Positions 1-64,000 of a stretch of DNA of 64,000 nucleotides are shown here, one piece after another; position 1 is the first letter of the stretch; each line of letters starts with the position of its first letter. Source of the stretch: an uncultured virus (IMG/VR IMGVR_UViG_3300023175_001302). Its lineage: Duplodnaviria; Heunggongvirae; Uroviricota; Caudoviricetes. The notes beneath the pieces were generated by a model that was given only the letters and a program-made list of their open reading frames with translations, was not told the origin of the DNA and did not search any database. Position numbers and translations under genes: made by a program. The DNA lies in IMG/VR virus record IMGVR_UViG_3300023175_001302; one strand, 5' to 3'.

Positions 1-886
1 TATCTATATTTTCTATATAACTTGTCATATAATGATCTGGTAGCTCTTTACCCATTTCATAAAATGAGAAACTTTCCCTAGCAGACCATAACCAAAAACT
101 GTTCACGCCAAAGTTTAAACTGTCCGGCTCTTCAACAAAGCAATACTTACCATAATCAAGTAGTTTAATCATTTCACCTAGATGAGCATATCTATTCATA
201 TGAGTTCCAGCTGGCGGTACCAATGGAACTACATCAGTTTCATTTACTACTCTTGTGATTTTAATCTTACCACGCATCTTTCTGATACCATGAGAGTCGG
301 TAACTTTAGGTTGACCGAATGTGATACATTCTGATACATTGTGTCCACTATAGTCTAAGTACCAAGCAACGATAATTGCTTCTGCACCACCTAATGAGTG
401 TCCAGTCACATATGTAGTCCACGTTTTGTCTAGTCTTGTAAGTAAATCATCAGCAATCATTTCTGCTGTTCTATGAAAACCAGTATGAAGTTCAATACCT
501 AGACGAAAACTTTTATCTTTAAAAAATTTTATATCTTGTAGGGCGTTGTGTGAATTGCTGGTTCCACGTATAGATACATATTGTTCTCTTTTATCTTTGT
601 CGAGTAAAATAATATATTTTATTTCATCGATTGTATTAACATACACTTCAAAGTTTTTATATTTTTCTCTTATAACGTCATTATCTTTTTTGTAAGCATA
701 ACTTGCTAATACAGCAAACCATCTTAAATTTTCCCAATCAACTTCATGTGATTTCGTAAAGTTCTGATTGAAACTATATTCTAAAGCATATTTTTTAACT
801 AGCCATCTTCTGATAACTTTAGCTATTTTTGATAAAATCCAGCCCTGGATGATCCATTTAATAACGTATCTAATTAAAAAACTCAT
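1..886 (-). CDS. Class 3 lipase / alpha-beta hydrolase (3' end runs off the window)
   Basis: Not in the ORF track; translated by hand from ATG at 886 (GAGGAG SD upstream): MSFLIRYVIKW...VSIRGT...LHTGF...VTGHSLGG...ITFGQPKV. These are typical lipase_3 motifs including the GxSxG nucleophile elbow. Confidence 0.85.
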   Translation of the reverse strand, partial: MSFLIRYVIKWIIQGWILSKIAKVIRRWLVKKYALEYSFNQNFTKSHEVDWENLRWFAVLASYAYKKDNDVIREKYKNFEVYVNTIDEIKYIILLDKDKREQYVSIRGTSNSHNALQDIKFFKDKSFRLGIELHTGFHRTAEMIADDLLTRLDKTWTTYVTGHSLGGAEAIIVAWYLDYSGHNVSECITFGQPKVTDSHGIRKMRGKIKITRVVNETDVVPLVPPAGTHMNRYAHLGEMIKLLDYGKYCFVEEPDSLNFGVNSFWLWSARESFSFYEMGKELPDHYMTSYIENID

Positions 887-924
887 GGTCGTCTCCTCAC
901 CATGAGTATTTATTAAATACGAAT

Positions 925-950
925 AAAAAAGCGAGCCTAAAGCCCGCTTT
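925..950 (-). terminator. Rho-independent terminator after pepA
   Basis: Minus-strand hairpin AAAGCGGGC-TTTAG-GCTCGCTTTTTT directly after the pepA stop. Confidence 0.7.
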
Positions 951-953
951 GAT

Positions 954-2399
954 TTAATATTTCATATCTTCATCTATTTCTAAATGTTCTTTGACTTCTG
1001 CTGCTGCAACATTAAATAATGTCCTTACCCCAAACCCAACTGCACCTTTTGGAACAGTAGGTTTACCACTGTTATCCCAGCATACACCAGCAATATCCAA
1101 GTGCGCCCAAGCACGGTCACTATCAACAAAACGATATAAAAATTCTGCTGCTGTAGTCGAACCTCCGTTACGACCGCCACCTATATTTTTAACATCAGCG
1201 ATATCACTGTCTAACATCTTATTCCAGTTTTTTCCCATCGGCATACGCCAGAAACCTTCACCCGAATTACTACCAGCGTCTAATATTTCTTGTCCCCATT
1301 CTGCTGAGTTTGTAAATAGACCTGCTGCTTCTTCACCTAGTGAAATAACTATAGCACCTGTTAGTGTTGCTAAATCAATGATACGATCCGGGTTGTACTC
1401 TTGTTGTACAAAGTGTAGAATATCTGCTAGAACTAATCTACCTTCAGCATCAGTATTTAAGTTTTCTACGGTCTTACCGCTTAGTGAAGTTACCACATCA
1501 CCCGGTTTGATAGAGTTACCGTCTGGCATGTTTTCTACTAGACCCACAATACCAACAACATGACGATCCAATCTCTGTGAAGCAATAGCATGCATTGCAC
1601 CTACAACTGCACCAGATCCGCCCATGTCGTATTTCATATCACCCATTCCAGCACTAGGTTTAATAGAAATGCCACCTGTATCAAATGTTACGCCTTTACC
1701 AACTAATGCCAATGGTCTAGTTACAGGTTGGTCTTTCCAATCTAAATTTTTATGGAATGGAATAGGTCCCTCCCATTCCATTACGACTACATAAGAGTCT
1801 TTAACTGAACCTTGTCCTACACTTAATAATAAATCAAACCCCATTGTTTCTAGTTGAGATTGATGGAAGATACGAACATTTACACCCAATGGTGTTAATA
1901 ATTCATCAATGCGTTGTGCGTATGTAGCAGGATATAAAACGTTACCAGGTTCAGTAATTAAATCACGGGCAACAAAAACACTGTTATGAATAGAACTATC
2001 TTTATCACAATCAATATGAATATTAAGTTCTTCATCTTTACTATCTGATTTGTATTTTGAGAATTTATAAGTTGCTAACATAGCTCCTTCGTAAATACTG
2101 TCATTAAAATCATTATTGATTTCAAAATAAATGTTTCTTACAGAACCTGAGTATTTCTTAACCCAACTGCCGCCGAAGTCACGCCAATCTTGTTCTGTCT
2201 CAGCGTTTGTTTTTACAACTACAATTGCATCTACATTCAACTTTGATGGAAATGAAACTACTACTTCAGCAGTATCTTTATCCTTAAATTCTTTATAATC
2301 GCAAACACTTGATAATTGTCCTGATGTTTTTTTATCTAGTGATTTAAACTCTTTTGTGTCATACAAAACTACTACGGCAGAATTTAATTCAAATGTCAT
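954..2399 (-). CDS. pepA: Leucyl aminopeptidase (M17)
   Basis: VGKGVTFDTGG, MKYDMGG, NTDAEGRLVLAD, DLATLTGA and WAHLDIAG are M17 signatures. Confidence 0.95.
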   Translation of the reverse strand: MTFELNSAVVVLYDTKEFKSLDKKTSGQLSSVCDYKEFKDKDTAEVVVSFPSKLNVDAIVVVKTNAETEQDWRDFGGSWVKKYSGSVRNIYFEINNDFNDSIYEGAMLATYKFSKYKSDSKDEELNIHIDCDKDSSIHNSVFVARDLITEPGNVLYPATYAQRIDELLTPLGVNVRIFHQSQLETMGFDLLLSVGQGSVKDSYVVVMEWEGPIPFHKNLDWKDQPVTRPLALVGKGVTFDTGGISIKPSAGMGDMKYDMGGSGAVVGAMHAIASQRLDRHVVGIVGLVENMPDGNSIKPGDVVTSLSGKTVENLNTDAEGRLVLADILHFVQQEYNPDRIIDLATLTGAIVISLGEEAAGLFTNSAEWGQEILDAGSNSGEGFWRMPMGKNWNKMLDSDIADVKNIGGGRNGGSTTAAEFLYRFVDSDRAWAHLDIAGVCWDNSGKPTVPKGAVGFGVRTLFNVAAAEVKEHLEIDEDMKY

Positions 2400-2835
2400 T
2401 ATCTTTCCTCTTTTCTACTAATTCTTTATGCTGTTTTCTATATTCTTCTTTATGTTCGGGATGATTCATATAATATGAAGCATTCATACCTCCTCTGTGT
2501 GCCAATCGCACACTTCCGGGAAATCCTTCTATATCACCTTTATGCCTTGGTATAAAATGAATATGTGGCCACATAACAGTCTGTCCTGCATATTCTCCCA
2601 TATTCATTCCGAAATGATACCCATCTATTTCCCCTTGTTCACGCAATTTGTTACCATAAGTGATTGTTGCTTCAAGTGCTAGTGTTATAAATTCTACATT
2701 GTTTCTTTTTGGTACAAATAATAAATGTCCTTCACATACTGGCCATTTGTCTTTATAAACCTTGTAATAAAAGTCATCATTTATAACATCTTGTTGGCTT
2801 TTTTCAAACGGAGTATCTTCAAACTTTTCAATCAT
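2389..2835 (-). CDS. HIT family nucleotide hydrolase
   Basis: GHLLFVPKR and AGQTVMWPHIHFIPR; the first His of the HxHxH triad is replaced by Trp. Confidence 0.8.
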   Translation of the reverse strand: MIEKFEDTPFEKSQQDVINDDFYYKVYKDKWPVCEGHLLFVPKRNNVEFITLALEATITYGNKLREQGEIDGYHFGMNMGEYAGQTVMWPHIHFIPRHKGDIEGFPGSVRLAHRGGMNASYYMNHPEHKEEYRKQHKELVEKRKDNDI

Positions 2836-3544
2836 CCCATGTGTCCATTAATGGTAATAGTTTTTTAACTATCTTTGCTGCTTTGCTTGAACTTTCATCT
2901 ACAAAATCATCAAAATCAACATGAGAATCATCACCTGCTAAATCACTTAGCACTCTTACTACAACAAACGGTTTATGCCATTGACAGCAAACTTGCGCAA
3001 TTGCTGCACCTTCCATTTCAATCGCATCGGCATCAAATTGTTTATGGAACATTTTACGTGTTTCACTGCATGCTAGATAAGTATCACCAGTTAATATCTT
3101 TCCGAATTTAACAACTTTTCCAATAGATGCATCTAATAATGCTTTCATATCTTCAGACATAACATATGATACTTCAGTCTTACTACCTTCTAATGCTGGG
3201 AAAGAACCAGGAAGAGAAGATATAAGTTCACCTGTTACAATCGCACCGTAGTCATGTTGTATCAGTTCTTCACCGATAATTATGTCTCCGATTTTATATT
3301 CTGGATTTAATCCTCCCGCAACTCCACTAAAAACTATACTACTACAACCGTAGTGTGCTAAAAGTAACGTAGTTGTAACTGCGGCATTTACTTTGCCAAT
3401 TCCACATTCTGCTGCTATAACATTGACACCATTAATGGAACCAAACTGAAATGTTTTATCCATAATAGTTTGTTCTTTTGGTGTTTCATCCCATTGTATT
3501 TTTGAATACTCTTCTGGTATAGCAGAAATAATTCCTACTGTCAT
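2828..3544 (-). CDS. mtnN: 5'-methylthioadenosine/S-adenosylhomocysteine nucleosidase
   Basis: GIISAIPEE, GIGKVNAA, FSGVAGG, EMEGAAIAQVC and RVLSDLA. Confidence 0.93.
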   Translation of the reverse strand: MTVGIISAIPEEYSKIQWDETPKEQTIMDKTFQFGSINGVNVIAAECGIGKVNAAVTTTLLLAHYGCSSIVFSGVAGGLNPEYKIGDIIIGEELIQHDYGAIVTGELISSLPGSFPALEGSKTEVSYVMSEDMKALLDASIGKVVKFGKILTGDTYLACSETRKMFHKQFDADAIEMEGAAIAQVCCQWHKPFVVVRVLSDLAGDDSHVDFDDFVDESSSKAAKIVKKLLPLMDTWDD

Positions 3545-3550
3545 TTATTT

Positions 3551-4267
3551 CTAATCCTCAATTTTATCAAATGATACTGTATAGCCTATTGCTATATGAC
3601 CTTGAATATTTTTTGTTCGTATTCCTTCATCATACACGATTACATCTGAAATGTCAAGTTCAAAGTTACTTATCATTTTATCTAAATTGCTTGGTTCTTC
3701 GCCCGGCATATGCCAAGTATTATATTCATCTAAATGAGATTTAAAACCGTATTTTTCTATTATTTTGTTAGTTCTATCACAGTCTGGATGTTTATGAAAG
3801 TCACCTGCGATAATAGTAGGAGTGTCTTTGAACTGCGATAGAACATACTCAATATCACCCATTCTTTCTAGTTCTAATATTGGATATTCACCGTATTGTT
3901 GTTGATAACATGGTAACATTGAAACTAAATTAATACCATTAACAACTGTTTTTAAAGCAGTACATCCCTGAAATGAATCATCTGCAACTATAACATGATG
4001 CACAGAAGGCATTGTTATACTTTCAGTATTACTAAATGTTGGTGCAGAATTACTTTTTCCTATACCAACACATAGTTCCCCTACACCCGGAGTTGACTCT
4101 ACCATAAATGAGCGGCCGCCTAATTCTCTTTCTAAATCTGATTTTTTGTCTTTTGGAAATCTCTGTAGTAAAACTATATCAGCACTTTTAATAACTTTTT
4201 CTAAGTAGTTCCAACCCCATCGCAAGTTGTCACAGTTATACTGCAGTATCCTTATAGAATAAACCAT
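3551..4267 (-). CDS. Endonuclease/exonuclease/phosphatase (EEP) family protein
   Basis: ILQYN, ADIVLLQ, IIAGDFH, LDKM and a C-terminal GH follow the EEP motif order. Confidence 0.7.
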   Translation of the reverse strand: MVYSIRILQYNCDNLRWGWNYLEKVIKSADIVLLQRFPKDKKSDLERELGGRSFMVESTPGVGELCVGIGKSNSAPTFSNTESITMPSVHHVIVADDSFQGCTALKTVVNGINLVSMLPCYQQQYGEYPILELERMGDIEYVLSQFKDTPTIIAGDFHKHPDCDRTNKIIEKYGFKSHLDEYNTWHMPGEEPSNLDKMISNFELDISDVIVYDEGIRTKNIQGHIAIGYTVSFDKIED

Positions 4268-4581
4268 TACTCTGCTGGTTCAATTGAACAAGCCAAGGTA
4301 AATGAATTGGCACGGCTTGCTCTTGTTACTTCTTCTACTTTTTGTTCTGCGATTTCCATATAATACATACCGACAATACCTTGCCCCTCATTATGTATCT
4401 TTTGTGCCATATCAATTGCAGTTTGTTGTGTGTGATGGAATAGCTGTATTAAAACTTCAATAACAAAATCGAATGGAGTTGTTTCATCATTATGCATCAC
4501 TACATAATAACGTTTTGGTTTTTCTAAATTCAAGTCTATCTCCTCAGTTGACTTTACTTTTGTGTCTTCATTCGCTATCAT
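4267..4581 (-). CDS. clpS: Clp protease adaptor ClpS
   Basis: YYVVMHNDETTPFDFVIEVLIQLF...IHNEGQGIVG...IAEQKV; start moved to the ATG at 4581, downstream of a terminator and a late promoter. Confidence 0.92.
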   Translation of the reverse strand: MIANEDTKVKSTEEIDLNLEKPKRYYVVMHNDETTPFDFVIEVLIQLFHHTQQTAIDMAQKIHNEGQGIVGMYYMEIAEQKVEEVTRASRANSFTLACSIEPAE

Positions 4582-4617
4582 TGTTATCTCATTTTTTTGG
4601 TTGGTAAAATATTTATC

Positions 4618-4645
4618 AAAAAAGAGAGGTGAATTCACCTCTCTT
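4618..4645 (-). terminator. Rho-independent terminator after hsp20
   Basis: AAGAGAGGTG-AATT-CACCTCTCTT followed by a T run on the minus strand. Confidence 0.75.
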
Positions 4646-4662
4646 AAAGTATAGCATAAAAC

Positions 4663-5079
4663 TTATTTTATTTCAATACGTTTTGCTTTCTTTTCTTCTG
4701 GAACTTTTCTTTCTAGTAGAACATATAAAAGACCATCTTCCATGATTGCCTTTTCTACTTCTACATGGTCAGCAAGTTTCCATTGACGGGAAAAAGAACG
4801 GTTCGCAATACCTTTATGTAGATATGTACGATCCTCTTCTTCAATATCTGGCTTATTGCCTTCAATTGTTAGCATTCCCTCTTTCACAGTAATTTCAATA
4901 TCGCTGCGTTTAAAGCCGGCCAAGGCTAAGGTGATTTGATATTCATTATCACCGATTGTTTCTACATTATAAGGGGGGTATCCTGAATTATCTAGTCTGT
5001 TGAAATCGTTCATCAAACGATCAAAGCCCAATACTGAGCGGTGGAAATCAGGAAGGTTTAGTGTTGAAATTCTTGTCAT
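4663..5079 (-). CDS. ibpA: Small heat shock protein (Hsp20/IbpA-like)
   Basis: GYPPYNVE, ITLALAGF, YLHKGIANRSFSRQW, A.MEDGLL and a C-terminal IEI motif. Confidence 0.92.
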   Translation of the reverse strand: MTRISTLNLPDFHRSVLGFDRLMNDFNRLDNSGYPPYNVETIGDNEYQITLALAGFKRSDIEITVKEGMLTIEGNKPDIEEEDRTYLHKGIANRSFSRQWKLADHVEVEKAIMEDGLLYVLLERKVPEEKKAKRIEIK

Positions 5080-5085
5080 TTTGTT

Positions 5086-5153
5086 TCTCCTTTAATAAGC
5101 AAGATATGTTGGGTCCCTTCTGGCGACCCAAGTAAGGTAAACTTTTTACCCTA
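5086..5153 (-). promoter_or_regulatory. ROSE-like RNA thermometer in the hsp20 5' UTR
   Basis: Three consecutive hairpins. The last, UCUUGCUU-AUUA-AAGGAGA, pairs a UUGCU motif with the SD sequence and has a bulged G. Confidence 0.7.
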
Positions 5154-5190
5154 CAATTATATTTAGTCATTTTATTCCAAATGTCAAGTG

Positions 5191-5460
5191 TTATACACCT
5201 ATTTTTTCTGAAAAAAGTTTAATTTCTTTTGCAGGACCAATATTACAAGGTAAATCACCGTGTTCATCAATGTAATGTTGTATTACTGCTTTATACCATA
5301 ATTGACTATTATGGTGTGCTACTTTATTAAATCGCCAAATGCCATTACTACTACCGTCCATTGTCAATAACGCACGGGTTGCTTCTTTTTGTAATGTCCT
5401 TAAATCAAGTTCGTCTAAGTCTATCATTGCCAATCTATTTGACGCTTTTTCTTTAACCAA
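5191..5460 (-). CDS. Hypothetical protein
   Basis: ORF in operon context; the true start may be the second Met. Confidence 0.6.
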   Translation of the reverse strand: MVKEKASNRLAMIDLDELDLRTLQKEATRALLTMDGSSNGIWRFNKVAHHNSQLWYKAVIQHYIDEHGDLPCNIGPAKEIKLFSEKIGV

Positions 5461-5675
5461 CGCTTGCGTCCTGCATCTTTAGCTTTACGTTTAATTTCAC
5501 TTGGTTTCACATATTCTCTACGTGTTCTAACTTCTTGGATAATTCCATCTTCTGTGCATTTCTTTTTAAATTTTCTTAATGCACGTTCAAAGTTTCCATT
5601 CTTAACTTCTACGGTTGTACCAGACTTGGTATATCTGTCTGTGTCGTTTCCTTTTATATAATGTCTTTTACTCAT
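5424..5675 (-). CDS. rpsU: Ribosomal protein bS21
   Basis: VEVKNGNFERALRKFKKK...GIIQEVRTRREYVKPSEIKRK. Confidence 0.92.
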   Translation of the reverse strand: MSKRHYIKGNDTDRYTKSGTTVEVKNGNFERALRKFKKKCTEDGIIQEVRTRREYVKPSEIKRKAKDAGRKRWLKKKRQIDWQ

Positions 5676-6189
5676 TTTTGTTTATCAAACCTGTAATTCT
5701 ATTACCGTTTTGTTTAAGCGGTTGTTCATATTTATAGTTTTCTAAATCATTCTCTATCGCTGATTTAAAATATTCTAATACGTCAGATGCTTTAGACATT
5801 TCTCTGCCACGCATTTGAATTGTAATTTTTACCTTAGCACCTTTATCTAAAAATTGTTGCGCTCTACGCATTTTTATTTGTAAGTCATGCTCTCCTATAC
5901 CAGGTCTAAACTTGACTTCCTTAATCTCAATAGCGTTTGCTCTTGCATTTTTTGCTTGTAACTTTTCACGCTTTTTAAGTTCGTAGTTATATTTATTTAA
6001 ACTTATAATTTTAGCTACAGGAGGTTCTGCATCAGGAACTATTAATACTAAATCTAATTCTTGTGATTCAGCTTTATCTAATGCTTGAAATTTAGACATT
6101 ACTCCTAATTGTTCGCCGTCACTATCTATGACTCGCAACTTATTTGAATCTATATCGTTATTAGATATAATGTTAGATTTGTTTTTCAT
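5668..6189 (-). CDS. infC: Translation initiation factor IF-3
   Basis: LRVIDSDGEQLGVM, LDLVLI...PPVAKI, IKEVKFRPGIGEHDL and KVKITIQMRGRE. Confidence 0.95.
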   Translation of the reverse strand: MKNKSNIISNNDIDSNKLRVIDSDGEQLGVMSKFQALDKAESQELDLVLIVPDAEPPVAKIISLNKYNYELKKREKLQAKNARANAIEIKEVKFRPGIGEHDLQIKMRRAQQFLDKGAKVKITIQMRGREMSKASDVLEYFKSAIENDLENYKYEQPLKQNGNRITGLINKNE

Positions 6190-7440
6190 TTATGTTTTTT
6201 GACTTACCTTTGTTTTATCGTCAAACACTAAGATTGGATCAGTACCGTCTTTGATAAAATCACCATTAATAATTACAGATTTAAGTCCTCGTTTCGCTAA
6301 ACTAGGTAATCTGAATTGTAATTTAAGAAGAGACTTTTCAATAGAACTCCTTAAACCACGAGCACCGGTTTTATCTTCTGACGCCTGCTTTGCTATTTCT
6401 TGTAAAGCAGAATCTTTAAATTCTAATTCAACTCCGTCCAATGAAAATAGTTTTTTAAACTGAGCGACAATACTATTCTTTGGCTCTGTTAAAACTTGTA
6501 CTAATTGCTCTTCATTCAACGGATCTAATCCTACTAATATTGGAAATCTACCAGTAAACTCTGGGATAACACCATATTTAATAACATCTTGTGCTTGAAC
6601 TGTTTCACGTATATTTATCTTTGAATTAGATTTGTCTAAAACAGTTGCATTAAATCCAATACTAGAATTGGTATTAACACGGCGTTCGATTATCTTTTCA
6701 ATACCAACAAACGCACCGCCAACAATAAACAGTATTTTACTTGTATCTACTTCCACCATATCTTGTCCGGGATGTTTACGTCCTCCGCCTGGTGGGACAC
6801 GAACAGTTGTACCTTCTACAATTTTCAGTAGTGCTTGTTGTACACCCTCGCCACTTACATCTTTTGTGATAGATACGTTTTCACCTTTCTTGGCTTTTTT
6901 ATCGATTTCATCAATATATATAATACCGTGTTCTGCTTTTGCTACATCAAAGTCTGCTGCCATTAACAAACGCTGAACTACGTTCTCAACATCGTCACCT
7001 ACATAACCGCTCTCTGTTAGTGATGTCGCATCAATCTGTGCGAATGGTACTTCTAAAAACTTTGAAATTGTTTTTGCTAATAATGTTTTACCAGTTCCAC
7101 TTGGCCCAAGAACCATGACATTTGATTTATCTAGTTCTATACCATCTTTGGTATCTGAATTAATTCTTTTGTAATGATTATAAACTGCTACACTTAGAAC
7201 TTCTTTGGCTTCATCTTGACCAATAATATGTTCGTCTAGGAATTCTTTAATCTCTTCTGGACTTGGAAGTTCTTCTAGCTTTTCGGTTTTGTCTTTGGTG
7301 ACACGTGTTTCATGTATAATCTCATAACATAAATCTACACACTCATTACAAATGTATTGATTTGGTCCTGCGATTAAAGTTTTAACTTCTTCTTTTTGCT
7401 TGCCACAAAAAGAACATGTATATTCTGTTTTATCAGTCAC
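6190..7440 (-). CDS. clpX: Clp protease ATP-binding subunit ClpX
   Basis: C4 zinc domain CSFCGK..CNEC, Walker A GPSGTGKT, pore loop GYVG, RKH loop, IGF loop and GARGLR. Confidence 0.97.
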
Positions 7441-7453
7441 GTGTCACCTACTC

Positions 7454-8806
7454 TTATTTTTTCAAGTCGTCTAACCAACCTGAACGTTTAACCAACTCAG
7501 TATTTATCTTACGCTGTTTTTCAGCTTCAGAGATATTATCGCTTAAAGAGGTCGATTTGTCAAGCGTTTTTTTCTCTTTTTTTGAAAAAAGTGCGTCAAA
7601 TATTTCTTCTTGTCTACCATCATTATTATGACGATTGATGAAGCTATAATTGGCTGCTATCAATAATAGAACAGCAAGTGGGTCGAACACAAAAATAAAC
7701 ACAATGATTAACCAACGTACCGCATCATCTACAGTATCACGTTCTGCATTACCATATACAACTTCTGCGATATATTTAATTGGACCAACTTCTGCTTCTA
7801 GTTTACGAACTTCTGTTTCTAATTCAAACTTTTCATCACGTAGTTCTTCATTAGTAATTTCAACTGTTCTAACCTTTTCAATAAGTTGTTCAATCTCTAC
7901 ACTGTTATCTATTTCTGAAACCGAATTTAGCTGCGCTCTTAGTCTGTCGATAGTTGCTTGTGAATTTTGAACATCACGTTCTGCTATAGAACGCAATCTT
8001 TTTATTTCTTCACGTGCTTGGTTAATTGCTGCGCTATCAACAGAACCACGAATATCTTCTACAATTTGAACAAGACCTGCTTTTTCTTGTTGTAGTGATA
8101 ATCTAAATGCTTCTACTTTGGCTGCAGTTTTTGCACCGTATCTACCATCTTGTTTTGAACCAACTAAACCTTGAAGTTTTCTTATTTCTTCATTTTCAAC
8201 ATATGTCTGTAATTTTGTTAGGGTTTCATCGATACGTGATATTTGGTCAAGATAAGATTTAACTTGTTCTTCTTGCCCATTTTGTTCACTTTCAATGATT
8301 GACATCTGTTCATCGATTGCAGGTTGTACTCTGTCGTATGCTTGATTCATACGAGTTTGTTCTGCGTCAAGTTGTGATTGAATGTCAGATGTATCATCTG
8401 CTGTTTCATTTTCCAACTTTTCGATTTTGATTTCAGTTCGATTAATTATTTCTTCATTACGAATTATATCATTAGCTATTCTTTCAGCACGAGCCGTGTA
8501 TTGTTGTCCTTCTGCTGCTTGTTCTAAGTGCGCCCTGGATAAAAATCCAAAGATACCCATAGATGTAATAAACATAAGAACAATAACTGCTATTGTTAGA
8601 TATGATTTCAGAAGAAATGGTGCCCTCTTCCAATTACGGTAGACCCATGAAGCTGCTACTAATTTACCTACTTCAAGTGAGCCTGCCATTATAGCTACTG
8701 GTATAGCGGAGGCGGCAAAAATCGCCATAAGACCAGCGATTGAAAACCATCCAGCGATTGCTGCTATAGAAATCGCTACCAGAAAGGTGATAATTGGAAA
8801 TATCAT
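7454..8806 (-). CDS. Membrane-anchored coiled-coil protein with a peptidoglycan-binding-like insertion
   Basis: Three N-terminal TM helices, a long heptad region, LQGLVGSKQDGRYGAKT (PG_binding_1-like) and a C-terminal TM IIVFIFVFDPLAVLLL. Confidence 0.65.
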   Translation of the reverse strand: MIFPIITFLVAISIAAIAGWFSIAGLMAIFAASAIPVAIMAGSLEVGKLVAASWVYRNWKRAPFLLKSYLTIAVIVLMFITSMGIFGFLSRAHLEQAAEGQQYTARAERIANDIIRNEEIINRTEIKIEKLENETADDTSDIQSQLDAEQTRMNQAYDRVQPAIDEQMSIIESEQNGQEEQVKSYLDQISRIDETLTKLQTYVENEEIRKLQGLVGSKQDGRYGAKTAAKVEAFRLSLQQEKAGLVQIVEDIRGSVDSAAINQAREEIKRLRSIAERDVQNSQATIDRLRAQLNSVSEIDNSVEIEQLIEKVRTVEITNEELRDEKFELETEVRKLEAEVGPIKYIAEVVYGNAERDTVDDAVRWLIIVFIFVFDPLAVLLLIAANYSFINRHNNDGRQEEIFDALFSKKEKKTLDKSTSLSDNISEAEKQRKINTELVKRSGWLDDLKK

Positions 8807-8877
8807 TATAATCTCCCTACTTTTACGGACCTCTCATACGTATTTATCAGTAGGGAGAGCATTTTTGTGTATGTTGT

Positions 8878-9384
8878 TTACATACTAACGTTTAGAAAGA
8901 CAACAGTACCACGTTTGTACCACTGTTTAGTATTGAATTGAAAACGTTGACCACCTTCAATCTCTACAGTGACTACATTATCACCACGCACAGACACAAC
9001 TTGGCGCACATATTCTGTTGAACATTGTTGTTGCTGTTTATAACCGACAATTACAGTTTCTTTCTTTTGCTTCTTATCAGCGGCTACCATTCCGCCGATT
9101 ACTGCACCTGCTGCAGCACCTTTATCATTACCTGAAGCGCCTTTACCAAGTAAACCGCCAATAATCATACCGGCAAGAACGTCACCTCCGTTTGCACCGT
9201 TGCCCGTAGTGACTTCTTTATATACTGGAACTTCAACAGTACGACAAGATTGTTGAGGCACTTCTTTAATTACTTCTTTATAACTTTCTCGCATATCAAC
9301 TACAGTTGCCTGTATTCGGCCGTTGGCGAACGCAACTGACCCAAACATTGATAAAATTGCAGCAAATGTTACTAGCTTTTTCAT
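8878..9384 (-). CDS. Secreted glycine-zipper protein
   Basis: Signal peptide ending AFA; glycine zipper GMIIGGLLG...GAAAGAVIGG. Confidence 0.75.
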   Translation of the reverse strand: MKKLVTFAAILSMFGSVAFANGRIQATVVDMRESYKEVIKEVPQQSCRTVEVPVYKEVTTGNGANGGDVLAGMIIGGLLGKGASGNDKGAAAGAVIGGMVAADKKQKKETVIVGYKQQQQCSTEYVRQVVSVRGDNVVTVEIEGGQRFQFNTKQWYKRGTVVFLNVSM

Positions 9385-9395
9385 ATTAATCTCCT

Positions 9396-9791
9396 TTATG
9401 AGCCAGTGATTAGTTCAAGCGTACCATCTTCACCGAATTCAAAGTCTTCAATGAAACGATGATGGGTGCCTGATTGTTTGATACATGACTCAGCGGCAAA
9501 CCAAAGAGACTTGATTGTACCGTCAATTGCAGTCATGCTTACTTGAGACATGCTACGCTTGCCACCATCTTTCATGTCAAGCAATAATTCTTCTTGTGTA
9601 GCATCATCCCGAACATATTCGTAAGTAACTTTACGAACTTTGTCAGTGAAAATTTTAAAGTCTAGACCTTTCTTTCCAAATTCTGTCATTGACCAGATTG
9701 ATTGAAACCCTAGTTCATTCTGTAGTGCTGTATAGTGATCACACAATTCAAAGAACGCAAGTGTCTCAGCATCATATTGAACGTTTTCCAT
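9396..9791 (-). CDS. Hypothetical early protein
   Basis: ORF with SD directly downstream of a GANTC-type promoter. Confidence 0.7.
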   Translation of the reverse strand: MENVQYDAETLAFFELCDHYTALQNELGFQSIWSMTEFGKKGLDFKIFTDKVRKVTYEYVRDDATQEELLLDMKDGGKRSMSQVSMTAIDGTIKSLWFAAESCIKQSGTHHRFIEDFEFGEDGTLELITGS

Positions 9792-9821
9792 GTCTAGTAC
9801 CTTTCTCTTAACTATACTATT

Positions 9822-9849
9822 AATATAGCATGATTCGCTGATTTGTCAA
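9822..9849 (-). promoter_or_regulatory. sigma70-type promoter with internal GANTC
   Basis: TTGACA-aatcagCGAATCAtgc-TATATT. Confidence 0.75.
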
Positions 9850-9857
9850 GTTTTTAA

Positions 9858-10007
9858 TTAAAGCTGTTCACAAACAGCTTCACCTTCAGACAAGTCAACA
9901 ACGACAACTGTTTCTTGTACAGGATATTGTGTAATGAAGTCTGATGCTTCTTGAAAGTCTGTGAAGAAGTGTGTTTCTTTACGATCAAAATCTACAACTG
10001 CGAACAT
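9858..10007 (-). CDS. Small hypothetical protein (49 aa)
   Basis: Hand-translated MFAVVDFDRKETHFF...CEQL, with a GAGG SD and its own promoter. Confidence 0.65.
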   Translation of the reverse strand: MFAVVDFDRKETHFFTDFQEASDFITQYPVQETVVVVDLSEGEAVCEQL

Positions 10008-10035
10008 ATCTATTCCTCTCACTGATTACTATTAT

Positions 10036-10064
10036 AATATAATGTGATTCGCTAGATATGTCAA
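10036..10064 (-). promoter_or_regulatory. sigma70-type promoter with internal GANTC
   Basis: TTGACA-tatctagCGAATCAcat-TATATT. Confidence 0.75.
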
Positions 10065-10077
10065 GTATTATTTTGAA

Positions 10078-11010
10078 TTAAATCCACTTAGTGATTTTTC
10101 TACCGCCCGCTGGATAGATTGAGAAACGTGCGCCTTTAACACCAAAGTTGTCACGGTCGCCTTTATACATAGCCATTAGAACTGGCTCAAATTCATCTTC
10201 TAAACGCTCACCATTTGTATGTGCTGAGCCTGTAGCAACTAGTTTGTTGCCTTTGAACTGTGGTTCACCTTGAAGAATTAAGTCAACGTTCTGTTGTCCA
10301 CGTTCACCACCGAATCCATTGCCGTAGATAGAAATACCACGTAGTTTGCCGTTCTGAATCTTACGTGCATATGTTGTTGCTCTTGGAATTTCACCGTTGG
10401 TAATAGCAATAACATCTTTAGCAAACTGTAAAATTTCTTCTTTTGCTTCTGGCATGTTCTGATACACTGCTTTCATTTCACGGTCACTCATGCCGCCCCA
10501 TTGACCAAAGTCTTTAGCACGTGAGCCTTTCTTGTGTGAGATCCAAGCAACTTCGTTACCACTTGCATCAACAGCATGAAAGTCTGATTTAGGAGTACCC
10601 GGTGTAGAAACAAACTTAGCAACAGGAACAGTCTTATCGCCAATTACAAGATTGACTTCTGCTTTGCCCTGTTTCATTTGTTCTAGCATTTCGTTGATTT
10701 GTGTTAGTGCTGCGTCTTCATCACGTGTTGAGAAGCCTGCACCTTTACCGCCAAACTCACTAGTCTTTTCTAGACCAGTTAGTCTCACAGTTCTACCATC
10801 TTCTAATGGGAAACTATCAGGAATGTTACCTTTTTTCAGGTCTGCGATTAGTTCAGGATCACGCTTAATCTTAACAGTAGGCATTTCTTCGCCTCTCAAT
10901 ACGAAAGGTGAACCAGTTTCAATCTTCTTAATCAAAGCCTGTAGCCTTGCTGGATTTTTAAGTAAGTTTGGTCTCTGTAATGGACCTTCATTTAATTCTG
11001 AATAACGCAT
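10078..11010 (-). CDS. Late protein, possible PD-(D/E)XK-like nuclease fold
   Basis: Start reassigned to MRYSELNEG just after GATAAATA; TPKSDF...WISHK resembles a divergent PD-(D/E)XK core. Confidence 0.55.
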   Translation of the reverse strand: MRYSELNEGPLQRPNLLKNPARLQALIKKIETGSPFVLRGEEMPTVKIKRDPELIADLKKGNIPDSFPLEDGRTVRLTGLEKTSEFGGKGAGFSTRDEDAALTQINEMLEQMKQGKAEVNLVIGDKTVPVAKFVSTPGTPKSDFHAVDASGNEVAWISHKKGSRAKDFGQWGGMSDREMKAVYQNMPEAKEEILQFAKDVIAITNGEIPRATTYARKIQNGKLRGISIYGNGFGGERGQQNVDLILQGEPQFKGNKLVATGSAHTNGERLEDEFEPVLMAMYKGDRDNFGVKGARFSIYPAGGRKITKWI

Positions 11011-11140
11011 AAATGTATTTATCAAAAAAGAAACCCCCACTGGAAAGGTACAGTGAGGGCCTCTTGTTATAAAATGTGCTTTATTATATATGTTGATAAA
11101 ATGAAAAGCAGAGTTTATCAACTAGTATCTTTTATATATA

Positions 11141-11350
11141 GTGATAGGTGGGACTAAGGATTACCCACAATCGCCTTGACATATCCTGTCTACATATCCA
11201 GCGAAACCTAGCATCAAAGAGTTACCCTCGAACCCGCATCTTCCTGTCTCCAGGCTCATGCTGTGCCACTACAGCTACTAGTCAAGTTAATGCCTATGTG
11301 AAGCATCGTTTCCTTGCACTATCTAACTAAAGACCGTCGTCTTTGTTATG
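11141..11350 (-). ncRNA. Putative structured non-coding RNA of unassigned family
   Basis: GC-richer island with no credible ORF, a strong upstream promoter (TTGACG-17-TATATT, 11356-11384) and many self-complementary stems. Confidence 0.6.
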
Positions 11351-11387
11351 TTCTTAATATAGCAAATCAAAACTGATTCGTCAAGCC

Positions 11388-11726
11388 TTAATCGTAATTA
11401 TCTAATAAATTTTCTTTACTTTCATCATAACCTTTTGCTGGATTTAAATCATCAGCATTTGGTAGTGGATCTTTTTTCTCTACGATAACTTCCCATTCTT
11501 GTGACCATTTTTTATTGATATCAAAAAGTCTTTGTGTAAAGTCAGGGTGTGTATCTGGAATAATTGCTTCTGCTGGACATTCAGGTTCACATACGCCACA
11601 ATCAATACATTCATCTGGATTGATTACTAACATATCTTCTCCTTCATAAAAGCAGTCTACTGGACATACTTCTACACAATCTGTATATTTACATTTAATA
11701 CAATCTTGTGTCACAACATAAGTCAT
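11388..11726 (-). CDS. fdxA: FdxA-type ferredoxin
   Basis: [29 protein letters not shown]...[21 protein letters not shown]. Confidence 0.95.
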
Positions 11727-11950
11727 TCTGTTTCCTCTTCTTTTTCTATTGTATATTTGTGTACTTCTGATTCTGGTATTTTATGCCAATGTTTTTCACC
11801 TTCTTTTGGTTGTGCTCCGATATACATTTCACCTGTTTCTCTATCGACTAACAACCATTTCATTGGCGCTTTAGTTTTTACAATTAGTTCAGCCGCGGTA
11901 TCTAGTTCATAAACATTAGTACCGTCTTTTAGTTTTCTAAATGTTGTCAT
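11723..11950 (-). CDS. Hypothetical protein
   Basis: Overlapping operon ORF. Confidence 0.6.
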
Positions 11951-12119
11951 TCTTCTCTCTTGTAAACTTTATATCACAATACCCACATTTTATAAAACCT
12001 TTTCTTGGTACATTATAATATACTAATGGGTGATCATTGTTCTCACCAGAACAACCTATTCTTTCTTTATCAGTATAAATGATAGTTTCCGGATATTCAG
12101 TCAAGCTCTCCATCCTCAC
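11937..12119 (-). CDS. zf-CHCC zinc-finger protein
   Basis: IGCSG...DHPLVY...IKCGYC gives the C-H-C-C pattern. Confidence 0.75.
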   Translation of the reverse strand: MRMESLTEYPETIIYTDKERIGCSGENNDHPLVYYNVPRKGFIKCGYCDIKFTREKNDNI

Positions 12120-12498
12120 GCATCTTTTTTCTTATTTTTGTCGCTGAAATATTATGTATGTCTTCACCTAAATCATGCTCTGTAAAAGTATATCCAACTG
12201 TCCGGCCATAACTAATATCAATAATATTTGGTACTTTGGCGACTTCAAAATCATGGTGTACTCTATAACCATGTTTGGCTAAACCTTCTACTATGTTTTT
12301 TCTTACGTCATAATAGTCCCATGGATTATCACTATTACCCATACCAGCATCACAGCCTTGAACATCCCTACACATAATTATCACTTGTCCAGTCTTTTCT
12401 ATTGCTTTTTTAAATAGTGCAGTATGACCATCATGCCATGGTTGCCACCTGCCTAGCATCTGTACTGTTGGTTTTTTCCAATCAAATGTAAAGTCCAT
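12097..12498 (-). CDS. Cytidyltransferase-like (HxGH) nucleotidyltransferase
   Basis: GRWQPWHDGH and C-terminal ISATKIRK. Confidence 0.8.
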   Translation of the reverse strand: MDFTFDWKKPTVQMLGRWQPWHDGHTALFKKAIEKTGQVIIMCRDVQGCDAGMGNSDNPWDYYDVRKNIVEGLAKHGYRVHHDFEVAKVPNIIDISYGRTVGYTFTEHDLGEDIHNISATKIRKKMREDGELD

Positions 12499-12925
12499 TT
12501 TTCTTCAATTCTATATGTCTGTGTACTGCGTATGATAATGTGTCTTGTGTATTATCAAACCATTCTGACACATGAAAATCCACCTTTTCTAAGTTTGGAT
12601 TTTCAAATATCTTATTTGTATCTTCAAAACGTCCTTCTTTAATAGTATCCATCCATACTGTAAAGTCTGCCTCAAATATATAACGTGTTAGTTCGGTGGG
12701 GCAAACAAAGTCACAAATAACTGTACGCCCACACCCTTTTTCAAAATCAGCAAGTGATCTCATTCGGCGAGCCTGACGAATTCTTGCGTCTTCGTCAAAC
12801 TGCCAATCATTTGCCCATTTTCGAACTTCATCGGCATTATACCAAGCACAGTCAAGATTCTTTTGTAATCTTTCTGCTAACCATGTTTTGCCACTGCCGG
12901 GAAGTCCGAATATCAGTATTTTCAT
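12482..12925 (-). CDS. Adenylylsulfate kinase-like P-loop kinase
   Basis: GLPGSGKT, NADEVR, R..QARRM, CDFVCP and FENP. Confidence 0.75.
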   Translation of the reverse strand: MKILIFGLPGSGKTWLAERLQKNLDCAWYNADEVRKWANDWQFDEDARIRQARRMRSLADFEKGCGRTVICDFVCPTELTRYIFEADFTVWMDTIKEGRFEDTNKIFENPNLEKVDFHVSEWFDNTQDTLSYAVHRHIELKKNGLYI

Positions 12926-13218
12926 TTTGCTTTATTTACGAAATTATAAAATTTTTCTGCTGCTTCTAATACAGCATCAGCGCCAGGTACTTCTGGCATT
13001 CTAACTTCAGTTACAACTTCGTCGCCATCTTTTGTGACGTTAGTTTCGAACTGGCCCCATTTAGCATGAAAATCTTGCCATACTTGACTTTGTGCCATTT
13101 CTAAAACTTTTGTACGAATTTCATAACCGTTTTTATTTGCTTTAACATGTGGAACGCTTGCTTTCATAAACTCAGACATTTGTTCCATCATTTTTGTAGG
13201 ATTACTCCAATCTTGCAT
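12922..13218 (-). CDS. Hypothetical protein
   Basis: ORF with AAGGAG SD and its own promoter region. Confidence 0.7.
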   Translation of the reverse strand: MQDWSNPTKMMEQMSEFMKASVPHVKANKNGYEIRTKVLEMAQSQVWQDFHAKWGQFETNVTKDGDEVVTEVRMPEVPGADAVLEAAEKFYNFVNKAK

Positions 13219-13350
13219 TTTTAATCTCCTTGTGTATGTGTGTAATACTTATTTATATCATAAGTTAATACCGGTTGTCAAGTGAAAAAATATGGCGAGC
13301 AAAATCATGCCGCCATATTAGTCTTCTTAAAAATAATCCAATGGTATGGA

Positions 13351-13581
13351 TTAGCGTCTATCCCAAATTTGGTATAGAACCCAGATAGCTAACAAGCCCA
13401 TCAAACCTTCAGCGCCTAGTGTGCCTAGCATTGCTGAAACATTTGCGATGATACTTGTCTCTGGGAAGAATGGGATATTACCTAGTCCCAGTACTTCTAC
13501 GACAATCATCAATGCCGCAATTGAAATACCTACGTCAGCTAGACCTTTTGCCCACTCACGTACTTTCGCCATAATTTCCAT
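13351..13581 (-). CDS. Small two-TM membrane protein
   Basis: Two hydrophobic stretches; AAGGAG SD. Confidence 0.7.
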   Translation of the reverse strand: MEIMAKVREWAKGLADVGISIAALMIVVEVLGLGNIPFFPETSIIANVSAMLGTLGAEGLMGLLAIWVLYQIWDRR

Positions 13582-13708
13582 TGTTTTACTCCTTTTGTTG
13601 GCTACATTATGTAAATTTATTCATACACAATGGTTGTATGTATTTGTATACAACACTTCATATTATCATATACTGATTCGTATGTCAAGCAAAACTTTGT
13701 CAATAGAC

Positions 13709-13738
13709 AAAAAAAGAGGGAGCGATAATTCGCTCCCT
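13709..13738 (-). terminator. Rho-independent terminator
   Basis: AGGGAGCGA-ATTA-TCGCTCCCT followed by a T run. Confidence 0.75.
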
Positions 13739-13765
13739 AAGTTAAATTTATTTTTTATTATTATA

Positions 13766-14128
13766 TTAGAATGAGAATGTTACGCCAACAACAATGTCGC
13801 CACGCTTTTCTGTTTCTAAGTTATATGATGTGCCTAGTGTTAGCTCTGTACGGTCATCAAGGTCATAGTCAACTGAAAAATCGATTGTTGGTAGTACATC
13901 TAGTGTATCACCGATAACAACTTCATCTTTGTAGATAGCTAGGTCTGTTGATGCTGTTAGATCAAAACCTGAGATACCGTATACCATTTCTGGTGTTAAT
14001 GTAATTGTTTCAACTTCAGTTGTTAGATTTGCTTCGGCGTTAATTTCGCCACCGAATGATAGTCCATCTTCTGCCATTGCAGATGTAGCCAAAAAAGATA
14101 CAGCTACAGTAGTTAGTAGTTTTTTCAT
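13766..14128 (-). CDS. Small outer-membrane beta-barrel-like protein
   Basis: Signal peptide ending AMA, alternating amphipathic strands and C-terminal VGVTFSF with terminal Phe. Confidence 0.65.
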   Translation of the reverse strand: MKKLLTTVAVSFLATSAMAEDGLSFGGEINAEANLTTEVETITLTPEMVYGISGFDLTASTDLAIYKDEVVIGDTLDVLPTIDFSVDYDLDDRTELTLGTSYNLETEKRGDIVVGVTFSF

Positions 14129-14268
14129 TTATATTTTTCCTTTTTTACATGAAAAAGCAGTCAACTGTTCGTTGACCGCCCAAAGTACTTATCATAATAT
14201 AATATAAAATACGTATATATTCAAGTACTAATTATTATTTTGTCACAAATGTTGTATATATACAACAC

Positions 14269-14487
14269 CTATCCTCCGACATAAACTCCCTTGTTAGGTC
14301 GATACCAATTCTTTTGATTGTGTATACGACCTAGTAAATCCCTAATTTCTGCCGCTTCAGTCATTAGTATTTCAGGATCTTCGCCATCAAGTATACGTTG
14401 ACTTCTTCGGTTAACTTTATTATTCAACGCTTCCTCAATAATTTTAATATCTTTTACACTTAGTTCAAACTTTAGATTCGGTTTCAT
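14269..14487 (-). CDS. Hypothetical protein
   Basis: ORF overlapping the upstream gene. Confidence 0.6.
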   Translation of the reverse strand: MKPNLKFELSVKDIKIIEEALNNKVNRRSQRILDGEDPEILMTEAAEIRDLLGRIHNQKNWYRPNKGVYVGG

Positions 14488-14749
14488 CTACATTCTCTCT
14501 CACTTCATTTTCAGGTAAACATGCTATAGATAATATAGTGTCATTGAATCCAGCTATATCAATAACTTCTATAGCAAGTCTACTAGCATTACTTGGATCA
14601 TTTACATAATCTACACATTCATTTCGTGTTTCAAATTCTAAATACGGAATATCAAATGGTCCTGCGATTGACATATAAAAAACTATTAGCCACTTCATTT
14701 TCTTTGTTCCATAGTAGTAAATATTTAGTGTGATTTTGTATAAAATCAA
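14465..14749 (-). CDS. Hypothetical protein
   Basis: ORF; start probably at the internal MKWLIVF. Confidence 0.5.
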   Translation of the reverse strand: MILYKITLNIYYYGTKKMKWLIVFYMSIAGPFDIPYLEFETRNECVDYVNDPSNASRLAIEVIDIAGFNDTILSIACLPENEVRENVDETESKV

Positions 14750-14774
14750 TGGTAGTGTACTGCGTTATAATGTA

Positions 14775-15035
14775 GCAGGCCCGTTCTGTTGCTAGGTGGA
14801 ACCCATACCCCGCATACCTAAATCAGGCTGCGATTGCCATTGCTGGCGCTGCGTTTGTGTTTGCAGTTATAAAGTTTAACCTATTACGCTGTTACCCGGT
14901 TAACTCCACTTCACTTTCACACCTGTCGATCCTATTTCTGCCCCATAAAAAACACACTTGTCTAAATGTGCTTATGGTGGAGCAGTGCGGTACCGCCCCG
15001 CAGTCCAGTATGTGTCCACGTTGCTTCAACGCTAA
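14775..15035 (-). ncRNA. ssrA: Permuted two-piece tmRNA; tag ANTNAAPAMAIAA
   Basis: Acceptor piece ...GACTGCGGGGCGGTACCGCACTGCTCCACCA ends at 14975; a short intervening segment follows; the coding piece starts GGGGCAGAAATAGGATCGAC at 14944; the tag frame runs 14864-14823 after TAACT. Outer ends are approximate. Confidence 0.93.
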
Positions 15036-15057
15036 CAGTTTATTTATAACATAATAA

Positions 15058-15537
15058 TTAGTTGTTGTCAAGTACTGAATCTTTGTACATGATACACGGT
15101 TCAATTTCTTTTTTATAATAAACTATTATTGTACCGTTCTCATGTTTTACCATGTTTGCTATACCACGCTCACGGGCTTTACCAAAACATTTATTTAAAC
15201 TTTGTCCTGGAAATCTATATCTTGGATTTTCTTTTAAAAACTCTCTCAAATCATCAATCTTTTTTTGATTAATTTCTATTCTATAACGAGATACGCAAGC
15301 AGAAAATGCGTTCCAATCATTAACATATTTGTTTTCAGGTTCACCGATTTCAACTCTGCAATCTTGGTAAACACTTTGAGGAATGGCGTTACTTACGCCA
15401 TTCACATTTAGTATAATTTGTGGTTCTTTAACTCTATCACCGAAGATAGAGAAACCTATTAGTAATATTATAAGTAGAATAGCACGTTTCATACTATTAT
15501 TTATTTTTAGATTGCTTCTCCGCAATGGGGACAACAT
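15058..15537 (-). CDS. Hypothetical membrane-anchored protein
   Basis: Likely start at MKRAILLIILLIGF. Confidence 0.55.
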   Translation of the reverse strand: MLSPLRRSNLKINNSMKRAILLIILLIGFSIFGDRVKEPQIILNVNGVSNAIPQSVYQDCRVEIGEPENKYVNDWNAFSACVSRYRIEINQKKIDDLREFLKENPRYRFPGQSLNKCFGKARERGIANMVKHENGTIIVYYKKEIEPCIMYKDSVLDNN

Positions 15538-15734
15538 TGTGTTCCCATTTCTTCTCTATATTCTTTAAGAAGTTTACGCAATCTTTTAGCTTCTCTACTA
15601 GTGTCTTTTAAAAAGTCTTTATTGCGTTCAGCTTTAGGCTTTTCGTATTCTTTTTCAATCTTCTTCAAAAGTTTCTTAAACTTTTCTTCAAATACTGGTA
15701 TAAAACCTGTGTTCATTGCCATTTGATTCTCCAT
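15507..15734 (-). CDS. Hypothetical protein with C-terminal CxxC
   Basis: Charged helix followed by CPHCG. Confidence 0.6.
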   Translation of the reverse strand: MENQMAMNTGFIPVFEEKFKKLLKKIEKEYEKPKAERNKDFLKDTSREAKRLRKLLKEYREEMGTQCCPHCGEAI

Positions 15735-15847
15735 GAAAAATACCCCTATACTGTAGCATAGGAGTATTTAAATGTCAATAAAATATTATCATTGTAATGT
15801 AACAGCTATGTAAAAATTACATGAATTTATTGTGACATTTTAACGTA

Positions 15848-16065
15848 TTACCACTTGGTATCTAGTGTTCTTTTATAAGTTTTTTCACTGCGAATCGCAT
15901 CTATAATTTTTGTTATCTTTGGTATGTGTGGAGATTTAGGAACATACTTATTTTTACATTTAAATTGTTCAACATATTCTCTTTGTTTTGCAGCTTCTTT
16001 ACCCAATAAAGTTTCTACATAAGTCCAGTCCTCTTCTGTGAGAGTTTCAATCTTCTTGCTTGCCA
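15848..16065 (-). CDS. Hypothetical protein
   Basis: Likely start at MASKKIETL, overlapping the upstream ORF. Confidence 0.5.
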
Positions 16066-16262
16066 TTTTTTTCAGCCCATGCCTTTTCAAATTGTTCTTC
16101 ATAAAGATATAATGGTGCGCCTGCGCAGCCATCATACCAAAGTCTTTTAAAATAGCCATCAGCACTTGCCAACGCTGTTTTTTCTGTGCAATCCAAATGT
16201 CCCTTTACCATAAAGAAATATCTGTATGCTTCTTTAATTTCATCAGGTGTTGCTTTTTTCAT
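16047..16262 (-). CDS. Hypothetical protein
   Basis: ORF track. Confidence 0.55.
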   Translation of the reverse strand: MKKATPDEIKEAYRYFFMVKGHLDCTEKTALASADGYFKRLWYDGCAGAPLYLYEEQFEKAWAEKNGKQED

Positions 16263-16295
16263 AACTATATTTACAGAATTAATAAGTTGTGAACG

Positions 16296-16493
16296 CTAAC
16301 TTTTCTTTTTTCTGGTTGATTTTTTTACAGAATTTTCATGCCAATTTGATCTTTCTATGAGAGGATCAACGGCTACTTTAGTTTGACTATCGTTCCATTT
16401 AAATTGCTTTTTTACATCAGCATACAGTTTTTCTCTATCTGTATGCGCATCAAGTAAATTTAAAATAATCTTGTCAATCTGTATCCAGTTCAT
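16296..16493 (-). CDS. Hypothetical protein
   Basis: Start reassigned to MNWIQIDK, which overlaps the upstream stop (ATGA). Confidence 0.55.
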   Translation of the reverse strand: MNWIQIDKIILNLLDAHTDREKLYADVKKQFKWNDSQTKVAVDPLIERSNWHENSVKKSTRKKKS

Positions 16494-16642
16494 TCTGCCT
16501 TCCAGATAGTCCAAGCACCATACGCAATCATACCATATGCGATAAGATTTACTGGTGCTACAATCATTGCGATACCTGACGCTACTAGAACGATACCGTC
16601 CCAAGTTGTTCTTTCTGTCATTCTTTTAGTAAACCAATTCAT
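16490..16642 (-). CDS. Small membrane protein (50 aa)
   Basis: Hand-translated MNWFTKRMTERTTWDGIVLVASGIAMIVAPVNLIAYGMIAYGAWTIWKAE with a GGAG SD. Confidence 0.65.
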   Translation of the reverse strand: MNWFTKRMTERTTWDGIVLVASGIAMIVAPVNLIAYGMIAYGAWTIWKAE

Positions 16643-17562
16643 TTCTTTTCTCCTTCAAATTTACTATAAAATAATACTTCGTCTGGACATTCGTTATGTT
16701 CTACTTGTATTGTAGTATGACCAATGCCATAATTTTCTATTAATAACTTTTTAGTATTGTAGATTGTTTTATCACAATCTCCTTCATCAAGTATCTGAAT
16801 ATGCATTGTAGCAGCTACCTGACCACTAGCGAGTTCCCAGATATGAATATGATGTACGTTATTTACATCATCGATGTTTTTCATTATATCATTAGTTATT
16901 TCAACTATATCTATGTTATCAGGTTTACCTGTCATTAATATTCTAACACAGTCTTTTAATAATTCCCAACCACTTTTTAATATTAATGCTGCTAGTAGCA
17001 CACTTATAATAGCATCAATATAATACCAATCTGTAAAATATATTACTACGCTGCCAATAATAGCTCCTATACTTCCTAATATATCAAGTAATATATGAAG
17101 TATAACTCCACGCATGTTTATATTTTCACCATCATGGTGATGATGTACAACTTTAAACAGCACTAGATTCACAATCAATCCAATAATAGCAATAGGAAGC
17201 ATTGTTATAGGGTCAACAACTTCTACATTGATTAACCTTTGAATGGATTCATATATGATATAATAAAATAATCCAAACCACATAAGAGCATTTAAAAATG
17301 CTGCTAATACTTCCGCTCTCATATAACCATATGAGTATGTATCGGTAGGTAATTTCCTACCTATCCAAAAACCAAATACTGCTATCAACATAGCAATAGC
17401 ATCTGTTAATAGATGGAATGCATCACTTAATAGGGCAAGCGAATTACTGATGTATGCTCCTGCTAATTCCACAACAACAAATGTCAAAAGAATTGCAATA
17501 GCAACCTTCATGGCAAATTCTTCTTTGCCTTTTTTTCTACTGTGATAATATTGATGTCTCAT
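16639..17562 (-). CDS. Cation diffusion facilitator (CzcD/ZitB-like Zn/Co/Cd efflux)
   Basis: SLALLSDAFHLLTD, YSYGYMRAEVLAA, His-rich loop, NMRGVILHILLDILGS, HHIHIW and HTTIQVE. Confidence 0.92.
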   Translation of the reverse strand: MRHQYYHSRKKGKEEFAMKVAIAILLTFVVVELAGAYISNSLALLSDAFHLLTDAIAMLIAVFGFWIGRKLPTDTYSYGYMRAEVLAAFLNALMWFGLFYYIIYESIQRLINVEVVDPITMLPIAIIGLIVNLVLFKVVHHHHDGENINMRGVILHILLDILGSIGAIIGSVVIYFTDWYYIDAIISVLLAALILKSGWELLKDCVRILMTGKPDNIDIVEITNDIMKNIDDVNNVHHIHIWELASGQVAATMHIQILDEGDCDKTIYNTKKLLIENYGIGHTTIQVEHNECPDEVLFYSKFEGEKK

Positions 17563-18473
17563 TGATTATATTTTTTTGTATATAAACTTCTTATACCTTC
17601 TTCTATATTTATAGTAGGTTTCCAATTAAGAAGTTTTTTAATTTTATCTATGTCTGCTAATGTTTCGGGTGCGTAACCTTTTGGTTTGTCTTCATAAACG
17701 ATTTCAAGTTCTGGGAAAAACTCTTTTAAAATATCTATAACTTCATTTACTGAAATATTAGACCCTGTGCCAACGTTGAAAACTTCACTCTTTACTTTAC
17801 TTTCCATGCTTGCTATACACGCTGCTGCTACATCACTTACATGAATATAATCACGCTTAAATGTACCGTCTCCATGAACTGTAAGTGGTTTACCCTCTGA
17901 TGCTAAACGATAAAATTTAGAAATCATAAGTCCCTTGTTATCATCGTCTGGTTGTTCGTCCCCATATACTGTAAAGAAACGTAATATATTATAATTTAAA
18001 TTAAACATATTTTTATATTGTTTACACAAATGTTCACCAAACAATTTAGTCATGGCATAATAATTTAGTGGGTCTGGTTTATGAAAAGGTTTATGCGGCG
18101 TTGGATTGTTACCATATATACTTGAACTACTACCGTATATAAACTTTCTTACTCCTACAGCACTTGCTGCTGTAAGAATATTCTTTGTTCCTGTTACATT
18201 GTCATCAAAATAGTCATCGGGATTAATAAAACTCTCTGGTATACGAGGCTTTGCTGCTAGATGAATTACATAGTCTTGTCCAGCACATGCTACCACACAT
18301 TTAGCTGCGTTCTGTATATCACCTTGTATATACTTCACATTAGTAAAATCATCTGGTTTTTGTACTCTATCTAAAACAGTAACACTATATCCTTTTAAAG
18401 ATAGTTGTTTTACTACTTCACGTCCAACAAAACCAGAACCACCAGTTACAAGAACTTTACCTTTTAAAAGCAT
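17559..18473 (-). CDS. NAD-dependent nucleotide-sugar epimerase/dehydratase
   Basis: VTGGSGFVG, HLAA, YAMTK (YxxxK), RFFTVYG and RDYIHV. Confidence 0.92.
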   Translation of the reverse strand: MLLKGKVLVTGGSGFVGREVVKQLSLKGYSVTVLDRVQKPDDFTNVKYIQGDIQNAAKCVVACAGQDYVIHLAAKPRIPESFINPDDYFDDNVTGTKNILTAASAVGVRKFIYGSSSSIYGNNPTPHKPFHKPDPLNYYAMTKLFGEHLCKQYKNMFNLNYNILRFFTVYGDEQPDDDNKGLMISKFYRLASEGKPLTVHGDGTFKRDYIHVSDVAAACIASMESKVKSEVFNVGTGSNISVNEVIDILKEFFPELEIVYEDKPKGYAPETLADIDKIKKLLNWKPTINIEEGIRSLYTKKYNQ

Positions 18474-18484
18474 TTTGGTCTTTC

Positions 18485-18769
18485 TTAAATTAGTTTTGGA
18501 ATATCAGGATCTGTAAAATCATCTGGCATTCCAATATCATCGTCTTCAAATAAAAATCTTTCACGTACTTCTGCTAGATATTCCCTAGCAGACTTGTCCA
18601 TCATATTTAGTCTATTTTCATTTATGATCATTGTTTGAAAATTTAACCATTCACTCCACGCCTGCGCTGAAATGTTTTCTAAAATTCTCACACCTTCTGT
18701 ACCTGGAAATGGTTGTTTATCTAAAGCTGGCATATTTGATTTATATCGTTGACAAAAAACTTCTGACAT
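18485..18769 (-). CDS. yggX: Fe(II)-trafficking / oxidative damage protection protein YggX
   Basis: VFC...PFPG..G.RI.ENISAQAWSEWL..QTMIINENRLNMMD..AREYL. Confidence 0.88.
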   Translation of the reverse strand: MSEVFCQRYKSNMPALDKQPFPGTEGVRILENISAQAWSEWLNFQTMIINENRLNMMDKSAREYLAEVRERFLFEDDDIGMPDDFTDPDIPKLI

Positions 18770-18938
18770 TATTATCTCCTATAAAACAATATAACATATT
18801 TAACAAAATATTACAAGCACTTTTTGCTATGCCAAGAGATATGACCCTATCACATACCGAGATTGATTAGACTCGAACGCCAAATGGTGCTATAACACTA
18901 TAAATAATTGTACACATATACACATAAGGAAAACAAAA

Positions 18939-19187
18939 ATGAAAACAATATACTTATATACAGTAGCTTTTTTCAAAAATGTTTCAAATACTTTAGACTA
19001 TAATAGAAAAGTAAAAGAAACAATCAAAGAATTAAGCAAACTATCAAATAGAGAACTTAACGATATCGGTATCGCACGTGGTGATATCTATTATATTGCA
19101 CACACTTCTTACAAAAAACCAGCAAAAGTTAAAGTTGAAAATAAAACTTTTGTATTTGAAAACGATAACTTAAAAGGATGGGTATAA
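18939..19187 (+). CDS. DUF1127 small protein
   Basis: ELSKLSNRELNDIGIARGDI matches the DUF1127 core; AAGGA SD. Confidence 0.85.
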   Translation: MKTIYLYTVAFFKNVSNTLDYNRKVKETIKELSKLSNRELNDIGIARGDIYYIAHTSYKKPAKVKVENKTFVFENDNLKGWV

Positions 19188-19366
19188 TGACTACATTAGT
19201 AATGAACACAATCGTAAATCCGTTTCGTGGGTTTGGTAAATCACTTTGGACATTCTGCGAAATAGTAGGATACGCAAGAGCTGCATCAGAATTAGCACGC
19301 CAAGGTCTATATGAAGAATCAAAAGCATGTATGTTGCAAGTACAGTCGTTGCGTAATGGGAAGTAA
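19178..19366 (+). CDS. Hypothetical small protein
   Basis: Coupled to the DUF1127 gene; likely start MTTLV (TAATG overlap). Confidence 0.6.
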   Translation: MGIMTTLVMNTIVNPFRGFGKSLWTFCEIVGYARAASELARQGLYEESKACMLQVQSLRNGK

Positions 19367-19378
19367 GAAAGCTATAAT

Positions 19379-20887
19379 TTAACCTTGATAGCCTTCTTTG
19401 CGTTTACATTCGTATACGTCTATATTAGTATCTAAGTAACTACTGTATAGCTTAACGTCATATCCCCATAATTTTTGAACATGTATTAATACTTGTTCAG
19501 CATTCTTTTTGTCTAACCTCTTACCATTAAACGAGTAATGGGTCAAAGTAAGTTCACGGCTTTCTGTGATATCCGCTTCTGTTACTTGAATATCAGGAAT
19601 CATTGCCGCTGTCACGTATTGTTGCGATAGTGCCTTACGCACACGCTTATATCCACGTTCATTATGAATACTGGTTACTTGATAATTGTCATTCTTTTCT
19701 TCATCATGTAGAACAAATAGTTTCCAATCACGAATAACTTTAGGTCCTAAAAACTGTAGAATAGCAGACTCGTCACGGTAGTTCGCAACGATATCTTTAA
19801 TCACATCACGCCAGTTTTGACCTACTATATCTGGAAACCACTCTTCGTCTTCTTTATCTGGTTCTTCACATATACGCTGTACATCTTTAAGGATAGCAAA
19901 GCCCAGTGCGTATGGATTGAACCCTGAATAGTGTTGTGAATTGAAATTCGGTTGATATAACACAGCACTATGAAGTTGAAAAAACTCTAACATCGCACCA
20001 TCATCTACTTTACCCTGATTATATAATTCATTAAAAATATAGTGATGTGTAAATGAAGCAAAACCTTCGTTCATAACTTTTGTTTGATATTGTGGATAGA
20101 AATACTGCGCAATACGTCTTACGATACGACATATTTCACGTTGCCATGGTTGTAATACTGGAGAATGCTTTTCTAAGAAGTATAACAAGTTTTCTTCTGG
20201 TTCTGAAGGCCATATGTATTTTTTATCTTCTCCATCTGTCTTTGTTTTCGGTAATGTTTTCCAAAGTTCATTAACTTGTGATTGCAAATATTCACTTCTG
20301 GCACGTTGTTTTTCTGCTTCACGTTTAGCATTCAACTTTGGCGGACGTTTATATTTGTTGATGCTCTGATACTGAATAGCATGACACGCATCAAGGGTCT
20401 CTTCTACAATCTCAACGCCGTATCTTTCTTCACAGCTTCTTATGTAATTTTTAGCGAATAGCAAATAATCTACAATAGCGTCAGGAGATGTCCATTGCTT
20501 AAACAAATAATTATTTTTAAAGAAGTGATTATGACCAAACGCAGCATGTGCTATAACTAATGCTTGTGTAGTCATAGAATTTTCTTCCATAAGATAGTTA
20601 ATGCATGGATTACTATTAATAACAAGTTCATAAGCAAGTCCCATACGTCCAGCTGTATATTGATGCATGTTACTAATAAAACTTTTACCAAAGCTCCAAT
20701 GGTTATACATTAGTGGCATACCAACAGAACTGTATGCGTCTAACATTTGTTCTACTGTGATGATTTCAATTTGATTAGGGAAACAATCAAGCCCCATGTC
20801 ATTGACTGCGATTTCTTCACACGCATCCATTACAGAATACAGTTTGTCAAAATCCCAATGGGAGCCTGTATAGAGTAATTTACTCAT
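19379..20887 (-). CDS. spoVR: SpoVR/YcgB family protein
   Basis: GMPLMYNHWSFGK, GLAYELVINSNPCI, AHAAFGHNHFFKNN, TKVMNEGFASFTH and NPYALGF. Confidence 0.93.
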   Translation of the reverse strand: MSKLLYTGSHWDFDKLYSVMDACEEIAVNDMGLDCFPNQIEIITVEQMLDAYSSVGMPLMYNHWSFGKSFISNMHQYTAGRMGLAYELVINSNPCINYLMEENSMTTQALVIAHAAFGHNHFFKNNYLFKQWTSPDAIVDYLLFAKNYIRSCEERYGVEIVEETLDACHAIQYQSINKYKRPPKLNAKREAEKQRARSEYLQSQVNELWKTLPKTKTDGEDKKYIWPSEPEENLLYFLEKHSPVLQPWQREICRIVRRIAQYFYPQYQTKVMNEGFASFTHHYIFNELYNQGKVDDGAMLEFFQLHSAVLYQPNFNSQHYSGFNPYALGFAILKDVQRICEEPDKEDEEWFPDIVGQNWRDVIKDIVANYRDESAILQFLGPKVIRDWKLFVLHDEEKNDNYQVTSIHNERGYKRVRKALSQQYVTAAMIPDIQVTEADITESRELTLTHYSFNGKRLDKKNAEQVLIHVQKLWGYDVKLYSSYLDTNIDVYECKRKEGYQG

Positions 20888-22173
20888 TGTTCTTCCCTCT
20901 TTTTAAATATTTCCCTGAACACTGGATATACATCATTACGATTTACTAATTGTTTAGCTATTAAATTATTATTATCTTTTTCTAATTCTTCATATTCTGA
21001 AATAAGATTACCTACTGCGGTATAGTATCCACCCATCCCAACACCTCGAGGTTCACCAACTTGGATATATGAAAAGAATTGTGTGACTGGTAATATATGT
21101 TTTCTAAGAATATCTTTAAGAACTGTATTATCGCTAGACCAATTATCGCCGTCACTTGCTTGTGCGAAGTATATATTCCATTCGCTAGGAGAATATCTTT
21201 CATTAATTATTTCTTTTGCTAATTCAAACGCACTACTAACAATAGTACCACCATTATCTTTACCAGAGAAAAATTCTTCTTCGTCTACTTCGTTTGCTTT
21301 TGTATGGTGTCTAATGAATACACACTTTACTGTTTTGTACTTACGGGATACAAACAAATTAAGAAGCATAAAGAAACGCTTTGCTAAGTCTTTATGAAAC
21401 TCTGTCATACTAGCAGAGACATCCATTACAAAGAATATAACAGCCTGTGAACTAGGTTTAGGTATTTTAGTAAAGTTATTGTATCTTAAATCTACAGGAT
21501 CAATAAAAGAAATTGCTCTTGCTCTAATTCTTAATACACGTATTTCTTCTTCTAGTTCAAGCCTACGTTTTTCATTTTTACAGTTTTCTAATTCTTCTTC
21601 AAGTTCACGTATCTTTTTCAGTTTAGGCTTTTGTAATGCAATACGTCTACCTATACTATTTACCATTGATTTTTCTAGATTGAGTTGAGCAGGGTTACCT
21701 TCATTTGTATACCCAGAACGTGCTATTTCCCATTTCTTTACTACACGATTTTCTTTTGGTATCATGTGTGGCAGTTCTAAATCTTCAAACAAAATGTTTA
21801 CAAATTCATCGTTGCTTAACGCAAAAGAAAAATCATCTTCTCCTTCACCATCAGGAGAACCTTCGTGTCCGACTCCACCACCACCGCCTTTTGGTTTTTC
21901 AAGTAGATCACCTTCAGTATATTCTTCATTTCCTGGAAGTACAATATCACGTGAACCACTCTGAGGATCATGTCCAAACTGTGGTTCATTTATACCTTTA
22001 CGTTGTATCGTAACGCCATGTTCATCGCCTGATCCTGATATTTTTCTTTTACCAAGACTATCGTATACACTTTTGCGTATTTGTTCTTTGTTTCTTTTCA
22101 GAAACTTTTGACGATTGTTTGAACTTTTACCGCCTGGATTTTTGCGTCTATCAATAATAGTATTGTTAGGCAT
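20884..22173 (-). CDS. yeaH: YeaH/YhbH (DUF444) vWA-domain protein
   Basis: IIDRRKN..KS..NRQKF, PGNEEY, MDVSASM (MIDAS-like), FIRHHT, GGTIVSSA and AQASDGDNW. Confidence 0.93.
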   Translation of the reverse strand: MPNNTIIDRRKNPGGKSSNNRQKFLKRNKEQIRKSVYDSLGKRKISGSGDEHGVTIQRKGINEPQFGHDPQSGSRDIVLPGNEEYTEGDLLEKPKGGGGGVGHEGSPDGEGEDDFSFALSNDEFVNILFEDLELPHMIPKENRVVKKWEIARSGYTNEGNPAQLNLEKSMVNSIGRRIALQKPKLKKIRELEEELENCKNEKRRLELEEEIRVLRIRARAISFIDPVDLRYNNFTKIPKPSSQAVIFFVMDVSASMTEFHKDLAKRFFMLLNLFVSRKYKTVKCVFIRHHTKANEVDEEEFFSGKDNGGTIVSSAFELAKEIINERYSPSEWNIYFAQASDGDNWSSDNTVLKDILRKHILPVTQFFSYIQVGEPRGVGMGGYYTAVGNLISEYEELEKDNNNLIAKQLVNRNDVYPVFREIFKKREEQ

Positions 22174-22184
22174 GTTATCGTCCT

Positions 22185-24119
22185 CTAGTTAGACTTCTGG
22201 ACACGCATATACCATTCTACTAATCGTTTCACTTGACGTTCTGTGTAACCCTTTTCAGTCATACGTGATACGAAATCATCATGCTTCTGCTGGTCGTCTT
22301 TTGACTTCTTACTACCGAATGAGATTACTGGTAGTAGTTCTTCTGTGCCAGCGAACATCTTATGTTCGATAACTTCTTTCATTTTTTCGTATGCCGTCCA
22401 AGGAGGGTTGTTGCCTTCGTGCTTCGCTCTTGCTCTTAGAACCCAATTGACTACTTCGTTACGGAAGTCTTTAGGATTTGCGATACTTGCTGGCTTTTCA
22501 ATCTTTTCTAGTTCTTCATTTAGAATATCTCTATCAAATAAATTTCCAGTGTCTGGGTCTTTGAAGTCAATTTTCTGTATCCAATGATCCGCATATTCTA
22601 TATATCTATCAAATAAATTTTGTCCGTATTCTGAATAGCTTTCTAGGTATGCTTTTTGAATTTCATTACCTACTTGTTCTGCATACTTTACTGCTAGATG
22701 ATCCTTAATAAATCCAAGTAGCTTTTGTTCATGTTCTTCTGGGAACTGTTCACGTTTGATAGCTGTTTCTAGCACATACATCAAATGCACTGGATCAGCA
22801 GCAACTTCATTTGGATCAAAGTTAAATGTTTGTGACAAAATCTTAAATGCGAAACGTGTTGACATACCTGACATGCCTTCATCTACGCCGGCACTGTCTT
22901 TATATTCTTGCATTGACTTTGCTTTTGGATCTACATCATGTAGATTTTCACCATCGTAGATACGCATCTTTGCTGCTAGTGTTGAATTTTCATGCTCTTT
23001 CAAACGTGACAGAATTGAAAACTGTGCTAACATATCAAGTGTATGTGCTGCACATTTACTATCATCGAGACCTGATGATTTAAGCATCTTGTCATAGATT
23101 GCTGTTTCTTCTGATACACGTAGACAGTAAGGGACTTTAACGATGTAAACACGATCCAAGAACGCTTCGTTGTTCTTGTTGTTTCTGAATGCTTCCCATT
23201 CGCTTTCGTTGGAGTGTGCAACTACTACGCCGTTAAATGGGATTGCTGAGATGCCCTCAGTGCCCATATAGTTACCTTCTTGTGTCGCTGTTAGCAGTGG
23301 GTGTAGAACTTTGATAGGAGCTTTAAACATCTCCACGAATTCCATCATACCCTGGTTACCACGACATAGACCGCCACTAAACGCATATGAGTCTGGGTCA
23401 TTCTGTGAGAAGTATTCTAGTTTACGAATATCTGTCTTACCAACTAGTGACGAAATATCTTGGTTGTTATCATCGCCAGGTTCTGTCTTCATAATACCGA
23501 TTTGTTTTAGTTTTGAAGGATACATTTTTACAACAGAAAACTTACTAAGGTCTCCTTCAAATTCTTCTAATCTTTTAACTGCCCATGGAGAAAGTAGACC
23601 AGACAAGTAACGAGAAGGTACACCATATTTTTCTTCAAAGTCACTTCCGAAATCTTGTGGATTAAATAATCCAAGTGGTGTTTCAAACACTGGAGATATT
23701 TCATCACCTGCTTTTAGAACATAAATAGGATGCTTTTCCATAAGTTCTTTTAGTCGCTCTGCTAGTGATGATTTACCTCCACCTACTGGTCCTAATAGAT
23801 AAAGAACTTGTTTCTTTTCCTCTAGTCCCTGTGATGAATGTCTGAAGTATGCTACTAATCTTTCAATTGCTTCTTCCATACCATAGAAATCCTTGAAAGC
23901 AGGATATACTTTAATTGTTCTGTTTAGAAAAATTCTACTAAGTCTAGGATCTGAACTTGTATCTACAACTTCCGGCTCACCGATTGCATCTAGCATTCTT
24001 TCTGCAGCGGTTGCGTATGCTAATTTATCTTCTTTACAAAGATCAAGATAGTCTGTCAGTGACATTTCATCTTCTTTTTTACTAGCATAAATTTTGTTAA
24101 ACTTTTTTAAAACACTCAT
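22185..24119 (-). CDS. prkA: PrkA/YeaG family AAA+ serine kinase
   Basis: LLGPVGGGKSSLAE, TEPGDDNNQDISSLVGK, EFVEMFKAPIKVLHPLLTATQEG and NNEAFLDR. Confidence 0.95.
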   Translation of the reverse strand: MSVLKKFNKIYASKKEDEMSLTDYLDLCKEDKLAYATAAERMLDAIGEPEVVDTSSDPRLSRIFLNRTIKVYPAFKDFYGMEEAIERLVAYFRHSSQGLEEKKQVLYLLGPVGGGKSSLAERLKELMEKHPIYVLKAGDEISPVFETPLGLFNPQDFGSDFEEKYGVPSRYLSGLLSPWAVKRLEEFEGDLSKFSVVKMYPSKLKQIGIMKTEPGDDNNQDISSLVGKTDIRKLEYFSQNDPDSYAFSGGLCRGNQGMMEFVEMFKAPIKVLHPLLTATQEGNYMGTEGISAIPFNGVVVAHSNESEWEAFRNNKNNEAFLDRVYIVKVPYCLRVSEETAIYDKMLKSSGLDDSKCAAHTLDMLAQFSILSRLKEHENSTLAAKMRIYDGENLHDVDPKAKSMQEYKDSAGVDEGMSGMSTRFAFKILSQTFNFDPNEVAADPVHLMYVLETAIKREQFPEEHEQKLLGFIKDHLAVKYAEQVGNEIQKAYLESYSEYGQNLFDRYIEYADHWIQKIDFKDPDTGNLFDRDILNEELEKIEKPASIANPKDFRNEVVNWVLRARAKHEGNNPPWTAYEKMKEVIEHKMFAGTEELLPVISFGSKKSKDDQQKHDDFVSRMTEKGYTERQVKRLVEWYMRVQKSN

Positions 24120-24160
24120 TTTGCTCTAGTTCTCCGTCGTTTTTTATATACTATTACTTA

Positions 24161-25003
24161 TCATTTTTCTACGAATATGTTTTTAACATTTCCTTTAAAT
24201 ATATAGTGGCCCACGTGATCTAAGTTAACTAGTGGATCTAACCATACCTCACCGCCCAATGCCTGCCAGCGGCGACAGAACGCATAATCTTCTGACAAAA
24301 ATCTTTTTGTTTCAGGCTCATGCATTGTATCGAAAAAGAGATAAGTCCATTTTTCAAATTCTGGATCTAAATGTAAATCATTATTGAAGTATAACTCAGG
24401 ATATGATTCAATCATTTTTTCAATTACTGAACGTTTTATCAGCATAAATCCAGTTGCTGCGTCTTTTAACTCTACTAATCCATTTGTAAACTGTACACCT
24501 TTATCTGTTTCATTATCTATAAATTTGAAATTTAAAGCATAGTTTGCACCGTGCGATGCTAACATGTCAGTATCAACTTCTGGATCGTTTGTTATTGTTT
24601 TTTTGATATGTTTCCAACCTATATCTTTTTTAGGATATGCACCCACGATAATATCTTTATCATGTTGTAACATATGTAAAATATCTAAAGCATCAAAATT
24701 AATATCTGCGTCAATAAACATTAAATGCGTTGCGTTTGGATTTGCCATCATATAAGCAACCATGTGACAGCGGGCCCTTGATACAAGAGACTCGTTTGCT
24801 GATGTTGTTACTGAATATGGGATTTGATACTTTGTGAACATCATATGCGCTCTACTCCAAGAGCGAAAAAATGGTTCAGTTATTTGTCCACCGTAGCATG
24901 GTGTACAATAATGTACATGCGTATTTTTAATAAATTCTAAATCAATTTCTTTTCTAAATTGTTTTAGATTTTCTATTATCTGTTGGCTCAATCTTACTTC
25001 CAC
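24161..25003 (-). CDS. GT-A fold glycosyltransferase-like protein
   Basis: TPCYGG, ESLVSRAR, THLMFIDADI (DxD), TGFMLIKR and LSEDYAFC. Confidence 0.75.
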   Translation of the reverse strand: MEVRLSQQIIENLKQFRKEIDLEFIKNTHVHYCTPCYGGQITEPFFRSWSRAHMMFTKYQIPYSVTTSANESLVSRARCHMVAYMMANPNATHLMFIDADINFDALDILHMLQHDKDIIVGAYPKKDIGWKHIKKTITNDPEVDTDMLASHGANYALNFKFIDNETDKGVQFTNGLVELKDAATGFMLIKRSVIEKMIESYPELYFNNDLHLDPEFEKWTYLFFDTMHEPETKRFLSEDYAFCRRWQALGGEVWLDPLVNLDHVGHYIFKGNVKNIFVEK

Positions 25004-25050
25004 TTCAATGTGTTTATACTACTAGATAATAATAGGATCTGGTCCCAAAG

Positions 25051-25785
25051 TCAAGACTTTTCCTCTTCTTTATCATCTTTTTTATTAACGTCTGAAGTTT
25101 TCGCTTGTCCCCAATTTGGATTTGCTAACCAAGATTTAGCTGCACGGGATGATGGGGGTGTAACCAAAAATTTGTCAATTGACTTTTCAACATTTTTGAA
25201 ATTTTCAGCACGTTCAGGATCTTCTAAGCCGCCACTGTTATCTATAACGTGGAAGTTAGCTGCGCCAAATATTTGTTGAAATTTCATAAGATTATCTTGT
25301 ACGGTACGCCACATCTTAGTAACCATTTCAGAAGGTATACTTCTAGGGCGCTGTAAATTTCTATCTTGTGCTACTTCTTCGCTTGTGTTTACAAATAGCA
25401 TCATTGTATCATAACCTAGTGCTTTTAGTTTTTCATTAGCTTTTGATACTTTAGCAACATCTTTGCCAGTGCCGTCAATGATCATTCCAAGTCTACCATC
25501 AATATAAACATGCTCTTTACCTTTTGTTAACTCTTTAGCACGATTACGTGTAGCTTGTCCAGCATCACTACCAATGGTTTCTGGATCTAATGGCATATCT
25601 TGTTTTTTCATAAGATATTCAAATATATCATCGCTGTTTACAGTTTTAAGTCCTGTACCAGATAATAGTTTAGATGCGACAAATGATTTTCCACTTCCAG
25701 GTCCGCCTGCCATAAATACTGCTTTGAAAATATGAGGATCGTTTGGACCCTCTTCCAGTGGACTTATAATATCATTGACTTTCAT
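25051..25785 (-). CDS. P-loop kinase (AAA_33 / zeta toxin / PNK-kinase-like)
   Basis: AGGPGSGKS, VNSDD, IIDGTG and RNLQR; late promoter upstream. Confidence 0.75.
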   Translation of the reverse strand: MKVNDIISPLEEGPNDPHIFKAVFMAGGPGSGKSFVASKLLSGTGLKTVNSDDIFEYLMKKQDMPLDPETIGSDAGQATRNRAKELTKGKEHVYIDGRLGMIIDGTGKDVAKVSKANEKLKALGYDTMMLFVNTSEEVAQDRNLQRPRSIPSEMVTKMWRTVQDNLMKFQQIFGAANFHVIDNSGGLEDPERAENFKNVEKSIDKFLVTPPSSRAAKSWLANPNWGQAKTSDVNKKDDKEEEKS

Positions 25786-25809
25786 GGTAAAACTCCAATT
25801 AATTTATAG

Positions 25810-25817
25810 TATTTATC
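25810..25817 (-). promoter_or_regulatory. T4-type late promoter motif GATAAATA (representative copy)
   Basis: The same motif lies just upstream of gene starts at 4610, 8841, 11016, 31537, 34431, 36396, 36896, 38062, 38441, 41328 and 48269; it resembles the T4 gp55 consensus TATAAATA. Confidence 0.7.
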
Positions 25818-27879
25818 ATTCGCCGTTATAAATGGCTTGTGCTTTAATTGAGTTCCAAGACCTAATCTCATTATCTACTTTTAGTCTTAAAGATTTTAAT
25901 ATCTTATCTTGTTTTGGATATATATCATCTCTGTATAAAACTTTTAATTCTTGTTCTTTAGCACTATCCAAATCCCCACCAGGTGTAGTATATCTCATTT
26001 CTTCTACACGATTACGTAATGATCTAGCTTCACGCTCTAGGTTCATAAGATTTTCTTCAATAATTCTGGATTGTCTTTTTTGACTTTCATCACGGAATTT
26101 TGCTTGATCCAAATATCTTTGTATCTCTTTATATGTAACTTGTGCGTCTGAACGTATTTCCATCATTCTTGGGAATATTTCATTTCTCCACGATTTAACT
26201 GCTCCTGAATTTACAGTAATTGGAATTAACTGCCTATCTTTGTTATCAAAAGATGGTATACTTAAATCAGTATCTATAATTTTTGCTAAACGTGTCGCTG
26301 ATGAAATAGCAGGATTCATTGCGTCATTTAGCGATGCTGCTAAATCGCTTAACGCATTTTGATTTAGTGAACCTCTATCAAGACCACTTAAAGTATCAAT
26401 GCTAGGAGGTGATTCCAACTCTGGAACTTCTAATCTACTAGGCAAATCTTGTCTCAATCTTTCAATAATAGAATTATTAGCTGATACAGAGTTACTTCCA
26501 GTTACTGGCTTTTCTACTATTTTTGTCTGTCCATCTGAACCGATAACTGTTTCAAAGTTAGATGTAAATATACCAGACAGATCATCAAACAAGTCAAATA
26601 GATAAGCATTTATAGGTTGATATATACCTGCTAGTGAACTAAACGGTGACTGTGGGACACCAGAACTTTTACTTGCTTTATCTTTTGCTTCTGCCATGCG
26701 CATATTCACAGCATTTTTATTTGCTCTTGGATCTGTTTCTGTTGGTATTACAAATCTAGGTGTAGGTACTGCTAACGGCGCATTAAGTAAATTCGCCGCT
26801 GATTTTAGTTCATCTGAGCCAGTGTTCAATAGTACTGCTAATTTACAAGGATCTAACATAGCACCAGCCATTGCGATTGATTTTAGCTTACTAGTAATTT
26901 GATCCATCATATTAGAAAGACCTGCGATTTCTCCAGCAATCTGGTTAGTTATACTTGATATAGCATTAAGAGCACCTGATGCTAAACCGCCTAATGTACC
27001 TAGTGTTGCTCCTAGACCACCTAATGCGCTATTAACAATACTAGACAAACCACTAATAATGTTACTAATGTTATCTGATATACCACCAACTAAACCATTG
27101 ATTATACCCGATAAACCATTTTTTACTGTATCAAAGAAACCTAAAATCCCGGTGCCTTCCAGTATATTCATAATAGAATTCCCAGCATTATTAAGAAGAT
27201 CAAATGCACCATCAAATGCACCTGACATAATGCCCATTAGTTCATTGAAAAGAGAACAACTAGTATCACGCTCCCCGAACTGTGCGTTTAAACCTGCTAG
27301 TGTGTCTGCGTCTTCTAATGTTTGTGGCAAATCTAGTATTTGATTTTCAGTATGGGATTTTAAACTATTAAACATATCAATAGCAAGACCGCCAATTATG
27401 GCACCTTTTAAAATATCATCAAATTTAACACCTGTATTACTAAGAACTGCTGCTAAAATTGTACTTTTTGTTAGACTGCTTCCGCCTAAATTTGTATCTG
27501 ACAATAAATTGAATACAATATTAGTATCACTAAGAGCAGACACTCCTGGGTGAGCAGAATATGTTGTATAGTTAGCAATCCCGTTAGAAGCAACTGATAG
27601 GTATGGATTACTGAAATTATTTGATGCTATCTCACTTGAAATTATACCTAGAGCTTTTTGTCTATTAAATTGCTCTTCAGTTGCATTTAAGTCAGCTAAC
27701 GTAGATGGGTCTAGACCAATATTATTCGATTGATCATAATATGATACTGGAGTGTTTACTGCTTCGCCTAAACTTTCAAGTATCGCAGAGTCAGACGTAG
27801 GAGTGTTGGTTGATGTTAAAGCACCACCTCCTTTTCTTATAAACTCCTGGTATAGTCTTTCAAACTCTGCTTCGCTCAT
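25816..27879 (-). CDS. Large putative virion/baseplate-associated protein
   Basis: Gly/Ala/Ser-rich amphipathic middle region; directly follows the PAAR gene. Confidence 0.55.
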   Translation of the reverse strand: MSEAEFERLYQEFIRKGGGALTSTNTPTSDSAILESLGEAVNTPVSYYDQSNNIGLDPSTLADLNATEEQFNRQKALGIISSEIASNNFSNPYLSVASNGIANYTTYSAHPGVSALSDTNIVFNLLSDTNLGGSSLTKSTILAAVLSNTGVKFDDILKGAIIGGLAIDMFNSLKSHTENQILDLPQTLEDADTLAGLNAQFGERDTSCSLFNELMGIMSGAFDGAFDLLNNAGNSIMNILEGTGILGFFDTVKNGLSGIINGLVGGISDNISNIISGLSSIVNSALGGLGATLGTLGGLASGALNAISSITNQIAGEIAGLSNMMDQITSKLKSIAMAGAMLDPCKLAVLLNTGSDELKSAANLLNAPLAVPTPRFVIPTETDPRANKNAVNMRMAEAKDKASKSSGVPQSPFSSLAGIYQPINAYLFDLFDDLSGIFTSNFETVIGSDGQTKIVEKPVTGSNSVSANNSIIERLRQDLPSRLEVPELESPPSIDTLSGLDRGSLNQNALSDLAASLNDAMNPAISSATRLAKIIDTDLSIPSFDNKDRQLIPITVNSGAVKSWRNEIFPRMMEIRSDAQVTYKEIQRYLDQAKFRDESQKRQSRIIEENLMNLEREARSLRNRVEEMRYTTPGGDLDSAKEQELKVLYRDDIYPKQDKILKSLRLKVDNEIRSWNSIKAQAIYNGE

Positions 27880-27883
27880 CTTT

Positions 27884-28198
27884 TTATCCGTTAGCTATTA
27901 CGTTACTCGATCCACTTGCTACACGAATGCCGCAACTAAATGAATCGTTTATTCTTCCTAATGGTCGACCATTTACATACACGTTCGGTGAACCCGCTGC
28001 CAATGGTGTTGTGTGTGGTATACAAATGATACCGGTTGGTGTAGAATGCGGCACACCGTGTGGTGTATCTCTGTCACCTTTTCTAAAAGCCAACTTACCA
28101 TTAATAATCACATTTTCAGAACCAATAGAACATTGTCCAGGTCCGCAGGGATTGTGTGCTGTAGTTCTATCTGTTGTTCTCGCTGCTCCTGGCATCAA
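27884..28198 (-). CDS. PAAR spike-tip protein (T4 gp5.4-like)
   Basis: PGAARTTD..H, GSENVIING..A.RKGD..H, GSPNVYVNGRPLGRIND..CG..ASGSSNV. Confidence 0.9.
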   Translation of the reverse strand: MMPGAARTTDRTTAHNPCGPGQCSIGSENVIINGKLAFRKGDRDTPHGVPHSTPTGIICIPHTTPLAAGSPNVYVNGRPLGRINDSFSCGIRVASGSSNVIANG

Positions 28199-28539
28199 TC
28201 TTCCTGTTCTGATTTTTCTAATTCATCAAATTCTTCTATCGCTTGCTTGATAACTTCTTTGTAATTATCAGCATGTCCTTGCCAGGTTTTCATAGATGAA
28301 ATTATTGTTGATTTATTAATAATTATGTCGCTATTAGATTTCCCAGTCACTGAAAACGGAATGAAATTATAACCGCCTTCTGGGTTACCATCAGATGGTG
28401 GATTAGGAATAATATGCGCAGGACAATTTAGTGTAATTGTGTTTTCATCTTCTGATACAAACACACCTAAGGTCTCTGGCATACTAGGCATAACTACTGT
28501 GACTACATCGCCTTCTTTATATTTCTTTTCTACAAGCAT
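28195..28539 (-). CDS. Hypothetical protein (Sm-like fold possible)
   Basis: GDVVTV...GVFVSEDENTITL pattern. Confidence 0.55.
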   Translation of the reverse strand: MLVEKKYKEGDVVTVVMPSMPETLGVFVSEDENTITLNCPAHIIPNPPSDGNPEGGYNFIPFSVTGKSNSDIIINKSTIISSMKTWQGHADNYKEVIKQAIEEFDELEKSEQED

Positions 28540-28587
28540 TATATACTCCTGTTTTATACTGTATTTATTTCTTTATTATATACTAAG

Positions 28588-29034
28588 TTATTTTTTATCT
28601 CTGAATTTTAGAGTTTCTAGTATAAAATCTTGTGAATGACGCTCTATTACATTTAAATCATCTTTAACGTCTTCATACTTTTCAAGTTTACCACTGCGTC
28701 TATTTAATACATATCCGTCAACAACACATATCAAATATATGTCGCCATGTAGCAAATCATGTACTAATAATAATTCTGGATTTTTATTTGAATGTGAATG
28801 ATGTACTGTATAAAAACAACCTAAACCATTACCGCTATTTGTGTAAAACTCTTCGTTAATATATTCCCAAACATCAGGCCAAGTTTTTGGATTATCATAG
28901 TCAAATCCTTGAGCATGATAATCCAATTGTTTCCACCAGTCTATGACTTCTTGTAAGTTTTTTTCTGTAAAGTTATTTTTAACTTTCAGACGTAATTGAC
29001 GCCACTCATAAAGTAGCGTAGATTTGTCTTTCAT
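28588..29034 (-). CDS. Hypothetical protein
   Basis: ORF coupled to the upstream structural gene. Confidence 0.6.
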   Translation of the reverse strand: MKDKSTLLYEWRQLRLKVKNNFTEKNLQEVIDWWKQLDYHAQGFDYDNPKTWPDVWEYINEEFYTNSGNGLGCFYTVHHSHSNKNPELLLVHDLLHGDIYLICVVDGYVLNRRSGKLEKYEDVKDDLNVIERHSQDFILETLKFRDKK

Positions 29035-31518
29035 TTACATTGACCATCTTTTTACTGTGTAACTAATTTCTGTAGTCCATCCTGAATCTTGTGTAAAATA
29101 TATTTGTAAGTCATTGCCTAATTCTGCTACAGAATCAAGATTTACTTGTTGCGTTTCAGATAAGAATGTTGTCACATCCCAATTTGGATCTGAGTTTTCA
29201 CAAATAACATCATCTCCAACTTGTATTGTTCTGACATTATCAATTGAATTCATAACTGTTTCTAAGTAGTTATCAATTCTAAACTTTTCATCATTTCTAA
29301 TACGAACAACATCTTGTCTTTTCACATCAAACTGTATATTAGAAAATTCTGTTTCTGGATACATTGCAGCAAACCCATCATTATTAAAGTCTTGCCAGAA
29401 TTCAGTATGGTCATCTGTTAGTTTGGCTTGTGAAATACCATGTGGCCATCCGTTAATAACTTTAAGTTGTCCAGTACGTAAGAACTGTCTACTTGGACTT
29501 TTTTGTATTAGCGAATAATCAACAAAGAATGTTGTGTTTACATCATAAAGATATCTTAAGAATATACCAGTTTCTTCACTGTATACCTTTTTAAATAAAC
29601 TAGAACGTCTACCAGTATGATGTGATAATGCTGATAGATGCTGGTCTGCGAATAACTGATTATATGAGTTTTCTGTGATTACTTCGACATTTCTGCGAGA
29701 ACGAGCATAATATGGTGCTTCAAACTCAGGAACATCAACGTGTTCTACAAATACAGTATCTGCAAAATCAACTTGTTCTGGTGATCCTACACGTTCTTTT
29801 GTATAATATAATGATCTGTGTAGATTGTTATATTCATAATCTGTAAAACTTAGATGACCTTCCCAGTCTCTTTCTCTGATTGTGATTGTCGCCGTCCCGC
29901 CTTCTACATCTGGTTTACCATACATTAACTGTTGTGGTAGCATATCTTGTAGAGCAATTTTTTCAGTTAAAAATATAGGAATAAATGTATCATTATATCT
30001 GAAATACTGATTTACTTCTTCAATAGACATACCATCTACACTTTGTCCTTCCGGTATAGAAGCAAGTCTCGGTTCAAGTGAATCAAACTCTGAGATTATA
30101 AGTTTTAAACTTTGTTGTAAGTCTCTACTATAGTCTACATAATAGTCACCGACTACTAACGGATCACCATTACTTCTTTGATCTGGCTTCTCAATAGGTG
30201 TTGGTATTAAATCTTGTGTGTCTATATCAGTTGTATGGAATTGGAAGTCTTCTAAGTTATAAAAATATTTTACTATGACTTCATCTCTACCATTAATCAG
30301 TGTTTCGTCTGCTAAGTAAATATCACCATGTACTAACGGTTCGCCGCTATAACCATACATACCAACATCAAAATACCAGAATATTAAATTTGGACTTGTT
30401 GCTGGATCAATAATAGAAGCATGGTCATAGACAAATGTTACTTCATCTTCTGTACCTTTGAATTTTGTAATCGTTACTTCCCATCTACCGTTTGAATCGA
30501 ATTCAAATGCATCAACTAAGTTGTCTGCTAGATGGTGCGTTGTACTATTGTTAACGATAGTCGCTTCGCCGGTTGCGTTATGCTCTTTACCAAGTAAACT
30601 CCAACCCCAATTTTTCTTTTTCCAATAACGAACTGCGCCGTCACCAATAACAACTGAAACATCGCCTACGATTCCTTCAGCATCTAATGGTTTAACCATA
30701 TCTCCTGTATAGTCAACATCAGCATTGACTGGCTCGGTAGAACCTGCATCATGTACATTGTCTACTACATGGTGTACCCATTCCGTTCCGTCCCATTCAA
30801 ACAATCCCCATTCAGATTTATTCATATTATAAAAGTCACGTTGCGGTGCGATGTCTTGCGCAAAAATAGGAGTATTATGGCGTAAATATACAGTTACATC
30901 TGTTATGTCTCTGATAGGGTCATATGATGTTGAAACAACAGAACCTTGTGTGTAATCTTCAACGTCAACTACTTCTAAAACTTCACCGTCGCCATTTAAT
31001 GGACCAACGCCAGTAGCAGTAAACTTCACATTGACTTTGTTTTCTTCAGCACCTAGTAATGTGTAATCAGTATTACCCACTACTTTAATTACATAAGTTT
31101 TGCCTTTATCTATTTCAGATGATTTAACTCTGTCATCAGCATAGATAAACTGTTTTAAATAAACAATCTCACCAGGTGTAAATTCGACTTCACCATCCCA
31201 CTCTACATTCTGTAGATAAAAATGCATAGCATTTATCATAACATCTACATCGGGGACACCTCTTATAACTAAGTCTTCGTCAACCTTTAAACCTAGATGC
31301 TGATATGGGTTATCAGAACTATCTAACCATGTTTGAATAATAGCATGTGCGTTGGCAAATACATCGAATTGTACTTCATCAATAGACTCATCAATACCAA
31401 CAAATAATTGATTGGTATCAGTGGTGAAACCCATTTCACCTGTATCTAATGTGTTCACACCAATGTGTTCACGTAACCCACGTCTTAATAGAATTTTTAC
31501 GTTTGTTGTCGCCATCAT
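29035..31518 (-). CDS. Virion structural protein with Mtd-N/hyaluronidase-like N-terminal domain
   Basis: KILLRRG...LDTGEMGFTTDTNQLFVG; late promoter at 31537-31544. Confidence 0.7.
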   Translation of the reverse strand: MMATTNVKILLRRGLREHIGVNTLDTGEMGFTTDTNQLFVGIDESIDEVQFDVFANAHAIIQTWLDSSDNPYQHLGLKVDEDLVIRGVPDVDVMINAMHFYLQNVEWDGEVEFTPGEIVYLKQFIYADDRVKSSEIDKGKTYVIKVVGNTDYTLLGAEENKVNVKFTATGVGPLNGDGEVLEVVDVEDYTQGSVVSTSYDPIRDITDVTVYLRHNTPIFAQDIAPQRDFYNMNKSEWGLFEWDGTEWVHHVVDNVHDAGSTEPVNADVDYTGDMVKPLDAEGIVGDVSVVIGDGAVRYWKKKNWGWSLLGKEHNATGEATIVNNSTTHHLADNLVDAFEFDSNGRWEVTITKFKGTEDEVTFVYDHASIIDPATSPNLIFWYFDVGMYGYSGEPLVHGDIYLADETLINGRDEVIVKYFYNLEDFQFHTTDIDTQDLIPTPIEKPDQRSNGDPLVVGDYYVDYSRDLQQSLKLIISEFDSLEPRLASIPEGQSVDGMSIEEVNQYFRYNDTFIPIFLTEKIALQDMLPQQLMYGKPDVEGGTATITIRERDWEGHLSFTDYEYNNLHRSLYYTKERVGSPEQVDFADTVFVEHVDVPEFEAPYYARSRRNVEVITENSYNQLFADQHLSALSHHTGRRSSLFKKVYSEETGIFLRYLYDVNTTFFVDYSLIQKSPSRQFLRTGQLKVINGWPHGISQAKLTDDHTEFWQDFNNDGFAAMYPETEFSNIQFDVKRQDVVRIRNDEKFRIDNYLETVMNSIDNVRTIQVGDDVICENSDPNWDVTTFLSETQQVNLDSVAELGNDLQIYFTQDSGWTTEISYTVKRWSM

Positions 31519-31529
31519 GTAACTCCTAA

Positions 31530-32225
31530 TTACATGTATTTATCAAAATATGCTTGAACCTTCTCCGCCCATTCTAACGAATATTTTTCAAACTCTTCTC
31601 CTTCAACGACAAACTCCTGATAATTTCCTAGATTATCTGCTTCTGCATCCCAACCAATCATCATAATGACAATCGTTTTAATATCAGTTCCATATAATTC
31701 ATTATGTGCTGCTGCGTATGCCGCACCCTGTAGAAAGTAATCATCGATCCATTCACGTTTCTTTGGCTTGCGTGTAGTCTTAAAGTCAATGATAGCAGGC
31801 TTACCTTTATATACACCAACACAGTCTGTTGTACCAGCATACAGTCCAGGATAGTATAGCGGAACTTCTGTTCCCCAAACTTCATCAACACTAGACAATC
31901 CTTCTCTAATAACAATGTCAGATAGTTCTTTTGCCATCTGATGAATTAGATTATTTCCGTCCGGACGATTTTCTTCAAGTATGAATTTTTCTAAATGTAA
32001 GTGAACTTGTGTACCAATACCAGTAGCAAGTCTCATAATTCGATCCGCTTCTTCATCACCAACACGCTTTCGCCATTCGTGTAGTGCTGTCTTATCTTTT
32101 AACGCACTTAAAACAGTTGTAACGCTTGGTAATGGTTTGCCCCCTGGCGTTTGATAGTGACGGGAACCGTTCACATTCACTCGCTCCAGGGGGCTATATG
32201 TATAAGTTTCTTTTAGCATACACAT
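31530..32225 (-). CDS. PD-(D/E)XK exonuclease (Cas4/lambda-exo-like)
   Basis: LPSVTTVLS, GTQVH, E..LY, AGTTD, IIDFKT and LQGAAYA. Confidence 0.85.
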   Translation of the reverse strand: MCMLKETYTYSPLERVNVNGSRHYQTPGGKPLPSVTTVLSALKDKTALHEWRKRVGDEEADRIMRLATGIGTQVHLHLEKFILEENRPDGNNLIHQMAKELSDIVIREGLSSVDEVWGTEVPLYYPGLYAGTTDCVGVYKGKPAIIDFKTTRKPKKREWIDDYFLQGAAYAAAHNELYGTDIKTIVIMMIGWDAEADNLGNYQEFVVEGEEFEKYSLEWAEKVQAYFDKYM

Positions 32226-32248
32226 AGTATACTATATTTTAAAATGAA

Positions 32249-32743
32249 TTACAAGTGTTTTGTTAATTCTTCAATCATTTTTGCTTTTGTATGTCTGCGG
32301 TCTAGTTGAACACCTAGATTTTCTTCTGCCCATAGATCAATTTCTTTTTTAGTCATAGACATAAAATCCGGTGGATCAGGTGCAAACTGTACAGTAGCTA
32401 CATGCATATCTTTTGTATCTACTACTATGGGATCCACAGAAGTAGTAACAACCAATTCTTCAGTTGCTTGAACTTTTGCTTCAGTTAGTTTCTCTATTTC
32501 AGCAGTTGCTTGTTCTAGCTTTTCTTTTACTAAACGATCATGTTCTTCTTTTTCACGTTGTACTTTAGCAAGATATTTTCTACTTTCTTTTATTTCCAAT
32601 ATCTCTCTGCGTTTTGCTGCTACTTCTGGAGGTAGAGCATTAAGTGGATCAGATTTTGCTGCTGCTGCTTTTTCGATAAATTTTGTCATTTCTTTTTTAG
32701 AAATAACTTCAATATCTTTATTTCCTTTAATAATAAGTGGCAT
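32249..32743 (-). CDS. Hypothetical protein
   Basis: ORF in the late operon. Confidence 0.65.
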   Translation of the reverse strand: MPLIIKGNKDIEVISKKEMTKFIEKAAAAKSDPLNALPPEVAAKRREILEIKESRKYLAKVQREKEEHDRLVKEKLEQATAEIEKLTEAKVQATEELVVTTSVDPIVVDTKDMHVATVQFAPDPPDFMSMTKKEIDLWAEENLGVQLDRRHTKAKMIEELTKHL

Positions 32744-32745
32744 GA

Positions 32746-33057
32746 TTATATCCTCTTCTGTGTTGCTTTTTTAGCAAGTCTTTTAACTGCTTCACGTGAT
32801 GTATCATCATTGCTAGAGGTTGGGGCTCCTTCTAGTTCGATGCTATCAATTGTAACATTCTGTACATATTTGCTACTACCTAATAAATCAACTAAACTTT
32901 CAGGTGTAACAGAATGTCCCAAATCTTCTAATTCACGTACCATAATATCAGTACCAATACTAGGAATACCATTGGCTTTTAAGCGAACCAAATACACATT
33001 GATATCATTCATAAGTTGCGATTTATAATTTTCGCTTAAAAGTGTAGATATTTTCAT
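32746..33057 (-). CDS. Hypothetical protein
   Basis: ORF beginning MKISTLLSE. Confidence 0.65.
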   Translation of the reverse strand: MKISTLLSENYKSQLMNDINVYLVRLKANGIPSIGTDIMVRELEDLGHSVTPESLVDLLGSSKYVQNVTIDSIELEGAPTSSNDDTSREAVKRLAKKATQKRI

Positions 33058-34397
33058 TATCTTTTTGCTCTTCCTAGTGGTTCATCTTCTGGACCAGACA
33101 TTGATTCATCACCGCCCATAATATCAGATTCTATATCTGATTCCATGTCATCGGCCATATCGCCGCCTAATTCTGCATCTGTGGCTGCCATATCTGAAGC
33201 AGGAGCTTCTCCTGACAGTACTAGCACTGCGTCATTTACTGCATCTTTTGCTGAACGTGCGTTATCTAGTAGACCTGCTACTGCGCCATCTACTGATGAC
33301 TTAAATGATGCTGCTACTTCAGGACCATGTGAATATGACATTTCATCTGTAAGTGGTCCTAATTGATCGTTTTGAATTTTACCTAGCTTTTCAATCATAT
33401 CTTGTAGTTCGTCTACGATACCACGTGCAGCCATTGTAATTTCTGCTTCTGCCGCATCACCTTCTAGTAGTGCGTTCAGTTGGGCTAGTAGACCTTCTTC
33501 TAGCTTTTCTTTTTTCATTTTGTATTCCTTTGGTGCTTCATATGAGTTATCATACTTTGTTGTGTTAGTATCGAACTTTGGTGTTTCCGATTCTGTATAT
33601 AGTGGATTAGTATCATGTGTATACGGATCAGCAGGTTTGCGTGATGTATTTTTGATAATCTTTCCTTTTTCTATATTAGAAATTTGTGCTTTATCACCAG
33701 TCAAACGCTTTGCAGTTGCTTGATCCAATCCTGCCAAAAACTTGTTGATTTTGATTTGGTTGTTAGACGCTTTGACTTTCGCCCACTCAGCATCAACATC
33801 TTCTGTTGTGTATCTCTTAGGATCCAGTTTATATCTACCTTTATCGCCTGGATTTGTTCCAGGAGTTGTGTATCTCTTAGGATCCAGTTTATCTCTACCT
33901 TTATCACGTGATTTTGTTAAATCAGGACCTGGACCTTTTTTTAAGTACTTGCGGGTATATGCGTCAGTTGCTTTCCCAATAGGATCATTTGTTTTTTCAT
34001 TTGTTTTTTCTGCTTTTGCTGCATGTACTGCTTTACGCTGTGCGTCACTTTTGTACTTGCCTTCATCAGTCTTTTGCTTTTTCTTTAAATCATTCTTGCC
34101 TTTTCCATCTTCTGCATAGTCTGGAATGCCATTCTTATTTGCGTCTGGCTTCTTCTTTTCTGCTAGATGTGCTTTTAATAGAACACGAACTGTTTCAAGC
34201 ATTAGCATATTTTCAATATATGCACGGTCTTGATAATCAGAACGCATTGATTTTTTCTTTTCTTCTAACGCTACTTTTGCTTCACGCAGAGATTGTAAAT
34301 CGCTTTCGATTTCATAACCAAAGTTTGATTTCATATACTCATTTAGTCGAGTAGAAATCACAACTGGGTTAGTATTATAAAAAATTGTTTTTCTCAT
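33057..34397 (-). CDS. Hypothetical late protein (possible prohead core/scaffold)
   Basis: Late promoter at 34431-34438, acidic C-terminus and a low-complexity middle region. Confidence 0.6.
   Translation of the reverse strand: MRKTIFYNTNPVVISTRLNEYMKSNFGYEIESDLQSLREAKVALEEKKKSMRSDYQDRAYIENMLMLETVRVLLKAHLAEKKKPDANKNGIPDYAEDGKGKNDLKKKQKTDEGKYKSDAQRKAVHAAKAEKTNEKTNDPIGKATDAYTRKYLKKGPGPDLTKSRDKGRDKLDPKRYTTPGTNPGDKGRYKLDPKRYTTEDVDAEWAKVKASNNQIKINKFLAGLDQATAKRLTGDKAQISNIEKGKIIKNTSRKPADPYTHDTNPLYTESETPKFDTNTTKYDNSYEAPKEYKMKKEKLEEGLLAQLNALLEGDAAEAEITMAARGIVDELQDMIEKLGKIQNDQLGPLTDEMSYSHGPEVAASFKSSVDGAVAGLLDNARSAKDAVNDAVLVLSGEAPASDMAATDAELGGDMADDMESDIESDIMGGDESMSGPEDEPLGRAKR
33805..33905. repeat. In-frame direct repeat, 41 bp x2 with a 60 bp period
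   Basis: gttgtgtatctcttaggatccagtttat(a/c)tctacctttatc occurs twice and encodes DKGR(D/Y)KLDPKRYTT. Confidence 0.9.
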
Positions 34398-34459
34398 GGT
34401 ATTTGCCCCAATACATAAAGTTATATTATGTATTTATCATTTAAGTTTACTTTTGGAAT

Positions 34460-35086
34460 TTACTTTACAGACTCATATATAGATTTTATTTTAGTCTTTA
34501 TACTAGCTGCTTCAGATTTTGAACGTGAAAATCTTGCTTCTAAAATATCCATTTTTGTAAAATCATTATTCTTTTTAGCTTTCTTCCAAGAGCCTTTATG
34601 CTGTAAAGCATCAAAGTACGATTGTTCAAATAGAGCATTTGTTGCCATAACTTTTGTTATTTCTGGCGAGTTGATTTTCTTTCCTTCGTTGAGATATTTT
34701 GTGATAACGAATGCACTTTCATATAGGCATAAGCCTTCAAATAAAGTATCGTTTGTACGGCTATCTCTAATGTCATAATACCCATCGTCAGTTTTCTCCA
34801 CAGAAAATAATCCTACTTTCACGCCGTTTGGAGTCTTAACTGACTCATTTATTGTTGTAGCAACTTTTTTAGAAACATTTGTCGATGCCGAATTAAACGC
34901 ACTTAAAATGTTTTCCATTGCTTTAATATCTGCTTCTTTCACACCTGGTGAAGTATCAATAATACCAGCATCCTCTCTCGCTTGTCTTTCAGTAGCCGCT
35001 TGTTGCTGAACACCGCTCTTGTCTCCGTTAAGTGCTTTCATTATGTTCGCCATAGCGTCTACATCTTTTCTGCTAGGTGCTGTCAT
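34460..35086 (-). CDS. Hypothetical protein
   Basis: ORF with GGAGG SD. Confidence 0.7.
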   Translation of the reverse strand: MTAPSRKDVDAMANIMKALNGDKSGVQQQAATERQAREDAGIIDTSPGVKEADIKAMENILSAFNSASTNVSKKVATTINESVKTPNGVKVGLFSVEKTDDGYYDIRDSRTNDTLFEGLCLYESAFVITKYLNEGKKINSPEITKVMATNALFEQSYFDALQHKGSWKKAKKNNDFTKMDILEARFSRSKSEAASIKTKIKSIYESVK

Positions 35087-35097
35087 TTCTTCCTCCG

Positions 35098-35292
35098 TTA
35101 GTTTACACGATAGCCACGTATAGTTGGTACTAGAACACCCTTGTGAACTAGACCATCAACTATCACACATTCACGTTCTGATAGTTGTGTTTCATTTACA
35201 TATTCGTTTTCTGAAAAGAATTTAGTAATTAAATCATTCTCTTCTTCAGTGACCATAACATATATGCCACCTAAAACTTCTGTAAGTCTCAT
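35098..35292 (-). CDS. Hypothetical protein
   Basis: ORF with AGGAG SD. Confidence 0.65.
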   Translation of the reverse strand: MRLTEVLGGIYVMVTEEENDLITKFFSENEYVNETQLSERECVIVDGLVHKGVLVPTIRGYRVN

Positions 35293-35301
35293 TCAAACTC
35301 C

Positions 35302-35832
35302 TTATTGTTTGTTTAGCTTATTTAACAAACTTCTAAACTGTGGTGCTGTCTTAGGATCACTTGCTAATGCTCCTACAGACGATGCTTGCTGTGCCATCGC
35401 TTTTCGTTGTATAGGTGTTAGTGGCTGTCCGGCACTTGCTTTATCTAATGCCGATGCTGCCTGGTTTGGAGTAACATCACCTATATTTTTTTTACCTAAT
35501 TTTGCCATACCTTGAACTGTTTGCGCTCTTGTTTTAGCATCTGGCATTTGCTGTGCTTGTGCCGCTTGTTGTCTACCCTTCATCTCACTCGGAGATAAAG
35601 TTCCACCAGTAGAGTACTGTTCGCCAATACCAAGACCAAGAATTTCTTGTGCTTCTGATTTGTTTTGATCACGTAATGCTCTCATTAGGTCTACATATTC
35701 TTTAAATCCAAGAGATTTCATTCTTTTACGCACATCATCATCTGAAGCACCAACTAAATCAGCAATTCCTGTTAGTCTTGTGTTATATGTTTCTGTAAAC
35801 ATACTCTTTTGTATATCTTCTTTTAAGCCCAT
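35302..35832 (-). CDS. Hypothetical protein
   Basis: ORF in operon. Confidence 0.65.
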   Translation of the reverse strand: MGLKEDIQKSMFTETYNTRLTGIADLVGASDDDVRKRMKSLGFKEYVDLMRALRDQNKSEAQEILGLGIGEQYSTGGTLSPSEMKGRQQAAQAQQMPDAKTRAQTVQGMAKLGKKNIGDVTPNQAASALDKASAGQPLTPIQRKAMAQQASSVGALASDPKTAPQFRSLLNKLNKQ

Positions 35833-35843
35833 CTTCTTCTCGC

Positions 35844-36122
35844 TTATTTGTTCAGCATCTTTAGACGCTTACTTGCTGGGTTCATACGCTTTGTCATTTT
35901 TGCTTTTCTAGCCATTCTTGATCCCAGTCTTGCTTTTGTACGTGCTAGTGTAAAACGCTTTTTAACATCTACAGGCTTGAAGCAGGCTGCTGGATTACCA
36001 ACAGTCTTGCCTTTTAATCTACCAGAAGAACAACGATATTTGCGAACAACTTGTTTACCCTTACGAGCATATACCATTTTCGCTTCGTATACTTCCTCAC
36101 CTATGATCTCTTCAATAAGCAT
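35844..36122 (-). CDS. Basic hypothetical protein
   Basis: Lys/Arg-rich after an acidic N-terminus MLIEEIIGEE. Confidence 0.65.
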   Translation of the reverse strand: MLIEEIIGEEVYEAKMVYARKGKQVVRKYRCSSGRLKGKTVGNPAACFKPVDVKKRFTLARTKARLGSRMARKAKMTKRMNPASKRLKMLNK

Positions 36123-36370
36123 TATATCACCTTAAATACTGATGTTAGTAGAGCAATTAACAGAGTACCGAATAGAGTAGAACTTGCCCAAACAACAACT
36201 TTTTTCAATTCTGAAAATTGTTCTTTAGTATCAATATTGTTTCTTTCTATTAGGTTTTCTAGTCGTTGTATTGACTCGTCTAACTTTTTAAATCTTTCGT
36301 GGTTAACTGCTACATGAGTTTCTAAACTCTGCATTTCTAATTCAGCTAACTTTGGTTCTGTTGAAGCCAT
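36122..36370 (-). CDS. Coiled-coil protein with a C-terminal TM helix
   Basis: Start MASTEP after GGAG SD and a late promoter; hydrophobic C-terminus. Confidence 0.6.
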   Translation of the reverse strand: MASTEPKLAELEMQSLETHVAVNHERFKKLDESIQRLENLIERNNIDTKEQFSELKKVVVWASSTLFGTLLIALLTSVFKVI

Positions 36371-36432
36371 TGCTTTCTCCAATGTTTCTTTATTGTATTT
36401 ATCATTGGAGTTTGATATATTTATCTACGCAT

Positions 36433-36456
36433 AAAAAAAGGACCCGAAGGTCCTTT
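36433..36456 (-). terminator. Rho-independent terminator
   Basis: AAGGACC-TTCG-GGTCCTTTTTTT with a UUCG tetraloop. Confidence 0.85.
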
Positions 36457-36480
36457 ATAATATTAATTTTTTAAATAAAT

Positions 36481-36870
36481 TTATAGTAATTCTGACATTT
36501 CAAATTCTATTGTGATTTGGTCTAATGCGACTCCATCAATATTAACGTTGTAAAATACTTCTTTTAATACTGCTACTGCGTCTCCGTTACGAGCAAAAAC
36601 GCCACCATGTTCTACAGCGAATTTAAATACCATGCCAGGTCCCACTAGTGTAGGGGCTAGACCTGTTAAGTCTACCGGAATTGGGTCATTCATAATTACA
36701 GGCTGTGAAACTAGATTAATTAAGTTACATATATCGTCAAAGTTTTGTTGTGACTGATCTAAAATATTACCTGTCGCTGTGATATCTAATTGCTTTAGAT
36801 AAATGGTATAAAAGTTTAAGTTGCCAGATAAGTTCTCTCCAGAACTTGCTGTTCCATGTACTCTTGCCAT
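36481..36870 (-). CDS. Putative virion structural protein
   Basis: Own late promoter and terminator; N-terminus MARVHG..SGENLSGNL resembles 38141..38392. Confidence 0.6.
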   Translation of the reverse strand: MARVHGTASSGENLSGNLNFYTIYLKQLDITATGNILDQSQQNFDDICNLINLVSQPVIMNDPIPVDLTGLAPTLVGPGMVFKFAVEHGGVFARNGDAVAVLKEVFYNVNIDGVALDQITIEFEMSELL

Positions 36871-36912
36871 TTTATTTCTCCAATATTATTAAGTATATTT
36901 ATCTTTATTATA

Positions 36913-38031
36913 TTATGAAGCGTAACCAGAGGTTCCTGATGAGAAAACTCTTTTTGTAGATAGATTACCGATTAATGTAGCATTTCCGCCAGTTGCAATA
37001 ACTCTTTTGTCGATATCATTTCTTGCTCCAGTATGGACGTTACCATTGGCATAACCGCCCATAAAGATAACATATGTTTTGTCAGACATAGCACATCCAC
37101 CGCTTCTGGCTCTACTTATACTACCGCCGCTAATTGCTGTACCGCCTGTATCATATGTAACTGCAGTAATACCACTGTAAACTGTATTATAATTAGCGTG
37201 GCCACCACCTGCCCATAAACCATGAGTATCATCTCCAGCAGCACATGGCCTTGTAGCATCTCTACCTAGATTACCAAAATTAGTGGCAGTACCAACTGTA
37301 TCATAAATTACATAATAACATCTTTGTGTTCCACCATAATCATCTTGGTGAGATCCCATACCGGATAGACCTTTGGTATCATTTCCTGCCATAGCATCGT
37401 CTGTTACAAACTTAGTTGGTAGATCGGCAAAGTGTTGAGTATTGCCACCCGTAGCTAATGCCATCCATTCGAACTTATTATAGCGATCAGCGTTATTACC
37501 TCTCCATACACCACGTATACCATTGCCTGCAGCTGAACCACGCTGTGCATCATTATTTGTAAGACTATCACCAAATGATGAGGAATCGCCTCCTGTAGGA
37601 ATTGACCATTTATGCATTGAAGTGCCACCAGCTGGCATTACAGCATAAGAACCTGTAGTAACAGCATGATCTCCAAATGCTGCCTGGGAAGTAAGATTTG
37701 CGTGTGATGTTGTAGATATATCGGTAGATATATTAATAGAGTCTACAGATGATCTTGCTGCTGAATCCCAACCGCCTGCTACTTGTCCTAAAGCACCGGC
37801 CCACGTAGCAGGAGCAAACTGCACCGGAAGAGCATCTAAGTCATCTGTTAGTTGACTTAAATCTGTTGGGAGTTCAGACATCAATGCCACTGGGTGTCCC
37901 CCAATTGTAGCCCCATCGTGTAATACAAGAGTTTTTCTTTCTGTATCATATGTGATTTCACCTTGAGCACCGGTGAAAGTTTCGTGTTGTGCTGTTGTGC
38001 CACGTCTAAATTGAATTTTGAAGGTTGACAT
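36913..38031 (-). CDS. Tail-fibre-like protein with Mtd-N domain and Gly-rich repeats
   Basis: IQFRRGTTAQHETFTGAQGEITYDT..TLVLHDG; repeated (A/D)TGG-N/T-A...FG.L units. Confidence 0.75.
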   Translation of the reverse strand: MSTFKIQFRRGTTAQHETFTGAQGEITYDTERKTLVLHDGATIGGHPVALMSELPTDLSQLTDDLDALPVQFAPATWAGALGQVAGGWDSAARSSVDSINISTDISTTSHANLTSQAAFGDHAVTTGSYAVMPAGGTSMHKWSIPTGGDSSSFGDSLTNNDAQRGSAAGNGIRGVWRGNNADRYNKFEWMALATGGNTQHFADLPTKFVTDDAMAGNDTKGLSGMGSHQDDYGGTQRCYYVIYDTVGTATNFGNLGRDATRPCAAGDDTHGLWAGGGHANYNTVYSGITAVTYDTGGTAISGGSISRARSGGCAMSDKTYVIFMGGYANGNVHTGARNDIDKRVIATGGNATLIGNLSTKRVFSSGTSGYAS

Positions 38032-38140
38032 GATTATTTCTCCCAAAAAATCTTCTATATGTATTTATCAGATTATAGGCATAAAAAAAGACCCAATACT
38101 AAGTATTGGATCTCTTTTGTCTGGGGGGGTTAATAACGAC

Positions 38141-38392
38141 TTAGTATGTGAAGTCTGTTACTGTGTAACCTGCACCTAGTGCTGTTTGTAGGCCTGATGC
38201 ATCCCATGCGCCATTGTTTTCAACTGCGATACGTGCGCCGCCTGCACCTAGAATTACTACAGTTGCACGTGTGCCAACTGTTTCTACTAGATGTTTTACA
38301 TCAACTGCTGCTGTATGAGCAACTTCGAAGTGTACTAGTGAACCTGTTAGGAATTGACCTGCGTCATATGATTCGTGTACTTTTGCTACCAT
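38141..38392 (-). CDS. Putative small virion structural protein
   Basis: Own late promoter, strong SD and terminator; similar to 36481..36870. Confidence 0.6.
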   Translation of the reverse strand: MVAKVHESYDAGQFLTGSLVHFEVAHTAAVDVKHLVETVGTRATVVILGAGGARIAVENNGAWDASGLQTALGAGYTVTDFTY

Positions 38393-38456
38393 TTTATTTC
38401 TCCTAAAATTTTTCTGTGAGATATAACATCTCTATACTTTTATTTATCTTTTTTTT

Positions 38457-39290
38457 CTATTTCTTGAGCCTTGGCTGATAGTCTGGTTTAGTTTTTATTG
38501 GATTACTATATGTAGTTTTTCCCATTTGTTTACCTAATCTACCAGCACCATAAATCGCACCTGCGATTGCTGCTCCCTTTACAATAGGATTATTCCAAAT
38601 TCTTTTCTTTTTATCTTTACTATCATCAACTTTAAAGTTACCACGCTTCTGGAACTTTAACAGTGCTTGCATCATTTCACTTCTAGGTGCTTTTGATCTC
38701 ATAAACTGCACCATACGTGTTACTACTAACGCACGTTGATTTTGATTTAGATTATCCCAATCACCTACTAGTCTGCGCATTGATTTAAGAAGACCATCCT
38801 GTACATTAAATTGTCTTTGGAATCTCATAAGCATTTTTTGTTCATAATTTGAATTACTTTTACTAGCACCAATGTGATTTAGATATTGTATGACATCAGT
38901 TCTCATAGGTTTGATACGAGACATGGCAATTTGATCTTTTTCATTATCATATTCTTGGTCTTTGCCCATTAATCTGTTTAATGCTACGTATAAATCAGTT
39001 CCACTTGTTCTGAATGTATCAAAGTTCTTAAATGCGGCAGTACGAGTAGCATACTCTTTGGCTAATGGAGCATAATCGTAATCTTTATTGAAAACATTCA
39101 GCATCATTAGATACATAAAAGATAAATCTGCTGCGTCATCTACATTTACACCACTAGCTACCTTTTTATTTCTAAACAATCTACTTTCTGTAAGTTCATT
39201 AACAAGCTGTAGTTTACTTTTCTTTTCTTCTACACTGTGTCCGCCATACATAGCAGCCCACTCTTGGTTTGTATATTTTTTATCAGTCAT
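38457..39290 (-). CDS. Hypothetical protein
   Basis: ORF in the late operon. Confidence 0.65.
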   Translation of the reverse strand: MTDKKYTNQEWAAMYGGHSVEEKKSKLQLVNELTESRLFRNKKVASGVNVDDAADLSFMYLMMLNVFNKDYDYAPLAKEYATRTAAFKNFDTFRTSGTDLYVALNRLMGKDQEYDNEKDQIAMSRIKPMRTDVIQYLNHIGASKSNSNYEQKMLMRFQRQFNVQDGLLKSMRRLVGDWDNLNQNQRALVVTRMVQFMRSKAPRSEMMQALLKFQKRGNFKVDDSKDKKKRIWNNPIVKGAAIAGAIYGAGRLGKQMGKTTYSNPIKTKPDYQPRLKK

Positions 39291-39507
39291 GTTTTGACTC
39301 CAATATCTTTGCTAGTTCAATAATTTTATCACTAGCATATGTTTGAAAATATCTAGGCGCAAAGCTGTGTATGAACAGAGCAATTTCTGCTTTTTTCAAT
39401 TGAATTAAGAACCACCAAGCAAAACGAAAGTGCTGCCAACGTGTCATCTTTACTTCTTCTAAATGTGCTTTACACTGTTTACTAAACATATCAATCTCTC
39501 GGCGCAA
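39283..39507 (-). CDS. Hypothetical protein
   Basis: HLEEVKMTRWQHFRFA; overlapping ORF. Confidence 0.55.
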   Translation of the reverse strand: MRREIDMFSKQCKAHLEEVKMTRWQHFRFAWWFLIQLKKAEIALFIHSFAPRYFQTYASDKIIELAKILESKHD

Positions 39508-40846
39508 AGTTTGCTGCGCTAAACTCTAATCTATCTACAATTTTCATAGCACGACCAACATGGTCCACAATTACAAATCCTTCTGGATCTGTAACTTTAA
39601 ATGAACCGTCTGGTTGCTCTATAAAACTATCAATTGCTTTGATGTCACGCATTTTACGTTGGAACATCATTTTTACGGCTTCTGTTTTCAGATAAGCACG
39701 ATACATATTAGCAATAACACCTTTGTTCTGTTCAATATACTGAGAAACTTCAGATTTTGCTACTAGTTTCGCTTGTCCTGCTTTACCTTCAGGTCCAGTT
39801 TTTAGCTTTGATATATCAGTATCAAATTTATCTTCTAATTTTTGTATAAAGTCAGATACAAATCTGTCTGCGTCTGCTTGTAGTGCTTGTCCGGACCTAA
39901 TAGGTGCGTTGGCGTGCGATTTCAGTGCTGTGATCAAATCTACACCGCCTACTTTTTTGTTAATAACATCAAATGCTTTCACATCTACATTCATAGATGC
40001 TAATTCTTTAATGGCTGCTCTGATTACTGCGCTATCTGATTTATCTAACTGTACTTGACCAGATACATCTTTAATTCTAGCATCTGTAAACCATACATTT
40101 GGAGATTTACGCAATGAACTTGCGTCAAAACCAAACTTTGCGCTCATATCTTCAATAGAGTCACCTTCATAGCTTGTATGGAATACAATACCTATTTCTG
40201 CTGCTAACATTTCACGTGCTGTTTCACTATCAGCGGGTACAACGTATGTAATTGTATTTGGTTTGAATGCTAAATGCTTTTTGCCGTCAATATTAACAGT
40301 TTTTAAATCACTTTTAGTAAACAATAGATCACCTTGTAGTACACCTTTAATACCTAAGTCTTTAAGATGTTCTAATGATGAAGAAAGTTTATCACGTAAT
40401 CCTTGTTTACTAACTGCTTCACCTTTATTCGTTGTATCTGGATGATTTGTCTGAATATCTTCAGGTGATTTGTTAAGTTTCGCATTTTTAGCGAATACAC
40501 CTTTTGTACCTACAAAGAATTTACCATCTGCAGGATCAATACCACAGAATACAGCGGGCGAACCGTCCCATTTTGTAGTTACAGCATCGCCTCCACCAGC
40601 GCCATCAAGTGTATCTAGTAATTTAGAAAATGTACCTACTACACGCTTTATTCCTTCATCGCCATACATAAAAACAAGTTCTTCAGCATGGTCAAGGTGT
40701 GTGTTTTTTGCTTCTGTTACTTCTTGTGTGGCGTCTAAAAGACCTTTCATACGCTGATGAAAACCTTTTTGTTTTAGGCGTGGTTTACGAGGGCCTCTAA
40801 ATCTACGCTCTCTGCCTTTACCTAATATAATCTCACTAATCTTCAT
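39491..40846 (-). CDS. Ligase-fold (covalent nucleotidyltransferase-like) protein
   Basis: TTKWDG (motif I, KxDG), LQGDLL (III), PEGFVI (IV) and MKIV (V) in the canonical order. Confidence 0.6.
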   Translation of the reverse strand: MKISEIILGKGRERRFRGPRKPRLKQKGFHQRMKGLLDATQEVTEAKNTHLDHAEELVFMYGDEGIKRVVGTFSKLLDTLDGAGGGDAVTTKWDGSPAVFCGIDPADGKFFVGTKGVFAKNAKLNKSPEDIQTNHPDTTNKGEAVSKQGLRDKLSSSLEHLKDLGIKGVLQGDLLFTKSDLKTVNIDGKKHLAFKPNTITYVVPADSETAREMLAAEIGIVFHTSYEGDSIEDMSAKFGFDASSLRKSPNVWFTDARIKDVSGQVQLDKSDSAVIRAAIKELASMNVDVKAFDVINKKVGGVDLITALKSHANAPIRSGQALQADADRFVSDFIQKLEDKFDTDISKLKTGPEGKAGQAKLVAKSEVSQYIEQNKGVIANMYRAYLKTEAVKMMFQRKMRDIKAIDSFIEQPDGSFKVTDPEGFVIVDHVGRAMKIVDRLEFSAANFAPRD

Positions 40847-41070
40847 TTACTCTTCCCAAAAGGATCCTCACCAGTTAATGTTGGTCGTGAGAACCATAAT
40901 TTAAACCATTCAGGAGTACCAGGTTGAATATTATGCTTACGCTGATATTCACCTTTTTCCGTGCCAGTATGAGATTGATTTTCTTGGGATGTAGAAGGGT
41001 CATCAACCTTATAAGGTTGATAAATTCCTGCTAATACTTTTAACTGTTTAAGCTGCTGTTCAAAATCCAT
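40843..41070 (-). CDS. Hypothetical protein
   Basis: ORF containing NIQPGTPEWFKLWF. Confidence 0.65.
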   Translation of the reverse strand: MDFEQQLKQLKVLAGIYQPYKVDDPSTSQENQSHTGTEKGEYQRKHNIQPGTPEWFKLWFSRPTLTGEDPFGKSK

Positions 41071-41306
41071 TAATCATCAACACTGTTCATGCCTCTCTTA
41101 AATTTACGAGGGTCTTTAGCACGGATACTATTCACCAAACGCTTTTTTAAGTCGGCTGCAGTGTCTTCATCAAAATTACTTTCGATAAATTCTATTAAAT
41201 TGATTGCACCTGCAATAATATGTTCACCCTTTTGTTCAACTAAACGTTTATTATCTCTGTCATAAGATATTGAGTTTAGTTCTTCAAATAAACTTTTACG
41301 TTTCAT
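41070..41306 (-). CDS. Hypothetical protein
   Basis: ORF after the late promoter at 41328-41335. Confidence 0.65.
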   Translation of the reverse strand: MKRKSLFEELNSISYDRDNKRLVEQKGEHIIAGAINLIEFIESNFDEDTAADLKKRLVNSIRAKDPRKFKRGMNSVDD

Positions 41307-41333
41307 GCGATAAATCTCCGTTATCTGTATTTA

Positions 41334-42746
41334 TCACGTTTCGTCAAAAGCGGAGCGACTTTTAGTTTTAAGCATTGCTCTTAATGATGAAGCAGCATCA
41401 GTTTTTTCAAAAACTGGTTCATCATCTTCTTGTTTTTTAGTTATTGTCGTCTTTTTTCGTAGCGTGTCTACTACATTCAAAGTATTTGATATTTGATCTC
41501 CATCATCAAATCCTTCACTAGTATCATCTGAGATACGTAGACTATCCCTATCAAATACAAGATTGATTTTACTACCAACACCACTAGATGAACGAGTTTT
41601 TAGAAGTTGAAGTTGATATTGACCACGTTCACGCATAGCATTTGATGTAAAGATACCAATAACGTTATCTGCTGTTTGAATTTTAGAGATACCACCTGCG
41701 ATATGTGAGTGATCGAATTCAATTTCTTCGACCGCCGAACGGTTCAACTGTGATGCTGTTACAGTTACACACTGTGTTTCCATTGAAAAGTTTCTAACTT
41801 CTTCAGTTACATATTTGTCTTTGATAAACAGATCGCCTGCTGCTACTTTTTTAGTTGCTGGCATAAGCAAATCCAAATAGTCGATACAAATACAATCAAT
41901 TTTCTTGCCAGTCTGAATTTGAAGTTCTTTCAAGTAAGAACGTAGATCATTGACTGTTGATCCAGATGGGAGATATTTGATGCGTAGCATACCAGACTTT
42001 TTGCCCTTCGCCTTGACTTCTAGTTCAACATCATCTAGTTCTTTGAAAATGCGTTTTGTACTGCGATCCGTCTGCATAGCATACATACGCATACTTGAAA
42101 GTTCTTCACTAAGTTCGAGTGTAAAGTAGACACAATTCATCCCAGCCTCGGCCCAGTTCAGACTCATATTTTGCATGAATAGGGATTTGCCTGCCCCAGA
42201 ACCACCTGCGAAAATCGTAATCTCCCCACGATTTATGCCACCATACAACTTATCATCAAGAGCTTTCCAACCAGTCGTAATCTGACCGTTGTTATCTTTC
42301 ATGCGCTCCAGAACACCTCTTGGATCTGCATAATAATCAGTACCCAAAGAACGTGCTAGTCCAGTCTGAACCGCCTCTTTAATTCTAAGTTCTACTTCAC
42401 CATATTTTCCAGACTCTAATAAATCAGCACTATCGATAATAGCCTTCTCAATAGCCTTGTGTCTGCAAAATGTCTCGAATTCGTCTACAAACCAGTCTTC
42501 GTGCTGGGAGATGTTGTCCAACTTCTCTATACTGTGGCCTGTCTCTGCTTTAATCATAACAGTATCAGGTAGAGTCGAATACTCCTCACTGTAATCTACA
42601 AGTTGCTTAACCACAGGACGGATTCCGCGGTCGAAATATTCAGGTTTGATAATACCCCGAACCCTTGTATAGAGTTCGGGGTTTGTAACCATGAATTGTA
42701 CGAATAGTGTTTGTAAATCGAGGCTATAATTTTTTACTTCTGACAT
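41334..42746 (-). CDS. Replicative DnaB-like helicase (T4 gp41-like)
   Basis: GGSGAGKS, FTLELSE, IDYLDL, TASQLNR and LLKTRSS. Confidence 0.92.
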   Translation of the reverse strand: MSEVKNYSLDLQTLFVQFMVTNPELYTRVRGIIKPEYFDRGIRPVVKQLVDYSEEYSTLPDTVMIKAETGHSIEKLDNISQHEDWFVDEFETFCRHKAIEKAIIDSADLLESGKYGEVELRIKEAVQTGLARSLGTDYYADPRGVLERMKDNNGQITTGWKALDDKLYGGINRGEITIFAGGSGAGKSLFMQNMSLNWAEAGMNCVYFTLELSEELSSMRMYAMQTDRSTKRIFKELDDVELEVKAKGKKSGMLRIKYLPSGSTVNDLRSYLKELQIQTGKKIDCICIDYLDLLMPATKKVAAGDLFIKDKYVTEEVRNFSMETQCVTVTASQLNRSAVEEIEFDHSHIAGGISKIQTADNVIGIFTSNAMRERGQYQLQLLKTRSSSGVGSKINLVFDRDSLRISDDTSEGFDDGDQISNTLNVVDTLRKKTTITKKQEDDEPVFEKTDAASSLRAMLKTKSRSAFDET

Positions 42747-42781
42747 TCTTCTACTATATCAAAAAGGGTTGCGTTTGTCAA

Positions 42782-43480
42782 CTAGTAAGTTTGAATGATG
42801 TGGTCTGCGATACCATGCTTAACTGTCTCTTCGGGAGTTAACCACATATCACTTTCTGGTAGCAAGTATTTGCGAATATATGCTTCACTCTTACCTGTAC
42901 ATTTCTTATAATGGTCTAACATACGTTCTGTTGATAGTTCAAACTCTTTTACAATAGACATTAGTTCGTGTTCTTTACCACGTGAACCCCAAGAATATTG
43001 GTGTGACATTACGCTTGTGTTTTGTGTGATATAACGATGCCCTTTTTCACCAGACATCATTAGTAGTACACCACATGATGCAATCATACCCATACCATAT
43101 GTATGTACTGGTATTTTACTTTGTTTAATTGTATCAATTAAATGTAACGCACTGTTTACTGCACCTCCCGGTGAGTTAATATACAGATGAATTACTTCTG
43201 GGCGCTGCCCCTCAGGTGACATATTGTATTCCATAATTGCTCTCACTAGTGGCATACAGTTTTCCTGATTGAATTCTTTGTCCATGAATAGTACGCCGTT
43301 CTCCCATAAAATCTCACCTGGCTTTTTAGGTTGAGGCGGCATTTGTGGAGCCGGAGGAGGGGGAGGAGGAGCAGGTTGTTCCTTTGGAGCAGGGATGATT
43401 GTTACTTCCTCTTCCGGCTTTTTAGTTTTTGCCGGTGCCTTCTTTGCCGGTGCTTTCTTTTTTTCTGGTTTTTTTGCCAT
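42782..43480 (-). CDS. clpP: Clp protease proteolytic subunit ClpP
   Basis: LYINSPGG, catalytic Ser in IASCG, His in MSHQ and Asp in SDMWL; Pro/Lys-rich N-terminal extension. Confidence 0.88.
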   Translation of the reverse strand: MAKKPEKKKAPAKKAPAKTKKPEEEVTIIPAPKEQPAPPPPPPAPQMPPQPKKPGEILWENGVLFMDKEFNQENCMPLVRAIMEYNMSPEGQRPEVIHLYINSPGGAVNSALHLIDTIKQSKIPVHTYGMGMIASCGVLLMMSGEKGHRYITQNTSVMSHQYSWGSRGKEHELMSIVKEFELSTERMLDHYKKCTGKSEAYIRKYLLPESDMWLTPEETVKHGIADHIIQTY

Positions 43481-43490
43481 TTAGTTTTCC

Positions 43491-44489
43491 TTATCCTAAT
43501 CGCATTCGTACATTTATTTTTGTACTATTACTTATTCTGCCATCAATTATACTTTTTAGTGTATATAATTTACCATATTTATTAACCGCATCTGCTGCGT
43601 CTTTTATATCGTCTTCCCAATTTGGAAATGATACACTCCATCCATTTTCTATTGCTTGTTTAATAAGGCGCTCACCTGCTTTGTCTCTGTCTGGAGAAAC
43701 TATAACTTCTCCTTGAAACTGATTGATATAATCAATCTGAGCAGGTGAGGCCTCGTTACTCATTACACCTACACCGTCTAAACAAGCAGCGTCTATAACT
43801 CCCTCAGTGACAATGAGATACCGTTTATTTCTCTTTACAGCATCAACATTGTATAAAAAGTTCTTGGGCGACTTGTTCATATACTTAGCCTCAGACTTTC
43901 CCGTGAAGTCTCTACCTGTGTAACCAACTATTCTGTCACCTTGCCAAAACGGTATAATAACTCGGTTTCTAAAGACAGCGTGTGGCGACCAGTATGCGTC
44001 AATATAATCGTAGATGCCTCTATCTATTAAATACTTCGCACCCATAATAACACGTTCATCGGGCGCATCTGTATTTAGAATATTATCTAAACTGTCTGCT
44101 CCTTCAGGTAGTTCACAGTCTGTAAAAGTTGGAACACGTGTTGGTTGCGTCTTATTTATAAAAAGTGTAGGACCATCTACTAACTCTTTATCTCTGATTG
44201 CATCAAGTTGAAGTCGTTTGATATCACTTTCTGGTATACCAAGATTACGCATTAGCAGCAACATCTTTTTATTCAACACTCTACCACGTTTATGTGAAGC
44301 CTTGAACCCACAATTAAAGCAGTGATATGAGATACTTTCATCATCGTGTCTGATACCACCACGCATACGTGTGTCATTACGTGCTTCACCATTATCAACA
44401 CAACAAGGGCAGTTGAACGAAAGCCAACCGCCACTTGCCATTCTACGTTGATGTGGAAGTGCATTATATAAAGATTGTTGTAGATCCAT
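43491..44489 (-). CDS. DNA primase (T4 gp61-like)
   Basis: Zn finger CPCC...YHCFNCG, RVIIPF, GYTGR and TOPRIM VTEGVID...PDRDKAG...KDAAD. Confidence 0.9.
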   Translation of the reverse strand: MDLQQSLYNALPHQRRMASGGWLSFNCPCCVDNGEARNDTRMRGGIRHDDESISYHCFNCGFKASHKRGRVLNKKMLLLMRNLGIPESDIKRLQLDAIRDKELVDGPTLFINKTQPTRVPTFTDCELPEGADSLDNILNTDAPDERVIMGAKYLIDRGIYDYIDAYWSPHAVFRNRVIIPFWQGDRIVGYTGRDFTGKSEAKYMNKSPKNFLYNVDAVKRNKRYLIVTEGVIDAACLDGVGVMSNEASPAQIDYINQFQGEVIVSPDRDKAGERLIKQAIENGWSVSFPNWEDDIKDAADAVNKYGKLYTLKSIIDGRISNSTKINVRMRLG

Positions 44490-44527
44490 AGTTATAATAT
44501 ATCAGTTTTATGAACGGTTGTCAATCT

Positions 44528-45121
44528 CTATGCTACGTCTTTATCTGCATATTCTGAATATTGATTAAAAACATACGACCAAAGTTCACTAATATTTTTT
44601 ACATCATTTGATAGTTTACCGTAAACAGCACCAAAACCTATAGAAGATGCATCAGATTTTATTATATCATCTTTTACAAAGCAATCTTTCATCATATTTT
44701 CAACATGCTTGATTACTTTTTGCGTTGATAGATTTTGTATGATTGTCGCTTTCCATTTGCGACCTGCATACTTACCCGACTGAATACGAACTTTAGGGTC
44801 CCGAGTGATACAAATGTATCCCAATTCTGTCAAAACTTGAATCCATTGTTCATACTCTGTACGAACAATATTTTTATCTACGACACCAAGTTCAACATAC
44901 TCTACATCCCAATCTTCTTTTTTTGTACTTGATATTACACGTAAAAAAGAAGTTGTCGCTGCACATTGTCCTGCGTCCTTACCGGATAAGGCGTAAGATG
45001 CTTTTGAAAAAGCATTTACCACATTGACGTTTACTTCTGGATTTTCTTGTTTAGTGTTCCAAATGTGAAAGAGTTTCAGTTTTTCATTTTTAAATATAGC
45101 AAACGTAGTTTTCTGTTCCAT
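44528..45121 (-). CDS. Hypothetical early protein
   Basis: Follows the GANTC-type promoter at 45153-45181. Confidence 0.7.
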   Translation of the reverse strand: MEQKTTFAIFKNEKLKLFHIWNTKQENPEVNVNVVNAFSKASYALSGKDAGQCAATTSFLRVISSTKKEDWDVEYVELGVVDKNIVRTEYEQWIQVLTELGYICITRDPKVRIQSGKYAGRKWKATIIQNLSTQKVIKHVENMMKDCFVKDDIIKSDASSIGFGAVYGKLSNDVKNISELWSYVFNQYSEYADKDVA

Positions 45122-45152
45122 TTGCGTAAACCTTTCCTTTGATTACATATAT

Positions 45153-45181
45153 AATATAGTGTGATTCGCTATATCTGTCAA
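45153..45181 (-). promoter_or_regulatory. sigma70-type promoter with internal GANTC
   Basis: TTGACA-gatatagCGAATCAcac-TATATT. Confidence 0.75.
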
Positions 45182-46065
45182 GAAAAATCGAAAATATCTT
45201 CTTCTACATCATCTACCATATCTTTAATACGGCGTTCACTGATATCAATATATTCTTGTGTCAAGTCCATACCGATATACGAGTGACCTAAACGTAGTGC
45301 CGCAATACCAGTACTACCACTACCATTAAACGGATCAAGAACTACCGAGTTTGGTCCAGGTGCGTATACATTAATCAACCAACGCATCAAGTCAATAGGC
45401 TTTGGTGTAGGATGTGTATTATATTCACCACGCTCTTTACGTGTGACACGAGGAGCATAGAAATACTTTTGATGTTCTGCTATGTCAAAGTGTCCTACTA
45501 TATTGCTTGGATAACGACCATCTGGATTTGCGTTTACACGCTCAGTTTCTTGTTCTGTTGACTTAGTAACATCACTACCGAATGCTCTGCGTTTGGCACC
45601 ACCGCTTACCCAACCAGTCGGTGGCTTGCCCTCCCAAGGAACACGATTATCATCAATATTGATTGTACCTGTTCCCCAACGTTCTATATTCGCTTTAATT
45701 GTTTTCTCACTAATAGGCTTTTGTGCTACAGCAATAGGTTCGTGTGCTGGCTTTAGTTTATTTGCTTTAGCCATCTTAGTTGTAATCATCCATATAACTT
45801 GGTCTTTAATATCAAAACCACCGTCTTCCATTTTACACGCCATACGATGATACAACTCAGGTGAACAAAAACTTAATGCCCATCCACCGGGTTTAAGAAC
45901 ACGTAACACTTCTTCCCAAGTAGTATCAGGCGGGACATCTTTATCCCACCCAACACCTGCGATATCCATACCATACGGAGGATCAGTTACAACTAAATCA
46001 ACTGAGTTTTCTTTGATGTCTTTTAGTAGTTCGACATTATCTCCGCATAGTAAGTTATAGTTCAT
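45178..46065 (-). CDS. Beta-class N6-A/N4-C DNA methyltransferase
   Basis: VTDPPY near the N-terminus; HPTPKP and VLDPFNGSGSTG near the C-terminus. Confidence 0.92.
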   Translation of the reverse strand: MNYNLLCGDNVELLKDIKENSVDLVVTDPPYGMDIAGVGWDKDVPPDTTWEEVLRVLKPGGWALSFCSPELYHRMACKMEDGGFDIKDQVIWMITTKMAKANKLKPAHEPIAVAQKPISEKTIKANIERWGTGTINIDDNRVPWEGKPPTGWVSGGAKRRAFGSDVTKSTEQETERVNANPDGRYPSNIVGHFDIAEHQKYFYAPRVTRKERGEYNTHPTPKPIDLMRWLINVYAPGPNSVVLDPFNGSGSTGIAALRLGHSYIGMDLTQEYIDISERRIKDMVDDVEEDIFDFS

Positions 46066-46649
46066 TAATATTCTCGCTCTAATACGTTATGTTCACACAT
46101 GGCGCGGTCTTCATGTGTAAAGTAATTTGTCTTTACTGCACCACCGCTCTGAGTATACATTGCCCGCATGTAAAAGTCAAATCCTCTTTTGTCTTCTGAC
46201 CACTCTGGTAATTGACGCATTTCTGCTAATACTGCTTCATACTTTTCAAGTAAAGTTTCATACATCTTACGCTTTGATGGAGAAACAACATCATCTGCAT
46301 TAAAGACGGTTGTTGCGTTATATTTTGCTGAACTGAAAACATAAATCACATCGGGCTTAGGTAGCCCACCATTGTACACGGGATAATGACCCTTGCTCGA
46401 CTTACACTCCACGCTATAACGATTGCCGTTATAATAAACATAAAAATCAGGTGAGTTCTGAATACCATTGGGCTGTGACTCGTATTCCAAGCCGTGCTTC
46501 TTCAACAGTTCTTCAACTTGGTTTTCATGTTCTGGGTTATCTTGTGAATTTGATTTGTATGGAAGTTCTAAGCAGTCGGCAAAAAACTTATTCAATGGTC
46601 CGTCATTTTTAAGTGTAACGGCATTCACTTCAAATAGTGGTTTATTCAT
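46065..46649 (-). CDS. Putative type II restriction endonuclease-like PD-(D/E)XK protein
   Basis: QPNGIQNSPDF...SVECKS; translationally coupled to the methyltransferase. Confidence 0.65.
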   Translation of the reverse strand: MNKPLFEVNAVTLKNDGPLNKFFADCLELPYKSNSQDNPEHENQVEELLKKHGLEYESQPNGIQNSPDFYVYYNGNRYSVECKSSKGHYPVYNGGLPKPDVIYVFSSAKYNATTVFNADDVVSPSKRKMYETLLEKYEAVLAEMRQLPEWSEDKRGFDFYMRAMYTQSGGAVKTNYFTHEDRAMCEHNVLEREY

Positions 46650-46754
46650 GTTTTATCCTTTATCTGAGCATTTATCGTTCTGACAACTCATTTGTAGAAT
46701 CAACTTGCTCTTTGATTATTGATATATATAGATTACTATATTATCAAATAAATG

Positions 46755-47039
46755 TCAAGAATTTACTTGATATGTTTCACTCCAAATTTTGATGTCTTTT
46801 TCGTATTGTTTCTGACAAAAGTTTTTCTGACGTTTCCAATAATTCATCTTACGCTCACAGATGTCTAACTCTTTAGATGCACGATGTTTCTCTACAATAT
46901 CATCACTTTTCATCAGGATGAATTTTAAGAAGAAATAGTTTTCTAAGTGCTTACAAATCATATGATTAGCATTATAGTCTTCTGCGTAAAAAGGTTTCGT
47001 TGAACGACGAACTTCGTTATCTTGATAGCATAGAATCAT
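46755..47039 (-). CDS. Hypothetical early protein
   Basis: Follows the promoter at 47069-47096. Confidence 0.65.
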   Translation of the reverse strand: MILCYQDNEVRRSTKPFYAEDYNANHMICKHLENYFFLKFILMKSDDIVEKHRASKELDICERKMNYWKRQKNFCQKQYEKDIKIWSETYQVNS

Positions 47040-47068
47040 AACATTATCCTCATTTTTGATTACATATT

Positions 47069-47096
47069 AACATAACACGATTCTCTAATGTGTCAA
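47069..47096 (-). promoter_or_regulatory. sigma70-type promoter with internal GANTC
   Basis: TTGACA-cattagAGAATCGtgt-TATGTT. Confidence 0.65.
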
Positions 47097-47401
47097 GACA
47101 TTTCATACCAATTATCTTCACGTTGCATCATTTGTTCGTAGAATTTTTTATGTGCTTTAATATAGTCAGGTTGATTCATACGCTCATTTACAAAGTCACG
47201 TTTCATGAATTCATCACTCATTACATATTCATTGAACAGTTTTGAATACAGTTTTTCGCTGTATGCATCTACATTAAATGCATACTCTCCCCACACACAC
47301 TGTGCGTCATAGTATTCTTGTAGTGTTAAAATTTGTGAAGTGTGAAGTGATGTAAGAGCAGGTTCAGTTACGATGTAAGCAGGTTTTTGATTGTCTAGCA
47401 T
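47093..47401 (-). CDS. Hypothetical early protein
   Basis: Follows the promoter at 47433-47460. Confidence 0.65.
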   Translation of the reverse strand: MLDNQKPAYIVTEPALTSLHTSQILTLQEYYDAQCVWGEYAFNVDAYSEKLYSKLFNEYVMSDEFMKRDFVNERMNQPDYIKAHKKFYEQMMQREDNWYEMS

Positions 47402-47432
47402 TTTTGTTATCCTTATTAATGATTACATAATA

Positions 47433-47460
47433 AAGATAACACGATTCGCTATATTGTCAA
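47433..47460 (-). promoter_or_regulatory. sigma70-type promoter with internal GANTC
   Basis: TTGACA-atatagCGAATCGtgt-TATCTT. Confidence 0.7.
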
Positions 47461-47462
47461 GT

Positions 47463-48263
47463 TTAGTTGCGTAGTAGTATTTTTGAAATTGATCCACTAG
47501 TTGCTGTGTATGTAATTCTAATCCAGTTAACGTTAGCACGTACCACATAACCCTGAACACCTGTTTCATTGTTAACAATAATATTTGGATCATATAGTAA
47601 AGCAGGTGTTAAATCAAACCAGTCATTATCATTAGTAGACGGCTGAACTGACAAATCACCTTGAATGTTAACTGTACCTGTAAAGCCATCATAGTATATA
47701 GCAACAGTGTGTAGTGACTTGGACTTTACTGTATTACCAGAGCCGTCAAATGTTGTTGTCACAAACTTACTACCATCATTAAAGAATGTAGTTGTTTCTT
47801 GTGAGTCTTCAAACTCTGGATATACATCATCGATAACTTCAATTGTACCTTTTGCGTTATCATATGTATCAGTGTAAATGATTTGTTCCACACCATCTTC
47901 GACAGTGTACATAGCAAATTGATAGAAACCTTCTGGCAGCATAATTGTATCAGCAGTTGGAATAGTTAGGGAACACTGACCACGTAATGCGTTTGTTATA
48001 TCTGCATATCTGAATAAGACATTTTCACGACTTTCTCTATCATACATTTTCCAGATGATTGTTTTATTTGTTAGATCGATAGGCTTTCTATCAGTATCTT
48101 TAATTTTAAATCTAAGAGTATTATCTATACCCTTGTGTAATTTGTGATGTCCGTCATACATTGGCATATTCCCCAGGTAAGTGTTCATAGTAGTGGTACC
48201 GTTCCCGTCCTGACACACTACTTCTATTTCTCTGCTATATTGAAATACATTTACATTAATCAT
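47463..48263 (-). CDS. Putative virion structural protein (Ig-like/baseplate-associated)
   Basis: Late promoter at 48269-48276; beta-rich sequence KGIDNTLRF.IKD.DRKPIDL. Confidence 0.55.
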   Translation of the reverse strand: MINVNVFQYSREIEVVCQDGNGTTTMNTYLGNMPMYDGHHKLHKGIDNTLRFKIKDTDRKPIDLTNKTIIWKMYDRESRENVLFRYADITNALRGQCSLTIPTADTIMLPEGFYQFAMYTVEDGVEQIIYTDTYDNAKGTIEVIDDVYPEFEDSQETTTFFNDGSKFVTTTFDGSGNTVKSKSLHTVAIYYDGFTGTVNIQGDLSVQPSTNDNDWFDLTPALLYDPNIIVNNETGVQGYVVRANVNWIRITYTATSGSISKILLRN

Positions 48264-48314
48264 ACATGTATTTATCTCCCAGAAGCTACTTTTTTATTAA
48301 GCATAAATATCTTT

Positions 48315-48701
48315 ATGGATAAAGACAAAGTAGAATGGATACAAGAGAATTACCCTTTTTTCTCTTGCGTCCGCTATGGTAAAAAAGAATATAAAGATTA
48401 TCTTGGTATTGTAATCAACACCGATCAAATTATTACCTCTATGTATAATTTTGAAGATATTCCTACACCTGAACTTAGAAAATCTTTTATCGAATTAGGT
48501 GAACAATGGTGGTGGGAGTCTAATAGACTAATACCAATTAATCTATTTTTAGGATCACAGATTAGTGAATACCGAAATTGGATTTTAAATATGAATTCTA
48601 AAGATGTTCAGATATTATGGGGACCTGAAACATCACTAAACAATATAATGCAGAAGCGTATTAAACGCCGTTCTGTTCAACTTGTTCGCAAAATAGATTA
48701 A
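48315..48701 (+). CDS. Hypothetical protein
   Basis: Start reassigned to MDKDKVEWIQENYPFF, after a divergent ATAAATA motif. Confidence 0.65.
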   Translation: MDKDKVEWIQENYPFFSCVRYGKKEYKDYLGIVINTDQIITSMYNFEDIPTPELRKSFIELGEQWWWESNRLIPINLFLGSQISEYRNWILNMNSKDVQILWGPETSLNNIMQKRIKRRSVQLVRKID

Positions 48702-49254
48702 GCTGAACTACAATACTGACCGCATACGCAACAGCGTGTGCTTTTTTAAAATAATAACTATCGTCTTTTGGTTTAGACCAAACTTCACTTTTGATTTTTT
48801 CTTTGTTTTCGTTTAGTAGATACCTTTTAGCGGGACGAATGATGGCAAGTACCTCTGCTAGTTCTTCAACACTCTGCGGCTTTAATACCCGCAGTACTTC
48901 GATATGATTAGCAACATGTGCTAAGTTCTGTACTACTTCCTCATGCTGAAATAAATCCCATACAGGTTCTTGTTCCATAAGAGAAACAAGGTGTTCTTCG
49001 TCACGCACACCATCATACAGTGAGTTATTAAGAAAATCTAGTTTGAAGTAGCCACGTTCTTCTGCTTCTTTGTATTCAATGCTTGCTAGATTAGAAACAG
49101 GATCATGTGGTATTTTACTGACATAGACGCCACTGTTATGCTTTGTATACACACCTTTCTTGTTGATAGACGCTGGAACATGACATATCTTGGATAGAAC
49201 TACATCCCGATCTAATACATCAATATCAATATCAGTTTGATTACTCATTTCCAT
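48661..49254 (-). CDS. Miniature DNA polymerase III alpha (DnaE)-like protein
   Basis: DIDIDV, KHNSGVY, GYFKLDFL, LAIIRP and FKKAHAVAYA appear in DnaE order within ~195 aa. Confidence 0.75.
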   Translation of the reverse strand: MEMSNQTDIDIDVLDRDVVLSKICHVPASINKKGVYTKHNSGVYVSKIPHDPVSNLASIEYKEAEERGYFKLDFLNNSLYDGVRDEEHLVSLMEQEPVWDLFQHEEVVQNLAHVANHIEVLRVLKPQSVEELAEVLAIIRPAKRYLLNENKEKIKSEVWSKPKDDSYYFKKAHAVAYAVSIVVQLNLFCEQVEQNGV

Positions 49255-49562
49255 ACCATAATGAACATAGCAGCATCTTGTTCATCTTCAAAATATAAAT
49301 CACCTCTGTGGGCTACATAATACCCAGAGCAATTTTCATTACACCAATCGATTAACTCTGTTAGTACACCACTGCCGGGTACTAACTCATTTTCAAATTT
49401 TATATTCTCTTTAGATACTGGAGTCCATTCTAAGAATTCTTTATTATTGAAGTCACTTAAAAACTTTCTTCTATAATCTATCTTTCCTTGAATGGCTCTT
49501 AGTCTATCTAAGCGTTCTCTTACATTACTATGTTTCAGCATTCCCAAGGAAACTCTACCCAT
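49245..49562 (-). CDS. Hypothetical protein
   Basis: WC.ENC.G...FEDEQDAAMF pattern. Confidence 0.6.
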   Translation of the reverse strand: MGRVSLGMLKHSNVRERLDRLRAIQGKIDYRRKFLSDFNNKEFLEWTPVSKENIKFENELVPGSGVLTELIDWCNENCSGYYVAHRGDLYFEDEQDAAMFIMVWK

Positions 49563-50083
49563 GTTTCAACTTCAGTTGGTAATTCAGCACTATAATAATC
49601 AGTATCTACAATTGAATTAGGATCCATCATTATAGAAGCAAATCTTACGTTTCCATGCCAAGTTTCTTCCCAAGCAATAGTATCATTCGGCATACAATTA
49701 GACTTCCAATCATTCATAATCCAAGCAAGTGCATCTCCGCCACGATTAATATCATCTATTATTAAGATATTCTTTCTTTTCTCATTGTTTGAAGTACAAG
49801 AGTTAAAAATATTATCTCTATCTGGTACGTTCACATAACCATAAGCATCTTCTGCCATCCAGCAATTACTTTCAGTATTTTCTTCTAATCCATCTGCTGC
49901 TAATTGTACACAAAGTGTGTGCATTGGGATATCTGTCATATGTGATAACATTACTGCTGGAACTAATCCACCACGGGTAATACCTATAATATAGTCTGGT
50001 CGCCAATTATCTTTATACATCTGCATTGCTATATCTTGTACAGAACGCTCTACTCTTTTCCAGTCATAAGTTATCAGTTTCAT
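49535..50083 (-). CDS. Type I phosphoribosyltransferase (Gpt-like)
   Basis: IIGITRGGLVPA, ILIIDDINRGG and WVEFPWE. Confidence 0.85.
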   Translation of the reverse strand: MKLITYDWKRVERSVQDIAMQMYKDNWRPDYIIGITRGGLVPAVMLSHMTDIPMHTLCVQLAADGLEENTESNCWMAEDAYGYVNVPDRDNIFNSCTSNNEKRKNILIIDDINRGGDALAWIMNDWKSNCMPNDTIAWEETWHGNVRFASIMMDPNSIVDTDYYSAELPTEVETWVEFPWEC

Positions 50084-50086
50084 GTG

Positions 50087-50443
50087 TCACCTGTTTACTA
50101 AATCTTCATCATCATCTAATGGTTGTTCACCCAATAGTAATGCTTCGGCTGCTTTATATTGTTCATAAAGACTTTTTAACAAATCATACTCTTCTAATTT
50201 TTCAGGATCGGGCCTTAAAATACCTAGATACTTTTCTATTTTATCAAGTCTTTCGTTTGTTACATCTTGCGGTGATTTATAATCATCTAAATTAAATGTT
50301 AAATCATCTAAATTAAATGTTAAATCATCTAAATCAATAATATCATCTGGTAATACAGTAGGAGTATTCATGGTAATTGTAGTACTATCTGACATATCTA
50401 ACCAATCACCAGTTATATTAATAGTCAAATCAGCATTATTCAT
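50087..50443 (-). CDS. Hypothetical protein
   Basis: ORF with an internal LDDLTFN repeat. Confidence 0.6.
   Translation of the reverse strand: MNNADLTINITGDWLDMSDSTTITMNTPTVLPDDIIDLDDLTFNLDDLTFNLDDYKSPQDVTNERLDKIEKYLGILRPDPEKLEEYDLLKSLYEQYKAAEALLLGEQPLDDDEDLVNR
50281..50334. repeat. In-frame 21-bp tandem repeat (~2.6 copies)
   Basis: aaatcatctaaattaaatgtt units. Confidence 0.9.
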
Positions 50444-50630
50444 CTTCAGTTGCCTTTTTTATATTCCAATTACCTTTTTCATCCTCATACCAAACTAATG
50501 TATCGCCTTCGTTCCAGCCAAGCTGTTCCAATACTTTTTGAGGTAATTCGATGTATAGTTCACCGTCTTCATCCTCTTGTATTTCTAAAACTGTGTCGGT
50601 TCTTTTAGTTGATACTTTTTTAGTACTCAC
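50436..50630 (-). CDS. AbrB/MazE/SpoVT-like DNA-binding protein
   Basis: LYIELPQKVLEQLGWNEGDTL. Confidence 0.7.
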   Translation of the reverse strand: MSTKKVSTKRTDTVLEIQEDEDGELYIELPQKVLEQLGWNEGDTLVWYEDEKGNWNIKKATEDE

Positions 50631-51301
50631 AATCCCGCCTCCTTTAATACCATCTGAACAAAATCAACATCTTCTTTTCTTGTTGAAAACTTTCGTGTCC
50701 AAAATGTAGGTTCTAAATATTCCATAATTAAATTTTGTTCCTGATTGCTTAATGCGTCAATAGCTGCGCTCCCGCTAGAGCAATTAAAAATAATCCAAGG
50801 GCTAATCCTTCCGGATTTGACCCAATGAATAAGACGCGGCTTACTAATCTCCCTAAAGAATACATTATACGGTCTATCATTTTCTCTACTCCATTGTTCC
50901 ATCAACAGAATACCACGTTCTACCGCACGTTCTGCTGTTTCTTTTTTGTTTAACTCTCTTATGTATGTTTCATATACTGAATCGCTACACCATTTATCTA
51001 ATTTTACACTATTTCGTATAACAAAGTCAATGAATTTTTCAGGATCGATAGCACTTATTTCTAATATGTGTCTACCAAATTTGGTAAACGCCGTATAGTA
51101 ATTACTCTTCGCAAACTGTTCATAAGTTTTTTCTTTTGTTGCTCCTTGAGTCAATTCATAAAATCTATTGTATGCCAATAGACCCAATCTAACATACTTA
51201 GAGTCTTTATTTAGCCATCTTCGCTTTTGTTCACACAAATGAACAGCAAGAGTCTTTTCACGCTTGAAACTCTTTCCACAAAATTGACACTCAAAACTCA
51301 T
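50627..51301 (-). CDS. Hypothetical protein with an N-terminal zinc finger
   Basis: FECQFCGKSF...L..HLC. Confidence 0.7.
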   Translation of the reverse strand: MSFECQFCGKSFKREKTLAVHLCEQKRRWLNKDSKYVRLGLLAYNRFYELTQGATKEKTYEQFAKSNYYTAFTKFGRHILEISAIDPEKFIDFVIRNSVKLDKWCSDSVYETYIRELNKKETAERAVERGILLMEQWSRENDRPYNVFFREISKPRLIHWVKSGRISPWIIFNCSSGSAAIDALSNQEQNLIMEYLEPTFWTRKFSTRKEDVDFVQMVLKEAGL

Positions 51302-51777
51302 TTCTTTTTACGCTTCTTTTTACCAAATATTTCTTCTAATTCTTTTTCGCTTTTTCCCACATCAAGTGCTAATTGTCTTATTTCGTTTTCATCATTTATT
51401 TCCATAAATAATTCCACTTCATCATTCTTTAAATGAGGATAAACTTCAGAAATAAATTCAGATACTTTGTCTGTTTTCTTTTTTGAATTAGGTGCTTTTA
51501 TCCACTGATGGAATTCTTTTTTACCTGAACCTGTTAAACAAAATAACTTCCACATTAATTCATCATGTTTATATAAATCAACGTAATGTTTATTAACAAA
51601 TTCATTTGTATTTAATAAAGCATCGTCACGGGACTTCCCATTGACGCTACTAGCATATCTGAGGAATAACCAACTGCTCCACTTCTTTTTATGTTCATCT
51701 GATAGATTAGCATACCAATTAAAGTCACGCCTATCCATCGCATTCAAAATATCATTCAGTGGTAATTTATCACTCAT
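51298..51777 (-). CDS. Clamp-loader small subunit-like protein (T4 gp62-like)
   Basis: L.DILNA.D..., WLFLRYAS, NEF.N.H and FHQWIK; replication-gene context. Confidence 0.55.
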   Translation of the reverse strand: MSDKLPLNDILNAMDRRDFNWYANLSDEHKKKWSSWLFLRYASSVNGKSRDDALLNTNEFVNKHYVDLYKHDELMWKLFCLTGSGKKEFHQWIKAPNSKKKTDKVSEFISEVYPHLKNDEVELFMEINDENEIRQLALDVGKSEKELEEIFGKKKRKKK

Positions 51778-52277
51778 TAGAAGAACTCATAACTACTTAA
51801 TACATCTGGTATACGATTTAAATCTTTTACAAAATACGCACATCTTGGTTTTTCTTTATGTTCAAGTGGTATAGCAAGAATGTGACCATATTTTAATTTA
51901 GGGAAAAACCATTTCACATCTGCGAATACATTATTTACTTTGATAGGTTTCCATTCCATTGTAAATCCACCCAATGGATTTGTCAATATAGTATCGAATG
52001 AACGCTCATTAATACTTGTAAGTGGAATAAATTCTAGTTCACCGATTTCTCTATCACCGATTAAAATATTCCAATCAATCGGCATTTCTACTTTGAATTC
52101 TCCTATACTTAAACTGATGCTAGGTGCATTAAATGTTTCAATAAAAACTAGTGGAATAAAAAAGAAATCAGGTTCTTGTTTGTCAGTAACGTCCAACACA
52201 CAATATCTTATATCTTCGATTTCATCAGGTAAGTTATTCATTTCAAAACATCGATTTTCTGGTGTTAATATTTTCAT
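51777..52277 (-). CDS. Hypothetical protein
   Basis: Coupled to uvsW. Confidence 0.65.
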   Translation of the reverse strand: MKILTPENRCFEMNNLPDEIEDIRYCVLDVTDKQEPDFFFIPLVFIETFNAPSISLSIGEFKVEMPIDWNILIGDREIGELEFIPLTSINERSFDTILTNPLGGFTMEWKPIKVNNVFADVKWFFPKLKYGHILAIPLEHKEKPRCAYFVKDLNRIPDVLSSYEFF

Positions 52278-53722
52278 TAGTAATTTACTTTCTGTATGTT
52301 AAATGGGTATTCTGCATCTTTATAATATTTCTTACGTTCGGTCAAATGACGCTTACTAAACTTACATCTACTTGTGATGTCCCAAATCTGTACAAAGTCT
52401 TTATCTTTAGCAATACGAACCCCACGTCCTATTGACTGAATAACACGGACGAAACTTTTACCAGGCTCCAGGAGAACAAGATTAAATATACGAGGAATGT
52501 TAATACCGACAGCCGCAACTCCATAGGTTGCAATAGTAATGTTATTTGTTCCTTGATTGATTTCATTGTATGCTTCTTTTCTGTCATTAGTTTTCATTTC
52601 GCCCTGAACAAATTCTGCTTCAGGTATAAGTTCTTGTAAAAGTTTACCGTTGTTTATTCTTCCTGTTAGTACAAGAGTATTACCAGTTGTTGAAATTTCT
52701 TTAATCATATTTGCTAGAAACTCCATACGCTTTTTATCTTCTAGTAAAAATTTAAGTTCACTTTGATAACTTGTATATTCAGCAGTTTCTTGTGTTTGTA
52801 CAATATTCACTTCGCAGTTAGCAAGTACACCTTGATCCTGTAATTCTTTTGCTGCTAGTCTATTGGTAACTTCACCCAATGAACTACGCAGTGACGCAAA
52901 CTCATAATCTGCTTTTGGAATAGTACCTGTTAATCCCCAACGAATAGGAACATTAGCAAATACACTTGTAAGTAAATCTTTTAAAACGTCTGCCTTCGCT
53001 TGGTGTACTTCGTCAACCATAACACAAATAACATCTTCGATAAAGTCCATGATGTTATCTTCGCCCTTTTTAGTTTTCTTCAATAGACTATTGAGAGATT
53101 GCCAAGTACAAATAGTATGTGTCTTACCAATATCTTTACGGTCTCCGAAGTACACCCCAACGTCCAACCCACAATTTATATAGTCTTCTTCTGTCTGTCG
53201 AACCAAGTCCTTATTTGGTACAATAACAATAGAGCGACCATACTTCTCTACAATTTTAGACAGTGTAGCAGTCATAATAGTTTTGCCTGCTCCTGTCGCA
53301 ATCTCTTGTAGTGATTGTGGGTTCTCAATAAATTTATTAATAACTTCAACTTGATAATCACGCAAACGAATTGTTTGACCTTCAACTGGATGTCCTTTAG
53401 GCCAACATGTGTCTCCCCAAAATTCAGTATCTATTTCATTAAATTCTAAAGCAGTGTGTTCACGTTTATCATCAATATCTATCTCGTAACCCGCACTAAT
53501 GATAATAGGCAATAAATCATCTAATAGATTTAAATATGTTCTACCACCTACATCACAAAAGCGAACTGTTCCATCCCATCTCCCGAGTTTATACGCAGGC
53601 ATATGATACGCATGTGGTAAAAAGAACTTGAGTTTATCAGAACACTTTCGTCGTGTTGCTGGATCAAGTCCTTCCAACTTTACGTTCACTTCATCTTTGA
53701 TTACGATTGTACACTTTTTCAT
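52277..53722 (-). CDS. uvsW: SF2 DNA helicase UvsW
   Basis: GRWDG, LRDYQ, ATGAGKT, DEVH, GLTGT and QSIGRGVR. Confidence 0.9.
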   Translation of the reverse strand: MKKCTIVIKDEVNVKLEGLDPATRRKCSDKLKFFLPHAYHMPAYKLGRWDGTVRFCDVGGRTYLNLLDDLLPIIISAGYEIDIDDKREHTALEFNEIDTEFWGDTCWPKGHPVEGQTIRLRDYQVEVINKFIENPQSLQEIATGAGKTIMTATLSKIVEKYGRSIVIVPNKDLVRQTEEDYINCGLDVGVYFGDRKDIGKTHTICTWQSLNSLLKKTKKGEDNIMDFIEDVICVMVDEVHQAKADVLKDLLTSVFANVPIRWGLTGTIPKADYEFASLRSSLGEVTNRLAAKELQDQGVLANCEVNIVQTQETAEYTSYQSELKFLLEDKKRMEFLANMIKEISTTGNTLVLTGRINNGKLLQELIPEAEFVQGEMKTNDRKEAYNEINQGTNNITIATYGVAAVGINIPRIFNLVLLEPGKSFVRVIQSIGRGVRIAKDKDFVQIWDITSRCKFSKRHLTERKKYYKDAEYPFNIQKVNY

Positions 53723-53824
53723 TTTTTTATAATAACATTTTTAGTATCGGAAGTCAATATATAAAAAGACGGATACCAGGGAGAGAAAGGAGAAGACCCA
53801 GTATCCGTCTACTTGTGAAGCGAG

Positions 53825-54799
53825 TTATGCCCGCTTCATACAAGTTGTTTCTGCGAAACGCTGCCAGCGTGTCGGGTTCATCTTACACAAGTCTGCAAGT
53901 TTTTGAGCCATACGCAGCGAGATTTCACGCATTTTAGATTGATTATTTTCTAAGAACTTTACAATTTCATCCTCTTGTTCTTTACTTAGTCCTTTAGTAT
54001 CGAACAGACCACCGTCACGTGCGATTTGCTTAATACGCAAAATCTTTTCACGTGTAGTGTCCATTGTCAAATCAAGATAGTGACAACGAGACATGATAGC
54101 TTCTAAGTGATCCTTGATTTTAGTTGAACGCACATTGTCAAACTTCAAGTTAGTCACAAAGATAACTGAACCTTTGAACTCGAAAGTATCAGGAACTCCT
54201 TCACGGCGAAGAAAGTGAGAGTCAGAGTTCCAAGAAATCTTACGCTTCTTACCGCTATCAAGTGCTGCCTTCAGAATGTTTAGTGCATCCTCGTTGAACA
54301 AGATGCTATCACAATCGTCAAGCACAACAACTGACTTCGGGTCAGAATACTTGTACAGTGTAGCATATAGACCAATCGGTGACATTGTACCTTTGACAAA
54401 TGTGTGACGTAGCGGACGCTCTGCCATTACGTCAAATAGAGAATCTTTCTCAATGACTTGTTCAATGCCATATGTCTTACCGACACCAGGAGGTCCTGAG
54501 ACAACCATGCCACGCACGATACCGTCAAGTGTAGCAGCAGTCATTTCATCAAGAATGTCGAAACGTTCAGCAATGCGATTCATTACTTGTTCATCTGTTT
54601 CGTCATGTTCACAAACAACCTCAACATCCTCAGGCTTTACTTTGATACGCATCTTAGCACGACCAAACTCAGTTTCAGAACCGTCAACTGTAATAAATGT
54701 TGAACCGTCTTTTGCTTCTTTTATTTCTTGTACAACAGGAAAGATACCTGCAATTTCTTGATTGCGATAAAAACCTGAAGTGATTTGAACTATAGACAT
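53825..54799 (-). CDS. AAA-family ATPase
   Basis: SGPPGVGKT, VVLDDCD and NILKAALD. Confidence 0.85.
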   Translation of the reverse strand: MSIVQITSGFYRNQEIAGIFPVVQEIKEAKDGSTFITVDGSETEFGRAKMRIKVKPEDVEVVCEHDETDEQVMNRIAERFDILDEMTAATLDGIVRGMVVSGPPGVGKTYGIEQVIEKDSLFDVMAERPLRHTFVKGTMSPIGLYATLYKYSDPKSVVVLDDCDSILFNEDALNILKAALDSGKKRKISWNSDSHFLRREGVPDTFEFKGSVIFVTNLKFDNVRSTKIKDHLEAIMSRCHYLDLTMDTTREKILRIKQIARDGGLFDTKGLSKEQEDEIVKFLENNQSKMREISLRMAQKLADLCKMNPTRWQRFAETTCMKRA

Positions 54800-54829
54800 A
54801 ATCTTCCTTTCTCTCTTGATTACATTTAT

Positions 54830-54858
54830 ACTATAAAGCGATTCGTTATATTTGTCAA
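54830..54858 (-). promoter_or_regulatory. sigma70-type promoter with internal GANTC
   Basis: TTGACA-aatataaCGAATCGctt-TATAGT. Confidence 0.75.
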
Positions 54859-54861
54859 GTT

Positions 54862-55104
54862 TTACAATCGCCTTTCTATTTCTTCTAACTGTGCTAAATG
54901 CTTTTCATGTTGGTCACGAATATGTACATATGATTTCCACTCTGCGAAATCATGTGTTTCTGGACCAAACTTATTATTACGTGACTCGGCAGCATTTTCT
55001 GCCAATTTTTGACCGAACGAATACCAATCTACAATTTCTTTAGTATCCAATTTATAAACTACATACACTGGAATTCCAGCATCAATTGCTGATTCTAATT
55101 TCAT
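54862..55104 (-). CDS. Hypothetical protein
   Basis: GGAG SD; operon context. Confidence 0.6.
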   Translation of the reverse strand: MKLESAIDAGIPVYVVYKLDTKEIVDWYSFGQKLAENAAESRNNKFGPETHDFAEWKSYVHIRDQHEKHLAQLEEIERRL

Positions 55105-55106
55105 AT

Positions 55107-55271
55107 TTACATCTCCGACAATTCAAAATAACAATCAGCAACAAGGCTTTCGCCCATGCTACCATATTCGGAACGAATAATTTCGTATACTTTATCTACA
55201 TTATTTCCTTCTTCAATTAAGTCATAAACACGTTCTTGTACTTCAAGAATAAAATTACCTGTTGCACTCAT
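55107..55271 (-). CDS. Small hypothetical protein (54 aa)
   Basis: Hand-translated MSATGNFILEVQERVYDL...; GAGG SD. Confidence 0.6.
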   Translation of the reverse strand: MSATGNFILEVQERVYDLIEEGNNVDKVYEIIRSEYGSMGESLVADCYFELSEM

Positions 55272-55396
55272 TCAGACACCTCTTTAATTTCATAGATGGT
55301 TTTGTCAACTTCTTGACCTTTTACATATGCTTCCGCATCTTCACGGCGTGAACAAACCGCTACAGTTTGCCCACCTTTTACTTTTACAATATACAT
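55268..55396 (-). CDS. Small hypothetical protein (42 aa)
   Basis: Hand-translated MYIVKVKGGQTVAVCSRREDAEAY...; overlaps neighbouring start and stop codons. Confidence 0.55.
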   Translation of the reverse strand: MYIVKVKGGQTVAVCSRREDAEAYVKGQEVDKTIYEIKEVSE

Positions 55397-55830
55397 TATG
55401 CTGCTGCCTTTTGTTTATTTGTACAGATATAGGGTTTATCCCAGTAACCAACATTGATACTCATATAAAATGCTGTATCAAAGTAGTCAATCTGAGCATC
55501 GCTATTGTTATACCAAGCACGGCCACCTTCTGCCTTAGCAGGAGCAGACTTCACAATTTCTACAATATCATTGAAAAGATTTTCATGCTCACCATAGAAA
55601 TGAGTATGATACTGATTGATTTGCTCATGACCTGTGAACTTACGCACCCGCCCGTCATACTTGTCAATGCTATCCATAGAACCATCATAAAAGTCAATGA
55701 CGCCTTCTTTAAGCGTGATAATAACAGAACTATAGTTATCCCGACGAACACCAAATTTGATATTCTTACCAAACTTTTCTTTTAGTGCTTTACGAATTTC
55801 TTTAACTTCGTTAGTAGAAATATAAGCCAT
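55396..55830 (-). CDS. Hypothetical early protein
   Basis: Follows the GANTC promoter at 55862-55890. Confidence 0.7.
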   Translation of the reverse strand: MAYISTNEVKEIRKALKEKFGKNIKFGVRRDNYSSVIITLKEGVIDFYDGSMDSIDKYDGRVRKFTGHEQINQYHTHFYGEHENLFNDIVEIVKSAPAKAEGGRAWYNNSDAQIDYFDTAFYMSINVGYWDKPYICTNKQKAAA

Positions 55831-55861
55831 GTGATAGTCCTTTTCTCTTGATTACATAATT

Positions 55862-55890
55862 ACTATATAGTGATTCGCTATTACTGTCAA
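55862..55890 (-). promoter_or_regulatory. sigma70-type promoter with internal GANTC
   Basis: TTGACA-gtaatagCGAATCActa-TATAGT. Confidence 0.75.
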
Positions 55891-55895
55891 CCTTT

Positions 55896-56207
55896 TTAGG
55901 CAACTTTTCCAACAATCATTGAAGTAGGAACCCGTGTTACTGTGCGACCGAAAGGTGTAGCACCTGCGTCTACTACTTCAATAGTTTTGCGATTCATTTT
56001 AGTAATAACACCACGACGAACATAACCATTGTTTGCCCATTCAACAGTGTCACCTTTTTTCAAACCACGCTTTGCTTGATTTCCGATGAAAGTCATTTGG
56101 TCTTTCCAAACTTTAGCAAGAGCATTCAAATCATCTTGTGTTTGAATTTTGCGAATAGCATCAATTGCGTTAATCAAGTCTTGTGTATTTGACTGAAGCT
56201 GTGTCAT
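55896..56207 (-). CDS. Hypothetical early protein (SH3/KOW-like)
   Basis: LKKGDTVEW...GVITKMNRKTIEV. Confidence 0.65.
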   Translation of the reverse strand: MTQLQSNTQDLINAIDAIRKIQTQDDLNALAKVWKDQMTFIGNQAKRGLKKGDTVEWANNGYVRRGVITKMNRKTIEVVDAGATPFGRTVTRVPTSMIVGKVA

Positions 56208-56238
56208 AAGAAATCCTCTCTTATCTGATTACTTAATT

Positions 56239-56266
56239 AATATAGCATGATTCTCAGTATTGTCAA
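56239..56266 (-). promoter_or_regulatory. sigma70-type promoter with internal GANTC
   Basis: TTGACA-atactgAGAATCAtgc-TATATT. Confidence 0.7.
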
Positions 56267-56277
56267 GTTTTATCCAT

Positions 56278-56306
56278 AAAAAAAGGGCGATAAACGCCCT
56301 CTTTTT
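56278..56306 (-). terminator. Terminator after nrdB
   Basis: AGGGCG-TTTAT-CGCCCT flanked by A and T runs. Confidence 0.75.
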
Positions 56307-56321
56307 AATATGTTTTAATTT

Positions 56322-57464
56322 TTATAGTGACATTCCACCAAATGTATTTGTGTCAACATCTTGCTTAACACCGCCAATAACATAAGACGAAATCTCTGTT
56401 TCTTGTGGAGCAACTTGTACTTCTGCACCCGCAATCCATTTTTGTGTCCACGGCAGTGGGTTAGCTTGTGGTGTTGTGTATGGACATTTTAGTCCAACTG
56501 CGGTCATACGCTTACAGCAAATCCATTCAATATAATCACTTAGAAGTTGTGTGTTTAGACCAATCATTGAACCATCTTTAAATAGATATTCAGCCCATTG
56601 TTTTTCTTGTTCTACAGCATCAACAAACATTTTGATACATTCTTCTTCTGTTTCTTGCGCAATTTTTACATAATCAGGATCATCTTTTGGTAGAAGTTTC
56701 AGTAGAGTTTGTGTTGAACCAAGATGTAAGTTTTCGTCACGTGCGATTAGTTTAATAATTTTTGCGTTACCTTCCATCTTCTTCAATTCAGCAAATGCCC
56801 ACGAACATGCGAATGAAACATAGAAGCGAACACCTTCAAGGATATTCACACTCATTAGAGTTTTGTAAAGCGATTTCTTAATTTCATACAAATTAACATT
56901 GACATTACGTGCTTCACGGTTTGAAGTAACTTGGTGAGTACCTTCACCCAATAAATTATACCACATTGACATTTCAATCAGTTCATCGTAGTTCTTTGAA
57001 ATATCATCAGCACAGTCCATGATTTCTTCGATCTCCATCATTTCGTCAAATACTTTTGATGGGTCAGCATACACGTTACGAATGATATGTGTATATGAAC
57101 GTGAATGAATTGTTTCACTAAATGTCCAAGTTTGGATCCATGCTTCTAGTTCTGGAATAGATACTAGCGGAGCAAATGCTTCTGTTGGCGCACGACCCTG
57201 TACTGAATCTAAAAGAATTTGACGTTTTAGATTAGATGTAAAGATATGCTTTTCATGTTCTGTAAGATTTTTAAAATCATTAGAATCTTTTGTTACATCT
57301 ACTTCTTCTGGACGCCAGAAGAAACCCAATTGCTTATCTGTCAACTTATCGAACTGCTTATACTTTAGCATATCATAACGTTGAATTGTTACACCGCCGT
57401 TTGGATCTAGGAATGCTAGTGCCTTCGTGTGGTCTGCTTTATTTTGTGCATTGAATACTGACAT
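56322..57464 (-). CDS. nrdB: Ribonucleotide reductase class Ia beta subunit
   Basis: FFWRPEEVD, QILLDSVQGR, SETIHSRSY, EGVRFYVSF and RDENLH. Confidence 0.97.
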   Translation of the reverse strand: MSVFNAQNKADHTKALAFLDPNGGVTIQRYDMLKYKQFDKLTDKQLGFFWRPEEVDVTKDSNDFKNLTEHEKHIFTSNLKRQILLDSVQGRAPTEAFAPLVSIPELEAWIQTWTFSETIHSRSYTHIIRNVYADPSKVFDEMMEIEEIMDCADDISKNYDELIEMSMWYNLLGEGTHQVTSNREARNVNVNLYEIKKSLYKTLMSVNILEGVRFYVSFACSWAFAELKKMEGNAKIIKLIARDENLHLGSTQTLLKLLPKDDPDYVKIAQETEEECIKMFVDAVEQEKQWAEYLFKDGSMIGLNTQLLSDYIEWICCKRMTAVGLKCPYTTPQANPLPWTQKWIAGAEVQVAPQETEISSYVIGGVKQDVDTNTFGGMSL

Positions 57465-57477
57465 ATCTTAACCTCTC

Positions 57478-59775
57478 TTAAATTACACAGCTATCACAAG
57501 CTGCGTCATCGTCTAATTCTGTCTGTGCTAATGGCTCGTCCATTAGTTTGTTTACATCGATTTCTCCTTGCCCATCAAATGTATTAAAGTAGTAAAGTTG
57601 CTTGCCACCATATTTGTAGAACATGATTAAGTGTTGTAACATAAGTGACATTGGAATCTTTTCGTCTTCAAAGAATACAGGGTTGTATGATGTATTCACT
57701 GAAATACCCTGGTCGATATATTTCTGCAGAACAGCCATAATCTTTAGATAACCTTCTGGTGTCTGTTGATCCCATAGTAGTTCATATTTGTTTTTCAGTT
57801 TATGAATGCCTGGTACAACTTGCTTTAGAACACCATGCTTTGATTGCTTTACAGACACATAGCTACGTGGCGGCTCAATACCGTTTGTAGAGTTTGAAAT
57901 CTGCGCTGATGTTTCTGCTGGCATCAGTGCCATTAGTGTACTATTACGAATACCGTGTTCTTTTAGGTCTGCACGTAATGATGCCCAATCCTGACGTTCA
58001 ACGTACTCCGCTAATTCGTCAACATCAGTCTTACGTGTATCCATTGGAACAATACCGTCACCGTATTTTGTTTCACCGACACCAGGACACGCACCCTGTT
58101 CTTTTGCTAATGTGTTTGATGCTTTAATCAAATAGTATGACCATGCTTCTGCCCATTCATCTACTAGATTTAAATCTGGGTTAGAATAGTTTGTATCGTT
58201 CTTCGCAAGCCAGTAAGCAAAGTTAATAATACCTACGCCAAGTGGTCTACGATTATTAGTTGATAGTTCTGCTGCTAGAACTGGATACTTTTGATAATCT
58301 AGTAATGCGTCAAGCCCACGTACTGCTAATTCACACGGTTTTTCAAAGTCTACTGGTGTTTTGATGTTGCCCCAATTGATTGCTGAAAGTGTACATAGTG
58401 AAATTTCGCCTTCTTCATCAAACACATGCTTTAGCGGTTTAGTTGGTAGATCAATTTCACAGCATAGATTTGATTGACGAATAGGAGCTACATCAGGTTT
58501 AAATGAACCATGGTCGTTAGCGTGGTCAACATTCATCAAATAGATACGACCTGTATTTTTACGTTCGTTCATAAATGATGAGAATAATTCTGCAGCAGGT
58601 ATAGACTTTTTACGTAGTCTAGTATTTCTTTCTGCTGTTTCATATAGTTCACGGAATTTGTCTTGGTCAGCAAAAAATGCTTCATATAATCCTGGAACAT
58701 CACTTGGAGAGAATAATGTAATGTTGGCGCCTGTCATTAGACGTTCATACATTAGTTTATTAAACTGTACGCCATAATCTAAGTGTCGTACACGGTTATC
58801 CTCAGTTCCCTTGTTATTTTTTAGAACTAGTAAATCTTCTACTTCTAAATGCCAGATAGGATAATAAAGTGTCGCAGCCCCACCGCGGACCCCGCCCTGT
58901 GAGCAAGATTTCACGGCAGACTGAAACATCTTATAGAATGGAATAACACCTGTATGTGACGCATCGCCATTACGTATCGGTGAATTGATAGCACGAATAC
59001 TACCAGCACCAATACCAATGCCCGCTTTTTGTGAAACATATTTAACAATTGATGAAGATGTCGCATTGATTGAATCAAGCGAGTCATCTGTTTCAATTAG
59101 AACACAGGAGGAAAATTGTCTCTGCGGAGTGCGAACGCCTGCCATGACTGGTGTTGGAAGTGAAATATCAAAATTGCTGATAGCATCATAATAATCTTTC
59201 ACCCAACGCATTCTTTCATCACGAGGATATTGACTGAATAATGTCGCCGCAATAAGAATGTATGCCATTTGTGGTGTTTCGAATAGTTGTTTCGTTACTC
59301 TGTTCTGTACTAGATACTTTCCACGAAACTGTTCCATTCCAACGTATGAGATATTGAAGTCACGTTCATGCTTAATGAAACCGTTAATTCTATCCCATTC
59401 TTCTTCTGAATAGTCTTCTAGTAATGCTGGATCATAAAAACCTCGTTCTACATTATTTTTAACAAGGTCAAGAACATGCATTGGCTCAAAGTCGCCATAT
59501 ACTTCTTTACGAATATGGTAATTAATTAAGTTACCTGCTACCCACTGATAGTTTGGAGTGTCTTCACTAATCAAATCAGCGGCGCTTTTAATAAGAGTTT
59601 CTTGGATTTCAGAACTTGTAATTCCATTATAGAATTGAATATGTGATTTGATTTCTACTTCACTCGGTGATACACCGTTTACTCCATCACAAGCGAAAAA
59701 TACAACTTTGTGCATTTTCTCTAAATCTAATTGTTCTTTTGTTCCATCCCTTTTAGTAACTTGAATATTACTCAT
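57478..59775 (-). CDS. nrdA: Ribonucleotide reductase class Ia alpha subunit
   Basis: ATP cone VTKRDG, QFSSCVL, SNLCCEI, ALMPAETS, LYY and C-terminal CDSC. Confidence 0.97.
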   Translation of the reverse strand: MSNIQVTKRDGTKEQLDLEKMHKVVFFACDGVNGVSPSEVEIKSHIQFYNGITSSEIQETLIKSAADLISEDTPNYQWVAGNLINYHIRKEVYGDFEPMHVLDLVKNNVERGFYDPALLEDYSEEEWDRINGFIKHERDFNISYVGMEQFRGKYLVQNRVTKQLFETPQMAYILIAATLFSQYPRDERMRWVKDYYDAISNFDISLPTPVMAGVRTPQRQFSSCVLIETDDSLDSINATSSSIVKYVSQKAGIGIGAGSIRAINSPIRNGDASHTGVIPFYKMFQSAVKSCSQGGVRGGAATLYYPIWHLEVEDLLVLKNNKGTEDNRVRHLDYGVQFNKLMYERLMTGANITLFSPSDVPGLYEAFFADQDKFRELYETAERNTRLRKKSIPAAELFSSFMNERKNTGRIYLMNVDHANDHGSFKPDVAPIRQSNLCCEIDLPTKPLKHVFDEEGEISLCTLSAINWGNIKTPVDFEKPCELAVRGLDALLDYQKYPVLAAELSTNNRRPLGVGIINFAYWLAKNDTNYSNPDLNLVDEWAEAWSYYLIKASNTLAKEQGACPGVGETKYGDGIVPMDTRKTDVDELAEYVERQDWASLRADLKEHGIRNSTLMALMPAETSAQISNSTNGIEPPRSYVSVKQSKHGVLKQVVPGIHKLKNKYELLWDQQTPEGYLKIMAVLQKYIDQGISVNTSYNPVFFEDEKIPMSLMLQHLIMFYKYGGKQLYYFNTFDGQGEIDVNKLMDEPLAQTELDDDAACDSCVI

Positions 59776-59825
59776 TGTTTTTATATCTCCAAAATTGCAA
59801 TGTATTTACACACATTACTATTAAC

Positions 59826-60293
59826 TTAATATCTGTTGTTTATATCTGCGTCTTCCATTCCAGCTACACGTAGCTTAATAATATTACTTAGTTGGAAATG
59901 TTTAATTTCAAATCCTTTCGTAATACCAAGAAATTGATTTCGCATAAATGCTACTTGGTTTATTAATTCTGAAATTGCTACAACTTCATCTTCACCATCT
60001 GCGTACTTTTCTGCGTCCCTGCTAGACAGTGCTTTGTTGTAGTTCTCCAGATATTTTCTTAGGTATTCGCTACGCTTTTTGCGTAAACTTATATTTAGAT
60101 GTTCTAGAATGGCTTCTAACTCTTGTAGTTGAGAAAATCTTAGTTCAACATATGCTGGTAGTTCTGTAGAATTTTTCTCTACATTTCCTTTGATCTTAAC
60201 TTCAGCACGTGCTTCAGCAAGTTCTTTATCAAAGTGGTCAAGACAAGAAGGAATATTATTCCAGTCTTGTACAACTTTACGATACCAACTCAT
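59826..60293 (-). CDS. uvsY: Recombination mediator UvsY-like protein
   Basis: ALSSRDAEKYADGE...K.F.LSNIIKLRVAGMED; near uvsX. Confidence 0.75.
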   Translation of the reverse strand: MSWYRKVVQDWNNIPSCLDHFDKELAEARAEVKIKGNVEKNSTELPAYVELRFSQLQELEAILEHLNISLRKKRSEYLRKYLENYNKALSSRDAEKYADGEDEVVAISELINQVAFMRNQFLGITKGFEIKHFQLSNIIKLRVAGMEDADINNRY

Positions 60294-60532
60294 TCGTCAT
60301 ACTCATCCCATTCATCGTCTTCATCTTCGTAATCATCAACAAAATATCTATCAAATGCTGTTTCTAGTATTTTATCATTTTCAGTCATTTCTTCAATATC
60401 AGTTTTTGATATACCATAATCGTCACACAGTTTAATGATACGTTCAGCAGCTTCCATTTTATCTTTAGCTGGTACTAAAGGTTTCATTGCTTCCCACATA
60501 TCAAAGATAAAATCAGTTTCAATTGCTGCCAT
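60290..60532 (-). CDS. Hypothetical acidic protein
   Basis: Start reassigned to MAAIETDF. Confidence 0.6.
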   Translation of the reverse strand: MAAIETDFIFDMWEAMKPLVPAKDKMEAAERIIKLCDDYGISKTDIEEMTENDKILETAFDRYFVDDYEDEDDEWDEYDE

Positions 60533-60533
60533 A

Positions 60534-60983
60534 TTATGCCTCATAAATTGCTGAGTTTGCTCCGTGTTCTGAACATTCACACGAAACGCACCAACATCGG
60601 TTATCTGTCATATTACGAACCAGTTCGTCTGCCTGTTTCCATGCATGATAGGCAAAGCGTTCTGCTCCGACACCATCAAATATAGTAAGTTCAGCAATAC
60701 CATCTGATTCTAGTTCTTTTAATTTATATAGCATAGGATCATTTTTGTCAACCACTACTTTATGATCAAAGTTATCTTCTAACCATGCTTTAAGCGGTTT
60801 AAGTCCGCCAAAGTCTACAGCCCAATTACGATGGTCTAGTTCATCGCACCCAAATGTAAATTTGAATGCGAGACTGTATCCATGTAAAAATCTACAATGT
60901 GAGTGGTCTGCATGTGGTTGACGAAAGACTGCTGATAATCCTATGTTGTGTCCATATGTTTTTGTAGAAAGATATTTAGCCAT
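60534..60983 (-). CDS. queD: 6-pyruvoyl-tetrahydropterin synthase / QueD family
   Basis: HCRFLHGY, VDFGGLK, FDHK and C-terminal E...NSA.Y. Confidence 0.8.
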   Translation of the reverse strand: MAKYLSTKTYGHNIGLSAVFRQPHADHSHCRFLHGYSLAFKFTFGCDELDHRNWAVDFGGLKPLKAWLEDNFDHKVVVDKNDPMLYKLKELESDGIAELTIFDGVGAERFAYHAWKQADELVRNMTDNRCWCVSCECSEHGANSAIYEA

Positions 60984-62098
60984 TATTCATTACCATTAAG
61001 TTCAGCGTTTTCATCAATAATTTCACCATTATCATCTACTTGTAGTGCTTCAAGGCCGTGCTTTTCAGCGTCAATATCTTCCATATTCCACTCTGCCATG
61101 ATAACATCTAGTTTTTCATCAGTCCAATTTTTACGGAACTCAATCATTTCTTCACCAGATTTGGTCACATACTTTAGACGATTACCTTGCTTTACAAGCA
61201 GACCTTTTGCTTCAAAGAATTCAAGTAGACCTGAATAAGGAGACATACCTGTTTCATATGGGATTTCTACCTGTACACTTTCAAACGGCTTCGCATAACG
61301 TGTTTTCATAATCTTACATGCCGCACGAATACCATGAACTTGTGATGTCTTGTTACCGTCTGCGTCTGTTTTCAGTTTCAACTTACGCATAGCGATAACA
61401 ATACTTGACGCATAGATAAAGCCTTGACCGCCTGAAATCTTATCATCTGGATCAAACATATCTTGTGACGCATATGTGTGATTAGTTGCTACCATACCTA
61501 CGTTAAAATCGCCAAACATATTCACACAGTTACGAACAAGTGCTGATAGTGCTTTAGGCTTACGACCCATATCACCTTTCATATCGCCTTTATTGAACTG
61601 GTCAACATCTGTTGGTGTTAACATCATACCCAATGAGTCAAGTACGAATAGAACCTTAGGACGATCTTCTTCGTCTGCGTCACCATAATCAGAACGATAC
61701 TCTTTCATAAAGTCTGAAATGATTTTAGCAACATCATCAATCATTGCTACGTTTAGTTTTAGAAGTTTATCTTCGCTTGTATCTACACCAAGTGCTTCTA
61801 GCCAAGAGTTGTCTAGTGCATTTTCACTATCAATAAGAACTACATAGATACCCTGATCCTGTGCGTTCTTTACTACGTTACCTGACGCAATATAAGACTT
61901 ACCAGCGCCGCTTTCGCCTGCTAGAACTGTTACTTTACCTAGCGGAATACCTTTGTGAAAATCACCTGAGATTAACTTGTTTAGACAGTAGTTACCTGTT
62001 GAAATCCATGTGTCCGGGTCACGAAACCCAATTGACATACCTGGAACTGATTTTGTAATACTTTTACGAAATTTACTCGCATCAAATGCTTTTGCCAT
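60983..62098 (-). CDS. uvsX: RecA-like recombinase UvsX
   Basis: ISTGNY.LN, AGESGAGKS, IDSENALD, DSLG, NHTY and MKTRY. Confidence 0.93.
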   Translation of the reverse strand: MAKAFDASKFRKSITKSVPGMSIGFRDPDTWISTGNYCLNKLISGDFHKGIPLGKVTVLAGESGAGKSYIASGNVVKNAQDQGIYVVLIDSENALDNSWLEALGVDTSEDKLLKLNVAMIDDVAKIISDFMKEYRSDYGDADEEDRPKVLFVLDSLGMMLTPTDVDQFNKGDMKGDMGRKPKALSALVRNCVNMFGDFNVGMVATNHTYASQDMFDPDDKISGGQGFIYASSIVIAMRKLKLKTDADGNKTSQVHGIRAACKIMKTRYAKPFESVQVEIPYETGMSPYSGLLEFFEAKGLLVKQGNRLKYVTKSGEEMIEFRKNWTDEKLDVIMAEWNMEDIDAEKHGLEALQVDDNGEIIDENAELNGNE

Positions 62099-62116
62099 AA
62101 TCTACTCCATGTTGTG

Positions 62117-62143
62117 AAAAAGAGAGGGCTAATAAAGCCCTCT
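62117..62143 (-). terminator. Terminator after the SSB gene
   Basis: AGAGGGCT-TTATT-AGCCCTCT followed by a T run. Confidence 0.7.
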
Positions 62144-62158
62144 AAGTTAGTAAAATGA

Positions 62159-63172
62159 TTAGTCGCTCTTACGGGCACGAATCATTGCTAGAATATCTGA
62201 AGCATCCTTGCCAGCACTTGGAGACTCAGTTGTGACAGCTTCAGCTTCAGCTTCTTCATTTGATTTAAAAGGAATATCGTCTTCCTCTACTGCTGCTGGT
62301 GCTGGAGCAGGCTTTGGAGCCTGAGCAGGAGCAGCTTTTGGAGCTGATGAACCTGATGATGAATTAGTAGCTGCACCTTCAGGAACCTCAAGACCATATG
62401 GCTTATAGAAGTTACCCCAACGCTGTGGATCATATAATTCACCATCTACTGATGCTTCGAACATCTCCATGATTACATTTAATTCATCCTGTGAAGGACG
62501 CTTTGGCATGAACTCATTCAAGTCAAACAAACCATGAGTTTCGATTGCCTGACGCTCTGCTTCATTTAGAGAACGCTCTTTACGTGCCCAATTTGAAGTA
62601 GAGTAATCTGCGTACTGACCTTTTTGCGTTTTTGTCAAACGGAAGTCTGTACCTGCATCGTAATCAGTTGGAAGATTTTCCATATCTGGATCCATCAACG
62701 CTGCTTTTAGCAGTTTGAAGATTTGTGGACCAATCACAAAACGACGGATTGGATTTTCTGGGGTTTCTTCGTTCATCGGGTCAGTTACTACAAACCCTTG
62801 GAAGATGTATGAACGCTTTTTCCAATACTTACGACCAAGTTCTTCCATTGCTGGATCTTTGAACCAAGGACGAATTTCAGCATGTACTGGACATGTATCG
62901 CCCCACATTTCAATACATGGGACCTGAACAGTAACTGGTTTCTGTTCGCCACCTACAACACCTGCGAAAGGCATTTTGATGACCTGACGTTCACGCCAGA
63001 AGAATACGTTACTTGAGTCTGCGTCTGGTAAGAAGCGAATAACCGCAGTACTATCATTATCCATATTCCAGAATGGATAGATTGCGTCTGTACCACGATT
63101 TTGATTAGAATTAGTTTCTGCTTTGTTTTCTTGTGCCAGCAGTTTTGCACGGATTTCTGCTAAAGTTGCCAT
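62159..63172 (-). CDS. Single-stranded DNA-binding protein (T4 gp32-like)
   Basis: AVIRFLPD, CIEMWGDTCPV, KKRSYIFQG, ADYSTS and an acidic tail. Confidence 0.88.
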   Translation of the reverse strand: MATLAEIRAKLLAQENKAETNSNQNRGTDAIYPFWNMDNDSTAVIRFLPDADSSNVFFWRERQVIKMPFAGVVGGEQKPVTVQVPCIEMWGDTCPVHAEIRPWFKDPAMEELGRKYWKKRSYIFQGFVVTDPMNEETPENPIRRFVIGPQIFKLLKAALMDPDMENLPTDYDAGTDFRLTKTQKGQYADYSTSNWARKERSLNEAERQAIETHGLFDLNEFMPKRPSQDELNVIMEMFEASVDGELYDPQRWGNFYKPYGLEVPEGAATNSSSGSSAPKAAPAQAPKPAPAPAAVEEDDIPFKSNEEAEAEAVTTESPSAGKDASDILAMIRARKSD

Positions 63173-63280
63173 AATGTTTACTCCTATATTAGCCTATATT
63201 AGTTTTTGTATTAGCCTAGATGTACTACCTCTCTAAGTTAATAGATTGATAATAACAGTTTTATTTATCAATGTCAAGCG

Positions 63281-63308
63281 AAAAAGGGAGCCTAAGCTCC
63301 CTTTTTTT
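63281..63308 (-). terminator. Bidirectional terminator
   Basis: AAAAAGGGAGC-CTAA-GCTCCCTTTTTTT. Confidence 0.8.
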
Positions 63309-63328
63309 GTAAAAATATTTTTGTGATT

Positions 63329-64000
63329 TTAGTCTAAATCAAATCTTGAAAATGCTTCACTCAGCATTTCATCAATACGCTCATCTGCTGATTTAGCATC
63401 TTCTTCTTTCTGTACTTTCGAAAGTTTTAAAAGATAACCTGCTAGTTGAATTTTATCTTTTCCTACACCTTTAGGATTTTTACGTATTTCTTCCGCAACA
63501 TCAGATAAGAAGTTAGATAATTCTGCTGCTCTATCGTGTCCTTTATTTTTACGTTTCTTATCATCAGACGCATCAACATCTACACGATGTGCGATATCGT
63601 CTAATTCTAACGCAATCATATCCATTTTACGCTCTGCTGCGTTTTCTTTGTCAGAAGGTTCACTATATTGCTTTTTAATTTTATCAAAGTCGTAACCATC
63701 TTGTCTTGCTGGGAAATAGATACGATTAAGATTTTCACCTGTCTTTTTATCTTTACCCATAATGATTGATTTAACACGTTCAACTTGGTTAGCACGGTTG
63801 TTTTCCATTTCTTCTTCATTTACACGATGAACAAGTGGCAGAATGTCTTTTAATGATTCTTCAAATGTTGACTTTGTGAATTTTGCTACGTAATCATTTA
63901 CAGTTTCTTCTGTAATTTCTGCTTCTTCTGACTTTTCATTTAGAGCCATTGATTCAACAAATGATGTATAACCTTTTGCAGTTTGAATACGTTTGATTGA
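63329..64000 (-). CDS. Hypothetical protein, 5' end probably outside the window
   Basis: The reading frame stays open upstream of the ATG at 63949 to the window edge. Confidence 0.6.
   Translation of the reverse strand, partial: SIKRIQTAKGYTSFVESMALNEKSEEAEITEETVNDYVAKFTKSTFEESLKDILPLVHRVNEEEMENNRANQVERVKSIIMGKDKKTGENLNRIYFPARQDGYDFDKIKKQYSEPSDKENAAERKMDMIALELDDIAHRVDVDASDDKKRKNKGHDRAAELSNFLSDVAEEIRKNPKGVGKDKIQLAGYLLKLSKVQKEEDAKSADERIDEMLSEAFSRFDLD

Follow-up and report, generated by a model that had tools for sequence, protein, structure and literature searches.

A divergent manA-family RNA encoded as a probable stand-alone gene in a large T4-like phage

The RNA described here is encoded on the minus strand of a 64,000-nt stretch from an uncultured tailed phage (IMG/VR IMGVR_UViG_3300023175_001302; hereafter the window) and is almost certainly a divergent member of the manA family. 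Covariation shows its predicted fold to be the nine-helix manA core, and the settings of its relatives make it very probable that the RNA is a gene in its own right, standing alone rather than acting as a switch before a protein gene. Taken as a whole, the explanation that we favor on balance is a stand-alone manA RNA that self-assembles into a trans-acting scaffold or decoy particle and is carried as an accessory cassette.

Membership in the manA family

A match to the Rfam manA model (RF01745) at window 11138-11344 (-) covers model positions 1-192 of 192 with 46.7 bits (E 6.5e-11). The RF01745 gathering cut-off, which is an annotation threshold and not a structural feature, is 55.2 bits, and the default Rfam scan skips the RNA because its score falls short of this value. 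The first-pass annotation had described an unassigned RNA and held a confident match to a described Rfam family to count against its reading; the full-length manA match is in substance such a finding, though it lies below the gathering score. Rfam gave 13 matches at E 10 or below, and the runner-up after manA reached only E 0.38. None of the 13 belonged to a known self-cleaving ribozyme family or was a tRNA, tmRNA, RNase P, SRP, or 6S RNA, and ARAGORN found none here, in agreement with what the first reading had concluded by eye.

Scores below the cut-off are not particular to this copy: 16 of 20 clade representatives miss it and 4 exceed it. Passing scores among the clade relatives are 75.6, 69.2, 64.0, 55.9, 55.5, and 55.4 bits; relatives L122 and L126 lie above the cut-off, as does a copy that lies, unannotated, between genes of Mosig, a cultured Pelagibacter phage (MT647606.1; 64.0 bits). 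R1, a covariance model built from the clade of the window RNA, gives this RNA 181.6 bits by construction. In the reciprocal test, R1 recovers a canonical manA at 73.9 bits and the Photobacterium manA copies at ~81 bits (80.9 for the SKA34 copy). The full-model RF01745 match, the passing relatives, and the reciprocal R1 matches therefore identify a sub-threshold manA clade and not a new family. Photobacterium chromosomes carry family members, so the RNA cannot be called phage specific, as had been proposed.

The relatives were gathered by pattern scans of viral contigs (at least 119 and at least 120 stretches) and from the neighbors of the downstream gene. Among the matches listed, at least 138 full-length copies could be parsed (93 distinct, 42 groups at 92%), and a further 21, cut off or unparsed, were left out of the set. 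The first viral-contig pattern also caught chance matches, as 1 of its 20 first loci passed the manA cut-off. A nonexhaustive pattern scan of GTDB genomes, in which 80 loci of at least 120 matches listed were examined, yielded no clade member (best R1 scores, 16-17 bits); its four Photobacterium matches, located away from the real manA copies, were rejected as chance. Blastn with the window RNA, and likewise with L078, returned no match in 50,697 phage records, and two relatives of the window RNA reached phage Mosig in the same records.

The manA motif of Rfam RF01745 (Weinberg et al. 2010, PMC2864571) has the same nine helices in the same order, the GACG loop, the GUG after P2, the GNRA L6, and the P9 hairpin, and it shares the marine T4-like phage setting. 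The window RNA differs from RF01745 by a 4-bp P3a (CAAG/CUUG), a GAAAY/AA loop, and loop letters altered by compensatory change; its phage probably has an alphaproteobacterial rather than a cyanobacterial host, and its context looks stand-alone rather than that of a 5' leader. The literature searched, mostly papers outside subscription and including the accessible parts of PMC7779021 and 10.1101/2020.02.04.933952, held no account of this clade, of a stand-alone manA gene, or of manA in pelagiphages. It likewise held no paper tying manA to ROOL/GOLLD or to pRNA and none on CFR1. The manA family and its cages are already known; this clade is new to the searched literature.

The window comes from a large T4-like phage encoding UvsX, SSB, DnaB, primase, NrdAB, and tail proteins. 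An alphaproteobacterial host is suggested by the permuted two-piece tmRNA gene, which is of the alphaproteobacterial type. This gene and other gene groups of the window are included in Table 1.

Conserved fold

The manA helix order was drawn on a plain MAFFT alignment of the 42 representatives. Paired cells amount to 81.6%, against 62.8 in shuffled and at most 49.3 in slid controls, and both partners vary in 45 of 62 pairs. In the 38 closer relatives, pairing rises to 90.9% (74.9 when shuffled), with two-sided change in 47 of 66 pairs, which is the covariation among homologues that had been named as a check. P1 to P9 thus appear in the consensus order of manA with covariation support, as expected of a family member. 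Left unaided, RNAalifold recovers P1, P2, P3a/b, P5, P6, P7, and P9, with 31 of 44 pairs compensatory, and does not recover P4 and P8, which in the drawn structure are 84% and 81% paired in the 38 relatives. By folding energy alone, the window RNA stands out only modestly from shuffled sequences (z = -1.87), 8 of 200 of which did equally well.

All nine stems picked out by eye in the first-pass annotation are present in the sequence, and five of them hold across the 38 relatives: AAAGAC/GUCUUU (78% paired, the inner three pairs 100%), AUGCU/GGCAU (97%), CCUG/CAGG (97%), GUGGG/CCCAC (100%), and the end pairing GAUAG/CUAUC (100%). The other four fail, namely, GCUGU/ACAGC (64%), CUAG/CUGG (66%), the long-range CUUGAC/GUCAAG (54%), and GAG/CUC (40%), a slipped register of P7. 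The lowest-energy inner hairpin of P8 was rejected, being paired in only 45% of cells in the same relatives, and a constrained fold at -64.4 kcal/mol was set aside as forcing a nonstandard pair. One manA copy (L173:2467-2700) stops after P6 and continues into unrelated sequence.

Table 1. Features of the locus and of its surroundings (window coordinates)
Feature	Position	Strand	Remarks
Sigma-70-type promoter	11356..11384	-	-35 TTGACG 11384-11379; 17-nt spacer with GAATC; -10 TATATT 11361-11356
manA-family RNA, about 210 nt	11140..11349	-	RF01745 match, R1, RNA-run contigs
P1 5' hairpin, GACG loop	11324..11348	-	Core 11344-11329; GACG in 55/62 distinct rows
P2 closing helix	11143..11323	-	11323-11319 with 11147-11143; 100% paired in 38 sequences; 2/5 pairs compensatory
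P3 (4-bp P3a, GAAAC/AA internal loop, P3b, loop L3)	11283..11316	-	L3 ACAUA 11299-11295 pairs with L8
P4	11208..11281	-	11281-11276 with 11213-11208; encloses P5, P6, P7; not in RNAalifold fold
P5	11275-11265	-	Inside P4; loop AGU 11270-11268
P6	11263-11234	-	Inside P4; GNRA loop GAGA 11250-11247
P7	11231-11214	-	Inside P4; loop ACU 11222-11220
P8, double-duty loop	11171..11204	-	AGGA 11187-11184 pairs with L9; UAUGU 11183-11179 with L3
P9 hairpin	11148..11168	-	Loop UCCU 11160-11157 pairs with L8; 100% paired in 38 sequences; loop covariation
Terminator-like hairpin + U tail	11024..11065	-	75 nt past RNA; hairpin at same place in RNA-less phages
GATAAATA, T4-late-promoter-like motif	11016..11023	-	5 nt ahead of next gene's ATG; kept in RNA-less relatives
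Downstream gene, 310 aa, phrog_13937	10078..11010	-	Not tied to RNA
Upstream 4Fe-4S ferredoxin gene	11388..11726	-
Permuted two-piece tmRNA, alphaproteobacterial type, tag ANTNAAPAMAIAA	14732-15075	-	115.2 bits; kept in 7/10 related loci
ClpS, Hsp20, ribosomal protein S21, IF3, ClpX gene block	4267-7440	-
Overlapping APS-kinase-like and small nucleotidyltransferase genes	12097-12925	-
PrkA (YeaG), DUF444 (YeaH), SpoVR (YcgB)	19379-24119	-	Complete trio in phage
Tape-measure-like gene between zeta-toxin-like kinase and PAAR-motif protein	25051-28195	-
N6/N4 methyltransferase	45178-46065
GAATC-spacer promoters	56266, 55890, 54858, 47460, 47096, 45181, 13688, 11384, 10064, 9849	-

Loops that could mediate assembly

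Five manA RNAs were seen by cryo-EM to form closed oligomers, particles of 8, 10, or 60 subunits of which the decamers and the 60-mer are built on pentamers (10.64898/2026.07.01.735769). According to the same preprint, the decamer is held by L6-P6' GNRA, L5-L7', and L3-L8' contacts and the 60-mer by L5-L7' and L8-L9', the particles formed in vitro with RNA at about 3 mg/mL and Mg at 10 mM, and manA provides the first natural RNA-only icosahedral cage. All four contacts are present in the window RNA (L3-L8, 5 bp; L8-L9, 4 bp; L5-L7, 3 bp; and the GNRA L6, which is GAGA in 49 of 62 rows), with helices numbered from the Rfam structure, whose equivalence to the numbering of the preprint we infer.

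L3 forms 4.60 bp with its own L8 versus 3.08 with shuffled partners (25 distinct pairs), and L8 forms 3.62 bp with its own L9 versus 2.87 (21 distinct L9); in neither case were any of 5,000 shuffles as good. An unbiased ranking of 14,758 column pairs, drawn from 75 sequences, places two L8-L9 pairs at 20 and 22 (3 compensatory tree events apiece) and two L3-L8 pairs at 30 and 85 (2 apiece), where the background averages 0.06 events; the remaining loop pairs rank low, so that just 2 of the 5 L3-L8 pairs rank high in this pooled alignment. L5-L7 is weak, at 3 bp and +0.3 kcal/mol in the window copy and with no tree events; its shuffle test gave 1/5,000 with Watson-Crick pairs and a nonsignificant 526/5,000 once G-U was allowed. 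Five of seven control loop pairs were flat. The other two controls also beat most shuffles (L5-L9, 23/2,000; L3-L5, 11/2,000), with an effect of 0.2 to 0.3 bp versus 0.9, which shows that kinship inflates the loop-pairing tests. Three of the 42 representatives (L136, L186, and L206) have no clear L8-L9 match, and a fourth was misparsed.

The manA_pho34_A767 decamer has its L3-L8, L5-L7, and L6 GNRA contacts in common with the window RNA (10.64898/2026.07.01.735769), and its name suggests that pho34 stands for Photobacterium sp. SKA34. Like the window RNA, the SKA34 copy combines a 4-bp P3a and its internal loop with a double L8. It is 54% identical to the window RNA and chromosomal rather than phage borne, and L5-L7 is weaker in the window RNA. 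The L5-L7 and L8-L9 kissing loops of the manA_A0F1 60-mer, a T=1 cage, are also present, as judged from the contacts described in the preprint. By analogy with these particles, the window RNA would probably form an oligomer in vitro.

The foremost alternative is that the RNA is indeed stand-alone but remains a monomer in the cell, its loop pairings being internal pseudoknots of a compact ligand- or protein-binding fold and the cages an artifact of concentrated RNA in vitro. Covariation is blind to whether pairing is intra- or intermolecular, the oligomers, which differ from one family member to another, are known only from in vitro work, and the weakness of L5-L7 in the window copy also favors this reading. 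Against it, all five manA RNAs examined by cryo-EM closed into oligomers through these very loops, and the four surface contacts are maintained across copies that are only 54 to 57% identical. We consider a monomer rather unlikely on this evidence.

A probable gene of its own

The promoter proposed in the first-pass annotation, TTGACG-17-TATATT, is in place, and the transcript would start at 11349, 7 nt past it, to judge from its position. Such sigma-70-like sites as a whole do not exceed chance in this region (21 against an expected 16.9 +/- 4.4), but this one recurs at the same place in homologous contexts. We scored 74 distinct contexts, that is, those loci among the matches listed whose flanks were fetched; the counts overstate independence because the contexts come from related phages. 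Among these matches, P1 is immediately preceded by a sigma-70 promoter in 56 of 73 contexts versus 6 of 672 controls, a terminator lies within 60 nt downstream in 29 of 73 versus 17 of 664, and a TATAAATA motif, the T4 late promoter, which GATAAATA resembles, occurs within 130 nt downstream in 12 of 72 versus 11 of 672. The recurrent promoter and the covarying homologues uphold the view of an independently promoted, highly structured RNA. The segment is also GC-richer than the window, as had been noted (0.46 versus 0.36), and it is free of minus-strand ORFs of at least 40 aa over the RNA; "ORF-less" does not extend to the plus strand, which has a 60-aa GTG ORF.

Parts of 10900-11750 occur in 15 RNA runs, and contigs cover the RNA in all four examined, from four studies (one contig, for instance, spans 11133-11334 with 2 differences, and another matches 11146-11309 exactly); such contigs attest presence in RNA libraries and carry no strand, ends, or level. 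Contig depth peaks over the RNA in all four runs (6,825-7,695 versus 189 and 41 in adjoining bins of X2, only slightly in X1) and permits no conclusion on expression level because the contigs come from runs chosen with this stretch.

In the accessible part of PMC2864571, manA is listed as cis-regulatory and a possible riboswitch, a label repeated in those of PMC9964418 and PMC10665884 and in the preprint 10.64898/2026.07.01.735769. Such a role for the window RNA in regulating the downstream gene is in our judgment improbable. It would fit the position of the RNA upstream of a gene on the same strand and followed by a terminator-like hairpin, the ability of L3 and the 5' side of P8 to compete for one L8 strand (-2.2 versus -2.3 kcal/mol), and the 16 of 72 contexts, among the matches listed, with no separator between the RNA and the next gene. 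However, the hairpin and leader remain with the gene where the RNA is absent, the terminator lies outside the RNA without overlapping it, and the competing P8 hairpin is the one paired in only 45% of cells. The next ORFs, as delimited by a crude ORF caller among the matches listed, fall into 24 clusters among 65, with 9 on the opposite strand and 5 of 65 resembling Hsp20/IbpA by eye, and the copies in L139 and L186 sit between tRNAs. No expression platform tied to one constant class of downstream genes was found. The published context is that of 5' leaders of mannose, nucleotide, ibpA, or photosynthesis genes, whereas the next gene here is phrog_13937, behind a hairpin; this mismatch questions the published role of manA rather than the membership of the RNA. 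The 310-aa product of that gene is conserved, with 437 viral relatives and no Pfam or named family; weak Atlas leads point to restriction-endonuclease-like clusters (scores <0.9).

A tRNA or tmRNA lies just upstream of the RNA in 6 of 73 contexts among the matches listed. These abutting copies, the permuted tmRNA 3.4 kb away in this phage, and the invariant unpaired bases of the RNA could suggest a catalytic or processing RNA acting on phage tRNA/tmRNA transcripts, which is very unlikely given that most copies are far from tRNAs, that the 13 Rfam matches at E 10 or below include no ribozyme family, and that the main text of 10.64898/2026.07.01.735769 reports no catalysis. As to particular settings, the copy at L151:2137-2685 begins directly after a permuted tmRNA gene, apparently in one transcript, and that at L143:10-558 is flanked by a glutamine riboswitch and a freshwater-2 RNA and follows a capsid-like gene.

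Among the 24 sigma-70-like promoters listed, 10 carry GAATC in the spacer, in many cases with GTAATC at the start; with a stricter pattern, it occurs in 6 of 19 promoters versus 4% of random 30-mers. GAATC/GATTC is about half as frequent as expected in the window, which encodes an N6/N4 methyltransferase. GANTC is the CcrM site, and these promoters possibly form a methylation-read or MotA-box-like class.

A probable accessory cassette

Ten loci carry the downstream gene, and 6 of them lack the RNA within 5 kb of it. In L123/L124, the ferredoxin gene is joined directly to the same leader, hairpin, and GATAAATA-ATG, with promoter and RNA both absent; this empty site defines a removable promoter-plus-RNA cassette about 265 bp long. 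Neither model detects manA in the 342-kb record of a related phage (G004; completeness estimated at 92%), and G005 has no manA copy. A close relative, whose downstream gene is 87% identical, bears a different RNA allele that is 97 to 98% like copies in other settings, and this suggests exchange between phages. The RNA is best read as an accessory element that phages acquire and lose together with its promoter.

The pRNA of phage phi29 is another phage RNA of <200 nt, forming a pentameric ring by loop-loop pairing and essential for packaging. It has no sequence match to the window RNA, which, unlike an essential packaging component, is missing from close relatives (G004, G005, and the empty site of L123/L124). 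That the window RNA would be a virion-assembly RNA forming a five-membered ring at the capsid vertex, like pRNA, is suggested by pentamers built via kissing loops, by similar size, and by the grouping of 14 of 72 upstream ORFs in one cluster, the member of which that was tested is Gp23, the major capsid protein, but it is very unlikely in view of the absence of the RNA from the 342-kb record, the presence of the family in Photobacterium chromosomes, and a promoter that is sigma-70 and not late.

Proposed role and implications

The stand-alone manA RNA that we favor would operate as follows. The host sigma-70 polymerase would start the transcript at about 11349, and the transcript would end at the hairpin 75 nt downstream or be trimmed back to the P2 helix. 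The nine-helix core would expose the kissing loops: L8 would pair through its 3' half with L3 and through its 5' half with L9, and L5 with L7, alongside the GNRA L6. As in other manA RNAs, these loops would pair between molecules to give pentamers and then closed particles, for which the Photobacterium-type decamer is the nearer guess. The resulting stable, multivalent RNA particle would act in trans during infection as a scaffold or decoy for host proteins, possible decoy targets being, e.g., nucleases or RNA-sensing defenses.

The scaffold or decoy role itself is tentative. A role in trans would suit an accessory gene that has translation and stress modules around it (tmRNA, IF3, S21, ClpX, ClpS, and Hsp20); no Ro60-, Hfq-, or GcrA-like family was found among the window proteins scanned (part of the window's ORFs against Pfam). 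Of the roles first suggested, ribozyme-like, decoy, or regulatory, a decoy or scaffold stays plausible, cis regulation is disfavored, and there is no sign of a ribozyme. OLE, ROOL, GOLLD, and ARRPOF are natural RNAs that form oligomers without protein and whose function is unclear (introduction of 10.64898/2026.07.01.735769); unlike the window RNA, these are several hundred nucleotides long and dimeric or dihedral, and none has an Rfam match here.

More speculatively, and with less probability than the role just outlined, manA in these phages may be a structural RNA gene with which infected marine alphaproteobacteria build RNA-only rings or capsid-like cages, strain-specific L3-L8/L8-L9 codes keeping alleles apart and the particle sheltering or soaking up cargo. 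We think this picture unlikely as it stands.

To conclude, the clade provides comparative evidence that manA RNAs can be free-standing genes whose assembly loops are under selection and most of whose members escape standard annotation. The copy in phage Mosig, a cultured Pelagibacter phage, makes the existence of such particles in cells directly testable.
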